Of a DNA stretch of 64,000 bases, positions 1 through 64,000 are shown in pieces. The stretch comes from Candidatus Latescibacterota bacterium (GTDB taxonomy: Bacteria; Latescibacterota; UBA2968; UBA8231), in assembly GCA_965242865.1 (NCBI GenBank), contig CBDETK010000013.1:224001-288000 (forward strand), given 5' to 3'. Under the pieces are notes generated by a model. That model was not told the DNA's origin and did no database searches. It was given only the letters and a program-made list of their open reading frames with translations. The position numbers and the translations under genes are program-made. Each line of letters begins with the position of its first letter. Position 1 is the stretch's first letter.

Positions 1-1
1 A

Positions 2-556
2 CTCGCCTTTGTCGAGGGGACGCTCTTTGACCGAGCCGCGGGCGCGTTCCGCGGTCGCCAAGTCTTGGCCGACACTTGGTGGACCGACCCAACGCTCTAC
101 GCCGACCGCCAAGCGGCCCTGATCCGAGCATACCTCGCCGCGGCCGCGGCCCTAGGCGACGACCGCGCCGCTCAGGTGGCCCTGCAAGCCGGCGACGCGC
201 TCATCAACCGCTGTCTGGACCGCCGCGGCCGAGTGCAGCACGTGTGCGGCTCCGCGAGCGCAGGCAGCACTGGCCTGTTCGTCGATCAAGCTGGGGCAGC
301 CTTGGCCTTGGGGGAATTGGGCGAATGGAGCGGCGAGGCCCGCTTTGCCGCGGCGGCCGAGCAGGTCGCGCGCTTCATGGAACAATCGTACGATCCAGCG
401 GCCCTCGCCCGGCTGCCGCATCGCGGCCAAGGACTCGTCCTCCAGTTTTACGGCCTACAGGGCCGCGCCGAGCAGGTGGTCGCCTTGGCGTCGGAACCCA
501 GCCGAGCGCAAAGCGCGTGGGCGCGGGCTTGGCTGCGCTACGGACCGCCGCTATGA
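2..556 (+). CDS. C-terminal part of YyaL/SSP411-like (thioredoxin + six-hairpin glycosidase-like) protein, 5' truncated by the window
   Basis: Frame is open from position 2. DPTLYADRQAALIRAY and GLFVDQA resemble the YyaL DDKILT..N.LMI and G.L.DYA motifs. Its TGA overlaps the next ATG (ATGA). Confidence 0.6.
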   Translation, partial: LAFVEGTLFDRAAGAFRGRQVLADTWWTDPTLYADRQAALIRAYLAAAAALGDDRAAQVALQAGDALINRCLDRRGRVQHVCGSASAGSTGLFVDQAGAALALGELGEWSGEARFAAAAEQVARFMEQSYDPAALARLPHRGQGLVLQFYGLQGRAEQVVALASEPSRAQSAWARAWLRYGPPL

Positions 557-1452
557 GAATTTTGGTGACCGGCGCCACGGGCCTGTTGGGCCGCACCCTG
601 CTCTCCCTAGCCGGGGAAGCCGAGTGGCTGGGCTGCGGTCGCCGGCCCGCGCCCGAGGGCATTTCCTATCGCCAAGTCGATCTAGCGGACCGCAAGGCCG
701 CGACCGCGCTCATCGCCGAACTCGCGCCCGATTGGGTGATCAACGCCGCGGCCATGACCGATGTCGATGGCTGCGAAAAAGACGCGCCGGCCGCGCGGCG
801 AGCCAACGTCGATATTCCCGAGAACTTAGCCGCCGCTTGCACCGCGGCTGGGGCCGGCTTGGCCCATATTTCCACGGATTACGTCTTCGATGGCCAGCGC
901 GGGCCCTACGGCGAAGGGGATGCGGCCAATCCCCTGTCTTGCTACGGCCAACTCAAGCTCGAAAGCGAGGGCATATTAGACAAAATGGAGCGCGTACTCG
1001 TGGTGCGGACCCTGTGGCTGTACGGCTATGTCCCGCAGGCCGGGTCCAATTTCCTCACTTGGGTGCTGCGGGGCCTGTCTAGCGGCCAGTCCCTGCGGGT
1101 CTTTGCCGATCAGTGGGGCAACCCGACGTACGTCCGCGATTTGGCCCGCGCCTTGGTGTCCCTGTGCGGTCAAGAGGCGCGGGGGTTGTTTCACCTCGGC
1201 GGCGCGACCTTTATGACGCGCTGGGAGCAGGCTCGGGCGCTGGCCTGTTTCTTTGGCATGGACGGCGCGTTGATCGAACCCGTGCCGACCCGCGCGGCCG
1301 GGCTGGCCGCTCCGCGCCCGTTGCGATCGGGGCTGCGCACCGACGCGCTGAACGCCGCGCTCGGCCGCCGGCCCCTGAGCTTTGCCGAGGGGCTGCAAGA
1401 CTTGGCCGCGGACCCGCACTTTCGCCGCGACTTTCCCCAACTTGCCCGCTAG
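553..1452 (+). CDS. rfbD: dTDP-4-dehydrorhamnose reductase family SDR
   Basis: MRILVTGATGLLG Rossmann motif, NAAAMTDVDGCE, ISTDYVFDG, YGQLK (YxxxK). ATG at 553. Confidence 0.9.
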   Translation: MRILVTGATGLLGRTLLSLAGEAEWLGCGRRPAPEGISYRQVDLADRKAATALIAELAPDWVINAAAMTDVDGCEKDAPAARRANVDIPENLAAACTAAGAGLAHISTDYVFDGQRGPYGEGDAANPLSCYGQLKLESEGILDKMERVLVVRTLWLYGYVPQAGSNFLTWVLRGLSSGQSLRVFADQWGNPTYVRDLARALVSLCGQEARGLFHLGGATFMTRWEQARALACFFGMDGALIEPVPTRAAGLAAPRPLRSGLRTDALNAALGRRPLSFAEGLQDLAADPHFRRDFPQLAR

Positions 1453-1461
1453 CCTGTTCTC

Positions 1462-2187
1462 GTGGACCCCGTGCAGATTTCGCTGGTGACGCCCACGTAC
1501 AACGAGCGGGAAAACTTGCCGCTCTTGGCCGCCGAGATCTTTGCGATCATCGGGCGCGAGCCAGAGATCGACTTGGAGCTCATCGTGGTTGACGACAACT
1601 CGCCCGACGGCACCGGCCAAGTGGCCGAGTCCCTGAAGGCCCGCTATCCCGTCGAGGTGGTCCATCGGCCGGGCAAGCTCGGCTTGGGGTCGGCGGTGAT
1701 GGCGGGGTTCGCCCAGTCGGCGCGGCCCCATCTCGGGGTGATCGACGCGGACTTGAGCCACGACCCGGCGATCTTGCCCGCGCTAATCCACAGCCTGCGC
1801 GAATGCGACATTGCCATGGGCAGCCGCTTTGGGGCCACCAGCCGAGTCGAACGCTGGGCTTGGCACCGCAAGCAGATCTCCCGAATCGGCGTGGGCGCGG
1901 CCCGCCTGCTGACCGGGGTTGAGGACCCGCTGTCGGGTTATTTCTGTTTGCGCCGCCCCGTGATCCAGGACTTCGCGCTCACGTCTGCGGGCTACAAAAT
2001 CCTGCTCGAAATTTTGGTCAAGGGCCGCTACCAGCGTCATCGGTCCATCCCCTTTGTCTTTCGCAACCGCCAGTTCAGCTCCAGCAAGCTAGACCTGCGC
2101 GAGCATCTGCTTTTTGCCAAGCAAATTCTCTACTTCAGCGGCTACAAGCTCATGGGCCGCCAGCGAGGCGCTCGATCGTGCGACTGA
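1462..2187 (+). CDS. Polyprenol-phosphate mannose synthase-like GT2 (DPM1-like)
   Basis: PTYNERENL, VVDDNSPDGT, GKLGLGSA, DADLSHDP, DPLSGYF motifs. Confidence 0.88.
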   Translation: MDPVQISLVTPTYNERENLPLLAAEIFAIIGREPEIDLELIVVDDNSPDGTGQVAESLKARYPVEVVHRPGKLGLGSAVMAGFAQSARPHLGVIDADLSHDPAILPALIHSLRECDIAMGSRFGATSRVERWAWHRKQISRIGVGAARLLTGVEDPLSGYFCLRRPVIQDFALTSAGYKILLEILVKGRYQRHRSIPFVFRNRQFSSSKLDLREHLLFAKQILYFSGYKLMGRQRGARSCD

Positions 2188-3962
2188 GCATAGTCTTTCT
2201 CAGCTACAATACCCGCGACCTGACTCGACAGGCCCTGCATTCCGTGCTCGCGGCCGCCGAGGGCCTAGAGGCCGAGATCTTCGTGGTTGACAATGCCTCG
2301 GCCGATGGCAGTGCCGACATGGTAGCCGAGGAATTTCCGCACGTGAAGCTGATTTGCAACGAGGCCAATGTGGGGTTCTCGGCCGGCAACAACGTGGCCC
2401 TGCGGCAGGTGGCCGGCGAATACGCCCTGCTGATCAACACCGATACCATCGTGCGCCGAGACGCGCTGCACACCATGGTAGGGTTCTTGGACGCCCACCC
2501 GGAAGCCGGGGCCTGCGGCTGCAAAATCCTCGACCCGGACGGGACCTTGCAGCTCGACAGCCGCCGCGGCTTTCCCACCCCACTGGCAGCCTTTTGCAAG
2601 ATGTCGGGCCTGAGCCGCCTCTTTCCCCAGCACCCGCTCATTGCCCGCTACCATCTGACCCATCTCGACCCCGAGCAACCGGCCGAGATCGAGGTGCTGT
2701 CGGGTTCCTGCATGATGGTGCGCAAGGCGGCCATGGACCAAGTCGGCCTGCTCGACGAGGATTACTTCATGTACGGCGAGGACATCGACTGGTGCTATCG
2801 CTTCCACCGAGCCGGCTGGAAGCTCTACTACGTGCCGACGACCGCGATCATCCACTTTCGCGGCGAGAGTGGCCGGGGAACGCCGCTGAAAATTCTCTAT
2901 CGCAAGAGCCGCGCCATGTCGATTTTTGTCAACAAGCACATGGCGCGGCGCTATCGCTTCTTCCCGCTGGGGCTCTTGCAGGTGGGCATTGCCCTGCACG
3001 GGACGTTCCGCTTCCTCGGTCGGGCCGCCCGCGCCTTGGCCGCGCCCCTGCTCGACGCCGGTTTGGTGCTCTGCGGCCTCAAGCTCGGGTTAACGGTGCG
3101 CTACCACCCCGAGCTGGTGCCCCTCATCTACCGCATTGAGCAGGTCGGCACGCTCTTCGGCCTCGACGTCCAGCCGACGCGCTGGCTGGTTCCGCCGCCG
3201 TACTCAGATTGGCAATGGGCGGCAGTGTACGGTGCTTCGATCGCGGTCTGGCTGGTGGCGTTTTGCGCGGCCGGCCTGTACGACCGCCGCCGCTACTCCG
3301 TGGCGGGGTCAGTGGTAGGCGTGACGCTGGGGTTTGCCGCCATTGTGATGCTGGTCTTCTTCTTTAAGGGCTACAACTTCTCGCGGTTGGCCGTGGTGTC
3401 GGCTTGGTTTTGCAACGTGCTGTTAATCGCCGGTTGGCGCTTGGTGGCGCGTTGGTCCCTGCGCCAGCGCGGCTGCGAGGGCCGATTGCGCACCCTGCTG
3501 GTGGGAACCGATGCGGCGGCCGTGGAGTTCGTCGAGCAACTGGAGCGGGCGGGTATGGCCCACTGCAACCTGATCGGCGTGGTCGGCGAGAGGCCCCAGC
3601 AGCGCGATAGCCCACTGGCCGGTCGCCCGGTGGTCGGCCATGTCGGCGAGCTAGAGGGGCTGGTAAACGACTTTGCCATTGATCACCTCGTGTTTACGCC
3701 GAGTGCCATGTCGTCGTTCTTGGAACGGCCCGTGCCGTTGCGGGATCCGTGTCGAGGACAGGGCCTCGACAGTACGGGTACGAGGCGCGGACAGGGTAGC
3801 GGCAATCCGGGGCGCGGACAGGGTAGCGACAGTACGAGACGGGGCCGCGAGCCGTGTTTGCGGGTTAGCATGGTGCCGATTGGGTTTGCCGAGCTGGTGG
3901 CCGAGCGCGGCGGACGCGATGGGGCATCGTTGCCTCTCGTGGAAATTAGGACCGGCGGTTGA
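2178..3962 (+). CDS. GT2 glycosyltransferase fused to a membrane + Rossmann-like (WcaJ N-terminal-like) region
   Basis: VVDNASADGS, NVGFSAGNN, INTDT, FMYGEDIDW, then several TM helices and TLLVGT. Confidence 0.82.
   Translation: MRLSIVFLSYNTRDLTRQALHSVLAAAEGLEAEIFVVDNASADGSADMVAEEFPHVKLICNEANVGFSAGNNVALRQVAGEYALLINTDTIVRRDALHTMVGFLDAHPEAGACGCKILDPDGTLQLDSRRGFPTPLAAFCKMSGLSRLFPQHPLIARYHLTHLDPEQPAEIEVLSGSCMMVRKAAMDQVGLLDEDYFMYGEDIDWCYRFHRAGWKLYYVPTTAIIHFRGESGRGTPLKILYRKSRAMSIFVNKHMARRYRFFPLGLLQVGIALHGTFRFLGRAARALAAPLLDAGLVLCGLKLGLTVRYHPELVPLIYRIEQVGTLFGLDVQPTRWLVPPPYSDWQWAAVYGASIAVWLVAFCAAGLYDRRRYSVAGSVVGVTLGFAAIVMLVFFFKGYNFSRLAVVSAWFCNVLLIAGWRLVARWSLRQRGCEGRLRTLLVGTDAAAVEFVEQLERAGMAHCNLIGVVGERPQQRDSPLAGRPVVGHVGELEGLVNDFAIDHLVFTPSAMSSFLERPVPLRDPCRGQGLDSTGTRRGQGSGNPGRGQGSDSTRRGREPCLRVSMVPIGFAELVAERGGRDGASLPLVEIRTGG
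3742..3857 (+). repeat. In-frame degenerate tandem repeat (RGQG units) in the GT2 C-terminus
   Basis: gcgcggacagggtagcg occurs twice, plus cgaggacagggc and gacagtacg copies. Confidence 0.7.
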
Positions 3963-4025
3963 TTTTTTGCCTTTATTTGCGTTACATACTCGTTGTGAAC
4001 GCGAGCATCTACTGGGAGAACAACT

Positions 4026-4727
4026 ATGTCTGAGAGGCGTTTGGCAGGCGGTCGGGAGATCGTGCTGCCGATGAGTAAAGCCGTGGAAATTAGCTTTCGC
4101 AGCCTGAAAATTCGCTTTGGCCGCTCCCTGATCACCACCAGCGGCGTGGTTTTGGCGATTGCCTTCTTAATGTCGGTGTGGAGCAACAACGAAATCGTCA
4201 GCAGCCTGCGCAGCGCGGACAAAAGCGAGATCAACTTACTCTTGCAAAAAAACGGCATTGAGACGGGCCTTTCCGAGGCCGGCGACGCCTCTGAAGAGGC
4301 TGTGGCCCGCCTACAGGAAGAGCGATCGAAGCAGACTTGGCTGATCAGTCTGTCGCTCTTGGTCTGCGTCGTCGGCATTGCCAACGCCATGTTGATGTCG
4401 GTGACCGAGCGGTTCCGCGAGATCGGCACCATGAAGTGCCTCGGGGCCTTGGACACCTTTATCGTCAAGCTCTTCCTCCTCGAATCGACCTTTCAGGGGT
4501 TGGCGGGGACTTCGGCCGGGATCGCCATTGGCTTCGCGCTGACGCTGGGGTTGGCTCTGCTCGATTACGGCGGCTACGCCCTGTCGTACTTCCCGCTGGG
4601 CGGCATCGTCGAATCGGCCGGGTACGCCTTGGTGGTGGGGACCCTGCTTTCGTTGATCGGCGCCATGTTGCCGGCGTACCGCGCAGCCAAGATGGAGCCG
4701 GTCGAAGCCATGCGCTCCGACACCTGA
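4026..4727 (+). CDS. ABC transporter permease, FtsX/MacB-type (short)
   Basis: GIANAMLMSVTERFREIGTMKCLGA and PAYRAAKMEPVEAMR signatures; SD ggag upstream. Confidence 0.9.
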   Translation: MSERRLAGGREIVLPMSKAVEISFRSLKIRFGRSLITTSGVVLAIAFLMSVWSNNEIVSSLRSADKSEINLLLQKNGIETGLSEAGDASEEAVARLQEERSKQTWLISLSLLVCVVGIANAMLMSVTERFREIGTMKCLGALDTFIVKLFLLESTFQGLAGTSAGIAIGFALTLGLALLDYGGYALSYFPLGGIVESAGYALVVGTLLSLIGAMLPAYRAAKMEPVEAMRSDT

Positions 4728-4747
4728 TTCCTCAGAGGAGATTTGAA

Positions 4748-5536
4748 ATGACCGAAACCGCCCCGAGCGAGGTGGCCGTCCAAGCAGCGCAAGCAGCGCA
4801 AGAAGCAGAAAAACGCACGGTCGTGCGGACCCAGCAGGTAAAGAAAATTTACTTGATGGGCGAGATTGAGGTTCACGCCCTGCGCGGCGTAGATATGGAG
4901 ATTTACACCGGCGAGTACCTGTCGATCATGGGGCCTTCGGGCTCGGGCAAGAGCACCTTCTTCAACATGGTCGGCGGCCTCGACAAACCCTCGGAGGGCA
5001 AGGTGTACATCGACGAGGTGGACGTCGCCCAGCTCGACGCGTACGAGCTGGCGTGGCTGCGTTGCCGCAAGATCGGCTACATCTTCCAGTCGTTCAACTT
5101 AATCCCGGTGATGACCGCGCTCGAAAACGTCACCTTGCCGATGGTCTTTGCCGGCCTGACCAGCGACGAGGCCCGCGACAAGGGCATGGAGCTGTTGGTC
5201 AAGGTGGGCTTGGGCGAGCGGCACTCGCACAAGCCCTACGAGCTTTCGGGCGGCCAGCAGCAGCGCGTGGCCGTCGCCCGCGCCTTGGCCAACGACCCGG
5301 CCGTCGTCCTCGCCGACGAGCCGACCGCCAACCTCGACTTGCGCACCGGCACGGAGATCATCGAGCTGTTGCGCGCGATGAACCAAGACTCCGGCGTGAC
5401 GGTCATCTCAGCGACCCACGACCACAAGATGCTCAGCGTCTCCGATCGCGTGGTGTGGGTCAAGGACGGCCAAGTGGATCACGTGCGCAAACGCGAAGAC
5501 CTCGATATCGAAGTAACCCACGTAGAAGGCGAGTAG
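4748..5536 (+). CDS. ABC transporter ATP-binding protein (LolD/MacB-like)
   Basis: GPSGSGKST, LSGGQQQRVAVARAL, LADEPT; SD gaggag before ATG 4748. Confidence 0.93.
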   Translation: MTETAPSEVAVQAAQAAQEAEKRTVVRTQQVKKIYLMGEIEVHALRGVDMEIYTGEYLSIMGPSGSGKSTFFNMVGGLDKPSEGKVYIDEVDVAQLDAYELAWLRCRKIGYIFQSFNLIPVMTALENVTLPMVFAGLTSDEARDKGMELLVKVGLGERHSHKPYELSGGQQQRVAVARALANDPAVVLADEPTANLDLRTGTEIIELLRAMNQDSGVTVISATHDHKMLSVSDRVVWVKDGQVDHVRKREDLDIEVTHVEGE

Positions 5537-6311
5537 TGCTGCCCGAATACCCGGCCCCCTTTTGGGTCTGCGCGGTCGGGGCGGTGCTCTTGATGGGGGT
5601 GGCCAAGGCCGGCTTTGGCGGCGGCATCGGGATTTTGGCCACCCCGCTGTTGGCCCTGACGGTCTCGGTGGCGGATGCGGCCGCGCTCTTGTTGCCGCTG
5701 TTGATCGCCTGCGATGTATTCGCCGTCCGGCACTACCGCCGCACCTTCGACAAAGCGAGCGTCCAACGGCTCCTGCCCGGTTCCGCCTTGGGAATCGGCG
5801 TCGGGGCTTTTTTTTTGGCTACTTTAGCCAGCACGAGCGCGTTTTAGAGGTGGGCTTGGGCTGCTTGGCCTTGCTGTTTGTCGCGTTCCAATTCGGGCGG
5901 GCGGCCCTCGTCGGGATGGTCCAAAAGCAGCGTCCGGGGCCGCTGGCCGGGGTGTTGATGGGCGCGGTCTCCGGCTTTACCTCGACGATTGCTCACGCCG
6001 GCGCACCGCCGGTGGTCATTTACTTGCTGCCGCAGCAGTTGCCGCGCCGCGTCTTCGTCGGCACCACGGTCGTTTTCTTTGCTGCACTCAACGTGCTCAA
6101 GCTGCCGCCCTATTGGGGCTTGGGGCTTTTCCACGCCGACATTTTTAAGACGATGTTGCTGCTGGCGCCGCTGGCGTACGCCGGAGTGAAGTTAGGGGTG
6201 TTTCTGAATCAGCGATTTAGCGACGTGTGGTTCAACCGAGTGGTGTATGGAATGTTGTTGGCGACAGCCGTGCAGTTGATTACTGGAAGGGGGATGGGCA
6301 GTGGGGGATAG
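5536..6311 (+). pseudogene. TauE/SafE sulfite exporter family protein, frameshifted at T9 tract 5808-5816
   Basis: The N-half (GVAKAGFGGGIG) is in the frame of GTG 5536 and stops at 5847. The C-half (SGFTSTIAHAGAPP) is in another frame, and the switch falls at the T run. Confidence 0.8.
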
Positions 6312-6374
6312 GCTCTAGTGCTGTCCGCGTCATTGGGGCTTTACTACAGGCATAACTCATTCAGGGAGATAAAA

Positions 6375-6497
6375 ATGGCGAAGACAAAGCGCGTCGTACA
6401 GAAGGCACCAAAAAGGGGAAAGATAAAGATATCTACCATTAAAAAGGCCGTTGCCAGCGTCAAGAAAGCTAGGCCGCAACTTCGCAAGCCTAGTTAA
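6375..6497 (+). CDS. Small basic Lys-rich protein, 40 aa (MAKTKRVVQKAPKRGKIKISTIKKAVASVKKARPQLRKPS)
   Basis: SD agggag before ATG, clean ORF in an AT-richer intergenic patch; below the ORF-track cutoff. Confidence 0.55.
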   Translation: MAKTKRVVQKAPKRGKIKISTIKKAVASVKKARPQLRKPS

Positions 6498-6580
6498 GCA
6501 TGGCGAATGACTTGACGACCAGACACAAACCCACTAGAGACCAAGCACTTTGGGAATAGCAGCAGAAAGGAGACCAAAGC

Positions 6581-6808
6581 ATGTCGATATCGATTCAACT
6601 TCCTAGTGATGCGGAACAACGGCTCGATTTTTTAGCGGCGCAAACGGGGCGCACCAAAGATGGTTGCCTACGCGAGATCATCGAACGGGGCCTTGAAGAT
6701 ATGGAGGATTACTATCTCGCGGCCGAAGTCCTGAAGCGCGTCCGCAACGGTGAGGAGCAGGTGTACTCTACGGCTGAGGTGAAGAAAGCCCTTGGCTTGG
6801 ACGATTGA
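6581..6808 (+). CDS. RelB/CopG-like ribbon-helix-helix antitoxin
   Basis: SIQLPSDAEQRLDFLAAQTGRTK RHH and acidic LEDMEDYYLA..S.AEVKK.LGL tail; SD aaggag. Confidence 0.85.
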   Translation: MSISIQLPSDAEQRLDFLAAQTGRTKDGCLREIIERGLEDMEDYYLAAEVLKRVRNGEEQVYSTAEVKKALGLDD

Positions 6809-6851
6809 GTACACCGAGACTGCCATCGATCGGCTTTGCAAATTTCCCTAA
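6792..6851 (+). pseudogene. Truncated RelE/ParE-type toxin remnant (MAWTIEYTETAIDRLCKFP*)
   Basis: TTG start overlaps the antitoxin end. MAWTIEYTETA is a typical RelE N-terminus, but the ORF stops after 19 aa. Confidence 0.75.
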
Positions 6852-6878
6852 TCCCCCTTGCGACTGGAGCCTATACTA

Positions 6879-7832
6879 ATGAACGATAGACCGTATTCTC
6901 GCCGCACCTTTCTCAAGCTGTCGACAGCGGCCGCCGCCAGCCTTTCCATACATGCCGCTCCGTCCCAGCGCGACATGCCCCAGCGGGTCTTGGGCCGCAC
7001 GGGCGAATCCGTCTCCTTGCTCGGCTTGGGCGGCGCGCACCTAGCCCAACACGGCAACATGGAGGAACGAGAGGCCATCGCCTTGATGCATGCGGCCATC
7101 GACGAGGGGATTACCTTCTTCGACAATGCGTGGGGGTACTCCAACGGCGAGAGCGAAGAGCGCATGGGCAAGGCACTGCGCGGCGGCTATCGCGACCGCG
7201 TATTTCTAATGACCAAGGACGCGAGCCGCCACCCCAAGCGAGCGATTGCCCACCTCGAAGAGAGCTTGCGCCGGCTGCAAACCGACGCGATTGACCTGTG
7301 GCAGTTTCACAGTATCAGAAAGCCCGACGACCCCGTGCGGATCTACGAGCAGGGCCTGTTGGAAGCCGCGCTCAAAGCCAAAGAGGAGGGCAAAATTCGC
7401 TACATCGGCTTCACCGGGCACACCTTGCCCGCCCTGCACGTGGAGATGATCGAGCGCGGCTTTGCTTGGGACGCCACGCAAATGCCGATCAACGTATTCG
7501 ACCCGCATTACCTCAGCTTTGTCGAGCGCGTGCTGCCGGTCGCGGTGGAACGGAACATCGGGGTCATTGCCATGAAGACCTTGGCCGGTTCGCCCGGAGC
7601 AATCCTCGCCACAGGCGCGGCCACGGCCGCCGAGTGCCTGCGCTACGCCATGAGCCTGCCGGTAGCTACTGTGTGTTCTGGCATGGATTCGCTGGAAAAG
7701 TTGCAGCAGAATGCGGCCATCGCCCGGCAGTTCGCGCCCTTGGCCGACGACGAGCGGCTCGCGCTGTTGGCGCGCACCAAAGAGCAAGGGATGCAGGGCG
7801 AACACGAGTCGTACAAGGCTCGCCAGCCTTGA
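6879..7832 (+). CDS. Aldo/keto reductase with twin-arginine signal
   Basis: SRRTFLK Tat motif; LGRTGESVSLLGLGG, FDNAWGY, LMTK, GKIRYIGFTGH. Confidence 0.88.
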   Translation: MNDRPYSRRTFLKLSTAAAASLSIHAAPSQRDMPQRVLGRTGESVSLLGLGGAHLAQHGNMEEREAIALMHAAIDEGITFFDNAWGYSNGESEERMGKALRGGYRDRVFLMTKDASRHPKRAIAHLEESLRRLQTDAIDLWQFHSIRKPDDPVRIYEQGLLEAALKAKEEGKIRYIGFTGHTLPALHVEMIERGFAWDATQMPINVFDPHYLSFVERVLPVAVERNIGVIAMKTLAGSPGAILATGAATAAECLRYAMSLPVATVCSGMDSLEKLQQNAAIARQFAPLADDERLALLARTKEQGMQGEHESYKARQP

Positions 7833-10747
7833 GCATCGCGCCCTTTCTCGTCCTCCTTTTTGCCGTGCCCCTGTGGGGCCAAGACCTCGGCGTCGCCCCG
7901 GCCAAACCAGTCGGCCCTCCCAAGCTAGCCAGCGCGCTGTGGGCGCGGTCGGCCGCGGCCAAGCTCGCCCGCGCCGCCGGCCTCCGGGAGGTCGTCGTCT
8001 TGGTGCCAGCGGCGGGCGCAGCCGCGGCCATTGACACCACAGCGTTGGCCGCCCTCAACGTGGAAATCCTAGCCCAGTCCCAGCACCTGCTGCGCGCGTC
8101 AGTGCCGGCCGCAGCGCTACGAGCGGTGTCTGAGCTGCCGAGCGTGGCCTTTGTCCGCCGGCCGTACCGGCCCCACGCGCAACAGACCGTCAGCGAAGGC
8201 TTGGCTCGCATCCGCGCTTTTGAACACCACGCGGCCGGCGCGACCGGCCAAGGGGTCAAGGTGGCGGTTATCGACGGCGGGTTTAAGGACGCCGACCGCT
8301 TGACCGACGACCTGCCGGTGCGGCGGTGGCAGCGCGATTATACGGGCGAGGGAATCTATGCCCGCACCAACCCACACGGCACAGCGTGTGCCGAGGTCAT
8401 CCACGACGTGGCTCCAGCCGCCGAACTCTACCTGTACAAAATTGCGGATGAAGTGGATTTGGAGAATGCCAAAGACCGCTGCATCCAAAACGGAGTCGTC
8501 GTGGTAAACTACTCGGCGACTTGGGTGAACACGGGCTTTGGGGACGGGCGCGGGCTGATCTGCGACATCGTCAACGACGCGGCCGACAACGGCATCCTCT
8601 GGGTCAACGCGGTCGGCAACTACGCCCAAAAGCACTACGCGGGTTTTTGGCGCGACAGCGATGCCGACAATCGGCACGATTTTGCCGCGGGCGATGACGC
8701 GATGAATTTGGTCGCGGCCGTCGGCAACGCCATCCGGGTGACCCTAACTTGGGACGATTGGCCCACCACCACCGCGGATTACGACCTGTACCTCTACTAT
8801 CAAGACGCGGCTGGCACCCTCGAAGAGGTCGCCAACAGCACGGATGTGCAGGGCAATGGCGGCGAGCCCGTGGAGTTTGTCGAATACTTTGCCGGGCGAG
8901 CTGGGATTTATGGCATTTCCGTGGTGCGCGTCGGCGAGGCCGCGCCCAAGCAACTGCGCGTGTGGTCTTGGCATCACGACATCGAATATCCGGTCCCGGC
9001 TGGCAGCTTGGGGATTCCAGCGGACGCGCGCGGCGCACTGAGCGTGGGGGCGATCCACCACGACCAATGGGACTTGGGCCGGCTGGCACGCTATAGCGGG
9101 CGCGGCCCCACGACCGACGGCCGCATCAAGCCCGACCTCGTCGCGCCGGCGGGCGTGACCACGGTTTCGTACGGAGCGGATGGGTTTGGCGGGACCTCGG
9201 CCGCAACGCCCCACGTGGCCGGCGCAGCCGCCCTGCTCAAATCGGCCAATCCTTCGCTCACACGCGCCGAGCTGTGGAATGCCCTCGTCAAGGCCACGGT
9301 CGATTTGGGCGCGCCGGGTAAGGACGATAGCACGGGATACGGCAAACTCGTGCTGGCGGTTTCCGCGCCGTCCATTGCCGAGATCGCGCCGCGCCGCGTT
9401 CAGTACGGCCAAACCCTTACCATCGTCGGCGCGGGGTTCGGCGCGGACCGGGGGACGAGCCACGTGGTCTTTTTGGCCGGAAAGATGCCGAGCGATGCCG
9501 ACTATCTCGCGTGGAGCGACGCCGAGCTCCAAGTGCGCGTGCCGACCGGTGCTCGCACCGGCGCGGTGCAGGTGATAACCGGCCGCGGCCGCGACAGTAC
9601 GCAGGTCGTCGTCACGTCGCCGTACATTGCGGAGGTTCGCATGGCTGCGCCAGCCCACACCGACGATCTCGTCGAAATCGTCGGCGCCAATTTCGGCCTC
9701 GTGCGGGGCCACAGTTCCGTGTGGATCGATTCGGTCGCAGTGTCTTTGTTTGAGTCTTGGTCGGACGGGGCGATCCGGTTCCGCGTCCCGCTCAACGCGC
9801 CCTCGGGCGACTTGACCGTGGCGACGCCTGAAGGCACGAGCAATGCCGTCGGCATGGAAATCGCCAGCCCGTACCTCGCCCACCTTTCGCCTCCGCAAGT
9901 ACAGGCCGGCGAGCACCTGACCCTGACCGGCGGCAACTTTGGCCGCGAGCGCGGCGCAGGGTACGTTTTGTTTCACCCCCAGGTGCAAGCGGCCGCGGAC
10001 GATTATGCGGTTTGGTCCAACGGCATCGTCGTCGTCCGGGTTCCGCCCCAAGCTCGCAGTGGCGCGGTGCGGGTTTTTACCGCCGCTGGGGGCACCGGGG
10101 CCGCGCCCGTTGAGATTGGCCGCGAGCGGGTAGAGCCGCTGCCGAGCCGCGGGGTGTTCGGGTACAGTCCGCCCGCTGTGAGCAAAAATCCCAAGAGCGT
10201 CCGGTTCGGCTTTGAGGGGATTGAGCGCGCGGTCTTGTGCCAATTTTCGATCGCGGAAACCAGCGCCGACGAGGTCGTCGTTTTCCTCAACGAGCAGCGG
10301 TACGCCCCAGTGCCAGCGAGTGCGGATTGGACGAATCAGTATCTCGTCCTCGACGCAACGCACCTACACTCCGAGCAAAACATCCTCGAGTTCCGCAATA
10401 TGCTCAATCAAGACCGCGCCGCGTCCTTTGCCCGCTGGCAGTTGCAGGATGTGACGTTGTGGAAGCCTTTTGGGGCCAAGCTGGGCCAGCCCTTTCCCGC
10501 GCCGTTCAACGCGGAAGTGGCCATTCCCTTCACCGTGGCTGCGGCCGGGCCGGTGCGGATTTCCGTCTATAACCTGATGGGCCAGCCGATTCGCGTGTTG
10601 CGCGCTGGCTGGACGGAGGCCGGGGTGCATCGCGTGCGTTGGGACGGGCGCACGGCTGCGGGTGCAGCGGCTGCGTCCGGCGTCTATTGGGCCGTGCTGC
10701 AAGCGGGTGAGGCCGTTCAAACGGCCAAGTTGGCGTTGATTCGCTGA
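7829..10747 (+). CDS. Secreted S8 serine protease with 3 IPT/TIG domains and a C-terminal FlgD-Ig/T9SS-like domain
   Basis: Likely TTG start overlapping the AKR stop; signal peptide ..VPLWG-Q; catalytic VIDGGF, HGTACAE, GTSAATPHVAG; PFPAPFN..WDGR..SGVY tail. Confidence 0.88.
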   Translation: MSIAPFLVLLFAVPLWGQDLGVAPAKPVGPPKLASALWARSAAAKLARAAGLREVVVLVPAAGAAAAIDTTALAALNVEILAQSQHLLRASVPAAALRAVSELPSVAFVRRPYRPHAQQTVSEGLARIRAFEHHAAGATGQGVKVAVIDGGFKDADRLTDDLPVRRWQRDYTGEGIYARTNPHGTACAEVIHDVAPAAELYLYKIADEVDLENAKDRCIQNGVVVVNYSATWVNTGFGDGRGLICDIVNDAADNGILWVNAVGNYAQKHYAGFWRDSDADNRHDFAAGDDAMNLVAAVGNAIRVTLTWDDWPTTTADYDLYLYYQDAAGTLEEVANSTDVQGNGGEPVEFVEYFAGRAGIYGISVVRVGEAAPKQLRVWSWHHDIEYPVPAGSLGIPADARGALSVGAIHHDQWDLGRLARYSGRGPTTDGRIKPDLVAPAGVTTVSYGADGFGGTSAATPHVAGAAALLKSANPSLTRAELWNALVKATVDLGAPGKDDSTGYGKLVLAVSAPSIAEIAPRRVQYGQTLTIVGAGFGADRGTSHVVFLAGKMPSDADYLAWSDAELQVRVPTGARTGAVQVITGRGRDSTQVVVTSPYIAEVRMAAPAHTDDLVEIVGANFGLVRGHSSVWIDSVAVSLFESWSDGAIRFRVPLNAPSGDLTVATPEGTSNAVGMEIASPYLAHLSPPQVQAGEHLTLTGGNFGRERGAGYVLFHPQVQAAADDYAVWSNGIVVVRVPPQARSGAVRVFTAAGGTGAAPVEIGRERVEPLPSRGVFGYSPPAVSKNPKSVRFGFEGIERAVLCQFSIAETSADEVVVFLNEQRYAPVPASADWTNQYLVLDATHLHSEQNILEFRNMLNQDRAASFARWQLQDVTLWKPFGAKLGQPFPAPFNAEVAIPFTVAAAGPVRISVYNLMGQPIRVLRAGWTEAGVHRVRWDGRTAAGAAAASGVYWAVLQAGEAVQTAKLALIR

Positions 10748-10764
10748 GCTTCTTAGATCAATCG

Positions 10765-10826
10765 CTGGATTCCCGCTTTCGCGGGAAAGACGAGGGGAGG
10801 GGCGGGATGACGAGGGGCGGGATGAC
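10765..10826. repeat. REP-like palindrome (GGATTCCCGC-TTTC-GCGGGAA) followed by 2x15-bp tandem gaggggcgggatgac
   Basis: Same family as the copies at 28646, 31088, 32613 and 43644. Confidence 0.8.
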
Positions 10827-10874
10827 GAGGGGAATAGGCTCAGGTTGAAATTATCGGCGGTATCCCTATTTTTA

Positions 10875-11061
10875 GGCCGTCCACCTTTCACACACAGAAA
10901 CCCGCATGTCGGGTCTTCTGTTGAATACAAGAGCCATTGCAAAGCGGTAGGGGTTGCTCCTTGCCGTCGGTAAATAGACAGAGCGTTCCCGCATGACTCT
11001 GTGCGTGAAGGTGGACAAGGCCCGGCTCCCAATGCCGTGGGAGCCGCTTCCTCCTTCTTTT
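10875..11061. ncRNA. Candidate structured RNA/leader upstream of the second S8 protease
   Basis: 10879-10898 pairs with 10998-11016, with inner stems; a 9-bp hairpin at 11023-11046 is followed by a pyrimidine tract. Confidence 0.4.
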
Positions 11062-11080
11062 AACGCGGAGAGTGTCTCTC

Positions 11081-14000
11081 ATGCGGTCCCCAATCAATCC
11101 GTCAAAAACCCCAACCTCAGTGAAAGCGATTACTCATAACGTCGTTTTCCGCAGTAAAGTTATTACCGCCCTTTTCTTGGGCATCCTTGGCTACGTTCCC
11201 CTGTGGGGGCAGAACCTAGACTTTGCCCCGGCCAAGCCCGACGGTCCGGCCAAGATACAGAGTGCGTTGTGGGAATTGGCCGTGCCGCCGGCGGGCAAGT
11301 TGGCTCGTGCGGCAGGCGTCGAGGATACGGTCGTCGTCATTTTGGTTCCGCATCTCGGCCAAGCGTCGGCTTCGATTGATACGTCGTCCATGGCCGCGCT
11401 GGGCGTCACGGTACAAGCCCGGTCGAAAAGCCTGATGCGGGTTTCGGTTCCGGCGTCGTCGCTGCTGGCAGTATCGGAATTGCCGGGGGTGGGCTTTGTC
11501 CGCCGACCATTCCGGCCGCAGGCGCAACAGGAATTTGTCCTTAGCGAGGGCTTTTTGGACATCAATGCGTATGACAATTTCCTCGCGGATATCCGAGGCC
11601 AAGGGGTCAAGGTGGCCATTATTGATGAAGGATTTAAGGGAGCGGACGATTTACCTAATAACATGCCTGGGTTTTGGTGGCACAACTATACGAATGAAGG
11701 GATATACGCCGGCGAAAGCGTCCACGGCACGGCCTGTGTCGAGATTATCTACGATGTGGCTCTGGAAGCCGAATTCTATCTCTATAAGGTGGATGATTTA
11801 GTTGGCCTTGAAAACGCTAAAGACGAGTGCATACGCGACGGAGTTGAGATAATTAGTCATTCTATGGGCTGGTTTGGAACCGGCATCGGCGATGGGCGAG
11901 GAGCAGCCTGCGACATTGTAAATGACGCCGCGGATAAGGGCATTCTCTGGGTAAATTCAGCGGGCAATGACGCAAAGAGCCATTACTACGGGTTCTGGTC
12001 TGACAGCAATTCTAACGGCTGGCATAATTTTAGCGGTGAAGATGAGCTGATATGGTTTGAAGCGGAGAAAGGGAGTGAGATAAGGGTTTTCCTGACGTGG
12101 AATGATAATTGGGCCACTCCCAGTGAGGACTACGATTTGTACCTCTATTTTGAGAACTCCGCCGGCGATCTCGAACGCGTCGCCGAAAGTACCAATCTTC
12201 AAACAGGTCTCAGTCGCCAGACCCCTGTAGAATCGATCGAAAGCAAGGCAGAGCGATCGGGAATGTTCGGGATTGCTGTTGGGAGTTGGAGCGACGCCCA
12301 GCCTAGAAGGCTGAGAGTGAGGTCGCTCAATCACGACTTTGAATATTATTCGGAGGCGGAGAACAGTATCGGGAGTCCGGCGGATGCCCGAGGGGCCATG
12401 AGCGTCGGGGCAGTCTATCATGGGAATTGGAATGCTGGTCGGATTGAAGACTATAGCTCGCGCGGCCCTACCACCGATGGCCGCGACAAACCCGAACTCG
12501 TCGCGCCTACTGGCGTATTGACAGTTTCTATACCGGATGGGTTTTTCGGAACCTCCGCGGCGGCTCCCCACGTCGCTGGCGCGGCGGCCCTAATCAAGTC
12601 GGCCAATCCATCGTATTCGCGCACTCAATTGTGGAACGCGCTTATCGCGGCAACGGTTGACGTAGGAAGCCGGGGACAGGACAATACCTTTGGCCACGGC
12701 AAACTCGTGCTGCCGGTTATGCAAGTTGCCGCCGCGCCGCTCCCCAACATTACTTCCATCTCGCCCAGTCGGGTGCAATACAATCAAACCATAACCATTC
12801 GCGGAACAGCTTTCGGCGCGAGCCGAGGCACGAGCCGGGTAGTTTTCCACGGAGGCACACAACCCAACGCCTCCCAGTATGTTAGCTGGAGCGACACCCA
12901 GATCCGAATACGAGTGCCGTCGGGAGCGCGCACCGGCAATGTGCAAGTTATAACGACGCGGGGAAGCGACACGGCGCGGCTGACAGTTACTTCGCCTTGG
13001 GTCAGCAGCATCTCTCCGCAGACCGCAAGGAGCAATAATGTTGTCACCGTGAGCGGGGAGAATTTTGGTTCCTCGCGGGGGAGCAGTTCCGTGCGAATCG
13101 GTTCGACCACGATCACTTCGTTCACCTCTTGGACGAGCAGCTCGATCCGATTTCGCATTCCCCGCAACACGCCGCCCGGCAACCTGACGATTAGAACGAC
13201 AAACGGCACCAGTAATTCCGTCCGCTTGAACATAACGAGTCCGTATCTGACAAACCTCTCGCCGACGCAAGTAAAAACCGGCGATCGCCTGACGCTAACG
13301 GGCGGCAATTTCGGCTCCCGACGCGGCACGGGATACGTCTTGTTTGCTTCTAATGTACGGCCTTCTGTTGGGGACTATGTGAGTTGGTCGGACCGCCGAA
13401 TTGTCGTCAAGGTTCCGGCTCGCGCACGAAGTGGCAATGTGCAGATTACGACCTCGAATGGGACGTCCGGGACGCGGCCGCTTACAATCAGCAGCGGACC
13501 GCAAATTACTTCCATCTCGCCCAATCGGGTGCAATACAATCAAACCATAACCATTCGCGGGACGGGTTTCGGCACGAGACGAGGCACGAGGCGGGTGGTT
13601 TTCTTTGGGGGCACACAACCCAACGCCTCCCAATATGTTAGCTGGAGCGATACCCAGATCCGAGTGCGAGTACCGGCGGGAGCGCGCACCGGCGATTTGC
13701 AGGTTGTAACCACGGGAGGAAGCGGCACGGCGCGGCTGACGGTTACCTCTCCTTGGGTCAGCGGCGTTTCTCCGCAGAACGTAAGGACCAATAACGTCGT
13801 TACCATCAGCGGGGAGAATTTCGGTTCCTCGCGGGGGAGCAGTTCCGTGCGAATCGGTTCGACCGCGATCACTTCGTTCACCTCTTGGTCGAGCAGAGCG
13901 ATCCGATTTCGCGTCCCCATCAACACGCCCCCGGGCAACCTGACGATTAGAACGACAAACGGCACCAGTAATTCCATCCGCTTCAACATAACGAGTCCGT

Positions 14001-16441
14001 ACCTGACCAGCATCTCGCCGACGCAAGTAGAAGCCGGCGATCGCCTGACGCTAAGGGGTGGCAATTTCGGCTCCAGCCGCGGCACGGGATACGTTTTGTT
14101 TACTGCGTTACTGCCTCGTGCTGGGGACTACGTGAGTTGGTCGGATCGCCGCATTGTCGTCAGGGTTCCCGATAAGGCACCGACCGGCGATGTGCGAGTT
14201 ACGACCTCGAACGGGACGTCGGAGACGAAGCACCTTACAGTCGGCAGTACCTCGCCGCAAATTACTTCCATCTCGCCCAGTCGGGTGCAATACGGTCAAG
14301 TCATAACCATCCGTGGGACAGCTTTCGGCGCGAATCGGGGCACGAGCCGGGTGATTTTCCACGGGGGCGAGCAGCCCAATGCTTCCCAATATGTTCTCTG
14401 GAGCGATACCCAGATCCGCGTGCGAGTGCCGACGGAAGCGCGTACCGGCAATGTGCAAATTATAACCGCAGGGGGAAGCGACACGGCGCGGCTGACGGTT
14501 ACTTCGCCTTGGGTCAGCCGCGTCACCCCGCAGACTACAAGGACTAACAATGTTGTCACCGTAATCGGAGAGAATTTTGGCTCTAGTCGGGGGAGTAGTT
14601 TGGTGCGAATTGGTTCGACCACGATCACTTCGTTCACCTCTTGGACGAGTAGCTTGATACGATTTCGCATTCCCCGCAACACGCCGCCCGGCAACCTGAC
14701 GATTAGAACGACAAACGGCACCAGCAATTCCGTCCGCTTGAACATAACGAGTCCGTATCTAACGAACATCTCGCCGACGCAAGTAAAAGCAGGAGATCGC
14801 CTGACGCTAACGGGCGGCAATTTCGGCTCCCGACGCGGCACCGGATACGTCTTGTTTGCTTCTAACATACGGCCCTCTGCAGCCGACTACGTGAGTTGGT
14901 CGGACCGCCGAATTGTCGTCAAGATTCCGGCTAGCGCCCGAAGTGGCAATGTGCAGATTACGACCTCGAATGGGACGTCCGGGACGCGGCGGCTTACAAT
15001 CGAAAGCAAGTCTCTCCAAATTACTTCCATCTCGCCCAGTCGGGTGCAATACGGTCAAACCATAACCATTCGCGGGACGGCTTTCGGCGCGAGCCGAGGC
15101 ACGAGCCGGGTAATTTTCCACGGGGGCGAGCAGCTCAATGCTTCCCACTATGTTCTCTGGAGCGATACCCAGATCCGCGTGCGAGTGCCGACGGAAGCGC
15201 GTACCGGCAATGTGCAGGTTGTAACGACGAGAGGGAGCGACACGGCGCGTCTGACGGTTACTTCGCCTTGGGTTCGCAACGTCTCGCCGCAGACCGCAAG
15301 GAGCAATACCGTTGTCACCGTAAGCGGGGAGAATTTTGGTTCCTCGCGGGGGAGCAGTTCCGTGCGAATTGGTTCGACCGAGATCACTTCGTTCACCTCT
15401 TGGTCGAATAGCTCGATACGATTTCGCATTCCCCACAACACGCCGCCCGGCAACCTGATCGTTAGAACGTCCGAAGGCACCAGTAATTCCATTCGCTTGG
15501 AAATAACGAGTCCATATCTGACGAGCATCTCGCCGACGCAAGCAAAAGTAGGAGATCGCCTGACGCTAAGGGGCGGCAATTTCGGCTCCAGCCGCGGCAC
15601 GGGATACGTCTTGTTTGCTTCTAACATACGGCCCTCTGCTGGAGACTATGTGGGTTGGTCGGACCGCCGAATTGTCGTTGAGGTTCCAGACGGAGTTCAG
15701 AGCGGCGATGTGTGGGTTGTGAACTCAAATGGATCGTCGGGGAGGAAACGCCTTACAGTCGAAAGCGAGCAGGTAGAGCCCCTGCCGAGCCGAGGGTTGT
15801 TCGGCTATAGTCCGCCAGCGGTTAGCAAAAATCCCAAAAGCGCCAAGTTTGGCTTTGACGAAGGGACCAGTCGCGAACTCTATTGTTATTTTTCGGTAAA
15901 GGAAATAAGCGCGGGCGAAATGGATATTTTTCTCAACGAACAGCGGTACACCACGCTGCCAGCGAGCGAGGATTGGACGGATTGGTATCTCGCCTTGGCG
16001 AGAACAGACCTGCGCTCCGGCACAAACATCATCGAGTTCCGCAACATCTCCAACCAAAACCGCACCTCAGGTTTCGATTTGTGGCAATTGAAGGATGTGT
16101 CTGTGACATCGCTAAGGCCGGCCAACGCCAAGCCGGTCGTCGGCGCACAACTATCGGAAGAGCCGGTGTCCGGCCTAGGCGACCCCTTCCCCGCGCCGTT
16201 CAACGCAGAAGTCACCATTCCTTTCGCCGTCGCTGCCGCCAGCCCCGTGCGGCTTACCATCTATAACCTGATGGGCCAGCCAGTGCGCGTGTTGACCGAT
16301 GGTTGGGCGGAGGCCGGATTGCACCAAGTGCGCTGGGATGGCCGCACGGCGGCGGGTGCAGAGGCTGCGTCCGGCGTCTATTGGGCCGTGCTGCAAGCAG
16401 GAGAGGCGGTCCAAACGGCCAAGTTGGCGTTGATTCGCTGA
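11081..16441 (+). CDS. Secreted S8 serine protease with 12 IPT/TIG domains and a C-terminal FlgD-Ig/T9SS-like domain
   Basis: IIDEGF, HGTACVE, GTSAAAPHVAG; four three-domain repeat units; start uncertain (11072/11081/11121). Confidence 0.9.
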   Translation: MRSPINPSKTPTSVKAITHNVVFRSKVITALFLGILGYVPLWGQNLDFAPAKPDGPAKIQSALWELAVPPAGKLARAAGVEDTVVVILVPHLGQASASIDTSSMAALGVTVQARSKSLMRVSVPASSLLAVSELPGVGFVRRPFRPQAQQEFVLSEGFLDINAYDNFLADIRGQGVKVAIIDEGFKGADDLPNNMPGFWWHNYTNEGIYAGESVHGTACVEIIYDVALEAEFYLYKVDDLVGLENAKDECIRDGVEIISHSMGWFGTGIGDGRGAACDIVNDAADKGILWVNSAGNDAKSHYYGFWSDSNSNGWHNFSGEDELIWFEAEKGSEIRVFLTWNDNWATPSEDYDLYLYFENSAGDLERVAESTNLQTGLSRQTPVESIESKAERSGMFGIAVGSWSDAQPRRLRVRSLNHDFEYYSEAENSIGSPADARGAMSVGAVYHGNWNAGRIEDYSSRGPTTDGRDKPELVAPTGVLTVSIPDGFFGTSAAAPHVAGAAALIKSANPSYSRTQLWNALIAATVDVGSRGQDNTFGHGKLVLPVMQVAAAPLPNITSISPSRVQYNQTITIRGTAFGASRGTSRVVFHGGTQPNASQYVSWSDTQIRIRVPSGARTGNVQVITTRGSDTARLTVTSPWVSSISPQTARSNNVVTVSGENFGSSRGSSSVRIGSTTITSFTSWTSSSIRFRIPRNTPPGNLTIRTTNGTSNSVRLNITSPYLTNLSPTQVKTGDRLTLTGGNFGSRRGTGYVLFASNVRPSVGDYVSWSDRRIVVKVPARARSGNVQITTSNGTSGTRPLTISSGPQITSISPNRVQYNQTITIRGTGFGTRRGTRRVVFFGGTQPNASQYVSWSDTQIRVRVPAGARTGDLQVVTTGGSGTARLTVTSPWVSGVSPQNVRTNNVVTISGENFGSSRGSSSVRIGSTAITSFTSWSSRAIRFRVPINTPPGNLTIRTTNGTSNSIRFNITSPYLTSISPTQVEAGDRLTLRGGNFGSSRGTGYVLFTALLPRAGDYVSWSDRRIVVRVPDKAPTGDVRVTTSNGTSETKHLTVGSTSPQITSISPSRVQYGQVITIRGTAFGANRGTSRVIFHGGEQPNASQYVLWSDTQIRVRVPTEARTGNVQIITAGGSDTARLTVTSPWVSRVTPQTTRTNNVVTVIGENFGSSRGSSLVRIGSTTITSFTSWTSSLIRFRIPRNTPPGNLTIRTTNGTSNSVRLNITSPYLTNISPTQVKAGDRLTLTGGNFGSRRGTGYVLFASNIRPSAADYVSWSDRRIVVKIPASARSGNVQITTSNGTSGTRRLTIESKSLQITSISPSRVQYGQTITIRGTAFGASRGTSRVIFHGGEQLNASHYVLWSDTQIRVRVPTEARTGNVQVVTTRGSDTARLTVTSPWVRNVSPQTARSNTVVTVSGENFGSSRGSSSVRIGSTEITSFTSWSNSSIRFRIPHNTPPGNLIVRTSEGTSNSIRLEITSPYLTSISPTQAKVGDRLTLRGGNFGSSRGTGYVLFASNIRPSAGDYVGWSDRRIVVEVPDGVQSGDVWVVNSNGSSGRKRLTVESEQVEPLPSRGLFGYSPPAVSKNPKSAKFGFDEGTSRELYCYFSVKEISAGEMDIFLNEQRYTTLPASEDWTDWYLALARTDLRSGTNIIEFRNISNQNRTSGFDLWQLKDVSVTSLRPANAKPVVGAQLSEEPVSGLGDPFPAPFNAEVTIPFAVAAASPVRLTIYNLMGQPVRVLTDGWAEAGLHQVRWDGRTAAGAEAASGVYWAVLQAGEAVQTAKLALIR
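12749..15765 (+). repeat. Four tandem ~756-bp coding repeat units (each 3 IPT/TIG domains)
   Basis: attacttccatctcgccc at 12749, 13505, 14261 and 15020. Confidence 0.93.
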
Positions 16442-16613
16442 GCGTTGCAGGCCAAATGACTGCTGGCGAGCGGCGCGGGCGACATTTCTGCCGCCTTCGA
16501 GGCTGGCCGAACCTGCTAAGGCTAATTATCTGGCCGATCTTGCACTTTTGAGCGGGTTGGTATATGAATCAGAAACGATTATGACCAAGTACCACCTGAG
16601 AAGGAGGCATACT

Positions 16614-16895
16614 ATGCCTGGGCTGAAAAAGGAAATCGCCGCGTACGAACGCATGCGCGGCGACCTCGAGTTGGAGCACTTCGGCAAATGGATCGTTGTG
16701 CATGATGAGAAACTCACCGGGATTTATGACTCATTTGAAGTGGCAGCCGACAACGCTGTCCAGCGTTTCGGGCGCGGGCCGTACCTAATCAAACGAGTTG
16801 GAGAACCACCGATGACCCTGCCGGCTTCCGTGCTGTATAGTCCGTTGAACGAGTTGACAGCGCAACGGCCCCCTTTTACCTTTTGCCCGTTATGA
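16614..16895 (+). CDS. Small DUF5678-like protein
   Basis: EIAAYERMR..L...GKWIVVHD...G.YDSFE.A...FG..P.LI..VG pattern; SD aaggagg. Confidence 0.65.
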   Translation: MPGLKKEIAAYERMRGDLELEHFGKWIVVHDEKLTGIYDSFEVAADNAVQRFGRGPYLIKRVGEPPMTLPASVLYSPLNELTAQRPPFTFCPL

Positions 16896-16972
16896 ATTTT
16901 TCGCCTCACATTCGTCGCTGGTGGCGCGCTTGGCATTTCCCGAGCCGGGAGAGAGGTGCGTCCATCCGCTAG
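16892..16972 (+). CDS. trpL: Tryptophan operon leader peptide (MNFSPHIRRWWRAWHFPSRERGASIR)
   Basis: 26-aa ORF with WW and a third W, directly upstream of a terminator and trpE. Confidence 0.85.
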   Translation: MNFSPHIRRWWRAWHFPSRERGASIR

Positions 16973-16995
16973 ACTGCGACGATATTTTTAATTCC

Positions 16996-17028
16996 AACGC
17001 GGACGCCCTCGGGTGTCCGCGTTTTTTT
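16996..17028 (+). terminator. trp attenuator intrinsic terminator
   Basis: aacgcggacgccc-tc-gggtgtccgcgtt followed by a T run; alternative pairing with leader gcgtcc (16958-16963). Confidence 0.88.
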
Positions 17029-17044
17029 GTTCTGGGAGAACGCC

Positions 17045-19213
17045 ATGCACACGGAAACCTTTCGCACGGCCGGCCGCGTCGAAATCAGGCGCGAGACTCG
17101 ACCGTTGCCCCTAACGCAGCCGCTCGAGTCCCTGCTGGAGCGGCTCAACACCCATCGCGGCGCGGTCTTCGCCAGCGGCTACGAATATCCGGGGCGATAC
17201 AGCCGGTGGGACATTGGCTTTGTCGATCCGCCGCTGGAACTGGTGGCGCGTCAGCGCGAATTTGCCTTCCGGGCGCTCAACGCCCGCGGCCACGTGCTGC
17301 TGGAGATCGTGCGCCGAGGGCTTGCTGGGCACGCACACTTGGCCGCGCTGGAGCTCGCCGAGGACCAGCTCAAAGGCGCGGTGGTGCCGATGCCCGAATA
17401 CTTTTTGGAGGAGGAGCGGTCCAAGCAGCCGACGATCTTCAGCGTCCTGCGCGCCCTTGCGGCGCAGATGCGGGGCGCGGACGAGCACTTGGGATGGTAC
17501 GGCGCGTTGGGCTACGACTTGGTGTTCCAGTTTGAGCCGATTGAGCTGCGCCACCCGCGTCGGGCAGACCAAGCCGATCTGCATCTGTTTTTGCCGGACG
17601 AGCTCGTGGTCGTCGATCACCGCAAAGAGCAGGCGCGGTGCTACCGCTATGAGTTTGCGGCCGACGGGTTGTCAACCGAGGGCATGGAGCGGCGCACAGA
17701 CGCCGTGCCGCACGCGCCGGGCGCGGCGACCGCGCTCCAGTGCGACCACGCCCCGGGCGAGTACGCGGACAAGGTGCGCGAGGTCATTGCCGGCACTGAG
17801 CGCGGCGACTTTTTTGAGGTGGTGCCGAGCCAAGTGCTCAGCGCGGGATATGCCGGTAGCCCGCACGCCCTCTTTGAGAACATCCGCCGCACCAACCCCA
17901 GCCCCTACGAGTTTTTCATCAACCTCGGCGACGAGTACTTGATCGGTGCTTCGCCCGAGATGTTCGTGCGGGTCAACGGGTCCTTGGTCGAGACGTGTCC
18001 GATTGCCGGGACCATTGGCCGCGGCAAAACCGTGATGGAGGACGCCGAGCAGATCCGCGACCTGCTCAACTCGAAAAAGGACGAGGCCGAGCTAAACATG
18101 TGTACGGACGTCGATCGCAACGACAAGGCGCGGATTTGCCAAGAAGGCTCGGTGCGGGTGGTCGGGCGGCGCATGATCGAAAAGTACTCCAAAGTCTTTC
18201 ACACCGTGGACCAAATCGTAGGTGAGCTGAAGGATGGCTGCGACGAATTCGACGCCTTGCTCTCGCATCTATGGGCGGTGACGCTTACCGGCGCGCCCAA
18301 ACCGGCGGCCATGCAGAAGATCGAGGAGCTGGAAAACTCGGCGCGGCGTTGGTACGGCGGCTGCGTTGGGATGCTGCTCTTTAGCGGCGAGATCAACACC
18401 GGGATCACCATCCGCACGGTACACTTAGAGGGCGGCATGGCCCGCGTGCGGGTCGGCGCGACCCTGCTGTGCGACTCGGACCCCGACGAGGAGGAACGCG
18501 AAACCCGGGCCAAAGCCGAGGCTTTTATCAACGCGGTGACCGGGGCCGACAGCGCGGCCGCCCCGAATAAGGCGCGGGCGGTTACGGGCCGCGGCAAGCG
18601 GGTGCTCTTTGTGGACAACCGCGATTCTTTCGTCCACACCCTCGGCGACTACGTGCGGCAAACCGGGGCCGAAGTGGTCACGGTGCGCGCCGAGCGGTCG
18701 CGCGACGGGACCGGAGCGCGGGGCCTGCGCCGCTCGGAGCGCGTCTTTGCCGAGGTCGAGCCAGACTTGGTCTTTATCTCGCCCGGCCCGGGGACGCCCG
18801 AGGAGTTCGGCGTGCCAACGCTGGTGCGAGAATGCGTCCGACGCGCCCTGCCGGTCTTTGGCGTGTGCCTCGGGCTCCAGGGCATCGTCCAAGCCTTTGG
18901 CGGCGAGTTGGGCGTCTTGTCTTATCCCATGCACGGCAAGGAATCCACGATCCGCTGCACACCCGAAGGGATCCTCAGCGGATTTCCCACAGAATTCGTC
19001 GCCGGTCGCTACCACTCGCTCTACGCCCGGCCGGAGAACCTGCCGGCATGCCTGCGGGTCTTGGCCCAGACCGACGACGGGGTCATCATGGCCGTGGAGC
19101 ACTGCGAGCTGCCGATTGCGGCCGTGCAGTTCCACCCGGAGTCGATCTTGACGCTCAAGGACGATCTCGGCTTGCGGCTGATCGCCGAGGTCGTGGGGAG
19201 GCTGGCGCGATGA
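17045..19213 (+). CDS. trpE: Anthranilate synthase, fused TrpE-TrpG type
   Basis: SGYEYPGRYSRWD, NPSPY, GASPEMFVRV, PIAGT, WYGG; C-terminal GATase (SPGPG, GVCLG, QFHPES). Confidence 0.93.
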   Translation: MHTETFRTAGRVEIRRETRPLPLTQPLESLLERLNTHRGAVFASGYEYPGRYSRWDIGFVDPPLELVARQREFAFRALNARGHVLLEIVRRGLAGHAHLAALELAEDQLKGAVVPMPEYFLEEERSKQPTIFSVLRALAAQMRGADEHLGWYGALGYDLVFQFEPIELRHPRRADQADLHLFLPDELVVVDHRKEQARCYRYEFAADGLSTEGMERRTDAVPHAPGAATALQCDHAPGEYADKVREVIAGTERGDFFEVVPSQVLSAGYAGSPHALFENIRRTNPSPYEFFINLGDEYLIGASPEMFVRVNGSLVETCPIAGTIGRGKTVMEDAEQIRDLLNSKKDEAELNMCTDVDRNDKARICQEGSVRVVGRRMIEKYSKVFHTVDQIVGELKDGCDEFDALLSHLWAVTLTGAPKPAAMQKIEELENSARRWYGGCVGMLLFSGEINTGITIRTVHLEGGMARVRVGATLLCDSDPDEEERETRAKAEAFINAVTGADSAAAPNKARAVTGRGKRVLFVDNRDSFVHTLGDYVRQTGAEVVTVRAERSRDGTGARGLRRSERVFAEVEPDLVFISPGPGTPEEFGVPTLVRECVRRALPVFGVCLGLQGIVQAFGGELGVLSYPMHGKESTIRCTPEGILSGFPTEFVAGRYHSLYARPENLPACLRVLAQTDDGVIMAVEHCELPIAAVQFHPESILTLKDDLGLRLIAEVVGRLAR

Positions 19214-19261
19214 TACGCATCTTACGCATCTATTGTCGGACGCGATCAACGCCTGCATGAC

Positions 19262-19825
19262 ATGCTGCTGATACTTGATAACTACGACTCCTTTACCTAC
19301 AATTTGGTGCATTATTTAGAGGAGCTAGGGGCGGCAACCGAGGTCTGGCGCAACGACGAGCTAACGGCGGCCGAAGCGGTCGCGCTCGCACCCGAGCGCG
19401 TGGTGATTTCGCCCGGCCCGGGCGGCCCGGAGCAAGCTGGAATTTCGCGCCGGCTCGTCGAGCGGTTGGCCGGGGTGATTCCCATTTTAGGGGTGTGCTT
19501 GGGGCACCAAGTCATCGCCCGAGTTTGCGGCGGGCGCGTCGGCCGGGCCAACGCAATCGTCCACGGCCGAGCGACGCCCGTGCATCACGACGGTCGCACG
19601 CTCTTTGCCGGATTGTCCAACCCATTCGCGGCCACGCGCTATCACTCGCTGGCGGTCGAGCGAGCGAGTTTGCCCGAGTGCCTCGAAGTATCGGCCACCA
19701 GCGAGGACGGGACGATCATGGGGATTCGGCATCGGCACTGGCCCCTCGAAGGGGTGCAGTTCCACCCGGAATCCATCCTGACCACAGAAGGCAAACAACT
19801 GCTGGCTAACTTCCTTCGCTTATGA
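19262..19825 (+). CDS. trpG: Anthranilate/aminodeoxychorismate synthase component II (glutamine amidotransferase)
   Basis: DNYDSFTYNL, ISPGPG, GVCLGHQ, RYHSL, QFHPES. Confidence 0.9.
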   Translation: MLLILDNYDSFTYNLVHYLEELGAATEVWRNDELTAAEAVALAPERVVISPGPGGPEQAGISRRLVERLAGVIPILGVCLGHQVIARVCGGRVGRANAIVHGRATPVHHDGRTLFAGLSNPFAATRYHSLAVERASLPECLEVSATSEDGTIMGIRHRHWPLEGVQFHPESILTTEGKQLLANFLRL

Positions 19826-19835
19826 GGAACTTTTG

Positions 19836-20846
19836 ATGATACGAGAAGCCATAAAAGACCTGATCGCCGGAGCGGACTTGGGCCGCGCTAAGACGCGGGC
19901 GGCCATGGACCAGATCATGAGCGGCCACGCCACAAACGCCCAGATTGGCGCGTTTCTCGTCGCCCTGCGGATCAAGGGCGAGACCATAGACGAGATCGCC
20001 GGCTGCGCCGAAGTCATGCGCGAGAAAGCCACGCCCATCGCGACGGCCCGGCCCGAGCTCATCGACACCTGCGGCACCGGGGGCGACGATTCCGGGACTT
20101 TCAACATCTCGACAGCGGTGGCCTTTGTCGCCTGCGGGGCCGGCCTCGCGGTCGCCAAGCACGGCAATCGCTCCATTTCGAGCCAATGCGGCTCGGCCGA
20201 CGTGCTAGACGCGCTCGGGGTCAACATCGAAGCCTCGCCGGAAAAGGTCGGCGAGTGCATCGACCAAGTCGGCATCGGCTTCCTCTTTGTGGTGGCCTTG
20301 CACGGGGGGATGAAACACGCCATCGGCCCGCGCCGAGAACTGGGCACCCGCACGGTTTTTAACGTCTTGGGGCCGCTGACCAATCCGGCCGGGGCCAAAA
20401 GGCAATTGCTCGGAGTGTACGACGGTGCGCTGACCGAGACCCTCGCCGCGGTGCTCGGCCAGTTGGGGTCGGAACGGGCCTTGGTGGTACACGGGTCGGA
20501 CGGGCTGGACGAGATTACCCTGACCGGGCCGACCCAGGTCAGCGAGCTGAGAGACGGGCGGGTGAGTACTCGTCAGATCGAGCCGGGGGATTTTGGGTTG
20601 CAGACGGCCCCAGCCGCGGCACTGCAAGGCGGCGATGCCGCGTACAACGCACGCATCCTGCGCGCGGTCCTCGACGGTCGGGAAGGACCGCGGCGCGACG
20701 TGGTGCTGCTCAATGCGGCCGCGGCCATCGTCGTGGGCGGGCTGGCCGAGGATATGACCGCCGGTCTCGAATTGGCCCGGGCGGCCATTGACTCGGGCCG
20801 GGCGCGTCAAGCCCTAGAGCGACTGGTCGAGGTGAGCAACGCCTAA
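19836..20846 (+). CDS. trpD: Anthranilate phosphoribosyltransferase
   Basis: DTCGTGGD, FNIST, KHGNRS, GPLTNP, DGLDE. Confidence 0.96.
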   Translation: MIREAIKDLIAGADLGRAKTRAAMDQIMSGHATNAQIGAFLVALRIKGETIDEIAGCAEVMREKATPIATARPELIDTCGTGGDDSGTFNISTAVAFVACGAGLAVAKHGNRSISSQCGSADVLDALGVNIEASPEKVGECIDQVGIGFLFVVALHGGMKHAIGPRRELGTRTVFNVLGPLTNPAGAKRQLLGVYDGALTETLAAVLGQLGSERALVVHGSDGLDEITLTGPTQVSELRDGRVSTRQIEPGDFGLQTAPAAALQGGDAAYNARILRAVLDGREGPRRDVVLLNAAAAIVVGGLAEDMTAGLELARAAIDSGRARQALERLVEVSNA

Positions 20847-21625
20847 TGGCCGACATCCTCCGCGAAATAGCCGCATACAAGCGCGAGTTCGTTGCCAGCC
20901 GCCAGCGGCAGCGCAGTTTGGCCGAGGTGCGCGCTCGCGCCCGCGACACGCCCGCGCCGGCCGATTTCCGCGGTGCATTGGCGGCCGACGGGATCGCGCT
21001 GATCGCCGAGCTAAAAAAAGCCTCGCCCTCCCAGGGCATCCTCCGCGCCGACTTCGACCCGGAGCGGATCGCCGATGCATATAGGGCCAACGGCGCGCGC
21101 TGCCTTTCGGTATTGACGGACGAGGCGTACTTTCAGGGGCGCGATGATTACGTACAGAGGGCCAAAGAGGCGGCCGGCTTGCCGGTGTTGCGCAAGGATT
21201 TTACCATCGACGACTACCAGCTCTACGAAGCCCGCGTCATCGGGGCCGATGCCATTTTGCTGATCGCGGCCCTGCTGGACTCCAGCCAGCTCGACGACTG
21301 CCTCGGCTTGGCCAGCGAGTTGGAATTGGCCGCGCTCGTCGAAGTCCACGATGGGGCGGAATTGGCGCGGGCCAAAGCGGCTGGGGCCAGCCTCGTCGGC
21401 GTCAACAACCGCGATCTGCGGACCTTTGAGACCCGCTTGGATACCACGTTCGCGCTGTTGGATCAGATGCCAGAGGGAGCGGTCGTCGTCAGCGAGAGCG
21501 GTATTGCCGGCCGCAGCGATGTTGAGCGGCTCGCCGCGGCCGGAGTCGATGCGATCTTGGTCGGCGAATCCCTGATGCGGGCCGCCGATATGGGGAGCAA
21601 GGTGAGGGAGCTAGTGGGCGCGTGA
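20846..21625 (+). CDS. trpC: Indole-3-glycerol phosphate synthase
   Basis: IAELKKASPS, SVLTD, LRKDF, GVNNRDL, SESGI. Confidence 0.96.
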   Translation: MADILREIAAYKREFVASRQRQRSLAEVRARARDTPAPADFRGALAADGIALIAELKKASPSQGILRADFDPERIADAYRANGARCLSVLTDEAYFQGRDDYVQRAKEAAGLPVLRKDFTIDDYQLYEARVIGADAILLIAALLDSSQLDDCLGLASELELAALVEVHDGAELARAKAAGASLVGVNNRDLRTFETRLDTTFALLDQMPEGAVVVSESGIAGRSDVERLAAAGVDAILVGESLMRAADMGSKVRELVGA

Positions 21626-22605
21626 AAAAACGAGTGTTTTCGGGCATTCAGCCCTCGGGCCACATCCACCTCGGCAACTACCTCGGGGCCGTCCGCAACT
21701 GGCTGGTCAACCTACAAAACCGCGACAACATCTTCTGCGTGGTCGATCAGCACGCCATCACCGTGCCCCACGACCCGCAGGCGTTGCGCGTCGGCACCCG
21801 CGAGGCCGTGGCCCTGTACATCGCCTGCGGCCTCGATCCGCAGCAGTGCCGCCTCTTTGTGCAGTCGCATATCCCAGAGCACACGGAGTTGGCGTGGCTG
21901 TTGACCTGCATTACGCCCATGGGCTGGCTGGAGCGGATGACCCAGTTCAAGGATCGGGTGGGGGCGCGGCGCGAGCGCGTCGGCACCGGGTTGTTCGTCT
22001 ATCCGGCGTTGATGGCCGCCGATATTTTGCTCTACCAAGCGCACGAAGTGCCCGTTGGCGACGACCAAAAGCAGCACGTGGAGCTAACGCGCGATCTGGC
22101 CGAGCGCTTCAATCGCCAGTTCGGGGCGGTCTTTACCGTGCCCGAGCCGGTCATTCCCACAGTCGGGGCGCGGATTATGGGGCTCGACGATCCGACCGCG
22201 AAAATGTCTAAGTCGGCCGAGGGGCGGTTCCACCGCATCGGCCTGCTCGACAGTCCGGACGCGGTGCGCAAGGCCGTCATGCGGGCGGTGACCGATTCGC
22301 AGCGGGACATCGTCTTCGACCGGCAGCGCCCCGGGCTGCACAACCTCCTAACCATCTACCAAGCGTTGACGGGCCTCGCGCCGGCCGCCATTGAGGCGCG
22401 GTTTGCCGGCAAGGGCTACGGCGACTTAAAGAAGGAATTGGCCGCAGTGATCATCGCCGAGATCGAGCCGATTCAGGCTCGCTATCGGGCGTTGCGGGCG
22501 GATCCGGCCTATATCGACCGGGTGCTCGCCGAGAGCGTCGAAAAGCTGCGCCCGATCGTGGATGCCACCATGGACGCCGTCCGCCGGGCGCTGGGGCACC
22601 GATAA
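21622..22605 (+). CDS. trpS: Tryptophanyl-tRNA synthetase
   Basis: SGIQPSG, HLGN, YPALMAADIL, VGDDQ, KMSKS. Confidence 0.96.
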   Translation: MKKRVFSGIQPSGHIHLGNYLGAVRNWLVNLQNRDNIFCVVDQHAITVPHDPQALRVGTREAVALYIACGLDPQQCRLFVQSHIPEHTELAWLLTCITPMGWLERMTQFKDRVGARRERVGTGLFVYPALMAADILLYQAHEVPVGDDQKQHVELTRDLAERFNRQFGAVFTVPEPVIPTVGARIMGLDDPTAKMSKSAEGRFHRIGLLDSPDAVRKAVMRAVTDSQRDIVFDRQRPGLHNLLTIYQALTGLAPAAIEARFAGKGYGDLKKELAAVIIAEIEPIQARYRALRADPAYIDRVLAESVEKLRPIVDATMDAVRRALGHR

Positions 22606-22615
22606 GAGAATAGCT

Positions 22616-22879
22616 ATGGACCTAAGTGACTGGCGCGAACGCATAGATACCATTGACCGGCAAATGATCGATCTGCTCAACGAGCGCATGCGCTGCGCCC
22701 AAGCGATCGGGCGGCTCAAAAAGGCCGCGGGAAAACCCATCCGCGATCCCGAGCGCGAGCGCGCGGTGATCTCCAAGGTCAAAGCCTACAACCAAGGGCT
22801 GATTACGGACGAAGCCCTAGCCGAGCTCTACTGGCTGCTCATCAAGTTGACCACGGACTTCGAGCGCGAGGAGCCCTAG
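22616..22879 (+). CDS. Chorismate mutase (AroQ class)
   Basis: LSDWRERIDTID..L.ER...IG.LK....IRDPERE. Confidence 0.9.
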   Translation: MDLSDWRERIDTIDRQMIDLLNERMRCAQAIGRLKKAAGKPIRDPERERAVISKVKAYNQGLITDEALAELYWLLIKLTTDFEREEP

Positions 22880-23976
22880 TTTTCTTCCGGCGGGTCGTCA
22901 TCGTCGGCGTGGGCTTGATTGGTGGCTCAATAGGCTCAGCACTCCGGCGCACCGGCTTTGGCGGGCGGGTCGTGGGCGTCAGTCGCCCCGCAACCATCGC
23001 CCGCGCCCTAGAGTTGGGCGTGATCGACGAAGGGTGGGGCTACGGCGAGTTGGAGCCCGCGCTCAAGGGAGCCGATCTGGTCTTTCTCTGCACCCCGATT
23101 AAGCGGATTCTCGCGCTGATTGCGGACGTGGGGCGGCTCGCCGAGCCGAGGACCCTAGTGACCGACGTCGGGAGCACCAAGCGGCGCATCGTGGCCGCGG
23201 CCCAAGCCCAGTTTGGCGACGAGGTGTACTTTGTCGGCGGCCACCCCATGGCCGGCTCGGAAAAGGCCGGCGTGGCCGCGGCCGATCCGTTCCTCTTCCA
23301 GAATGCGATTTACATTTTGGTCCCCAACCCACAAGTGCCAGCCGACCGCTACCAAGCCTTGACCGCGCTCTTGCGACAGCTCGGAGCGCGGGTGCTGGAA
23401 CTCGACGCCGAAGCGCACGACCGGGCGGTCGCGGCCATCAGCCACCTGCCGCAGATGATCGCGACCTCGCTGGTGAGTATGGTCGGGCGGCTCAATGCCG
23501 AGCGCGACCACTTCTTGCCGCTGGCCGCTGGGGGCTTCCGCGACCTGACGCGGATTGCCGCCAGTCCGTTTTCGCCGGTGTGGGAGGATATTTGCGCGAC
23601 CAATGCCGACCAGATTCGCGCCATGATCGACCGCTACATGGCCGCGCTCGCCGCGGTGCGGGAGCGGCTGGAGGAAGCGGAGCTCAAGGCGGATTTCGAT
23701 TTTGCCAATGCGGTGCGCGGCGCGATCCCGCGGGATTCAAAGGGGTTCATTCACGCGCTGTACGAGATTTTGGTGCTCGCCGAAGATCGCCCGGGAGTCA
23801 TCGCCGAGATCGGGCAGGCACTGGGGGCCGAAGGGATCAACATCAACGACATTGAGGTAATGAAGGTGCGCGAGGGCGAGGGGGGGACGCTGCGGTTGGG
23901 GTTTGATAGCGCGGAGAGCGCGGAAGACGCACTGAGGATTTTGGCGCGGCTCGGGTACGTGGCGCGGAGGCCCTAA
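22879..23976 (+). CDS. tyrA: Prephenate/arogenate dehydrogenase with C-terminal ACT domain; no canonical start before the Rossmann motif
   Basis: VVIVGVGLIGGS, TDVGSTK, GGHPMAGSE, SHLP, GGFRDLTRIA, DRPGVI; probable start position 22879 reads GTT. Confidence 0.88.
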   Translation, partial: VFFRRVVIVGVGLIGGSIGSALRRTGFGGRVVGVSRPATIARALELGVIDEGWGYGELEPALKGADLVFLCTPIKRILALIADVGRLAEPRTLVTDVGSTKRRIVAAAQAQFGDEVYFVGGHPMAGSEKAGVAAADPFLFQNAIYILVPNPQVPADRYQALTALLRQLGARVLELDAEAHDRAVAAISHLPQMIATSLVSMVGRLNAERDHFLPLAAGGFRDLTRIAASPFSPVWEDICATNADQIRAMIDRYMAALAAVRERLEEAELKADFDFANAVRGAIPRDSKGFIHALYEILVLAEDRPGVIAEIGQALGAEGININDIEVMKVREGEGGTLRLGFDSAESAEDALRILARLGYVARRP

Positions 23977-23979
23977 GCG

Positions 23980-25203
23980 ATGGAAGAAATCGTCCGCCCC
24001 GTCCAGAAAATTGCCGGGCAGGTCTCAGTGCCCGGCGAGCAGGTGCCCGGCGAGCGCGCCCTCGTATTGGCCGCGCTGAGCGAAGGGGCTAGCGTCGTCG
24101 GCAACGCGCCCGTTGCTGTGGGCCGCGTGGTCGCTTTGTTGCGCGCCCTCGGCGTTGACATTGCCGAGCGCGCCGGCGGCTATGCGGTGCGCGGCGTTGG
24201 GTTGCGGGGGTTTCGGCGCGCCGAGGAACCGCTTGACCTAGAAGGATTGGGCGACACGGCCCTGTTGTTGCTGCCCTTGCTCGCCGGACAGACGTTTCGC
24301 TCGCGGGTGAAGTTGGGCGCGGAAGCCGAGCGGTGTCGGCCCTTGCTCGCCCTACTGGCCCAGCTCGGGTTCGCGGTCGAACAGGAGCGCGCCGACACCT
24401 TGGTAACCGGGGGACAGCAGGCCAAAGGGTACGTCCTCTCCGAAGCACCGCCGACCGACGCCGTAGCACTGGGGGCACTAGTCGGTGCGCTCTTTGCCGA
24501 GGGGACGACCGCGCTGAAAGCCGGCCGTAGGGTGGAGCGCTGGTTGCGCGGGCGCGGGGTTGCGGTCGAGCGGCGCAAGCTCCTGTCGGTAGCAGGGGGG
24601 CAGGCGTTGCGGGGCGTTGACGAGGAGGTGCCTGGGCAACTCGCGTTGGCGTATCCGCTCATCGGGGCCGCGCTATGCCGCAAGGGGTCGGACCTAACCA
24701 TCCAGCGCGTGGCCATCCGCCCTCGGCAGCGGGCTTTCTTGGATCTGCTGCGGCAGATTGGGGCGCAGATCGCCGCGCAAGACCGCGGAGGAAGCGCGTG
24801 CGATTTGCGCGTGTGCGCCAGCCCGTTGAAGGGTACACGCGTGGCTGGGCAGCGGGCGGCCAAGGTCGCCGATCAGATCGCGCTGTTAGCGGTCTTGACG
24901 ACCCAAGCCACCGGGACGACGGTCCTCCGCGACATTGAGGACGTGCCGCACGTGGAGCACTTGTGCGCCGCGCTGCGCTCGCTCGATGCGCGGATTGGCC
25001 AGTTCACAGAAGGGCTGGTCATCAAAGGAGGCTTCCCGCTTCAGGGCGGCCAGCTCAATGGCCGGGGCGATCCGAACTTAGTCATGGCTTTTGCCGTGGC
25101 CGGGCTGTTGGCCGAAGGGGCGTTGACCATCCAAGGCTGCGAGTGCTTGGCGTCTAGCTGGCCCGATTTTTTTGAGACCGTTCACCTTATGCGAGGAGAT
25201 TGA
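23980..25203 (+). CDS. EPSP synthase (AroA)-like protein lacking most catalytic residues
   Basis: Overall AroA layout (G.V.VPG..RAL.LAAL.EG; MAFAVAGL; C...SWP.FF), but the KS, SSQ, KExxR and DHR motifs are replaced. Confidence 0.75.
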   Translation: MEEIVRPVQKIAGQVSVPGEQVPGERALVLAALSEGASVVGNAPVAVGRVVALLRALGVDIAERAGGYAVRGVGLRGFRRAEEPLDLEGLGDTALLLLPLLAGQTFRSRVKLGAEAERCRPLLALLAQLGFAVEQERADTLVTGGQQAKGYVLSEAPPTDAVALGALVGALFAEGTTALKAGRRVERWLRGRGVAVERRKLLSVAGGQALRGVDEEVPGQLALAYPLIGAALCRKGSDLTIQRVAIRPRQRAFLDLLRQIGAQIAAQDRGGSACDLRVCASPLKGTRVAGQRAAKVADQIALLAVLTTQATGTTVLRDIEDVPHVEHLCAALRSLDARIGQFTEGLVIKGGFPLQGGQLNGRGDPNLVMAFAVAGLLAEGALTIQGCECLASSWPDFFETVHLMRGD

Positions 25204-25205
25204 AG

Positions 25206-25346
25206 ATGCGAGGACTCTTTCGGCTTTCTGTGTGCGCGGCCGTGCTGTTGGGCGGCGGCCTGCTCGCCATCCGCCTGCTCTACGGCGTGTCGTGGCGCGA
25301 ATCCTTGGAGATTGCCAACGGCTTCATCGAGGATTTATTGGGGTGA
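25206..25346 (+). CDS. Small membrane protein, 46 aa (MRGLFRLSVCAAVLLGGGLLAIRLLYGVSWRESLEIANGFIEDLLG)
   Basis: SD gaggag, ATG 2 nt after the aroA-like stop, TGA overlapping the aroE GTG; one hydrophobic helix. Confidence 0.7.
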   Translation: MRGLFRLSVCAAVLLGGGLLAIRLLYGVSWRESLEIANGFIEDLLG

Positions 25347-26239
25347 TTTCCGCGACGACGCGGGTGCTCGGGGTCATCGGCGATCCGGTCGCGCACTCGG
25401 CGTCGCCGGCCATGCACAACGCCGCGCTTAGGGCGCTGAATCTCGACTATGCGTACGCGGCGTTCCGCGTCGCAGCCACCGCCTTGCCCGAGGCACTCGC
25501 CGGTATGCGCGCCCTCGGCATGGTCGGCCTGAATGTAACCGTGCCGCACAAGCAGGCCGTTATGGCCCATCTCGACGAGATTTCCCCAGAGGCCCAAAGC
25601 ATTGGCGCGGTCAATACCATTGCCAACCGCGCTGGCCGGCTCGTGGGGTACAACACCGATGCGTTTGGGATTGTGCAAAGCCTCAAGGCCGATGGCGGCT
25701 TGGACCGGCTGCCGCCCAAGGTCGCGCTGCTGGGGGCGGGCGGCGCGGCGCGGGCCGTGCTCTACGCGCTGCTGGCGCGGCCAGAGGTGGAAGAGGTGCT
25801 GCTGCTCAACCGCACTGTGGAAAAGGCCGCTGCCCTCGCCGGCGATCTCGACCGCGCCGGCAAGGTCCGGGTCGGGTCGCTGGCTGAGACCGGGCCGGTC
25901 GCGGCCGCGGGTTTGCTCATCAACGCCACGGCCTTGGGGATGCACCCCGACGTAGCTGCTTCGCCGCTGGCAGACCCGTCGTGCCTGCACGCGCAGATGC
26001 TGGTTGCCGACATTGTGTACAACCCCTTGGAAACCGCGCTCATGCGGCAGGCCGTGGCCGCGGGTGCGGCCGCGATCAACGGCTTGGGGATGCTCGCTTG
26101 GCAGGGGGCGCGCTCGTTTGAGATCTGGACCGGGGTCGAGCCGCCGGTTGAGGCGATGAGGGCTGCGCTAGAGGATGGAGGGGAGGAGGGACGGCATGAT
26201 GGAGGGGAGGGACGGCACGGGGGCCGTCCCTTACGTTGA
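25343..26239 (+). CDS. aroE: Shikimate dehydrogenase
   Basis: GDPVAHSASP, NVTVPHK, GAVNT, NTD, GAGGAARA, NRT, DIVYNP, GLGML; GTG at 25343. Confidence 0.95.
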   Translation: MISATTRVLGVIGDPVAHSASPAMHNAALRALNLDYAYAAFRVAATALPEALAGMRALGMVGLNVTVPHKQAVMAHLDEISPEAQSIGAVNTIANRAGRLVGYNTDAFGIVQSLKADGGLDRLPPKVALLGAGGAARAVLYALLARPEVEEVLLLNRTVEKAAALAGDLDRAGKVRVGSLAETGPVAAAGLLINATALGMHPDVAASPLADPSCLHAQMLVADIVYNPLETALMRQAVAAGAAAINGLGMLAWQGARSFEIWTGVEPPVEAMRAALEDGGEEGRHDGGEGRHGGRPLR

Positions 26240-26274
26240 GCCGCCGGTTGAGGCGATGAGGGCTGAGCTAGAGG
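26138..26274 (+). repeat. 37-bp direct repeat (100-bp period) of the aroE 3' end, flanking a GTAG-type palindrome
   Basis: gagccgccggttgaggcgatgagggctg(c/a)gctagagg at 26138 and 26238; gggacggcacgggggccgtccc-ttac lies between. Confidence 0.85.
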
Positions 26275-26354
26275 GGTTTAGCTCAGATGGTAGTCATCCT
26301 TTAAGACTGGATTCCGCAACAACAAATGACGCCTCATAGTAGGACTGCTTAGCC

Positions 26355-28073
26355 ATGACGATAACCGAAACATTAGAAGCGCACATCAGCGCGGCACTGG
26401 CCCGGGCGGGCGCACCCGCTGGTTCCCCGGCCCTCGTCGGCCCGGCCACTCGCCCGGAATTTGGCGACTACCAAGCCAACGGCGTGATGGCCGTGGCCAA
26501 AAAGCTCAAGACCAACCCCCGCGCCCTCGCCGCCCGAGTCGTGGAGGAACTGGATCTAGCGGATATGGCCGCGGCCGTAGCGGTCGCTGGTCCGGGCTTT
26601 ATCAATATCCAACTCAAGAGCGAATGGCTGGCCGAGCAGCTAGGGAACGCGCTGGCCGATCCGCGGCTGGGGGTGCCCAAGGCCGCGCCGCAAAAGGTCG
26701 TAATTGATTACTCGCATCCCAACTTGGCCAAGGAAATGCACATCGGCCATCTGCGGAGCACGGTCATCGGCGACGCCATCGCCCGCGTCCTCGAATTCTC
26801 CGGGCACGACGTGGTGCGCCACAATCACGTGGGCGACTGGGGGACGCAGTTTGGGATGCTCATCGCCCACTTGGACCAGCTCGCGGACCCGGCTACGGAA
26901 TTGGCCGATCTAGAAGTGTTCTACCAGTCGGCGCGGCAGCGCTTTGACCGGGACCCAACCTTTGCCGAGCGGTCGCGGGAATGCGTAGTCAAGCTGCAAC
27001 GCGGCGACCCGCACGTGCTGGGGATGTGGCAGCAATTCATCGACGAGTCGCTCGCCCACGGCCAGCGCATCTACGCCGCGCTCGGGGTCACACTCAAGCC
27101 CCAAGACGTGCGCGGCGAGAGCGCGTACAACGACGATTTGCCCCGCGTGGTCGAAGACTTGCAGGCCAAGGGCTTGCTCGTAGAGTCCAAGGGAGCGCAG
27201 TGCGTCTTCTTGGAGGAATTCAAAACCAAGGACGGCCAGATCACGCCGGTGATCGTGCAGAAGTCCGACGGCGGCTACCTCTATGCGACGAGCGACCTCG
27301 CGGCCGTGCGCTATCGAGCCGGTGACCTCGCGGCCGACCGAATTCTCTACATCGTGGATGCGCGCCAGTCCTTGCACTTGCAGCAGGTCTTTGCGGTGGC
27401 GCGGGCGGCCGGGTACGCGCCCGAGACGACCTCGTTGGAGCACCACGAGTTTGGCGCGATTTTGGGCGTGGACCACCGGCCGTTTAAGACGCGGGCCGGC
27501 GGCACGGTCAAGCTAATGGATGTGTTGGAGGAGGGCGTGGAGCGGGCCTTGGCCCAAGTGAGCGCGAAAAATCCCGCGATGGACGAACGCGAGCGGCGGC
27601 ACATTGCCCGCACGATTGGCATTGGCAGCGTCAAGTACCTGGAGTTGTCGTTCAATCGCACCTCGGACTACGTGTTCAACTGGGACAAAATGCTGGCCCT
27701 CGACGGCAACACCGCTCCCTACCTGCTCTATTCGTACGCCCGCATCAAGAGCCTGTTCCGCCGCGCCGCAGTCGATGAAGCGGCCCTCGCCGGCGCGATT
27801 GCCCTCGGCGAAAGGGCCGAAAACGCGCTCGCCATCAAGCTGTTGCAGTTTCCCGAAGTGGTCGCGGCCGTGGCTCGCCAGTGCTACCCACACGTGCTCT
27901 GCCACTATCTCTACGAGCTGTCCGACGCCTTTATGAAGTTCTACGAGCAGTGCCCGGTCTTGCGGGCGGACGCGCCGAAGCGCACCAGCCGGCTGCTGCT
28001 GGCGCTGTTGACCGCGCGCATCCTGCACCAAGGGCTCGACCTGCTCGGCATTGAGACCCTAGAGCGCATGTAA
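26355..28073 (+). CDS. argS: Arginyl-tRNA synthetase
   Basis: FGDYQAN, SHPNLAKEMHIGHLRST, NHVGDWGTQFG, KSDGGYLY, GNTAPYL. Confidence 0.97.
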   Translation: MTITETLEAHISAALARAGAPAGSPALVGPATRPEFGDYQANGVMAVAKKLKTNPRALAARVVEELDLADMAAAVAVAGPGFINIQLKSEWLAEQLGNALADPRLGVPKAAPQKVVIDYSHPNLAKEMHIGHLRSTVIGDAIARVLEFSGHDVVRHNHVGDWGTQFGMLIAHLDQLADPATELADLEVFYQSARQRFDRDPTFAERSRECVVKLQRGDPHVLGMWQQFIDESLAHGQRIYAALGVTLKPQDVRGESAYNDDLPRVVEDLQAKGLLVESKGAQCVFLEEFKTKDGQITPVIVQKSDGGYLYATSDLAAVRYRAGDLAADRILYIVDARQSLHLQQVFAVARAAGYAPETTSLEHHEFGAILGVDHRPFKTRAGGTVKLMDVLEEGVERALAQVSAKNPAMDERERRHIARTIGIGSVKYLELSFNRTSDYVFNWDKMLALDGNTAPYLLYSYARIKSLFRRAAVDEAALAGAIALGERAENALAIKLLQFPEVVAAVARQCYPHVLCHYLYELSDAFMKFYEQCPVLRADAPKRTSRLLLALLTARILHQGLDLLGIETLERM

Positions 28074-28612
28074 TGGTAAAAGGGCCGGTATTTCTGACGG
28101 GTTTTATGGGCGTGGGCAAGACCCGGGTCGGCCGCATTTTGGCGCGGCAGCTCGGGCGTTGCTTCTTGGACACCGACCTGATGGTCGAACAACGCGCCGG
28201 CAAGTCCATTGCGGAGATTTTCGCCGACGATGGCGAGGAGCACTTCCGCCAGCTAGAGCGCGCCTGCGTCCTCAAAGCCTGCCAACGCCTGGATGCCGTA
28301 GTGGCCTTGGGCGGCGGAGCCATCACCCGCGCCGACACCGTCGCGGCCGTGCGCTGCGCCGGCGTCTTGGTCTGTATCAAGGCCGACGTGGATACGATTT
28401 TTGCCCGCGTCCGCCATCGCTCCAATCGGCCCCTGCTCGCCGGATTGACGCCGCCGGCGCAGCGGGCCAAGATCAAGGCCCTGCTCCGCGCCCGCGCTCC
28501 GTTCTACGAGCAAGCCCACCTCGCCCTGTACACCACTCAGGCGCAGACGCCCGAGGACACGGCCGGGCAACTCCTCGACCTGCTGGAGAGTTATAGCCAT
28601 CCGAAAACTTGA
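28073..28612 (+). CDS. aroK: Shikimate kinase
   Basis: GFMGVGKT, DTD, GEEHFR, ALGGG, RPLL. Confidence 0.95.
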   Translation: MVKGPVFLTGFMGVGKTRVGRILARQLGRCFLDTDLMVEQRAGKSIAEIFADDGEEHFRQLERACVLKACQRLDAVVALGGGAITRADTVAAVRCAGVLVCIKADVDTIFARVRHRSNRPLLAGLTPPAQRAKIKALLRARAPFYEQAHLALYTTQAQTPEDTAGQLLDLLESYSHPKT

Positions 28613-28696
28613 AAGCATGGAATGTTCATCGAGTGCCTATCAGGAGTCATTCTCGCGAACGCGGGAATCCAGTCCTAAAGATGTAGGATTGCGATA
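28592..28696. mobile_element. MITE-like element with imperfect TATAGC..TCC / GGA..GC.ATA ends and an internal REP palindrome
   Basis: Left end tatagccatccga, right end taggattgcgata, REP at 28646-28672; 26 bp identical to 29833-29858. Confidence 0.6.
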
Positions 28697-29808
28697 TGCA
28701 AAGAATTGACTTGGACCTCCCAGGGGCTGCATACCCCATTTTCGTCGGTCACGACATCCTCGGGGAGCTAGGGACGCGCTGCCGCGACTTGGCCTTGGGC
28801 CGGCGCGTCGCGCTGGTGACCGACGAGGTCGTGGCCGCGCACTACCTGCAACCTGTGGCCGCCAGCTTGCGCGCCGCTAAGTTCGAGGTGTTGGAAATTG
28901 TCTATGCCGGGGGCGAGGACGCCAAGACCTTGGGCGGGGCCGATGGCCTGTTCGCGCCGATGATCGAGGCCGGGTTGGACCGCGGCGCGTGGGTTGCGGC
29001 CCTCGGCGGAGGCGTAGTCGGCGACATGGCAGGCTTTGTGGCCGCCACCTATTTGCGCGGCGTGCCTTACGTGCAGGTGCCGACGACCATTGTCGCGCAG
29101 GTGGATTCGAGCATTGGCGGCAAGACCGGGGTCAATCACGCGCTGGGCAAAAACCTGATCGGCACCTTTCACCAGCCGCGCTTGGTCTTGGCCGACACCC
29201 ACGCGCTGCGCTCGCTGCCGCGGCGGGAGCGGGTCGCCGGCCTAGCCGAGGTGGTCAAACACGGGCTGATCCGCGACGTTGCGCTCTTTGCCTTTTTGGA
29301 GGAACGCTTGGAGGACGTCGTGGATATGGCCTTGGCGCCGGAGACCTTGGACTGGCTCATTGCCCGCAACGTCGAGATCAAGGCCGAAGTGGTGGCCGCC
29401 GACGAGAAGGAGCAGGGCTTGCGGGCCATCCTCAATTACGGGCACACCATTGGGCACGCGATTGAGGCCGCCACCGACTACGGCCGCTACCGGCACGGGG
29501 AGGCCGTGATTTTGGGCTTGATCGCGGCCGGCGAAATCGCCTGTCGTGCGGGGTTTTGGCCGGACGCGGAAAGGCAGCGGCAGGACGCGCTGCTGGCGCG
29601 GTTGGGGGTGCCGAAGGGATTGGCCGAGGTGGAGGCCGAGCGGATTTTGGCCTGTGCCAAGGCCGACAAGAAGCGGGTGGATGGGCGGCTGCGGTTTGTG
29701 CTGGGGCGGCGGATTGGACAGGTGGAGATCGCCGAGGGCATCGCCGATGAGATGGTATGCGCGGCCATTGAATACGTGCAGCAGTGCTCCGGGGGCGACC
29801 TCGCTTGA
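28696..29808 (+). CDS. aroB: 3-dehydroquinate synthase
   Basis: GGGVVGDMAGF, VPTT, DSSIGGKT, KNLIG, EVVK, LNYGHT, HGEAV. Confidence 0.96.
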   Translation: MQRIDLDLPGAAYPIFVGHDILGELGTRCRDLALGRRVALVTDEVVAAHYLQPVAASLRAAKFEVLEIVYAGGEDAKTLGGADGLFAPMIEAGLDRGAWVAALGGGVVGDMAGFVAATYLRGVPYVQVPTTIVAQVDSSIGGKTGVNHALGKNLIGTFHQPRLVLADTHALRSLPRRERVAGLAEVVKHGLIRDVALFAFLEERLEDVVDMALAPETLDWLIARNVEIKAEVVAADEKEQGLRAILNYGHTIGHAIEAATDYGRYRHGEAVILGLIAAGEIACRAGFWPDAERQRQDALLARLGVPKGLAEVEAERILACAKADKKRVDGRLRFVLGRRIGQVEIAEGIADEMVCAAIEYVQQCSGGDLA

Positions 29809-29815
29809 GGGGAAC

Positions 29816-29858
29816 TATAGCTGTCCTAAATGACTTGAAAGCATGGAATGTTCATCGA
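29816..29858. repeat. Second (left-end) copy of the element at 28592
   Basis: tatagctgtcctaaa followed by acttgaaagcatggaatgttcatcga. Confidence 0.75.
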
Positions 29859-30032
29859 CGCCGTCTTTTTTATCGACGCGCTCGGCCCTTGTGGATTTAC
29901 TTGATTCGACGGACTATGTTGATTGGAGTTGATTGGAACAAGGCATGACCCTGCCGGTAGATTTGCTAGAGTTGAGAGAATCGACGCCGACGCTCAGAGA
30001 AAAGCAATCGGCACTAGCGAAAGGAGTACACT

Positions 30033-30404
30033 GTGAACATACACGTGGGTAATTTGGCAAAGACAGCCAAAAAGGAGGCACTGATCCAGCTCTTCCAACC
30101 GTATGGGAAGGTCGTGGCCGTGACCATCGCCCGGGACAAGAAAAGCGGTGCCTTGCGCGGTTTTGGCTACGTAGAGATGGCGACTCGGCGCGAGGGCGAA
30201 GAGGCCATCGCCCATCTCAACGACCAAGAATTTGAAGGGCAGAAGTTGCACCTCAGCGAGGCGCACGAGCGCAAGGACAAGGCCGGGCGCGGGGCGGGCA
30301 AGGGCGGCAATCGCTTTGACTCGCAACGCAGTAGCTTTTTCTCACCGCACGGCGGCCAGCGCAACGCGGGCACCATGCGGCGCAGTGGACGGCGGGGTTC
30401 CTAG
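30033..30404 (+). CDS. RRM (RNP-1) RNA-binding protein with Gly/Arg-rich tail
   Basis: IHVGNL (RNP2), RGFGYVEM (RNP1); SD aaggag. Confidence 0.9.
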   Translation: MNIHVGNLAKTAKKEALIQLFQPYGKVVAVTIARDKKSGALRGFGYVEMATRREGEEAIAHLNDQEFEGQKLHLSEAHERKDKAGRGAGKGGNRFDSQRSSFFSPHGGQRNAGTMRRSGRRGS

Positions 30405-30985
30405 CACACTAGCGCAAGTAGCTCGGCGTGGCTCTGTACGCGGAAGTCGGCAGGCCAGAGGTCCTGACCTAAAGCGTCGTAGTAAATGGTAGCGACCCCG
30501 GCGCGGCGACCGGCTTCGAGGTCGTAGCGGAAGTCGCCGACCATCACGACCGTCGCCGGCGCAGCACCCCAAGCGGCGAGCAGCTTGCGGATGCCATCGG
30601 GGTCTGGCTTGGGCACGGCCTCGGCGCGGCCTAAGATGTAAGCGGGGTCGAAGAATGCGGTAAGCTCGCAGACAGCGAGCGTCTGCAACGCATTGGCGTG
30701 GCTGTTGCGGGTGAGAATGCCGAGCCGGGCACCGCGTGAGACCAGTGAGGTCAGCAGCGCGTGGACACCGGGGAGGGGCTGGGCGCGAAGGGCATATTCA
30801 CGTTCGAGCGCGGCAAGGCGACGTCTGAGCACGGCCGCTTGGGCCTCGGGTCGGGCGTCGATCGCAGCGAGGATATCCTGGCCCAAAGGCAGGCCCAACT
30901 GCTGGCGCATGGCATCAAATTCAATGGCACTGTTGGCGAGGGTGTTGTCGAGATCGAAAATCCAGTGGGTGAAGTCCGCGAGCAT
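30401..30985 (-). CDS. HAD-superfamily hydrolase
   Basis: FDLDNTL, LTRN, KPDPDG, MVGD..YD. Confidence 0.88.
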   Translation of the reverse strand: MLADFTHWIFDLDNTLANSAIEFDAMRQQLGLPLGQDILAAIDARPEAQAAVLRRRLAALEREYALRAQPLPGVHALLTSLVSRGARLGILTRNSHANALQTLAVCELTAFFDPAYILGRAEAVPKPDPDGIRKLLAAWGAAPATVVMVGDFRYDLEAGRRAGVATIYYDALGQDLWPADFRVQSHAELLALVC

Positions 30986-31087
30986 TTTCTGCAAGTTTTG
31001 TGTCGTTTTGGCGAGGTGTGCTGAAGAGGGCTACTTTGCCAACTTCTGCTAAAGGGTTCGTTGTTTTGAAGCCTTGTGGTTTTCTAA

Positions 31088-31138
31088 ATTCCCGCCCCGT
31101 GTCGGAGCACGGGGTGACGTTCTTTTGCGGGAATGACG
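31088..31138. repeat. Extended REP-like palindrome (ATTCCCG-CCCCGTG..CACGGGG..GCGGGAATGAC)
   Basis: Near-identical to 32617-32666 and to the reverse complement of 43644-43697. Confidence 0.85.
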
Positions 31139-31150
31139 GGCGCCAGCTAG

Positions 31151-32530
31151 CTACAACTGCTCGGCCAATTCTTCCGCCGGATAGGTGAGAATCTCGGCCA
31201 AGGTCGGATGGTAATGGGGGATGGTAGCCAAATCCTGCACTGTGCCGCGAAAGTACATCACCGCGATCAACTCGTGGATCAGCTCGCCGGCCTCCGGGCC
31301 GACAATGTGCCCGCCGAGCACTTCGCCCGAGCGCGGGTCGCAGAGAATTTTTGCGTGGCCGCAGGTCTCGCCCATGGTCAGGGACTTGCCGTGGTCGTCA
31401 AACGGGTAGCTGGCCGCCAAATAGGGCCGGTCCGCAACGCGGCAGTCGCGCTCGCTCAGGCCGACACTCGCTACCTGCGGGTCGGTAAACACGACCAGCG
31501 CGTTGAGGCGGTCGTCGAATCGGTGCTCGGGGCGGTCTGGGTGCGTGGCATTGTACGCGGCGATCTCGCCCTGCTCAATCGCGATGTGGACGACCTCGTG
31601 CTCGCCGTTGACGTCGCCGACCGCGTAGATGTGGGGTTGGCTGGTGCGCATGGCCGCATCCACGACAATGCGCCCGCCGGCGACCTCAACGCCGGCTTGG
31701 TCTAGGCCCAATTCGTCGATATGCGGCCGCCGGCCGAGGGCTTGGAGGACGAGGGCCGCCGAAGCTGTTTTTTCCGCGCCGCCCTCGGAAAAGTGCGCGA
31801 TCGTACGCCCGTTTTCCGCGGTGAATTGGCGCAACTCGGTGCCGGTGTACACCTCCATCCCCTCTTCGCGGAAGCGCGCTTCAACTGGCCGCGCCAAGTC
31901 CTCGTCGCCGGCCGAGAGAATGTGGTCGCTGCGCTGGATGAGCGTCACCTGAGTGCCAATGCGCTGAAAGAACTGGGCCAGCTCAACGGCGATGGGACCG
32001 CCGCCGAGGACGAGGAGGCTCGCTGGCTGCTGGCGCAGGTCGAGGGCCTCGTCGCTGGTGAGGTAGCCGACGTGGGCTAGCCCCGGGACCGGGACGCGGC
32101 GCGGGGTCGAGCCGGTGGCAATGATAAAATGCCCGGCTTCAATGACGTCGTCGCCGGCTTGGAGCGTCTGGGGCGACAGGAAGCGGGCGTGGGCTTGGTA
32201 GAGGGCGAAGCGGCCGTCGTGTAGTTGCTCGCGGCGATAAGCGGCAAAGTCAGCCACCAGCCGCGCCTTGCGCTCGACGATGGCCGCTAAATCAGCGCGG
32301 ACGTCCACCGGTGCTAGGCCAAACTCAGCGGCGCGTCTCATATACGCGGCTATTTCGGCCGAGCGCAGAATCGCCTTGCTGGGCATGCAGCCGCGCAGAA
32401 TGCACAGCCCCCCCCAAGGGCCTGGGTCGATAACCGCGACCTGCGCGCCGGCCGCATGGGCCGTGCGGGCCGCGGCGTACCCGGCCGAGCCCCCGCCGAT
32501 AACCGCGATGTCGCATTGCACAGTTGCCAT
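31151..32530 (-). CDS. Pyridine nucleotide-disulfide oxidoreductase (dihydrolipoyl dehydrogenase / mercuric reductase family)
   Basis: IGGGSAG, GGLCILRGCMPSK, GGGPIAVE, YAVGD, HYHPTLAE. Confidence 0.9.
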   Translation of the reverse strand: MATVQCDIAVIGGGSAGYAAARTAHAAGAQVAVIDPGPWGGLCILRGCMPSKAILRSAEIAAYMRRAAEFGLAPVDVRADLAAIVERKARLVADFAAYRREQLHDGRFALYQAHARFLSPQTLQAGDDVIEAGHFIIATGSTPRRVPVPGLAHVGYLTSDEALDLRQQPASLLVLGGGPIAVELAQFFQRIGTQVTLIQRSDHILSAGDEDLARPVEARFREEGMEVYTGTELRQFTAENGRTIAHFSEGGAEKTASAALVLQALGRRPHIDELGLDQAGVEVAGGRIVVDAAMRTSQPHIYAVGDVNGEHEVVHIAIEQGEIAAYNATHPDRPEHRFDDRLNALVVFTDPQVASVGLSERDCRVADRPYLAASYPFDDHGKSLTMGETCGHAKILCDPRSGEVLGGHIVGPEAGELIHELIAVMYFRGTVQDLATIPHYHPTLAEILTYPAEELAEQL

Positions 32531-32561
32531 AGTTTGTTTTTGTCCTACTGTTGAGCGCTGA

Positions 32562-32721
32562 GAAGCGTTCTTAACATTAGGGTTTCCGTTTCTGGTTCGG
32601 CTTGGTCCTTTGCTGGATTCCCGCCCCGTGTCGGAGCACGGGGTGACGTTCTTTCGCGGGAATGACCGCTAGAGGCGTCAAGCAAGACGAGCCAAAGCAA
32701 CATGAGTGTTAAGAACGCTTC
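32562..32721. mobile_element. 160-bp MITE with perfect 15-bp TIRs, TGA target duplication and a REP palindrome core
   Basis: gaagcgttcttaaca (32562-32576) and tgttaagaacgcttc (32707-32721), with tga on both outer sides. Confidence 0.8.
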
Positions 32722-32734
32722 TGAGGTTTTTCCC

Positions 32735-33940
32735 TTGAACTTGAAGGTACTCCATCTCCTATTCGCGGCTTTGCTCTGCGGCGTGCTGGCCCCGCCCGCT
32801 TGGGGCGAGGATGCCTATACGATGCGCGGCTTTGATGCGCGCATCCAGCAGGGCATCGATCTGATTTACAATCTGCGCTTTGCGGAAGCCGAGCGCCACT
32901 TTCAGGCCATTGTCGAGGCCGAGCCAGACAACCCCCTCGGCTACTTCTTTCGCGCGATGATCGCTTGGTGGCGGATCCTCATTGACTTGGACGACAAAAC
33001 CCACGACGAAGAGTTCTACGACCGGCTCAAGCAGTGCATCGAGGTCTGCGACCGGCGGCTGGCCCAAGACCCGATGGATTTCGACGCGATTCTCTTCAAA
33101 GGCGGGGCCATTGGTTTCCGCGGCCGCCTGCGCGGCGACCGCAAGCAGTACGTGCGGGCGGCGCACGACGGATTGCGCGGCTTACCCCTCCTGAAGAAGA
33201 GCCGCCAGCTTGAGCCGACCAACAAGGACATCCTCTTTGGGCAGGGCCTGTATCACTACTTCGCCGAGGTCATGCCCCAACGCCACCGGGTTCTCCGGCC
33301 GATTATGGCCTTTTTGCCCGACGGCGATCGCTTGCTGGGGCTGCAGCAGCTCCAAGAGGTCGCCCGCGAGGGGGCCTACGCCCGCACTGAGGCCGCTTAT
33401 TTTCTAGGGCAAATCTACCGAATGTTTGAAAAGGACAACCGCAGCGCCCTGTCCTATTTTGAGGAACTCTACGCTCGCTATCCCGACAATGCCATCTTCC
33501 ACCGCTACGCGGCGTGGCTCATGATCGACCTGGGCCGCTGGCGGTCGGGGGTGGCCTTGTACGAAGAATACGTGCGGCGCGGCTTGACCGGTCAGACCGG
33601 GTATCACCGCCACGGTCGCTTGGAGGCGCGGTACTACTTGGGCAAGTACGCCTATTTCGAGCGGCGCTATCCCCAAGCGGTCGACCACCTCGCGGCCACC
33701 GACCGGCTCGCGGCCGGTTCCGCACGCGCCCGGGATTTGGCGTTTGCCGCGCTGGCCAACCTGCTGCTCGGTCAAGTCCACGATCTAGCGGGCCGCCGCT
33801 CAGAGGCCGTTTTTCGCTACCAGCGAGTGCGGCGCTTGCCCGACCACGCGGGCACCCACCAACGGGCGCAACACTACCTGCACGCGCCCTATCGAGCGGG
33901 CACCAGCGAGGCGCTCAATCTTGCTCCTCCAACCGAATGA
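32735..33940 (+). CDS. Secreted TPR-like helical repeat protein
   Basis: Signal peptide ..APPAWG-E and TPR-like AAYFLGQIY, ARYYLG repeats; the ATG at 32702 lies inside the MITE. Confidence 0.75.
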   Translation: MNLKVLHLLFAALLCGVLAPPAWGEDAYTMRGFDARIQQGIDLIYNLRFAEAERHFQAIVEAEPDNPLGYFFRAMIAWWRILIDLDDKTHDEEFYDRLKQCIEVCDRRLAQDPMDFDAILFKGGAIGFRGRLRGDRKQYVRAAHDGLRGLPLLKKSRQLEPTNKDILFGQGLYHYFAEVMPQRHRVLRPIMAFLPDGDRLLGLQQLQEVAREGAYARTEAAYFLGQIYRMFEKDNRSALSYFEELYARYPDNAIFHRYAAWLMIDLGRWRSGVALYEEYVRRGLTGQTGYHRHGRLEARYYLGKYAYFERRYPQAVDHLAATDRLAAGSARARDLAFAALANLLLGQVHDLAGRRSEAVFRYQRVRRLPDHAGTHQRAQHYLHAPYRAGTSEALNLAPPTE

Positions 33941-35747
33941 CCTCCTCGTGGTACACGCGCATCAAGTCTGAGTGCATCAGATACCCCCAAAACGCACCCT
34001 CCCCCTCGGCGGTGGTTTGCACCACGGGCAGCTTGTCGTAGCCGGAATCGAGCAGTTTCTGCAGGGCTTCGTGCAGGTCGTCCTCCGCGTCTATGGGCCG
34101 GACGTCATCGACGACCATGTCCTCGATGAGCACCAAGTTCCGCAGCATCTCGTCTTCGGGCAGGTCGAGGTCTTCGAGGCTGATCATGCCGCGCAAGCCG
34201 CCACGGTCATCGGTGACGACAAAGTGCAGGTGGCCCAGCTTTTTGCTCAAGGTGCTCAGGGAAAAGTAGGAAAGCCGATTGCTGACGATGGCCTCAGAGG
34301 TGTTTTTGAGGCGCGGAAACACGTTGCGGACTTGGAGATTGTGCAGCACGTTGACGGTTAAGTCTTTGATGTGAGCGGGCGAGTGGAACTTGTTTTGGAC
34401 TTGGTTTTGGTAGATGGAAAAGTTGCGGGCGAAAATCAAGGCGAGGGCACTGACGACCATCAGCGGCGGCAGCAGGTGGTAGGAGCCACTCATTTCGATG
34501 ATGAGTATCAGGGCCGCTAGCGGCGTATTGGCCACCGCCCCAAAGAACGAGGCCATGCCCACCACGATATAAGCGGCCGGTTGGTGGACGATGTGGGGAA
34601 AGTACTGTTGGCTCAAGAGGCCCACGGTGCCGCCGAGCATCCCGCCGATAAAGAGCGACGGACCAAAGACCCCGCCCGACCCACCGCTGGAGATCGTGCA
34701 GCTAGAGGCGAGGATTTTGAGCAGGGCGAGCACTAGGAAGGTGCGGACGCCGAGTTCGCCATCGAGCCCTTGCTGGATGACGCCGAACCCATCGCCCAGC
34801 ACTTGCGGATCGAAGAAGGCCACCAGCCCCACCAGCAAGCCGCCGCCGCAGACGACCCAGTAGCGGGGCAGCGGCACGCGGTCGAACAGGGTGCGCGTCA
34901 AGCGCAGGGCCTTGACGTAAAAAATGCCGACCAAGGCGCAGAAAAACCCCAGCACTAGGTAAAAGACCAATTCGCGCACATCCGTGAACAGCAGGTCGGG
35001 CAGGGCGAAAATATGCGAGAAGCCAAAAACGGCTATGTAGAGCGCGTAGGCCGCAAAGGAGCTGATGACGCAGGGGATGAGCGCGTCGCTTTCAAAGTCT
35101 TCGCGGTAGAGAACTTCCACGCTGGCAATCGCAGCGCCGAGGGGAGCGCGGAAAATCGCGCCGAGCCCGCCGGCCGTGCCCGCCAGCAGCAAAATGCGCC
35201 GCTGGGCCACCGAGAGCTTGAGCTTGTCGCCGACCCAAGAGCCTAAGCCGGCGCCAATATGCACCAACGGACCTTGTTGACCGGCCGCGCCCCCGGAGGC
35301 GAGCGTGATGATGGTTGCCAGTGCCTTGACCGGGGCGACGATGAGGCGAATGTGCCCGCGCTGGTTGTGGAAGGCGTCGATCATGGCGTCGGTGCCCGCG
35401 CCTTGGGCTTCGGGCGCGAAGCGGTGCGTCAGGTAGCCGCTGAGCAGGCCGCCCAGTGCCGGCAGCAACAGCAGCAGCCACAACAGCTCTCCGTACGCCG
35501 GTGCGCCGAAAAAGGAGAAGTCGAACTGCGCCTCGTTGTGGGGGTGGCTCTGGCGATAGCCAGCCAGTTTCTCGACGAGCAGGAACTTGGCCAGCGCCAG
35601 GCCGTAGGTGAACAGCACGGCGCCCAAGCCAGCAATCAGGCCGATGAGCGCGCTGTAGAGATAGATGCGGGAGACGAACTCAAAGCCGAGCCAATCGCGG
35701 AGCACGCGGGCGGCTAGCCCCCGGGCCTTCGGGGCGGCTTCAGGCAC
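33915..35747 (-). CDS. ClC-family chloride channel/transporter with CBS domains
   Basis: GAGTD, GQQGP, FRAPLGAA, GGSGGVFGP, C-terminal CBS pair. Confidence 0.9.
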   Translation of the reverse strand: MPEAAPKARGLAARVLRDWLGFEFVSRIYLYSALIGLIAGLGAVLFTYGLALAKFLLVEKLAGYRQSHPHNEAQFDFSFFGAPAYGELLWLLLLLPALGGLLSGYLTHRFAPEAQGAGTDAMIDAFHNQRGHIRLIVAPVKALATIITLASGGAAGQQGPLVHIGAGLGSWVGDKLKLSVAQRRILLLAGTAGGLGAIFRAPLGAAIASVEVLYREDFESDALIPCVISSFAAYALYIAVFGFSHIFALPDLLFTDVRELVFYLVLGFFCALVGIFYVKALRLTRTLFDRVPLPRYWVVCGGGLLVGLVAFFDPQVLGDGFGVIQQGLDGELGVRTFLVLALLKILASSCTISSGGSGGVFGPSLFIGGMLGGTVGLLSQQYFPHIVHQPAAYIVVGMASFFGAVANTPLAALILIIEMSGSYHLLPPLMVVSALALIFARNFSIYQNQVQNKFHSPAHIKDLTVNVLHNLQVRNVFPRLKNTSEAIVSNRLSYFSLSTLSKKLGHLHFVVTDDRGGLRGMISLEDLDLPEDEMLRNLVLIEDMVVDDVRPIDAEDDLHEALQKLLDSGYDKLPVVQTTAEGEGAFWGYLMHSDLMRVYHEEVIRLEEQD

Positions 35748-36330
35748 GGGCGGTGGGCTGGCAGGTGGGGCTGACGGCCCGCCATTGGCGCAGCACCTCA
35801 AAGACGAGCACGGCGCTGGCCGCGGCGACGTTGAGGCTGTTTTTGTAGCCGTACATGGGAATCTCGACCCACTCGTCGCAACGCTCTAGGGCGGCCCCAC
35901 TCACGCCGAGGGCTTCGTTGCCCACGACGAGGGCCAAGGGGCGCGGATAGGCGAGCTCGGTGTAGAGGCGGCTGTGCGATGTGGTCTCCAGTGCCCACAC
36001 CGGCACTCGACGAGCGCGCAAGTGCTCAATGGCCTGTAGGGTGGTGGCAAAGTGGCGGGTCTCGATGTACGAGAGGGTGCCCAAGGCGGTCTTGTCGAGC
36101 TTGGGATGGGGCGGATGGGCGGTGTATCCACAGGTGTAGATGCCGCTGAGCCGGCCGGCGTCGGCCGTGCGGAAAATCGAGCCGACATTGAAGGCGCTGC
36201 GTAAGTTGTCGAGCACCAGATAGAGCGGGTGTTTGGGCAAGAGGGCGTATTCGTCGCGGGGGATCGCAGCGTCAAATGTGCGGACCTCAAAGCTGGTTTC
36301 CTTGCCGTAGTTGCCCGGCCGGAGCTTCAC
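35740..36330 (-). CDS. TrmH/SpoU family RNA methyltransferase
   Basis: LDNLRSAFNVGSIFRTAD, GNEALG, IPM.G.KNSLNVA. Confidence 0.92.
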   Translation of the reverse strand: MKLRPGNYGKETSFEVRTFDAAIPRDEYALLPKHPLYLVLDNLRSAFNVGSIFRTADAGRLSGIYTCGYTAHPPHPKLDKTALGTLSYIETRHFATTLQAIEHLRARRVPVWALETTSHSRLYTELAYPRPLALVVGNEALGVSGAALERCDEWVEIPMYGYKNSLNVAAASAVLVFEVLRQWRAVSPTCQPTARA

Positions 36331-37361
36331 CCGACCTCCTCCGGGGCTACGGGCCGCTGCTGGGCGGCCGAGAGCCGAGCGGCCTCCAAGGCGACCATGG
36401 TCTGCCGCACGCTCTGGGCGGTGACGGCCAGCGCGGCGCGTCCGGCCAGCGCGTCCGCGATGTTTTCGTAGTAGGAACGCCAGCGGCCGGGGGCCGTCTC
36501 AAGGATGGTTTCCGCTGGCCGATAGAGGCGGGCGTAGTGTTCGGGCGCTTCTTCGGCCGCGTCGATGTTCCCGGCGATCATGGCCTTTTCCTGCGGGTCA
36601 ACGCCCTCTTTGACCAGCGCACCTTCCGTGCCGAGCGCGTACCAGCGCGGCTTGGCTTTGTGCGCCAGCGACGAGGTCTCCACGCGGACTTCAACGCCGT
36701 TGGCAAAGTGGAGCACGGCCAGCGCGTGGGCCTCGACGTCAATGCCGAGTGGGTCGCCGGAGTGGAAGGTGGCGTACACCTTTGCGAGCGGCGCGTCAAT
36801 GAGCTGGAGGGCTTGATCGACCAGATGCGCACCTAAATCGAAGAACTTACCGCCGCCGTGCCGCGCTGTGCTGCGCCAGCCGCGCGGGGGGCCGTGTTGC
36901 CCCCAGAACATCTCCAGCAAAAAAGGATCGCCGAGCAAGCCTTGGGCCAGCGCGTCTTTAACCGCGAGGAAATCGCCATCCCAGCGGCGGTTTTGAAAGA
37001 CGCTGAGCAAGCGACCGTGCGCTTGGCTGGCGGCGATCATCCGGTCGGCCTCGGCCATGCTCAGGCACATGGGCTTGTCGGTGACGACGTGTTTGCCGGC
37101 CGCGAGCGCTTGGATTGCGTGAGGGGCGTGGAGGTCGTTGGGCGTGGCGAGGACGACCAGATCGACGGCCGGGTCGGCCAGCACTTCGTCGAAGTGGCGG
37201 AAGGTCTTTACCCCCAAGTCGCGCTGAATCTGGTCGCGGGCTTGCGGCCGGCTGGAGGCGATGCCGTAGAGGTTCAGACCGCTGGCCAGCCCCACTAAAT
37301 AGGCGTGGAAGCAGCGACCGGCAAAGCCATAGCCGACGACTGCTACATTGGGTTTTTCCAT
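36327..37361 (-). CDS. Gfo/Idh/MocA oxidoreductase (IolW/YdgJ-like)
   Basis: VGYGFAG, ATPN..H, DKP, FQNRRWDGDF, DLGAHL.D. Confidence 0.9.
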   Translation of the reverse strand: MEKPNVAVVGYGFAGRCFHAYLVGLASGLNLYGIASSRPQARDQIQRDLGVKTFRHFDEVLADPAVDLVVLATPNDLHAPHAIQALAAGKHVVTDKPMCLSMAEADRMIAASQAHGRLLSVFQNRRWDGDFLAVKDALAQGLLGDPFLLEMFWGQHGPPRGWRSTARHGGGKFFDLGAHLVDQALQLIDAPLAKVYATFHSGDPLGIDVEAHALAVLHFANGVEVRVETSSLAHKAKPRWYALGTEGALVKEGVDPQEKAMIAGNIDAAEEAPEHYARLYRPAETILETAPGRWRSYYENIADALAGRAALAVTAQSVRQTMVALEAARLSAAQQRPVAPEEVG

Positions 37362-37558
37362 GATTGTACCTAAGCGAGGGCGTTTTTGCGGGCCGATAAA
37401 TGGGCCTTTACATTAAGGGAGTTCAACGGTTTGGGCAAATTTTCAAGCGGCGTACAAAGGGACACTTTTTCCTCGCTCAGGTGTTGTATATGGCACACGG
37501 TCAATCGGGTGGACCCTTATCCACGTCGCTGGCGCGAGGACAATGGACGGAATCATTT

Positions 37559-38965
37559 ATGCAGGGAATCGGTTTCAGCGTCGTCCTGCTGCTCTTGTTG
37601 AGCGGTTGCGGAGCCGCTTATTCGGGCTATGTGTCCCGTTCGCTCAACCAGCTAGAAAAGGGCAACTACGAAGGCGCCCTCGCCAAGCTGGAAAAGCCCA
37701 GCGGCAAAACCAACAAGCTGCTCTATCACCTTGAAAAGGGGCTGATTTTGCACTATCAGGGCCAATACGAGGCGTCCAACTTGGAGTTTGAACGAGCCGA
37801 GCGCCTAAGCGACCAGCTCTACACCCGCTCGATCTCGCGCCAAGTCGCGGCCTTGGTGTCCAACGACGCGATCATCGCCTACCGCGGCGAGGAGTTTGAG
37901 CTGGCCCTGATTCACTACTACCGCGCCATGAACTACGCCCGGCTGGGCGACCGGCAGGCCGCGCTCGTCGAGTGCCGCAAGGCCAACCTGAAGCTCGAAA
38001 ACTACGCCCAGCAAGCCGAATACGAGCTCAGCTACAAAAACGACGCCTTTTTGCAGTACATGACCGGCCTCTTCTTTGAAGCCGAGGGCGAGTGGAACGA
38101 CGCGTACATTTCCTACAAGGATGCCCTCAAGGGCTACCGCGCGTACGAAGCGGCCTTTGGCTTGCCTGTGCCGCCGATCTTACTCGTCGATCTGGCGCGA
38201 CTGGCCGAGCGCTTGGGCTACCAAGACGAAGCGCGGGAATACGCCGAGCACTACCCGCTCGAGCCGGTAGCCGGCGGCGAGATCGTGGTTTTCGTGGAGA
38301 GCGGCTTTGTTCCGCGCAAGCATCAGGTCGAATTTACCATGCCCATCATGGAAGGCGAAAAGGGCGTGAAGACACAGACGGTGGCGGAGCGGGCTGTCTA
38401 TCGCTACCACCATCCGCACACCTACGAGCACCGCCGCGTAGATTACTGGCTCCGAGTGGCCCTGCCCGAATACCGGGAAGTGCCCTCGCAAGTGGCCGGG
38501 GTGCGGCTGCGGGCCGGCGAGCAGAGCGCGACCGGAGTCATGGGCGAAGACCTAGCGGCAATTGCCCAACAGACCTTTACCGAGAAATTCGACTCAATCC
38601 TGCTGCGCGCCGTCGCCCGCAACTTGGTCAAGTATCTGGCGTCTAAAGGCATAGAAAAGGCATTTGAGGAGGACGACGACGAGGGCGACGAGGACGATAA
38701 CGATTGGGTCAAAGAAGGGATGGGCAAAGCACTCGGCGGCTTGGTCAACCTCTTGGGCGTGGCGACCGAAGTGGCCGATACCCGAAGCTGGCTGTCGCTG
38801 CCGCGCACCATCCACATCGCGCGCCTGTTCGTGACGCCGGGGACGGCCACCCCGACGCTGGAGTTTACAGACGCCCGCGGCCAAGTCCTAGCCGTAGAGC
38901 CGCTGCCCCAAGTGGCGGTGGCGGCCGGAGAAAAGGTCTTTCTAAACTTTCGCACGTTTCGCTAA
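37559..38965 (+). CDS. COG3014-like TPR lipoprotein
   Basis: Lipobox LSGC; LYHLEKG, YRGE.FE, ALVE.R, ADTRSW..LP. Confidence 0.8.
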   Translation: MQGIGFSVVLLLLLSGCGAAYSGYVSRSLNQLEKGNYEGALAKLEKPSGKTNKLLYHLEKGLILHYQGQYEASNLEFERAERLSDQLYTRSISRQVAALVSNDAIIAYRGEEFELALIHYYRAMNYARLGDRQAALVECRKANLKLENYAQQAEYELSYKNDAFLQYMTGLFFEAEGEWNDAYISYKDALKGYRAYEAAFGLPVPPILLVDLARLAERLGYQDEAREYAEHYPLEPVAGGEIVVFVESGFVPRKHQVEFTMPIMEGEKGVKTQTVAERAVYRYHHPHTYEHRRVDYWLRVALPEYREVPSQVAGVRLRAGEQSATGVMGEDLAAIAQQTFTEKFDSILLRAVARNLVKYLASKGIEKAFEEDDDEGDEDDNDWVKEGMGKALGGLVNLLGVATEVADTRSWLSLPRTIHIARLFVTPGTATPTLEFTDARGQVLAVEPLPQVAVAAGEKVFLNFRTFR

Positions 38966-38977
38966 GGAGCAAAAGTC

Positions 38978-39814
38978 ATGGACTGCAAATTGTGGATCGC
39001 CGCGCTGGCATTGGCTCTGCCGGTCGCGGCGCAGCAGAGCACGCCGGCGGCCGATCGGGCCGCGGACCCGCTGGCAGAAGGGGCGATTTTCAACATCGTC
39101 GATTGGGACGGCGGCCAGCTACCCCAGCGCTACGAGCGCTCAGACCAACTGCCGATGAGCCTCGACGACGTGCAGAAGCTGAGCGCGAACAAGTTCAGCA
39201 CGGATGCGATCGTCAAGATGCTCCAGGAGCGGCGCTGCGTCTGCGACGCCTCGGTCGATGCCCTGTTGCAATTGAAGAAGGCGGGCGTGGCCGAGCAGGT
39301 GATCCAAGCCGTATCCCTGCACGCGCTGCCGCCCAACCGCTCCTTCGGCCTGACGATCGCCCTCGACTTTGAGGGCTTGGGCGGCGCAGCGACCGTATCG
39401 ACGCAGGCGCGCCGAGGCTATCTCTATTTGATCGTGCCCGATGGCGACAAGGAGCGGGTCTTCATCGGCAACTTGCAGGCCATTCTCGCCGGCCGCTGGC
39501 AGCGCGACGCCCTGATCGACAACACCGATCTGCTGCTGCCCAAAAAGGTGCGGCGCGTGACCTTTGCCTCAGAGGTCCCGCTCAAAACCTACGGCCGCAA
39601 GAAGGCCCTCGTTTTTACCTCGACCAAACCGGACATCTACACTTCAGCCGATATTCCCGAAGCCGACCGGGCCGGAGTGCAGGAGTTCGAGTTTGACTAC
39701 CCGGCTGCGTCGCTGGAGCGCCAATGCAGCTTACAGGTGCTCTACCGGCAGGACGCGATGTTGGCCAACCACTGGCACTTAGAGCGCACGCATTTTCAGT
39801 GCGAATGGGATTGA
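38978..39814 (+). CDS. Secreted hypothetical protein
   Basis: Signal peptide ..PVAA-Q; SD aaggag; contains a LLQLKKAGVAEQVI helical motif. Confidence 0.75.
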   Translation: MDCKLWIAALALALPVAAQQSTPAADRAADPLAEGAIFNIVDWDGGQLPQRYERSDQLPMSLDDVQKLSANKFSTDAIVKMLQERRCVCDASVDALLQLKKAGVAEQVIQAVSLHALPPNRSFGLTIALDFEGLGGAATVSTQARRGYLYLIVPDGDKERVFIGNLQAILAGRWQRDALIDNTDLLLPKKVRRVTFASEVPLKTYGRKKALVFTSTKPDIYTSADIPEADRAGVQEFEFDYPAASLERQCSLQVLYRQDAMLANHWHLERTHFQCEWD

Positions 39815-39833
39815 AAGGAAAGGAGCTTACGCG

Positions 39834-40430
39834 ATGAGATACTGCGTTTTCGTCGCCCTAATAGCGGCTTTGGGGCTTTCGGCCTGCGGCGGCCCGAGGG
39901 CCTTCACGCGCGGCGAGTACGGCGATCCAGAAGAGATTTCCATGCTCGACGACAAGTGGAACCAAAACGACATGCAGCTAGTCGCCAAGAAGATGATCAA
40001 CTCGATGGAGACTTGGGCGGGTACGCAAGCACTCGCCGAGCAGCCGCTCGTCATCTTGGAGATGCCGCGCAATCGCACGGCCGAGCACATCGACATGCAG
40101 GCCCTCTACGACCACGTCAAGACCGCCCTGATCCAGAGCGGGCAGTTTGGCTTTCTCGACAAGGCGGCGCGGCAGGAGATCGCCCAAGAATACGAGTATC
40201 AAGGCTCGGGCTACGTGCGTCCAGACGAGGCCCAAGGGCCGGGCAACCAGCGGGGGGCGCGCTTCTTGCTCGGCGGGGTTATCACCTCCACCGTGCAGCA
40301 AGTGGGCAAAAACAAGGTCGTGTACTACAAGGCGACCTTTGAACTGACCGACATTGCGACCACCCAGATCGTCTGGACCGACCACAAGGAAATCACCAAG
40401 CACTTTCAGAAAAAGAGCATCGGCTTCTAG
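39834..40430 (+). CDS. LpoB/CsgG-like lipoprotein (penicillin-binding protein activator family)
   Basis: Lipobox LSAC; W.QNDMQ, NRT.EHID, YYK.TFELTD..T..IVW. Confidence 0.8.
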   Translation: MRYCVFVALIAALGLSACGGPRAFTRGEYGDPEEISMLDDKWNQNDMQLVAKKMINSMETWAGTQALAEQPLVILEMPRNRTAEHIDMQALYDHVKTALIQSGQFGFLDKAARQEIAQEYEYQGSGYVRPDEAQGPGNQRGARFLLGGVITSTVQQVGKNKVVYYKATFELTDIATTQIVWTDHKEITKHFQKKSIGF

Positions 40431-40447
40431 GGAAAGGAACGCGGACC

Positions 40448-40990
40448 ATGAGACGCATTGCACTGATCGCGCTGCTGGCACTGGCCGTTGGGGCGCAGGC
40501 CGCAGCGCCGGGGCGCACCGACGGCCTCGAAGGCAGCGAGTACGGCACGGGCGGGTATAAGTACGGGGCTCAGTATGGCCGCTTCTACACCGAGGGGTTT
40601 TTGGGGGCGGCGATGGTGGAGCAGTCGGAAGGCACTGCGGACGCCGAGACCGATCTCGTTTTGGGGCTTAACGCCGGCTACCGGGTTGAGGAGTGGCTGG
40701 CCTTCCAGCTCGGCTTTGCCCGCATACTGAACCAAAACATCAACCTCTATGCCGGCGGGGTGCGCTCGGCTTACGTCAATCGGCCATTCAACTACTACTT
40801 TTCGCTCGACGCCGAGCTATACTCGCCCGAGGACGGCGACACTCGCTTCGGCATCGCCCCGGGCGTCGGGGTTGAGGTGGTTCTAAACGACTATCTGCGG
40901 ACCGGCTTGCGCTTCCAGCGCGACTTTATCTTTGCCGACGACATGATCCACATCAACCGCTTTACGGCAAAGATACAGGTAGATTTTTAG
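40448..40990 (+). CDS. Small outer-membrane beta-barrel protein
   Basis: Signal peptide, alternating beta strands, terminal Phe (IQVDF). Confidence 0.75.
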   Translation: MRRIALIALLALAVGAQAAAPGRTDGLEGSEYGTGGYKYGAQYGRFYTEGFLGAAMVEQSEGTADAETDLVLGLNAGYRVEEWLAFQLGFARILNQNINLYAGGVRSAYVNRPFNYYFSLDAELYSPEDGDTRFGIAPGVGVEVVLNDYLRTGLRFQRDFIFADDMIHINRFTAKIQVDF

Positions 40991-41073
40991 CCGGTTAAAA
41001 GCCCACCGCCGTCCCCTTTTTGGAGGGAGGCGGCGTGGGGCTGGGAACCCGGAACGAACTAAAGGAGGAGATT

Positions 41074-41457
41074 GTGAATTGGAAGCAGTTACTGGCAGTA
41101 CTAACCCTAGTGGTAGCCATGTTTTCCACGGCTATAATGATCTCAGTTCTTTATACTATCTCGGGGTTTGAGCGGCTGGAGAGTCGAATGGACAGTCGAA
41201 TGGACCAACTGGAGAATAAAATGGACAGTCGAATTGGCCAGTTGGAGGCTAGAATGGACAGTCGAATGGACCAACTGGAGAATAAAATGGACAGTCAAAT
41301 TGGCCGACTGGAGACTAGAATGGACCGACTGGAGACTAGAATGGACCGGCTGGAGAGTAAAATTGATCAACTGGACAACAAGGTGGACGGACTCTCCAAT
41401 GAGGTCGCCGAAATAAAGGGAGCACTCAAAGCAAAAGGGATAATGGCGAAGGAATAA
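41074..41457 (+). CDS. Membrane-anchored coiled-coil repeat protein (DUF1640/Bdr-like)
   Basis: SD aaggaggag + GTG; N-terminal TM; tandem RMDQLE/RMDRLET repeats; low GC. Confidence 0.72.
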   Translation: MNWKQLLAVLTLVVAMFSTAIMISVLYTISGFERLESRMDSRMDQLENKMDSRIGQLEARMDSRMDQLENKMDSQIGRLETRMDRLETRMDRLESKIDQLDNKVDGLSNEVAEIKGALKAKGIMAKE

Positions 41458-41559
41458 ATCGCCATTATCCCTTACTTAACAAGGAGAACAGGGAACGTCA
41501 GAAGCCGTTCGGCCGCGTCGCCTCAACGCCATGCCAGCCGGGCAGGTGAACCTCCATGC

Positions 41560-43041
41560 CTACCAAACACCCAGCGCGATGTACAGTGGAAATCGCAACC
41601 CCGTAGTGATGATGGCTTGGCGTTCTGAGCCATCCAAGTTGGCACGCTCAACCTTCAGCTCGTTCCTGTCCACCCAGTATATCTTTCCGCCCGCCGCATC
41701 CACCGCGAGGCCCCATGGTTGCGTCAAATCCCCGGTGATGAGGTCTTGGGCGCCCCCATCCAATGAGCCATCCCCAGCCAAGTTGGCCCACATAATTTTA
41801 CCCGGGCCCGAAGGGCGCGGCCAAGTCACCCAGTATATCTTTCTGTTCACCAAATCCAGCGCGAGGCCCGATGCATAATCGGCCGAATCGCCATCCATAG
41901 CACTCGCAAGGAAGTCTTGGCGGCCTGTGCCATCCAAGTTGGAACGCCGTATCGAACTATTTAGGACCCCGTCCGACCAGTATATCTTTCTGTTCACCGA
42001 ATCCACCGCGATGCCAGTTGGACCACTTCCTTGGGCTTCGGGTCCAAAAGGTCCTTCAACATATTCTACAGGGAGGACGAAGGATTGGTCGCCTGTGCCA
42101 TCCAAGTTGGCACGCCAAATCCGAGACTGTCTGTCATTTTCATCTGTATATGATCCCCTGTCATCGTCCGTGAAGTATATGGCGGGGCGTGCGTATGTCG
42201 GTTCCGGCAGCTCTGGATAGACTTGGACGGTTTCGACGCGGGGGTATTTTTCTAGTACCGCTACGACGCGGAGGCCGCTTGTTATCGCGGCGGCGAGTTG
42301 TTGGTTGGCTGCGTGCTGGCTGAGGGCGTTTTCCATCACGCCCAGCCATCGCAGGTTGGTCAGGCTCGCCAACGGACTCACGTCCGCAATCGCGTTGTCC
42401 CCTAGCTGGAGAAATTGCAGGTTCGTTAGGCGAGCTAACGGACTGACGTCGGTAATCGCGTTGCCCCACATATCCAGCGTACGTAAGCGGATCAGGCTGG
42501 CCAGCGGACTCGCATCCGCCACCTTGTTGCCCCACAGCGACAACGTTTGAAGGTTGGTCAAGCTGGCCAACGGCTGCACGTCGGTAATCGCGTTGCCCCG
42601 CAGATACAGCGTTGTCAGTGCTGTTGCGTGTTCGAGGCCGGCCACGCTCTCAATGTTTTTGTAGCTCGCGTCGAGTTCGGTTAGGGCCGCCAAGTCTGCC
42701 GGGGTCAGCGGCCCTGACGGGCGGTCCAACGCCTCTCGCACCGCCCGCTCCAGATTGGCGTCGGCAAACTCCACGGTGGCCGATTGGGTGCTGTCAGCTT
42801 CGGTCTCGGCTTGTGTACTATCGGCGTCGGCTTCGGTCTGGGTAGTGTCGGGGCTTTCGGGGGCGGCCAGCCCGTCGGTAGCGGTGTAGGTGTCGTCGCC
42901 CAAGAATTCGCATAAGGAACAGGTGGCTTTGCCCGCTGGCCGAGAGGCGACCGGCGCGGAGTCTGAGCAGCCCATCCAAGTGCCGATGACGCCCAAAAGG
43001 ACGAACCCAAGCAGGGTTTTGAGGGATTTCAACGAAAGCAT
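41560..43041 (-). CDS. Lipoprotein with internalin-like LRRs and LDL-receptor class B (YWTD-like) repeats
   Basis: MLSLK..WMGC signal; L.L.GN.ITDV.PLASLTNL repeats; KIYWSD/KIYWVT/KIYWVD and RANLDG repeats. Confidence 0.85.
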   Translation of the reverse strand: MLSLKSLKTLLGFVLLGVIGTWMGCSDSAPVASRPAGKATCSLCEFLGDDTYTATDGLAAPESPDTTQTEADADSTQAETEADSTQSATVEFADANLERAVREALDRPSGPLTPADLAALTELDASYKNIESVAGLEHATALTTLYLRGNAITDVQPLASLTNLQTLSLWGNKVADASPLASLIRLRTLDMWGNAITDVSPLARLTNLQFLQLGDNAIADVSPLASLTNLRWLGVMENALSQHAANQQLAAAITSGLRVVAVLEKYPRVETVQVYPELPEPTYARPAIYFTDDDRGSYTDENDRQSRIWRANLDGTGDQSFVLPVEYVEGPFGPEAQGSGPTGIAVDSVNRKIYWSDGVLNSSIRRSNLDGTGRQDFLASAMDGDSADYASGLALDLVNRKIYWVTWPRPSGPGKIMWANLAGDGSLDGGAQDLITGDLTQPWGLAVDAAGGKIYWVDRNELKVERANLDGSERQAIITTGLRFPLYIALGVW

Positions 43042-43094
43042 TTTTTGCTCCTTTGTGTGGTTGGGAAAGAAATGGTATGGAGGTGTGGAAGAGG

Positions 43095-43360
43095 GACATG
43101 ACGCCCCGAAAGAGGCGGAGCTAGCCCTAGGGCCAACTTGGAGCACTCAGGACGCGCCCCTTGCTGTGGGTACGTCTTTGCTGGTGTTCTGGCGGCGTCT
43201 AGGTCGAGGAGATTCCGCCCTCGGTCCTTGGCAGACGAGTTGCGGGGGTGGTGCAGGAAACGTGGATCAGCATAAAGGCCGCACGGTCGCGTGCGCTTGG
43301 GATCGCACGGCCAGACCGGCGCGACGCCCAACGGCCGCGCACGATCCGTCGGCCTATGCA
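43095..43360 (-). ncRNA. Candidate multi-stem structured 5' leader of the LRR/YWTD gene
   Basis: Several complementary segments (43270-80/43351-59, 43300-12/43333-47, 43102-17, 43119-38) with G-U pairs favouring the minus strand. Confidence 0.4.
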
Positions 43361-43403
43361 GAGAAGTAGAGAGTTTAGTGCTTGGTGCTAGCGGAGAATT
43401 TTC

Positions 43404-43442
43404 GGGGGGGGGGGGGGTAAGTCGTTGTTTTTCAAGGACTTA
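43404..43442. promoter_or_regulatory. G14 tract abutting palindrome TAAGTCGTTG-TTTTT-CAAGGACTTA (IHF-site-like)
   Basis: Directly visible; related motifs at 45893-45915 and 62079-62120. Confidence 0.5.
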
Positions 43443-43643
43443 CGACACATTAAATCCGACGATGAATCCAAGCACCCAACAGGGTTTTGCCTCACAGCAA
43501 GACCCCTGCCTGATGTGAAATGCTTAACCATCGTCTCGTTCATCATTCGCCAACCGGCGGTCCCAAATGGGCCGCCAAAATCAAAATGCGGTTTACAAGG
43601 CTACGAAGTAACCGGATGTTGCGTAATATCCTAAACACAGGGC

Positions 43644-43697
43644 GGCATTTTCGCAAACGGACGTCACCCCGTGCTCCGACACGGGGCGGGAATCCAG
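43644..43697. repeat. Extended REP-like palindrome, reverse orientation
   Basis: gtcaccccgtgctccgacacggggcgggaatccag. Confidence 0.85.
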
Positions 43698-43789
43698 TAT
43701 TAAGGCAGGCTCGACACGCAATTGCCGCCTGCAACTCCTATGCTTATGCTGTAACGCACCCCCTCGCCTCAAAGCCCGGAAGGCCCTCC

Positions 43790-43876
43790 GTGAGCAATTC
43801 CCACACTTACGACCTCGTCTGCATTGGCAGCGGCCCTGCCGGCCAGCGCAATGGACGCCTCAGCGGGCCGGTCTAA
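43790..43876 (+). pseudogene. N-terminal remnant of an FAD oxidoreductase (SthA transhydrogenase-like)
   Basis: MSNSHTYDLVCIGSGPAGQR, then unrelated sequence and a stop. Confidence 0.65.
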
Positions 43877-44541
43877 TGATCACGCCCTCAGCGGTCGTCT
43901 TTGACATGGACGGCCTCATGCTCGACACCGAACCCCTGTATCGGACCGCCTTCCAACGCGCCGCAGAAGCATTGGGCTACGCACTAGACGACGAGTTCTA
44001 TCTGACCTTGATTGGCACGCCCACAAAAGACGCCCTCAAAAAGGTCCGCGCGTACTTTGGCCCCACCTTTCCCTTGCAGCGCTTTACCGAGTTGGGCGCG
44101 GACCAATGGCAGCGGCAAGTGGAAGAATGCGGCATCCATACCAAGCCCGGCCTCCTGCCCCTGCTCAACCAACTCGATGCGGCGGCCATCCCCAAAGCCG
44201 TGGCCACTTCTTCCAGCACCAAGCAGGCGGCTGAGACGTTGGAAGCGGGCGGTTTGGCGGGCCGCTTTGCCCACCTCGTCACCAGCGACCAAGTCGCGGC
44301 CGGCAAACCAGCCCCTGACCTCTACTTGGAGGCCGCTCGCCGCTTGGGTTTGCCGCCAGCGGCCTGTATTGCCCTAGAGGATTCGGACCCCGGAGTCCAA
44401 TCGGCTCACACCGCCGGGATGACCGTGCTCATGGTGCCCGATCTCAAGAACCCTTCGCCTCAAGCCGAGGCCCAAGCATACAAAATCCTGCCCTCGCTCC
44501 ATCAGGCGGCCCCTTTGCTTGCCGACTTGCTGACGCCCTAG
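43876..44541 (+). CDS. HAD family phosphatase (beta-PGM/CbbY-like)
   Basis: FDMDGLMLDTE, ATSS, GKPAPDLY, LEDS..G. Confidence 0.9.
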   Translation: MITPSAVVFDMDGLMLDTEPLYRTAFQRAAEALGYALDDEFYLTLIGTPTKDALKKVRAYFGPTFPLQRFTELGADQWQRQVEECGIHTKPGLLPLLNQLDAAAIPKAVATSSSTKQAAETLEAGGLAGRFAHLVTSDQVAAGKPAPDLYLEAARRLGLPPAACIALEDSDPGVQSAHTAGMTVLMVPDLKNPSPQAEAQAYKILPSLHQAAPLLADLLTP

Positions 44542-44620
44542 TCCGTGCGTTGGGGCCTTACGCTCGCTCGTCCTATAAATCACGCCACGTGTCGCGACGC
44601 ACCGCTCGGGCAATATACGG

Positions 44621-45484
44621 TCATTGAACCACTAAAATCACCGCCAGCACCCCTATGCCCACGCCCCAAACAGCCGCCCGACTCATCGGCTCTTTCCACA
44701 ACCACGGCGCGGTCACATTGTCCAAAATGACGACGCCGCAGCCCACCAAGGGGAAGAATACCGTGCCCGGCACTTGCTTGAGCGCGGTCAGGATGGCCAT
44801 TAAGGCGAGCAGATTGTACAGCCCGATACCGGCCCCCACCGCCAGATCAAAACGCCGAATGCGGTGGCGCGCCTCCCATAGCAACGAGGTGGCGCCAATG
44901 ATCCCGGCCGTAACGCCGATGACCATGAGCACTTGCAGGTACGCATCGTCCAAGCCGGCGTAATGCACCCAGCGCAGACAAGAGGCACTCAGCCCTTGGA
45001 TGCTAAACACCAATATCAGCAGCCCCGTGGCGATCCAGCGCGAAACCCCGGTCTGATGGCCAGCGTGCCGCGACATCAAAACAACGGCCACCAACGCCAA
45101 GCCCAAGCCCAACAGTTGCATGCCACTCAGGGGCTCGTCCCACAGCAGGACGCCCAGCCCCACCGGCACGACAATGGCGAGGCGAAACGCAGTCAGCACC
45201 GAAACCACGCGAAAGGTCCGCAACAAGCGCGTCATCAGCAGCATGGAGCTAATGAAGATGGCGCCGGTGATCGCGCCGACCTTCACGGCCGCGGCTGGTA
45301 CTTGCAACTGGCTGGTGAATCCCAGATAGAGCAGCAGAATGGAAGATAGGACCCAGTAGTTGGTCGATACCACGGTCGGGGCGTAGCACCGCTTTTGCGT
45401 GGCCCATTTGAACAACTGCCCAAAGCCGAATTCCATCATCAGCGGCAGCAATAACCAGAAGGGCTGTACCCCTTCCATACTCAT
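44621..45484 (-). CDS. EamA/DMT family transporter
   Basis: About 10 TM helices with two W.EP.S....G repeats; SD ggagg. Confidence 0.8.
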   Translation of the reverse strand: MSMEGVQPFWLLLPLMMEFGFGQLFKWATQKRCYAPTVVSTNYWVLSSILLLYLGFTSQLQVPAAAVKVGAITGAIFISSMLLMTRLLRTFRVVSVLTAFRLAIVVPVGLGVLLWDEPLSGMQLLGLGLALVAVVLMSRHAGHQTGVSRWIATGLLILVFSIQGLSASCLRWVHYAGLDDAYLQVLMVIGVTAGIIGATSLLWEARHRIRRFDLAVGAGIGLYNLLALMAILTALKQVPGTVFFPLVGCGVVILDNVTAPWLWKEPMSRAAVWGVGIGVLAVILVVQ

Positions 45485-45584
45485 CGGCCGGTCCTCCAAA
45501 AATTGGCATCCGCTCTACACCGGCTCCAAACTCCACGCCGCCCCCTTTGCTGTCAAGGAGGGGTGGGGGGCATCCGCAGGGTTC

Positions 45585-45830
45585 GTAGGGGCATCCACAG
45601 GGGGATGCCCCTGCATTTATTCGACGATTTCGTCTTCCATCGTTGGGGCGTCCCCCTGTGGACGCCCGCCCTGTTTCATCCCCATCCGCAGGGGTTCGTA
45701 GGGGCATTCGCAGGGGGATGCCCCTGCATTTTTTTAACGGTTCCGTCTTCCATCGTTGGGGCGTCCCTCTGTGGACGCCCGCCCCTTTTTATCCCCATCA
45801 GTAGGGGCATCCACAGGGGGATGCCCCTAC
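45585..45830. repeat. BIME-like cluster of GTAG-type REP palindromes
   Basis: gtaggggcatcc..ggatgcccct at 45585, 45698 and 45801, alternating with gttggggcgtcc..ggacgccc; linkers are also repeated. Confidence 0.88.
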
Positions 45831-45892
45831 TGTCCGAAAATGAACAGTAGATGTTCAAAAGCGGACAAAAATGCTCTGCGTCAAAATAGACA
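45831..45892 (+). promoter_or_regulatory. Upstream activator sites TGT-N10-ACA for a sigma54 enhancer-binding protein
   Basis: TGTCCGAAAATGAACA (45831-46), TGTTCAAAAGCGGACA (45852-67), weaker TGCGTCAAAATAGACA (45877-92). Confidence 0.7.
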
Positions 45893-45920
45893 AATTCAGT
45901 AAAAACAACCACTTGTCAGT

Positions 45921-45937
45921 TTGGCACGGAATTTGTT
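45921..45937 (+). promoter_or_regulatory. Sigma54 (-24/-12) promoter
   Basis: TTGGCACGGAATTTGT: GG at 45923-24 and GT at 45935-36 with canonical spacing; the locus encodes a bEBP. Confidence 0.78.
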
Positions 45938-45960
45938 ATAGGAGAGAACAAGTGGAGGTT

Positions 45961-47244
45961 ATGAATCCCATGAACGCAATGGACCGCCCCATAGACCCCG
46001 CCTTCCGGCGACGACAGCGCGGCAAGCGCATCGCCTATTCCGCAACGGGACTGGCCGCCCTCGTCTGGCTCAGCGTTTGGCTGCCTAGTTGGATCAGACC
46101 GGCCCTGGACCCCAACCGCATTCGCACCGCGCAAGTGCAGTGGGGCGCGGTAGAAGAGACGATTGCCGCTTCGGGCACGGTGGTTCCCCAATTCGAGCAG
46201 ATCATCTTTAGCCCGGTCAACACGCGGCTAGAGCGCGTCCTGCAAAAGCCGGGGGCCGTGTTGCAGCAGGGCCAAGTCATCGTCGAGTTGGATTTGAACG
46301 CAGCGCGGCTCGACGTGGAGAAACGGGCCGAAGAACTGGCCCTCAAGCAGAACCGCCGGACCCAACTCGAATTGGACAAGCGCAAAAAACTGAGCGAGCT
46401 GGAGACGCGCTGGCGGTTGAAAAACTTGGAATTTCAGCGTTTTAAGACCCGCACCGCCCAGCTCCGCGAGTTGCAGGGTATCGGCGCGGTCTCTGGGGAA
46501 GAGCTGAGCCAAGCGCGCCTGCAAGAACAGCGCGCTGAGATCGAATTGCAGCAACTCCAAGAAGACCGCCGCAACCTCATCGAATCCACCGCGGCCCAAC
46601 TGGAAGCCTTGCAATTGGAAATGAACATCCTCGAGCGCGAGGGCGCGGAGGCCCGCCGTCGCTTGGAGCGGGCCGACATTCGGGCCGATAGAGCCGGCGT
46701 ACTCACCGCGATTGCGCCCGAGGTCGGGGCTTCCATCGGCCAAGGCCAAGAAATCGCCCGCATCGCCGACCTCAGCTCGTTCCGCGTGGATGTCACCGTT
46801 TCCGATCTCCACGCCCGGCGGCTCCAAGAGGGGCTGTGGGTGCGCCTACGCATCAACGAGGAAGAGTACGCAACGGGCCACATCGCCCGCATCTTGCCCA
46901 CGGTCGCCGGGGGGACCATCCAACTCGAAGTCAAGTTAGAGGACTCGGCGCACGCGCTGCTGCGGCCCAACCAGCGGGTAGATGCCTACATCGTCACGGC
47001 GCGCAAAGACCGCGCCCTGCGCCTCAAGCGGGGGCCGGCCATCAACGGGCGGTCGGGCCTGCACGAAGTCTTTGTGGTGCGCGGCCACACCGCCGTGAAG
47101 ACCGAGGTGCGGATTGGCCTTGCCAATTTTGAGTACTACGAGGTGGAGGAGGGGGTACTCGAAGGCGACGAGGTCATCATCTCGGACGTGAAAGACTATT
47201 TGCACTTGGACGAAGTCCAGATCAACCAAAGGAGACAGCCATGA
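45961..47244 (+). CDS. Periplasmic adaptor / membrane fusion protein (HlyD/MacA-like)
   Basis: N-terminal TM, lipoyl half-motifs, long coiled coil; SD ggagg before ATG 45961. Confidence 0.9.
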   Translation: MNPMNAMDRPIDPAFRRRQRGKRIAYSATGLAALVWLSVWLPSWIRPALDPNRIRTAQVQWGAVEETIAASGTVVPQFEQIIFSPVNTRLERVLQKPGAVLQQGQVIVELDLNAARLDVEKRAEELALKQNRRTQLELDKRKKLSELETRWRLKNLEFQRFKTRTAQLRELQGIGAVSGEELSQARLQEQRAEIELQQLQEDRRNLIESTAAQLEALQLEMNILEREGAEARRRLERADIRADRAGVLTAIAPEVGASIGQGQEIARIADLSSFRVDVTVSDLHARRLQEGLWVRLRINEEEYATGHIARILPTVAGGTIQLEVKLEDSAHALLRPNQRVDAYIVTARKDRALRLKRGPAINGRSGLHEVFVVRGHTAVKTEVRIGLANFEYYEVEEGVLEGDEVIISDVKDYLHLDEVQINQRRQP

Positions 47245-47906
47245 TCGAACTCAGAGGCATTGAAAAGGTGTACCGCACCGAGCAAGTCGAGACCCTCGCC
47301 TTGAGCAATATCAACTTCGCGGTTGACGAGGGGGAGTTCATTTCGGTGATGGGGCCATCCGGTTCGGGCAAGAGCACCCTGCTCAACGTCATCGGCCTCC
47401 TCGACGAGCCGACCGCTGGCGACCTGAGCCTGAACGGACGCCCCATCCATTCCTACGCCGACCGCTACTTGGCGCGCATCCGCAACGAGGAAGTAGGCTT
47501 CATCTTCCAGACCTTCCACCTGATCGCCGATTTGAACGCGGTCGATAACGTGGAGATTCCCCTGCTCTATCGCCGCGGGCTGTCCGGCAAGGAGCGGCGC
47601 GCAATGGCGCTGGCCGCGCTGGAGCGGGTCGGGCTGAGTTCGCGGGTGCGGCACTTTCCGGCCCAACTGTCGGGCGGGCAGCAGCAGCGCGTGGCGGTCG
47701 CCCGGGCCATTGTCGCCCAGCCGCACATCCTGTTGGCCGACGAGCCAACGGGCAATTTGGACAGCCAGATGGGCGACGAAATCATGGGCATCATGCACCA
47801 GCTCAACGAAGAGGGCACCACCATCGTCATGGTGACGCACGACCAGCGCTTGGCCGACCGCACCCAGCGCACGGTGCGGCTCTTCGACGGGCGTCAGGTC
47901 CAGTGA
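47241..47906 (+). CDS. ABC transporter ATP-binding protein
   Basis: GPSGSGKST, LSGGQQQRVAVARA, LADEPTGNLD. Confidence 0.94.
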   Translation: MIELRGIEKVYRTEQVETLALSNINFAVDEGEFISVMGPSGSGKSTLLNVIGLLDEPTAGDLSLNGRPIHSYADRYLARIRNEEVGFIFQTFHLIADLNAVDNVEIPLLYRRGLSGKERRAMALAALERVGLSSRVRHFPAQLSGGQQQRVAVARAIVAQPHILLADEPTGNLDSQMGDEIMGIMHQLNEEGTTIVMVTHDQRLADRTQRTVRLFDGRQVQ

Positions 47907-47914
47907 GGCCGATC

Positions 47915-49198
47915 ATGCTGAAGAACTACGCGAAAATCGCCCTCAAGGTCTTTTGGCGGCACAAGTTTTTCACCGCCGTCAACCTGCTCGGGATATGCGC
48001 CACCTTGGTCTTGGCGATTACGGCGACGATGATCCTCGATATGGAAATGGGGCGAGCCATCGGGAACGCGCCGCCCGAGGTCCACAACGACCGCACCCTC
48101 CACCTCTCAACGGTGGTGGTGGAGCAGACGGCCCACGGACGCTCCCATTTATTTCCGACCGGGCCTCGGTACGCCTTTTTGGACCGCTATGTGCGGACGC
48201 TCGAAACTGCGGAGAACGCGACGATCTTCGGTCGGTATCCAGCATCCCGGGGCTTGCACGGAGGGGCCGAGGAGACCGGCTTGCGCGTACTAGCGACCGA
48301 CGCCGCGTTCTGGGAGGTCTTCCGCTTTGACTTCCTCCAAGGCCAGCCCTACACCGCAATCGAAGTCGAAGCCGGCGATTTTGTCGCCGTCATTGCGGAC
48401 CGCTTTGCCAAGCGGTTCTTCGGGTCGAGCGAGGTCGTGGGAAAGAGGGTGCCGATTGACGGGCAGCCGCATCGCGTCGTCGGCGTAGTCGCCCTTAGCC
48501 GCAGCACGACGACGAGGGGGTGGTTCAGGGCCGATGCTTGGGTGCCGCTGACGACGGGCCGGACGGTAGAGACGCTGATGGAGGACAACCGCTTTAGGGC
48601 CGCGGTGCTGGCGCGGCAGCGAGAGGACCTAGAGCGCGTCAGGGCAGAATTTGCGGTCGCCCTGTCGCAGGTAGAGCCAACAGAAGGCCAGATTCTAAAA
48701 GGAGCCCTGCTCGTCACGGCCCTTGAGGAGTGGATGATCGACCGCGACTGGAAGGAACTCGCCGCGGCCGGGACCGACTGGCGGTCCGCCCTCGTCGGCC
48801 TCGTGCTGCGGAAGGTGCTCATCGCGGCCGGCGTCGTGCTGCTGGTCCTGCTGCTGCCGGTGCTGCACTTGGTCAACATCAACATCAGCCGCATTGAGGA
48901 GCGCGCCGCCGAGATCGGCGTCCGCAAGGCATTCGGCGGCTCGTCCCGGGTGCTCGTCGGGCAGTTCATCGTCGAAAATGTGCTGCTGACGCTCGTGGGG
49001 GCGCTGCTGGTCCTGCCGGTTAGCTGGGGGTTCTGGGCACTCGCTGAACCGCACAACCTCAATGTCCTGCTCTTGCTCCGCACCTTCGCTTATAGCACGC
49101 TGATCGCCGCGTTTTTCGGTGCGCTGTCCGGCGCGTATCCGGCCTACAAAATGGCGCACCTACACCCCGTACAGGCCCTGACCGGGAGGCGAATATGA
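47915..49198 (+). CDS. MacB/FtsX-type ABC permease (type A, copy 1)
   Basis: MLKNY.KIALK start; ERAAEIGVRKAFG; GAYPA. Confidence 0.88.
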   Translation: MLKNYAKIALKVFWRHKFFTAVNLLGICATLVLAITATMILDMEMGRAIGNAPPEVHNDRTLHLSTVVVEQTAHGRSHLFPTGPRYAFLDRYVRTLETAENATIFGRYPASRGLHGGAEETGLRVLATDAAFWEVFRFDFLQGQPYTAIEVEAGDFVAVIADRFAKRFFGSSEVVGKRVPIDGQPHRVVGVVALSRSTTTRGWFRADAWVPLTTGRTVETLMEDNRFRAAVLARQREDLERVRAEFAVALSQVEPTEGQILKGALLVTALEEWMIDRDWKELAAAGTDWRSALVGLVLRKVLIAAGVVLLVLLLPVLHLVNINISRIEERAAEIGVRKAFGGSSRVLVGQFIVENVLLTLVGALLVLPVSWGFWALAEPHNLNVLLLLRTFAYSTLIAAFFGALSGAYPAYKMAHLHPVQALTGRRI

Positions 49199-50454
49199 TT
49201 GCTCACCTGTGCCGCTTGGTGTGGAACCGACGGCGAACCAACTTGTTGCTGATCGGCGAACTGACGCTGGTTTTTTTGGTCGTGGCCCCCATGGGCGTCG
49301 GCTGGGTGTTGTTCGCGATCGAGAACGCAGAGCCGCTGGGCTTTGAGTACGAGGACGTGTGGGTGGTCAACTTGGGTCGGCACAATTGGATGTACAAGGC
49401 CGACCCAGAGCAGGAGTCCACCTTAGAGCGCACCATCCAATTGGTCGAGCGAGAAATTCAAGCCCTCGATGCAGTCGAGTCCGTCGCCCTCGCCGGGCAC
49501 TCGCCGTTCAGCCGCCGTGTCGGCGTGTGGAACGGCATGACTTCGGTCGTCCTCGCCGAGGAGGGGTTGGAAACCTTGGGGCTGCGACTGCACAGCGGGC
49601 GTTGGTTCGCGCCCGAGGACGAGGCCCTAGCGGGCACTTCGCATCCCGTCGTCCTCGACCGGCGGCTCAGTCGCGCCCTCTTTGGCGACCGCGACCCGCT
49701 GGGCGAGGTCATCCAGCCTGCTGCGAATGCTGGCAGCTATTTGGTGATGAATATGGCCGCGTCGCCTCTGCTCGAGTTGCGCGTCGTAGGGGTCGTGGAA
49801 AATTGTTTCTACTACGGAAAATACGGGGCCTCAGAGAGCGAGGTGCCGGGCCTGCTCTTTTTCTTCTGGCCCCGAGAACAACGCAATAGCCCCAAGCTGT
49901 CCAGCGACTTTCAGCTCCTCGTAAAAACCCCGTTGGGGGCCAAGCCGGATTTCGGCGAAAAACTCAGCGCCCGAGTGCGGGCGGTCGTGCCAGCAGACCA
50001 GAACATGCGCTTTGACGTGCGCTCGCTCGCGGACATACAGGCCGAGAGCCAAGGTCGGCGGGTCTCCTTTCTGCATCGCGCGGCCGCACTCAGTGGCCTG
50101 CTGATGTTCGCGGTGGTCTTGGGCCTGACCGGCATAATGTGGCAAAACGTGCGCCGCCGCACCGCCGAGATCGGCGTCCGCCGGGCGGTGGGGGCTGTCG
50201 GGGGCACCATCTACGGCCTGTTCCTCGGCGAATTAGCCGTACTGGCGACCGTGGCCATCGCCTTGGGCAGCGTGCCCATCGTCCAATTTGATCTGCTCGG
50301 CGTACTGCTCGAAAGCCAGATCCCGGCCCATGTCCTCGCCAGCGGCGTAGGGGCGACGGCCCTCATGCTCTATCTGCTGGTGCTGCTGTGCGGCCTCTAT
50401 CCGAGCTGGTTGGCCGCCAAGGTGCGGCCCGCAGAGGCCCTGCACTACGAATAA
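49195..50454 (+). CDS. MacB/FtsX-type ABC permease (type B, copy 1)
   Basis: MIAHLCRLVWNRRR start; RTAEIGVRRAVGA; PAEALHYE. Confidence 0.88.
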   Translation: MIAHLCRLVWNRRRTNLLLIGELTLVFLVVAPMGVGWVLFAIENAEPLGFEYEDVWVVNLGRHNWMYKADPEQESTLERTIQLVEREIQALDAVESVALAGHSPFSRRVGVWNGMTSVVLAEEGLETLGLRLHSGRWFAPEDEALAGTSHPVVLDRRLSRALFGDRDPLGEVIQPAANAGSYLVMNMAASPLLELRVVGVVENCFYYGKYGASESEVPGLLFFFWPREQRNSPKLSSDFQLLVKTPLGAKPDFGEKLSARVRAVVPADQNMRFDVRSLADIQAESQGRRVSFLHRAAALSGLLMFAVVLGLTGIMWQNVRRRTAEIGVRRAVGAVGGTIYGLFLGELAVLATVAIALGSVPIVQFDLLGVLLESQIPAHVLASGVGATALMLYLLVLLCGLYPSWLAAKVRPAEALHYE

Positions 50455-50484
50455 CCCTATTTCCTCGTTACGCGGGAGACGATC

Positions 50485-51744
50485 ATGCTAAAGAACTACA
50501 TCAAAATGGCCCTCAAGGTCCTGTTGCGACGCAAGGGCTTTACCGCCATCAGCCTCTTTACCATCAGCTTCACGCTCATGGTGCTGATGGTGGCGACGGC
50601 CTTGTTCGACCACATCTTTGGCTCCTTCCCCCCGGAAACTCGGGCGGACCGCACGCTCATCCTGCGATCGCTGAAATGGGAAGGCCCGGAGAAAAGCTAT
50701 CGCATCCAAGGACCCAGTTACGCCTTTTTGGAGCGATACGTGTCCGCGTCCTCGCTGGCTCATGCGGAAAAGGTGTCCATTTCCGCGTCCGGCTTCTCTA
50801 CGGCAACGACGTTCCGCAACGGCGAAAAGATCGAGTCCAAGACCAAGTACACGGACGGGGCGTTCTGGGAGGTCCTCGAATTCGACTTTCTCGCCGGCCG
50901 CCCCTATACAGAACAGGAGGTGGCGGCGGCCCAGCCGGTGGCCGTGATCAACGAGGCGACGCGCCGGGTGTTCTTCGGGAGCGAGCAAGCGGTGGGGAAG
51001 TACATCGAGCTCAAGGGACGCCCCTTTCGCGTGGTGGGGGTCGTGTCCAACGTGCCGGCATTTCGCATAGTGCCCTTTGCCGATATTTGGGTGCCGGTCA
51101 CCGCCCAAGAAACGGACGCGTACCGGCGGTACGATTCGCTATACGGTTACTTTCAGGCACTGATCTTGGCGCACAGTGCGGCCGAACTGCCGCTCATCAA
51201 AGCGGAATTCGCCGATGTGCTCACCCGGGTCGAATACCCCAATCCCGACCAAATCAACCGCGTCACCGGTGGCCCTACAACGCTGCTTGAATCGACTTTG
51301 GATCTCCTGTTCGCCTTCGGTACAGGTTCACCAAGCACCGATGTGGTGACCCCGCTGATCGGCGCTCTGGCGTTGATCTTCATGCTCTTGCCGGTGGTCA
51401 GCTTGGTCAACATCAACGTCACCCGCATCTTGGAGCGCGCTTCTGAGATCGGCGTCCGCAAGGCATTCGGCGGGTCCTCGCTCATCTTGGTGGGGCAATT
51501 CGTGGTGGAAAACGTCATTCTGACGCTCTTGGGCGGTGCCTTGGGGCTGGTCCTTACCTTTTTCGTCCTGCAAGCGCTGGGGGCCAGCGACATCGTGCAA
51601 TACGCCAAATTCCACCTGAACCACCGCATCTTCCTCTACGGCTTGGGGATGAGCCTAGGCTTCGGCCTGATTTCTGGCGTCTATCCGGCGTGGAAAATGT
51701 CGCGCTTACACATCGTAGAGGCCCTCAGAAGGAGGAAGCAATGA
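50485..51744 (+). CDS. MacB/FtsX-type ABC permease (type A, copy 2)
   Basis: MLKNYIKMALK; ERASEIGVRKAFG; GVYPAWKMS. Confidence 0.9.
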   Translation: MLKNYIKMALKVLLRRKGFTAISLFTISFTLMVLMVATALFDHIFGSFPPETRADRTLILRSLKWEGPEKSYRIQGPSYAFLERYVSASSLAHAEKVSISASGFSTATTFRNGEKIESKTKYTDGAFWEVLEFDFLAGRPYTEQEVAAAQPVAVINEATRRVFFGSEQAVGKYIELKGRPFRVVGVVSNVPAFRIVPFADIWVPVTAQETDAYRRYDSLYGYFQALILAHSAAELPLIKAEFADVLTRVEYPNPDQINRVTGGPTTLLESTLDLLFAFGTGSPSTDVVTPLIGALALIFMLLPVVSLVNINVTRILERASEIGVRKAFGGSSLILVGQFVVENVILTLLGGALGLVLTFFVLQALGASDIVQYAKFHLNHRIFLYGLGMSLGFGLISGVYPAWKMSRLHIVEALRRRKQ

Positions 51745-52916
51745 TACGCCATCTGTGCATGCTCGTCTGGAACCGCAAAAAGGCCAACGCCCTAACCGCC
51801 TTCCAGATATTCATTTCTTTTTTGCTCGTTTTTATCACGGCCTCCCTCGCCATAGACCGAATCGGCAATTACTGGCGGCCCCTCGGGTTTTCCCCCGAAA
51901 ACAGGTGGGTCGTGGGCTTTAGGCCGGATGAGGCGAGGCCATCGGACGACGAGGCCGAAGCCCCCAGTCGCCGACAGGTCTATCTGGCCTTGGAGGAATT
52001 CGACTGGGTTGAGTCGGTCGCCGCGTCGCACCCCGGCGCAATCCCCTATCTCTCCATGCACATGTATCCCTTTGCCGTTGGCGGGCAAATGGTGGCTACG
52101 GGCGGGGTTTCGGACGAGTTCCACCAGACACTCGGGCTCGATGTGGTCCGCGGGCGGTGGTTTGGCGCGGAGGACGCGGCTCTCAACTGGGAGCCCCTCG
52201 TGATAACCCAGCCGCTCAGCCAAGCGCTCTTTGGCCGCGAAGATCCCATCGGCCAGCGGGTCGAACAGTGGGGCGGTGCCGACGGCGACGGCCGGGTCGT
52301 CGGGGTGGTCTCCGACTACCGGCGCAACGGAGAACTTTCTGGCCACTATCTCTTCTTGTTCAGTCGCCTGAGCGCGGGGGAAGAGCGCGGCAATTTTCTG
52401 GTCCACGTGCGCCCCGGGACGCCCTTAGCGGCCCAAGAGCAAATTGACAAACGGCTCAAGGCCATGGCGCCGGGATACCAAGTTGAGATTAAGACCTTGG
52501 CCGAGCACCGCGCCTCGTCGTTCAAGTTGACCCTAGTGCCCTTGTTCGCCCTCGGGGTCGTCTCAATGCTGGTTTTGGGCATGGTGGCTTTGTCGTTGAG
52601 CGGCGTGCTGTGGCAGCAGACGACCCTGAGAACCGAGGAGATCGGCCTGAGAAGGGCCTTGGGGGGGTCGGCGGCCAGTATCTACGCCCAGTTGACCGGC
52701 GAGATCGCGGTGGTCGCCAGCATCGGCGTCGCCGCTGGTCTGCTGCTCGTCGTGCAGCTCCCGCTGATGGGGCTGACCCTGTACTCTAAAGGGATATACG
52801 CGCTCAGTTGCGCCGTTGCGGCACTGGTGATTTACGGTCTCATCGTCGCGTCCAGCCTGTATCCCGGGCGGCTGGCCTGCCGGGTCCGGCCGGTTGAAGC
52901 CCTGCGCCACGAATGA
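51741..52916 (+). CDS. MacB/FtsX-type ABC permease (type B, copy 2)
   Basis: MIRHLCMLVWNRKK; RTEEIGLRRALG; PVEALRHE; ATGA overlap with SD aggagg. Confidence 0.88.
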   Translation: MIRHLCMLVWNRKKANALTAFQIFISFLLVFITASLAIDRIGNYWRPLGFSPENRWVVGFRPDEARPSDDEAEAPSRRQVYLALEEFDWVESVAASHPGAIPYLSMHMYPFAVGGQMVATGGVSDEFHQTLGLDVVRGRWFGAEDAALNWEPLVITQPLSQALFGREDPIGQRVEQWGGADGDGRVVGVVSDYRRNGELSGHYLFLFSRLSAGEERGNFLVHVRPGTPLAAQEQIDKRLKAMAPGYQVEIKTLAEHRASSFKLTLVPLFALGVVSMLVLGMVALSLSGVLWQQTTLRTEEIGLRRALGGSAASIYAQLTGEIAVVASIGVAAGLLLVVQLPLMGLTLYSKGIYALSCAVAALVIYGLIVASSLYPGRLACRVRPVEALRHE

Positions 52917-52954
52917 ATACACTCAAACGCACCCTCATCCCATAGGAGGATACC

Positions 52955-54169
52955 ATGAAACCGATCATCGCCATCATCGCCATCGTCGCCGCTGCGTTTT
53001 GCTGCGGACAGGCCAACGCGGAGCGTATCGCGGTAACCATGGAATCCGTGCGCGAGGATTCCGTAGAGCACCTCTTTCAGCCTTCTCTGAGTCGCGCTCT
53101 GACCGGCAAGTTGTTGAGAAAAGGCTTGCCCGAGATTCCGTCAATTGCCGAGCTGGACATCCACGAGCCGCTGCACACCCGCCTGTCGTTTTGCGATTCG
53201 TCGGTGGAGCCGATTGTCATCGTGGGACAGGATAGCGACGGGCAGGACATTGCCTTTGTTGTTGCCGACTCCACTGCACAGCCGCAGCAACTCCAGATCA
53301 CTAGCGACTTTTTCGAGCGCATTCGAGATGAGGCTCTGTACACTGAGATGACCGTGCCCGCGGCTGGCCAAGTGCCTGAGTTTGAGGTTGAACTCTTGAT
53401 CAATCGGGGAAAATACAATGCCGTGCTGCACCGCAATCTCGAACTGCGGCTGGGCGAAGCCGACATTGGCGGCCAACGCTATGCCATAGCCCTAGTGAGA
53501 GATCCGCGTTTCGGCACCTACTCCATACCCGCCGACTCACTTGGACAGGCTTTTCATGAGCTCATGATTGACCGCGACGGGGATGGCGTATTCCTGACTT
53601 CCCTATACGGCCAAACCGAGTTGCTGGAGGATGAGGCTTTCGGGGTCAACGAACCCTTCTTGATCGACGGTCGGGCGTACAAACTGACCCACGTATCGGC
53701 GACGGGCGATCCGTTGGTGATCGAGCCTAGCGAGCAAACGGTCGCCCTCGCCGTGGGCTTTGAGCTGCCGAATGTCGCTGTTACTCGGCTCGATAGCAGC
53801 ACTATCGACCTGACGGCCCTGCGCGGTAAGCCCGTAGTCATCAACTGGTGGCAAACCTTCTGTCCGCCTTGCATCACGGAGATTCCCGAGCTCAACGAAC
53901 TGGTCGAGAAGTACGCCGGTCACGACGTCGAGTTCCTCGCCATCGCCGACAATGAAATGGCGGAGTTGACGCCGTTTCTACAGAAGCATCCGTTCACTTA
54001 CGACATCGCTTTGGCGGACGACGAGGCCGTGCATATTTTCGGCCAAGCGTATCCGCGTCATGTAATCATAGACCGCACAGGGAAAGTCGCCTACGATGTC
54101 CTTGGTTACAGTCCTGATACCACGGACCGGCTGGACGCGGTCATCGGCTCGCTGTTGAACGAGCTTTGA
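52955..54169 (+). CDS. Exported TlpA-like thioredoxin/redoxin with a large N-terminal domain
   Basis: Signal peptide; LRGKPVVINWWQTFCPPCITEIP; YP...IIDRTG. Confidence 0.82.
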   Translation: MKPIIAIIAIVAAAFCCGQANAERIAVTMESVREDSVEHLFQPSLSRALTGKLLRKGLPEIPSIAELDIHEPLHTRLSFCDSSVEPIVIVGQDSDGQDIAFVVADSTAQPQQLQITSDFFERIRDEALYTEMTVPAAGQVPEFEVELLINRGKYNAVLHRNLELRLGEADIGGQRYAIALVRDPRFGTYSIPADSLGQAFHELMIDRDGDGVFLTSLYGQTELLEDEAFGVNEPFLIDGRAYKLTHVSATGDPLVIEPSEQTVALAVGFELPNVAVTRLDSSTIDLTALRGKPVVINWWQTFCPPCITEIPELNELVEKYAGHDVEFLAIADNEMAELTPFLQKHPFTYDIALADDEAVHIFGQAYPRHVIIDRTGKVAYDVLGYSPDTTDRLDAVIGSLLNEL

Positions 54170-54229
54170 GCTTTCCAAAAGCATTCACTTGCTTTGCGTC
54201 CGCCTTTTCTGGTGTTCCCGTTGCGCCCG

Positions 54230-54256
54230 GGATCGAGGGCATCTTGCCCTCGATCC
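54230..54256. repeat. GGCATCTTGCC-type palindromic hairpin (REP/terminator-like)
   Basis: ggatcgagggca-tct-tgccctcgatcc; related reverse copy at 61971-61987. Confidence 0.65.
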
Positions 54257-54346
54257 TTGGGAAGGCGGAGGGCTGGTGTCGTGTAATAAACACCGGAGCT
54301 ATTCGTTTCCGTCACAGGTGCTGCACCACAAATGAACTGGGGTGTT

Positions 54347-56776
54347 ATGGACTGCAAAAGGATTAACGCGAACTTGCTTCTGACGATGGCCATTGTGGCT
54401 TTCTTATGGGCCACCCCTGCAATCCACGCCCAGCCGTGGTTGGTGCGCGGCACTGTCCTCGACGCGGCTACCGGGCAGCCCCTGCCAGCGGCTACCGTCC
54501 AGCTAGCCGGCACCTATCGCGGAACCATAGCTAACGACGAGGGCGAGTACTCGCTCAAGGTGCAGCAGTTACCGGCGACGCTGAAAGTGAGTTACATCGG
54601 CTATGTCTCCCAAGACAGCGCGTTGACCGCCCCTGCGGAGCGGGTCGATTTCGCCCTGACGCCCGTGCCCTTTCTGCTCGACCCCATCGTGGTGACGACC
54701 GAAACCTCAGCGGAGGGTATCATGCGCCAAGTCATCCGCCGCAAACAAGCGTGGCGGCCCAGCTTGGCCAGCTATCAGGCACAAGCCTATGCCCGGCGCG
54801 TTTTGGAAAACGAAGAAGGCATCGTCTCGATCGGCGAATTGGCCTCGGAAATTTATTGGGAGCGCGAGCGGGGATTGCGCGAAGTGGTCAAGTCGAGGCG
54901 TGTGACCCAAAATTTGGCTGCCCAAGAAGGATACATCTCGGCCTTTGCGGGGTTTGCGAATTTCTACGACGACGATATCCCCTTTATCGGCCACACCCTG
55001 ATCGGGCCGACCCATCCCGACGCCCTCAAGCACTACCGCTTCCGCTTGATCGGCCAGCGCTATTTGGACGATCAGGTAGTATTCGACATCTCGGTTGAGC
55101 CAAAAAACAAGCTGCAAGCCGCTTTTGTCGGCCGCGTCTCAGTGCTGGACGAGGATTTCGCCTTGCTTGAAGTAGAGCTGGCACCCAGCCGGGCGACCGC
55201 GACCTCGGCCATTCCCCTGCCCCTAATTGAGCATATAGATTTCGCCTACCAACAACAGTTCCGCGGCTTTGCCGGACAGGTGTGGCTGCCGGTTGATTAC
55301 CGAACCTCCATGTCGATAAAAATTAGCATGGTGGGGCTGCACTTTCCCGCGATGAAGTACAACGCGGTGACGCGGCTGAGCGATTACCAAGTCAATGTCG
55401 ATATGCCCGACACGCTCTATGCCAGCGATGAGGTTCTGCGGGTCGATTCGCTGGCCGTGGCCCAGGACAGTTCCTTTGCCCGGCTAGCCGACAAAGTGCC
55501 CCTGTCGGCCCGGGAACAAGCCGCTTATGCGACGATCGACAGCACCATGCGGTTTGAACAGGCTTTCCAGCCGACAGGCTTCCTGGCCCGTTTATTGGTG
55601 AAGGAGCAAACGGAGCAAACAGATGAAGAGACGGAGGAGAGGGCGGAGTCGTCGCGCTGGTTGGGATCTATCGGGTTAAAGCCCGTTTTGCGATACGACC
55701 GGGTGGGTGGGGCGCATCTGGGGCTGGAGGGGAGCCGGGGGCTGGGCGGCGGGCTGGAGGGCGGTGCGGCTGCCGGATACAACGTTGGTCTGAAGCGCTG
55801 GTCCTATCGGGGGCGGGTCGGCTGGCAGGGGACAGCGGGTAGGGCGGTTCTGGAGTACGGGCGAGGGCCGCTGCCGCGCACTCCTTCAGACAGCTACCCC
55901 CTTTTGCTCAACAGCGGCCAGTTCCTGTTGGGCCTAGACGACTATTTCGATTATTACTGGAACGAAAGGTTGCGAGTGCGGCTCCACCTTTCCCTCCCGA
56001 GTCAAGTCGGCTTGAAAGTAGGCTTTAACCACGAGGAGCACTCTTCGCTGCAGGAGACGAGTTCTTTCAGTCTGTTGAATCGGGACTGGCGGCCACGGCC
56101 CAACCCGGCGATTGCGGAAGGTCAGCTGCGCTCGGTAGAGGCCGGCCTCGAATGGGGCGAGCCGTACCAGCCTTTTGGAATGACGGCCAATCAACGGGTC
56201 GCCGTGGGGGTGGAGCACAGTAATACCGGACTGGGCAGCGACTTTTCCTTTACCCGCTTGCGCTTGGCCTTGGACGGCCATTTCAAGACCTTCCTCAAGC
56301 GCCGCATCACGCCTAACGCGCTCGATGTGCGACTCGTGGCGGGGTACTCAATCGGCGATGTGCCCGTGCAGCGCTTTGGATCCTTGGAGGCCAGCATGGG
56401 CTTTTTCTCTCCGTTTGGTGCTTTCCGCACGGTGCGCGGCCATCCATTAGAGGGGCAACACTACGCGGCTCTGTACTGGGAGCACAACTTCAAGACTACG
56501 CCCTTCGAGCTATTGGGGCTATGGGATTGGGCCATGCGAGGCACTGGGCTGGTGGTCCACGGGGCTTCGGGGCGGACGTGGATCAACCCAGAGCAGCGAG
56601 CCGAATTGGGGTACGATCCCCGCTACGAGGAGAGTTTCCGCCATGAGGTGGGGGTCTCGCTCATGTTATACCATCTGCTGCGCCTCGATTTTACCCGACG
56701 CTTGGACCAGCCCGGCTGGAGTGTGGGGTTGAGTTTGGCGCGCTTTGATTTGGGAGGAGCACTTACTGTAGAGTAA
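54347..56776 (+). CDS. Outer-membrane protein with N-terminal CarboxypepD_reg-like domain (DUF5686-like)
   Basis: GTVLDAATGQPLPAATV..GT..N.EG.Y.L..VSYIGY; C-terminal beta-barrel-like strands. Confidence 0.78.
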   Translation: MDCKRINANLLLTMAIVAFLWATPAIHAQPWLVRGTVLDAATGQPLPAATVQLAGTYRGTIANDEGEYSLKVQQLPATLKVSYIGYVSQDSALTAPAERVDFALTPVPFLLDPIVVTTETSAEGIMRQVIRRKQAWRPSLASYQAQAYARRVLENEEGIVSIGELASEIYWERERGLREVVKSRRVTQNLAAQEGYISAFAGFANFYDDDIPFIGHTLIGPTHPDALKHYRFRLIGQRYLDDQVVFDISVEPKNKLQAAFVGRVSVLDEDFALLEVELAPSRATATSAIPLPLIEHIDFAYQQQFRGFAGQVWLPVDYRTSMSIKISMVGLHFPAMKYNAVTRLSDYQVNVDMPDTLYASDEVLRVDSLAVAQDSSFARLADKVPLSAREQAAYATIDSTMRFEQAFQPTGFLARLLVKEQTEQTDEETEERAESSRWLGSIGLKPVLRYDRVGGAHLGLEGSRGLGGGLEGGAAAGYNVGLKRWSYRGRVGWQGTAGRAVLEYGRGPLPRTPSDSYPLLLNSGQFLLGLDDYFDYYWNERLRVRLHLSLPSQVGLKVGFNHEEHSSLQETSSFSLLNRDWRPRPNPAIAEGQLRSVEAGLEWGEPYQPFGMTANQRVAVGVEHSNTGLGSDFSFTRLRLALDGHFKTFLKRRITPNALDVRLVAGYSIGDVPVQRFGSLEASMGFFSPFGAFRTVRGHPLEGQHYAALYWEHNFKTTPFELLGLWDWAMRGTGLVVHGASGRTWINPEQRAELGYDPRYEESFRHEVGVSLMLYHLLRLDFTRRLDQPGWSVGLSLARFDLGGALTVE

Positions 56777-56871
56777 GGAGATCGTTGACTACCATTAGGA
56801 GCGAAGAATATGCCCGAGCTAAAACCTGTTACGCCCAGCGAATTGCCATAAACCGAGAATAGGACCAAGCG

Positions 56872-58238
<1,367 letters not shown>

Positions 58239-58242
<4 letters not shown>

Positions 58243-59540
58243 GCCTGCGCTCCAAACTCATCCTCTACCTGATCGGTATTCACCTCGTATTCGCTGGGCT
58301 TGCTGGATACCTGTTGAGAGCGGAGAAGCCCTATCTATTGGGGCTCGAACTATTCTTCGTCCTGTCTTTTGTGGTCGGCGTGCGCCTGATCCAGCATTTT
58401 TGGGTGCCGCTCGATCTAATCCGCACAGGTGCCGAACTCATCGGCGAGCGCGATTTCACCAGCAAGTTCGTCGAAGTAGGCCAGCCGGAAATGGATCAGC
58501 TCGTGCGCGTGTACAACCGCATGATTGACCAATTGCGCGAGGAGCGCACGCGGCTGCAGGAACAGCACTACTTCATGGACAAGATCCTGACGGCCTCGCC
58601 GTCGGGCATCATCACCCTCGACTTCGACGACAAAGTCGCCCTAGTCAATCCCAGCGCCAGCCGCCTGTTGGGGCTGGCCGAAAGCGCGGTGCTCGGCCAG
58701 TCATTGGACGAGCTGGGAACGGCATTCGCCCAAACCCTACACGCCTTGACCGTTGGCGAGTCGCAGGTGTTGCCGCTGCAAGGGCAGCGGGTGCGCTGCC
58801 ACAAGGCGCAGTTTTTGGACCGCGGATTCCCGCGCAGCTTTATCCTCATGGAGGAATTGACCGAGGAGTTGCGCCTTTCGGAGAAAGCGGCCTACGAGAA
58901 AGTTATCCGCCTGCTGGCACACGAGGTGAACAATTCAACCGGGGCGGTCCATTCCCTGCTGCACTCCTGCTTCAACTACAAAGGGCAGTTGCGGGAGGCC
59001 GACCGCGGCGATTTTGAGAACGCCCTACAGGTGGCCATCGGCCGCATCGATCATCTCAGTGCCTTCATGCGTAGCTTTGCCGAGGTGATCAAACTACCGG
59101 CGCCGCACGTGCAGCCCGTGGATCTAGAAGCCCTGTTGCGCGACATCGCCCTGTTAATGCGCGCCGAGTGCGAGCGCTGCAACATCGAGTGGGATTGGGA
59201 TATTCAGGCAGACTTGGGACTCATCGCCATGGACGAAAACCAGATGGAGCAGGTGTTTGTCAACATCTTAAAAAATTCAGTGGAAGCCATTGGCGAAAAC
59301 GGCCGGATCACCATTCGCCTCGGAACGCTCCAAGACCGGCCCTTTGCCGTGGTGGAGGATACGGGCGCGGGGATCGCCCCGGAAGTAGCCGAGAGCCTGT
59401 TCACTCCGTTTTTCAGCACCAAGGAAAACCGGCGGGGCCTCGGCCTGACGTTGATCCAAGAGATTTTGAGCCGGCACGGTTTTGCCTTTTCCCTCGAAAG
59501 CCCTCCAGACGAGCCGACCCGTTTTACCATCCGCTTTTGA
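58239..59540 (+). CDS. Sensor histidine kinase (2 TM, HAMP, PAS, HATPase)
   Basis: LAHEVNNS H-box, NILKNS, DTGAGI, FFSTK, GLGL. Confidence 0.92.
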
Positions 59541-59566
59541 ATAGCACTCTACAGGCGACCCAGGCG

Positions 59567-59992
59567 ATGCCATTGGATCCGGCCGTCAAGGTTGACTTTT
59601 TGGGCGGCTTGGCGATACTGAGTGGGTTGGCTTACGAGTGGACCACCATTCAGCGCATTATTTCTCAGGAGGGTCTTATGGACGCGATCATGCGCGAATC
59701 ATCCTTTGCTCAACATCTCACCCAGCAGGGCATTGAGCAGGGCATTGAGCAGGGCATTGAGCAAGGCATTGAGCAGGGCATTGAGCAGGGCATTGAGCAG
59801 GGGGGCCGCAACCGCGCCGTTGAAGATATTCTCGACGTGTTGGAGATTCGCTTTGGGGCGGCCTCCGCCCATTCGTTGGCTGCCCGCATTGCCGCGATTC
59901 ACGATTTGCACCGGCTCAAGCAGTTGCATCGCACGGCGGTGCAAGCAGCCGATTTCGAGGGATTTCAGCGGCATTTGGATACCGCCGAGTGA
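59567..59992 (+). pseudogene. C-terminal fragment of an Rpn/YhgA-like (PD-(D/E)XK) protein; may express a 104-aa product from ATG 59678
   Basis: MRESSF...(GIEQ)6...IL.VLE.RFG.....I..I.DL.RL..LHR.A; nuclease N-terminus absent; SD aggaggg before 59678. Confidence 0.72.
59726..59800 (+). repeat. 12-bp coding tandem repeat x6 (cagggcattgag)
   Basis: Directly visible. Confidence 0.95.
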
Positions 59993-60055
59993 CGCGAGGG
60001 GCCAGCCTCGTGTCTCCCGTCCACATTCACCAAGCCGCGAGGAGGGGCGAAATTT

Positions 60056-60997
60056 ATGGAACTTGTGAGGTATCCAGACCGCCGCATTGAGGTGCTCGAC
60101 GAGCGCTTCGCAAAGTACAAGCTGGCCAATGCCGCCCTCGAAATGCTCTGGACCGGCGGGCGCTGGCTCGAAGGTCCGGTGTGGTTTGGCGACGGTCGCT
60201 ATCTGCTGTTCAGCGACATACCCAACAACCGCATCCTCAAGTGGGAAGAAGAGACCGGGGCGGTCTCCGTCTTCCGCCAGCCAGCGAACAACACCAACGG
60301 CAACACCCGCGACCGCCAAGGGCGCTTGGTGTCGTGCGAACACGACGCGCGCCGAGTCACCCGCACGGAATACGACGGTTCGATCACCGTGTTGATAGAC
60401 CAATTCGAGGGCAAGCCGTTGAATGCCCCCAACGACATCGCAGTGAAGTCGGATGGATCGATTTGGTTCACGGACCCCGGTTACGGCATTCTCTTGGATT
60501 ACGAGGGGCATCGGGATGAATTCGAGAATGCCGCCAACGTGTACCGTCTCGACCCGGACACCGGGGAAGCAGCGGTGGTGGCAGGCGACTTTCAGCGGCC
60601 AAACGGCCTCTGCTTCAGCCCGGATGAGTCGCTGCTTTACATCGTCGATACCGGGCGCTCCGACAGCCCCGAACACCCCACCCACATCCGCGTTTTCGAC
60701 GTCCGCGGCGACCGCATCGCAAACGGGCGCGTCTTCGCCGACATGGAGCCCGGCTCGTCGGACGGTATCCGCACCGATGTGGATGGCAACTTGTGGTCGG
60801 GAGCTTGCTGGGGAGGCGAAGGCTACGACGGCGTGCATTGTTTTGCCCCGGACGGCACCTTGATCGGCAAGATCCACTTGCCGGCGCCCTGCGCCAACCT
60901 CTGCTTCGGCGGCGCGAAAAAGAACAGGCTGTTCATAACCTGTTCGCAGTCGCTGTTTTCGGTGTACGTCGAGACGAATGGCGCGCAGCAGCCGTGA
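60056..60997 (+). CDS. SMP-30/gluconolactonase family protein
   Basis: EGPVW, FSDIPNNRI, NGNTRD, LNAPND, WFTDP, PNGLCFSPDE, DG..D.DGN. Confidence 0.93.
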   Translation: MELVRYPDRRIEVLDERFAKYKLANAALEMLWTGGRWLEGPVWFGDGRYLLFSDIPNNRILKWEEETGAVSVFRQPANNTNGNTRDRQGRLVSCEHDARRVTRTEYDGSITVLIDQFEGKPLNAPNDIAVKSDGSIWFTDPGYGILLDYEGHRDEFENAANVYRLDPDTGEAAVVAGDFQRPNGLCFSPDESLLYIVDTGRSDSPEHPTHIRVFDVRGDRIANGRVFADMEPGSSDGIRTDVDGNLWSGACWGGEGYDGVHCFAPDGTLIGKIHLPAPCANLCFGGAKKNRLFITCSQSLFSVYVETNGAQQP

Positions 60998-61024
60998 GGT
61001 TCAAGCCTTGCAAATTTGCAGAGG

Positions 61025-61864
61025 TTAGGTCAGTCCCCATATCCGAGCGGCCGTACCCCCTAGCAGCTGATCCTTTTCCCGCGGGCTGAGAAAGCCAAAA
61101 CCCTCTCGCACTAGGCGCAACTCCTCGGCCAAGGTCGGCCAGTTGTGCTTGGTGCGATGATGCCCCGGATAACCAGTGCCCCACAGCATGCGCTCGGCCC
61201 CAAAGGCGCGGTGTAGGCGTTGGATAAAAGGATGCACATCGGGATATGGGAAGTTTTCCCGCGAGCGGCCGTGGACATCCGATATTTTCACGGCCACGTT
61301 GTCAAAGCCAGCCAGTTCGACGACGGGCTGAAAAGCCTCGGGCGGCTCGTCGAGGTTGGGATAGCCTAGATGGTCCAACAGCAGGGGCATCTGCGGGTGG
61401 CGGCGGGCGATTTCAGCTACTTGATCGGCGCAAGCGGCATTGAAGTGGAACTGGATAACAGCGCCCATTGCGGCGAGGGCTTCCCACAGGGGACGATTCT
61501 GGGGCGTGGTCAGGACTTTCTCGCCCGGGTAGTACATGGGATGGAAGCGAAAGCCGACCAAGCCGCGTTCCTCCAGCCAGTAGCGGGCCTGCTCGGCGTT
61601 GTCCGCATGTTGTGGGTCGAGCATGCCGTGGCCGATAAAGCGGTCGGGAAAGCGGGCCTGCGAATCGGCGATATAGCCGTTGTCCCAAGTGGACCAGCTA
61701 GTCTGCACTAGGACGCTGCGGTCAACGCCGTTTTGGTCCATGTCCTCAATCAGCTCGTCGGCGGTGGCGGGTTCGTCCGGCTTGGAGGTCCAATTCGGAG
61801 CGGTGGGGCCGACGGGATATTTTTCGGACATTTCCCAGATATGCACGTGGGTATCGACGATCAT
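61025..61864 (-). CDS. Amidohydrolase_2 family (lactonase-like) protein
   Basis: DTHVHIW, LDHLG.P, VKIS, RMLWGT.YP; SD aaggag. Confidence 0.88.
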   Translation of the reverse strand: MIVDTHVHIWEMSEKYPVGPTAPNWTSKPDEPATADELIEDMDQNGVDRSVLVQTSWSTWDNGYIADSQARFPDRFIGHGMLDPQHADNAEQARYWLEERGLVGFRFHPMYYPGEKVLTTPQNRPLWEALAAMGAVIQFHFNAACADQVAEIARRHPQMPLLLDHLGYPNLDEPPEAFQPVVELAGFDNVAVKISDVHGRSRENFPYPDVHPFIQRLHRAFGAERMLWGTGYPGHHRTKHNWPTLAEELRLVREGFGFLSPREKDQLLGGTAARIWGLT

Positions 61865-62102
61865 GGACAGCTCCTTTCGAGATGATGTTGCCATTTCTCT
61901 ATAAATCTATGACTTTACGGTCGCTCGCCTAAGTACACGACACCTGCGTTAGAGTCCGGTGTGCGGGGGTGAGGGCAAGATGCCTCGATTTTTGGCAGGC
62001 TGGAGGCGAGTGTCGTGTAGTACGCTGATAAAAAAAGGCCGGGACGCACTCTGACCAGCGATGAAGAAATAAATAACGTAAGTGATTGTTTTTACTAAAT
62101 TT

Positions 62103-64000
62103 ATGAAGTTGGGGGGGGGGTGCTGTCCTCGCCGGGCTGGGCGCCGCCCACATCCTCGTCCGCACCTCCACCTACGGCGCCGAGGTCACCCCGGACTCTG
62201 CAAATTACCTGTCCACAGCCATAAACTTCCTCGCGGGAGAGGGCTGGCGGGATTTCACGGGCAGACCGCTAGTGAAGTGGCCGCCCTTGTTCCCCCTGCT
62301 GCTAGCGGCCGGCGGTTGGCTTGGCCTCGAGCCGTTTGCGGTGGGTCGGTGGATCAACGCCACCGCCTTCGGGCTGACCATCCTCGTCGCGGGGTGCTGG
62401 CTGCACTCGAATCTCCGGTCGCAGGGGCTGTCGCAGGCGGCCACCGCAACCCTCGCGGCTTCCCTGCCCTTGAGCGAGTTTGCGGCGAGCATCATGACCG
62501 AACCTCTCTTCGTCCTGTTTACGCTCCTCGCCTTGATCCAATTGGCGTCCTTCCTCCATCGCGGCGGAAGGACGCTCCTGCTGTGGATGGCGGTTTTTAC
62601 CGCGCTGGCCACGGGGACCCGCTATGTGGGCGTGGTGCTGGTCGGCGTCGGCGTCCTCATGCTACTGGTGCGTCGCACCCCGCCGCTGGCCGCCCGGTTG
62701 AAAGACACCATCGTATTTGGGGCTGTCTCATCCTTGCCCCTCGCGGTAGTGCTGACGCTCAACTGGACGATCTCCGGGACTCCGATTAAGAGGCACGGTG
62801 CGTCCGGGCAGTCTCTATCCACTGGGCTGTGCCAGATCGGCGAGGTGTTCCGCGAGTGGGTCGTCCCCTCAAACGAACTGGACGGGTTTGGTTATCTCCT
62901 GTGGATAGCGGCCGGACTGGTGGTGGTAGCGGGGGCGGTCGTCGGGGTGGCAGGTCGCAGCGTAGGTATGGGCGGGCAGGATGGCGGGGAAAAGGATCGG
63001 AGGGCGTTGCCGTACTTGGGGTTGGGGCCGGCACTCCCTTTCGGGGTGTTTGCCTTGATTTACCTCGGATTCATGGCCGCTGTGATGCCCTTCATAGTTC
63101 CTGGAGGCATCGACAGCCGCTACCTGCTGCCGGTGTATGTACCGTTGCTGTTGGCCGCGGCGTTGCTGCTGGACCGATTCCTGTCCATCGAGGCGGCGGG
63201 TCGGAGGGCCGTGGCTAAGTGGGGGCTGGCGTCCCTCGTCTTGCTAGGTGCCCTCGCCCACGTCAGCCTCTCGGCGTACAAAAACCTCCGCATTACCCGC
63301 CAGAGCATGGAGTCCGGGATCAAAAAAGAGACGTACAACTACAACCCCAACGTCGCCTATTGGCACCATTCTGAGACCCTGAAGTACATCAGGACCCACC
63401 TGAGCGATAGCAAGGTTTTCAGCAACTACCCCTCCGCTACTTGGTTTTGGGATCGGAGCAACGCCCCGAGAAAGCACCTGTATATCTATATCCCATCTTA
63501 TCTTTCGATTCAGAAAGTGATACCGCGCATAATGCGGAAGACCAAGAAGGGCGTCGGCGGGCCTATCGTTTGGCTCCTACATGAAAGACCAAACCCTCAT
63601 TACGCTCGCGACGCCTTGGACATCCGCTGCCTGCCCGGCGTGGAAACCGTGGCCGAACTGGCCGATGGCGCGGTCTTCCGCGTAACGGCAGCCGAACCCT
63701 TCGAGGCACAAAGGCATCGCGCCTGCAAACAACGCTACCTACAGGGGCTCATCCAACAGGCCGGCGAGCCGGTGGTGCGCGCCGACTGGAACGTGTACCG
63801 CACCGGACGCCGGCTGATTTACGTCAAACAGCCGTGTGCCCCGGCCGACCCGCAGGCCAAGTTCGTTTTGCACGTCATCCCAGCCGACCCGGCCGACCTA
63901 CCATTCAATCGCCAGCGGTACGGCTCGGACAACTTCGACTTCTATTTCGACCGGCGCGGCTTCCGGGTCGGCGACCAGTGTATGGCGGCCATTCATCTGC
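62103..64000 (+). CDS. GT-C/PMT-like multi-pass membrane protein with a C-terminal extracellular domain; 3' partial, and its start is out of frame across a G10 tract
   Basis: Frame 62107-64000 is open: TPDSANY, WPPLFPLLL, MTEPLF, TRYVG, DSRYLLP, then YVKQPC..F.LHV.P; the ATG at 62103 would be in frame with G9 or G12. Confidence 0.72.

Follow-up and report, generated by a model that had tools for sequence, protein, structure and literature searches.

EPSP synthase (AroA) is the target of glyphosate and a textbook example of an essential enzyme. The closest described relatives of the protein considered here are the class II EPSP synthases, of which structures have been solved from Bacillus halodurans (3rmt), Coxiella burnetii (3slh and 4egr) and S. 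pneumoniae (1rf4) and for CP4 (2gg4). A second related system is the TyrA-AroA fusion represented by NF011381 (PRK14806), a bifunctional prephenate dehydrogenase/EPSP synthase with the gene order tyrA then aroA. As analogies from other pathways, HisZ is a paralogue of HisRS that regulates HisG, and PyrC' is an inactive dihydroorotase needed for assembly of the Pseudomonas ATCase; for both of these, partner and mechanism are known experimentally. At the level of abstracts, with subscription journals outside the scope, the literature on pseudoenzymes of EPSP synthase and other enolpyruvyl transferases, inactive aroA paralogues, shikimate in the Latescibacteria, and MurA1/MurA2 yielded no description of a comparable case. 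Literature searches on inactive or pseudoenzyme forms of EPSPS yielded no single-domain derivative, and we know of none.

The window analyzed here, a stretch of 64,000 nucleotides from a Candidatus Latescibacterota bacterium, contains on its forward strand a shikimate-pathway operon in which the position of aroA is taken by an open reading frame of 407 aa with an ATG start (23980..25203, TGA stop at 25201-25203), called psA in the following. Upstream of it lies tyrA (22909..23976, +), encoding prephenate dehydrogenase with a C-terminal ACT domain (PDH_N, PDH_C and ACT matches), and downstream of it are a small ORF encoding 46 aa (25206..25346, +) and aroE (25343..26239, +), encoding shikimate dehydrogenase from a GTG start at 25343 (Shikimate_dh_N and SDH_C; TIGR00507, 270 bits). 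The junctions are tight: 3 nt separate the tyrA stop from the psA ATG, the small-ORF ATG follows 2 nt past psA, and the TGA of the small ORF (25344-25346) overlaps the aroE GTG by 4 nt (GTGA). A Shine-Dalgarno-like GAGGAG (25193..25198, +), read from the sequence, lies within the end of psA, 7 nt 5' of the small-ORF ATG. Such a tightly coupled operon would allow coordinated production of psA, TyrA, the small, putatively membrane-bound protein and AroE. The arrangement extends well beyond the window: the order tyrA-psA-small ORF is found in 20/20 loci of the genus (two of the tyrA matches being cut by the start of the locus), of 18 class- or phylum-level loci with an AroA-like match, 17 have tyrA immediately 5' of it (in the sole exception, L049, no tyrA match was seen), and in all 67 class genomes that were paired by hand at most about 160 nt separate the AroA-like match from the small ORF 3' of it.

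The psA protein belongs by homology to the EPSP synthase superfamily. Its PF00275 match (121 bits in the Pfam search) covers residues 6-400 against model positions 2-416, its best sequence match to a solved enzyme is 3rmt (E 4.7e-47), and its frame contains no internal stops, with a GC3 of 0.79 that is similar to that of the neighboring genes. The AF2 model (pLDDT 93.4, pTM 0.89) predicts the two-domain fold of the family, with an upper domain of approximately residues 20-212 and a lower domain of approximately residues 1-19 plus 213-407; a Foldseek search with this model returned class II EPSPS as the top matches (E ~1e-36, probability 1.00 to EPSPS chains). The scores against the equivalog models are low: 140.8 bits on TIGR01356 for AroA (138.1 in the genome scan) against a cut-off of 287.25, and 34.3 bits on TIGR01072 for MurA against a cut-off of 392.7. 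The best NCBIfam match is the NF011381 fusion, 180.8 bits over model positions 306-721, far under its cut-off of 902; unlike in that fusion, tyrA and psA are separate genes and the AroA part appears to be dead. No family other than those of EPSP synthase type was matched in the Pfam and NCBIfam searches. The stop-free frame, the PF00275 match and the operon context agree with the preliminary description of an intact 407-aa ORF in the aroA slot after tyrA.

Residues were compared with E. coli AroA from NC_000913 in sequence alignments and in a HMMER alignment to 3rmt, using the positions that, from the 1G6S literature, we take to be the ligand and catalytic ones (K22, S23, R27, N94, G96, R124, S169-Q171, D313, K340, E341, R344, H385, R386 and K411). 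In one such alignment psA retains 3 of the 18 E. coli ligand or catalytic positions, and so does not have the residue complement of an EPSP synthase. K22 is replaced by Q and S23 by V, the loop with N94, G96, T97 and R100 reads GLGDTAL..L, S169-S170-Q171 is lost (the alignments differ here between PTD and TDA), and P, N and S stand in place of H385, R386 and K411, although K411 is missing from some active class II enzymes as well. These substitutions had been read by eye in the preliminary description and are borne out by both the E. coli and the 3rmt alignments. The KETDR motif, which had been read there as EDVPH, is instead removed from the 407-aa form by a deletion of five residues. R27, R124 of the RP motif and D313 were described as retained, and they are so in the protein of the window, in alignments other than that of the 18-position count; because they are not conserved among its relatives, their retention carries little weight. 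Another 16 cassette copies, drawn from 15 genera (all 12 genera sampled in families f1, f2 and f4, three more rows of those families and one of f10) retain 1-4 of the 18 positions with differing replacements, and K22, R27, D313, E341, R344 and R386 all vary between the genera of stripped copies. Judged by its residues, psA has lost nearly all of those that bind S3P and PEP or serve catalysis, and it presumably no longer makes EPSP.

The preliminary description had also proposed to look for a canonical aroA in the genome. It lies on the same contig as psA, 4.4 Mb away, and is of class I type, scoring 425.7 bits on TIGR01356 in the genome scan; a weaker third match to the AroA model in this genome (76.9 bits) is probably murA. 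Within the class, an aroA above the cut-off is present in 76/81 genomes, with stripped copies listed beside it, and stripped copies between tyrA and aroE occur in four families of this one class among public MAGs labeled Latescibacterota. In this class the class-I-type aroA elsewhere carries the canonical residues, the operon copy having lost nearly all of its own. In families f5, f7 and f9, the aroA of the cassette is a canonical class II gene that retains 16/18 ligand or catalytic positions and is the sole one over the cut-off in 3/3 genomes checked; the f10 genomes checked (2/2) have a stripped copy in the cassette and a canonical aroA elsewhere. Because other families hold their only, canonical class II aroA in that very slot, sequence comparison identifies psA as the displaced ancestral aroA, that is, an in-situ descendant of the class II aroA from an ancestral tyrA-aroA-small ORF-aroE operon. 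Operons of the ancestral type, with an aroA that is active by its residues, are still present in other families of the phylum. In the tree, the forks that join the stripped clades of f1, f2-f4 and f10 are open and the branches very long. Compared with the class II EPSP synthases, psA shares the PF00275 homology, the predicted two-domain fold and the slot after tyrA, and differs in its residues, in the deleted KETDR segment, in its score below the equivalog cut-off and in the presence of a separate canonical aroA.

The stripped gene is maintained. Orthologues of psA are intact in 23/24 genomes searched in the genus, the only in-frame stops among them being terminal ones, three codons early, and the frames are open also across four families whose TyrA proteins are only ~55% identical. 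Among 20 loci of genus g1, psA has a dN/dS of 0.248 (bootstrap 0.204-0.292) by NG86, a method that is approximate on GC-rich genes, compared with 0.091 for tyrA and 0.121 for aroE, so that the full-length form evolves at 2-3 times the ratio of its neighbors. Together with the canonical aroA elsewhere and the stripped orthologues with open frames, this sustains the earlier proposal of a maintained, non-catalytic homologue rather than a decaying gene. Homology, loss of catalytic residues, an active counterpart and purifying selection mark psA as a pseudoenzyme; because the dead copy is kept under selection beside a working one, it probably has a new, non-enzymatic job.

Two lineages have gone further and reduced psA to one globular domain of ~217 aa, namely, genus g2 of family f2 and family f3. 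Within f2, the stripped copies are full-length in the genera g21, g23, g24 and g26 and halved in g2; the junction in the f3 halves differs from that in g2, and in the tree the f2 halves group with the full-length copies of f4 (94/93), apart from the f3 halves. On these sequence comparisons, the excision of one domain is an event that happened independently in the two lineages. The half form is modeled with confidence (pLDDT 93.0, pTM 0.90) and superimposes on one EPSPS domain with a TMq of 0.82 and 2.7 Å rmsd. Its dN/dS in g2 is 0.141 (0.096-0.175), against 0.101 for tyrA and 0.132 for aroE, in a sample of 11 genomes and 14 rows including 3 duplicates. Such single-domain derivatives set the psA lineage apart from class II EPSP synthase; in the NF011381 fusion, TyrA would be expected to adjoin the N-terminus of AroA, which is part of the domain that the half forms keep. 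In family f13 the small ORF and aroE are found without an AroA-like gene and in f6 the small ORF is found alone, TyrA and AroA being encoded elsewhere in both, so that some lineages, as judged from gene content, can do without psA. Each of the three stages (stripped, half and absent) occurs in genomes with an aroA elsewhere that is active by residues or score, and the series from full-length through half to absent can also be read as a very slow reductive loss.

Taken together, these data lead us to favor, by a modest degree of belief, the reading of psA as a selected, dead descendant of a class II aroA with a non-catalytic role, most likely a structural or regulatory one exerted by binding to protein. 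This role would reside mainly in the lower domain (the N-terminal hairpin and the C-terminal half), since two lineages dropped the other domain and the remainder is constrained like the enzymes. By analogy to HisZ and PyrC', psA would most likely act as a protein-binding structural or regulatory subunit: like them, it is a pathway-enzyme paralogue whose catalytic residues are gone and whose gene sits among those of the pathway, and it is under purifying selection and coexists with an active paralogue. Points that weigh against this reading are the lineages that do without psA, the possible slow reductive loss and the dN/dS of the full-length form relative to its neighbors. In addition, no surface or ligand site shared by all stripped forms could be demonstrated: of the residues conserved in them (R251, D255, R258 and P343), only R251, R258 and P343 stand out as specific to these forms. 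A more specific version, which we regard as a tentative and rather doubtful proposal, holds that a single EPSPS domain was exapted, twice by convergent excision, to serve by itself, without catalysis, as a subunit for the assembly or regulation of TyrA and/or AroE, and that the 46-aa protein may organize the same enzymes at the membrane; if true, this would be the first case of a dead EPSPS as a regulatory subunit. A complex prediction for TyrA, the small protein and psA, each entered with its own alignment, gave a score of 0.00 against a mark of 0.32, in a three-chain design unlike that on which the tool was calibrated, and it counts neither for nor against an association.

The alternative that survives best, although it is unlikely, is that psA is a relic kept only as an operon spacer, which lets translation run through to the small ORF and aroE or avoids polarity. 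On this reading, selection acts only for a compact, foldable and harmless product, which shrinks step by step until it disappears. The tight junctions, with the Shine-Dalgarno sequence for the small ORF lying within psA, are what such a spacer would show, as are the free drift of the former active site and the gradation of forms from full-length (f1, f4 and f10) via half (g2 of f2, and f3) to none (f13). Against a spacer stand the dN/dS of the half form, equal to that of TyrA and AroE, and the conservation of residues across families, R251 being present in 100% and R258 in 96% of 23 stripped rows. Both excisions, moreover, took exactly one structural domain and left what is predicted to be a confidently folded module, and the cheaper deletion with re-coupling seen in f13 was found in 0/67 paired class genomes.

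Somewhat less probable still is a protein neofunctionalized to bind another small molecule at a new site, as a sensor or as a different transferase. It would account for the upper domain of psA in g1 being as constrained as the lower (0.247 vs 0.248), for R27 and D313 having been kept in the protein of the window, and for E341, R344 and R386 having been kept in the g2 halves. Against it, no set of polar residues in the old cleft is common to the genera, a cleft is impossible in the single-domain forms, and the Pfam and NCBIfam searches, as described above, led to no other family. The metabolite sensor that the preliminary description had put forward is weakened in particular, as the site that once bound ligand differs freely from genus to genus and half of the cleft has been deleted in two lineages. 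A general explanation of this kind from the retained R27, R124 and D313 was rejected, given that these residues vary among relatives.

The 46-aa protein, with a hydrophobic helix at approximately residues 4-25 and an acidic tail, was suggested in the preliminary description to be a partner that tethers the dead enzyme to the membrane. It has one hydrophobic stretch (Kyte-Doolittle 19-residue maximum of 2.15) and, in alignments, the motif I(R/K)xxYxCSWxE(S/A)xxIAxxFxxDLL; a reading as a lipoprotein or signal peptide was discarded, the Cys before the hydrophobic core not being conserved by eye. The features first described, a small hydrophobic ORF 2 nt after psA with a Shine-Dalgarno sequence and a stop overlapping the aroE start, agree with the coordinates and with GAGGAG, and its synteny is conserved in all genus loci. 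The ORF is present in 143/168 genomes of the phylum, with one copy per genome apart from a weak or partial second match in 2 of the 143. Its dN/dS is 0.28 in g1 and 0.08 in g2. That it is unannotated holds in so far as no Pfam or NCBIfam family matches it and its homologues form 246 protein clusters without any family, but some sources do call homologues "hypothetical protein", as do the nearest, unnamed clusters in the Protein Atlas, where recognition is below the usual level. We consider it improbable that this protein, by binding psA, acts as a membrane anchor for psA or for a pathway complex. psA and the small ORF adjoin, with translational coupling, in all the genus loci and paired class genomes mentioned above, and the tail of the small protein is conserved; the protein is, however, equally conserved beside the canonical, putatively active class II AroA of f5, f7 and f9 and in f6 and f13, which have no AroA-like gene nearby, its sequence in the alignment is unchanged by the state of AroA, and most loci have its stop overlapping the start of aroE or right next to it. 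Because it is found both beside active AroA and without an AroA-like gene, a role as a specific tether of the dead enzyme is not supported; it would rather be an independent part of the operon, older than the dead enzyme and spread across the phylum, tied most tightly to aroE. The weakest alternative, an ordinary pseudogene in neutral decay whose frame is open by chance, can appeal to the scarcity of stop codons in GC-rich DNA and to the faster evolution of psA relative to its neighbors, but is very hard to credit given a chance of ~2e-5 for an open frame of 407 codons at the local base composition, frames that are intact throughout nearly all of the genus and across four families, and dN/dS values of 0.25 (bootstrap upper bound 0.29) and 0.14 (bootstrap upper bound 0.18).

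The selected dead aroA descendant has consequences for annotation, in that JGI labels some psA-like proteins 3-phosphoshikimate 1-carboxyvinyltransferase and such proteins will turn up in metagenome surveys based on counts or classes of "aroA" or "EPSPS" genes; pathway copy number and herbicide sensitivity would therefore be misjudged. The phylum offers a natural series, with the active enzyme at one end, followed by the two-domain protein, displaced and dead, then by a single-domain module, and with loss at the other end; it is a tractable case for asking what pseudoenzymes do, other than catalysis, that preserves them. The operon also brings to light an uncharacterized small protein, predicted to be a membrane protein and conserved across an uncultured phylum, among its shikimate genes.

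Two observations concern the flanking genes. The 3' end of aroE is altered by a 100-nt insertion containing a 40-nt duplication. Upstream of tyrA lies a chorismate mutase of the CM_2 type (22562..22879, +; PF01817, 87 bits; TIGR01807), the start of which is doubtful because the ORF overlaps trpS and may have been annotated too far upstream.

The ORF psA (23980..25203, forward strand), located between tyrA and aroE, encodes 407 aa that match PF00275 from end to end with 121 bits and reach only 140.8 bits against the aroA equivalog TIGR01356, the cut-off of which is 287.25. The best NCBIfam match is NF011381, the AroA half of fused TyrA-AroA proteins (180.8 bits), and the closest solved relatives are class II enzymes, with 3rmt coming first (4.7e-47), followed by those of Coxiella, S. 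pneumoniae and CP4. The residues of psA were read from alignments to E. coli AroA and from the HMMER alignment to 3rmt, at positions that are functionally important in the E. coli enzyme according to the literature. At K22 and S23 psA has Q and V, the counterpart of the N94-G96-T97-R100 loop is GLGDTAL..L, S169-S170-Q171 are not retained, the K340-E341-x-x-R344 segment is deleted, H385-R386 are represented by P-N and K411 by S, with R27, R124 and D313 being kept. The AlphaFold2 model, computed from an alignment of 28 rows, has high confidence (pLDDT 93.4, pTM 0.89), and Foldseek matches it to EPSPS chains with E values of about 1e-36, the top TM-score being 0.82 for the Coxiella burnetii AroA chain 3roi_B. 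The preliminary description of psA as a catalytically stripped EPSPS homologue is thus borne out, as the PF00275 fold is kept and most of the listed active-site residues are replaced or deleted.

The gene belongs to a co-directional block consisting of trpD, trpC, trpS, chorismate mutase (22562..22879), tyrA (22909..23976), psA, a small ORF of 46 aa (25206..25346), aroE (25343..26239) and then argS, aroK and aroB. The ATG of psA is positioned 3 nt past the tyrA stop and is preceded by GGAGG, the ATG of the small ORF follows 2 nt past the psA stop with GAGGAG 7 nt upstream of it, and the TGA of the small ORF overlaps the GTG of aroE. At the local composition 407 open codons would arise by chance with a probability of about 2e-5, and the GC3 of psA (0.79) is similar to that of the neighbour genes. 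At 21622-22879 of the window, the chorismate mutase ORF as listed (22562..) shares 44 nt with the end of trpS (..22605); its true start is probably further downstream, because the Pfam match begins only at residue 24.

A protein search with psA, in which 8000 candidates were scored, gave 227 relatives at E <= 1e-10. Among the best 120 of these, the first 103 mostly share 75-93% identity with psA at a length of 407-415 aa (about ten being shorter partial entries of 305-403 aa), and P0104-P0120 form a second group with 57-68% identity and a length of about 423 aa; NCBI names the relatives "hypothetical protein", and some are 3-phosphoshikimate 1-carboxyvinyltransferase at JGI. Whole-genome searches found an orthologue in 23 of the 24 other genomes of the genus, the one miss being a genome that is 58% complete, and three reported "stops inside" orthologues are terminal stops three codons early. 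The synteny of the small ORF, which had been proposed as a check, is upheld, with tyrA, psA and the small ORF occurring together in 20/20 loci of the genus (the locus start truncates two of the tyrA matches) and aroE directly adjoining in 18/20. Across these 20 loci, the dN/dS of psA is 0.248 (bootstrap 0.204-0.292), with equal constraint on its two domains (0.247 and 0.248), as estimated by the Nei-Gojobori method with codon bootstrap, which is approximate for GC-rich genes and uses relative pairs that are not independent; the neighbour genes, serving as internal controls, give 0.091 for tyrA, 0.121 for aroE and 0.275 (0.146-0.420) for the small ORF. psA is not a decaying gene, and the earlier proposal of a maintained gene agrees with both the orthologue count and the dN/dS.

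The search of the genome for a canonical aroA, likewise suggested at the outset, identified one on the same 5.6-Mb contig as psA, encoding 440 aa with 425.7 bits and all canonical motifs. It is class-I-like in view of its 44% identity to E. coli AroA, and the presence of both genes on a single contig excludes binning contamination as the explanation for the pair. A TIGR01356 scan of 81 genomes from 26 genera in 4 families of the class gave a match in 81/81, over the cut-off in 76/81; in the genomes with listed rows, the sub-cutoff stripped copies score about 122-177 bits when full-length and about 100-114 bits when half-length, the latter covering model positions of about 205-413. The 16 further copies from the same operon slot, representing 15 more genera, keep only 1-4 of 18 ligand/catalytic positions, with replacements varying by genus (at K22, for instance, there is Q, R, A, I, P, L, F or E); D313 is likewise not conserved. 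As the replacements differ between genera, the former active site is drifting, with no new shared residue constellation in its place.

In families f5, f7 and f9 of the phylum, a class II AroA keeping 16/18 positions occupies the slot that precedes the small ORF (with matches to tyrA upstream and aroE downstream seen in f9, to tyrA and part of aroE in f7, and to neither in the f5 locus), and it is the sole aroA over the cut-off in the 3/3 genomes checked. Family f10 has a stripped copy in the slot and a canonical aroA elsewhere (2/2 genomes). Read most simply, the ancestral aroA of the operon would have been displaced by a second aroA, following which the operon copy would have lost its catalytic residues in place, once or on several occasions, the tree allowing either. 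Outside the window, the scores of canonical aroA across the class form two groups. The higher one, with about 413-469 bits, comprises families f2-f4, the window's genus and three more genera of f1 (g18 and g19 included), and the lower one, with about 331-373 bits, most of the other f1 genera, which points to the working aroA having arisen, or been replaced, more than once.

In one genus of f2 (g2) and in f3, tyrA and the small ORF are separated by a gene for a product of only 215-227 aa. In the alignment of these half forms, the N-terminal hairpin is fused directly to the C-terminal half, and the "upper" inserted domain (approximately psA residues 20-212) is missing; the predicted structure is confident (pLDDT 93.0, pTM 0.90) and superposes on one class II EPSPS domain (TMq 0.82, 2.7 Å rmsd). 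That the upper domain was excised twice independently is indicated by the full-length stripped copies in other f2 genera (g21, g23, g24, g26), by excision junctions that are unlike between f2 and f3, and by a tree in which the f2 halves group with full-length f4 copies (support 94/93, a value under the tool's star threshold) and stand apart from the f3 halves. If it was indeed excised twice, the convergence on the same domain would place the selected function in the retained one. Among 23 stripped sequences, conservation reaches 80% or more at 48 positions, 34 of which fall in the retained domain; R251 (100%), R258 (96%) and P343, conserved in stripped but not in canonical forms, may serve as a lead only. 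At the f3 locus L032 (2370-3531, genome G028), a 69-aa ORF and an APH-family phosphotransferase gene (PF01636, 78 bits) lie between tyrA and the half-size gene.

In the main rival explanation, psA would be retained as a spacer that has to be translated if aroE is to be expressed in a coupled manner, but the enzyme-like constraint on the half form speaks against this: its dN/dS in g2 is 0.141 (0.096-0.175), compared with values of 0.101 (C-terminal part of TyrA), 0.132 (AroE) and 0.076 (small ORF), in a set of 14 rows from 11 genomes with three genomes entered twice. What is observed is a kept fold with lost catalytic residues, an active paralogue, purifying selection, apparently convergent domain reduction and tight operon coupling. 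We infer that psA is a non-catalytic protein binding another molecule, most likely a protein, that the binding role is carried by its lower domain, and that this role is probably connected with the co-expressed TyrA or AroE. A link to TyrA is favored because TyrA-AroA fusions, the closest NCBIfam likeness of psA, exist in other bacteria, because the retained domain holds the AroA N-terminus, which would be the attachment point of TyrA in such fusions, and because 17 of the 18 examined loci with an AroA-like match have tyrA immediately upstream, no tyrA match being seen in the remaining one (L049). As f6 and f13 have TyrA and AroA and lack psA, the protein would not be universally required. Pseudoenzymes as such are already known. 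In the portions of the literature available to the search, no dead paralogue of EPSP synthase or of an enolpyruvyl transferase was found, nor anything on the shikimate genes of Latescibacterota, and an EPSPS that is dead throughout a class and has stand-alone derivatives of a single domain appears to be a new case among them.

The small protein has one hydrophobic stretch (Kyte-Doolittle maximum 2.15) followed by a conserved acidic tail, with M1, L7, G17, G18, I22, R23, Y26, S29, W30, E32, S33, I36, A37, F40, D43 and L44 being invariant in the first alignment. Its profile has a single match per genome in 143/168 phylum genomes (2/143 with a second weak or partial match), covering all four families of the window's class, f5, f6, f7, f9, f13 and weakly f10, with none found in f8, f11, f12 and f14. 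It corresponds to 246 protein clusters that belong to no family and are named at most "hypothetical protein". A pattern scan of one genome per species gave 89 relatives, 80 of which were kept, nearly all from Latescibacterota/Latescibacteria MAGs or under the older labels Gemmatimonadetes, Gemmatimonadota and Gemmatimonadaceae, with six titled only "bacterium" or "uncultured bacterium"; the protein is phylum-specific and uncharacterised. In f6 its ORF sits among unrelated genes and in f13 it lies downstream of RNase P RNA and overlaps aroE, in both cases with no AroA-like neighbour. At the f13 locus L050 (3953-4582, genome G129), the small ORF and aroE lie directly 3' of the RNase P RNA gene (RF00010, 304 bits), and an AroA-like gene is absent. 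The proposed coupling of the small protein specifically to the dead EPSPS is not supported, since the small protein is equally conserved beside active AroA (f5, f7, f9), beside stripped AroA and without an AroA-like neighbour, and is therefore an older, independent operon member instead of a device specific to the dead enzyme.

Within the genus, the small ORF/aroE overlap present elsewhere is split at locus L009 (2953-4136, genome G007) by a DarTG-like pair, of the toxin-antitoxin or defence type, that consists of a DarT gene (PF14487, 205 bits) and a macro-domain gene inserted between the two. In L014 (2108-3554, genome G008), the small ORF is followed by a short remnant of a DarT-like N-terminus and by an AAA_16/STAND-like ATPase, and aroE is absent from the 1.36 kb examined; the site looks like a recurrent insertion spot. 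At the 3' end of the window's aroE (26135-26274), a 100-nt insertion containing a 21-nt, GGAGGGGAGG-rich tandem is flanked by a 40-nt direct duplication of the gene end (95% identical), so that the AroE C-terminal tail is replaced and the original tail is displaced downstream, readable in another frame. A G/A-rich repeat between the small ORF and aroE in L034 (4590-4920, genome G025), which would encode "GETGDGRRE"-like repeated units, recalls this GGAGGGGAGG-rich insert.
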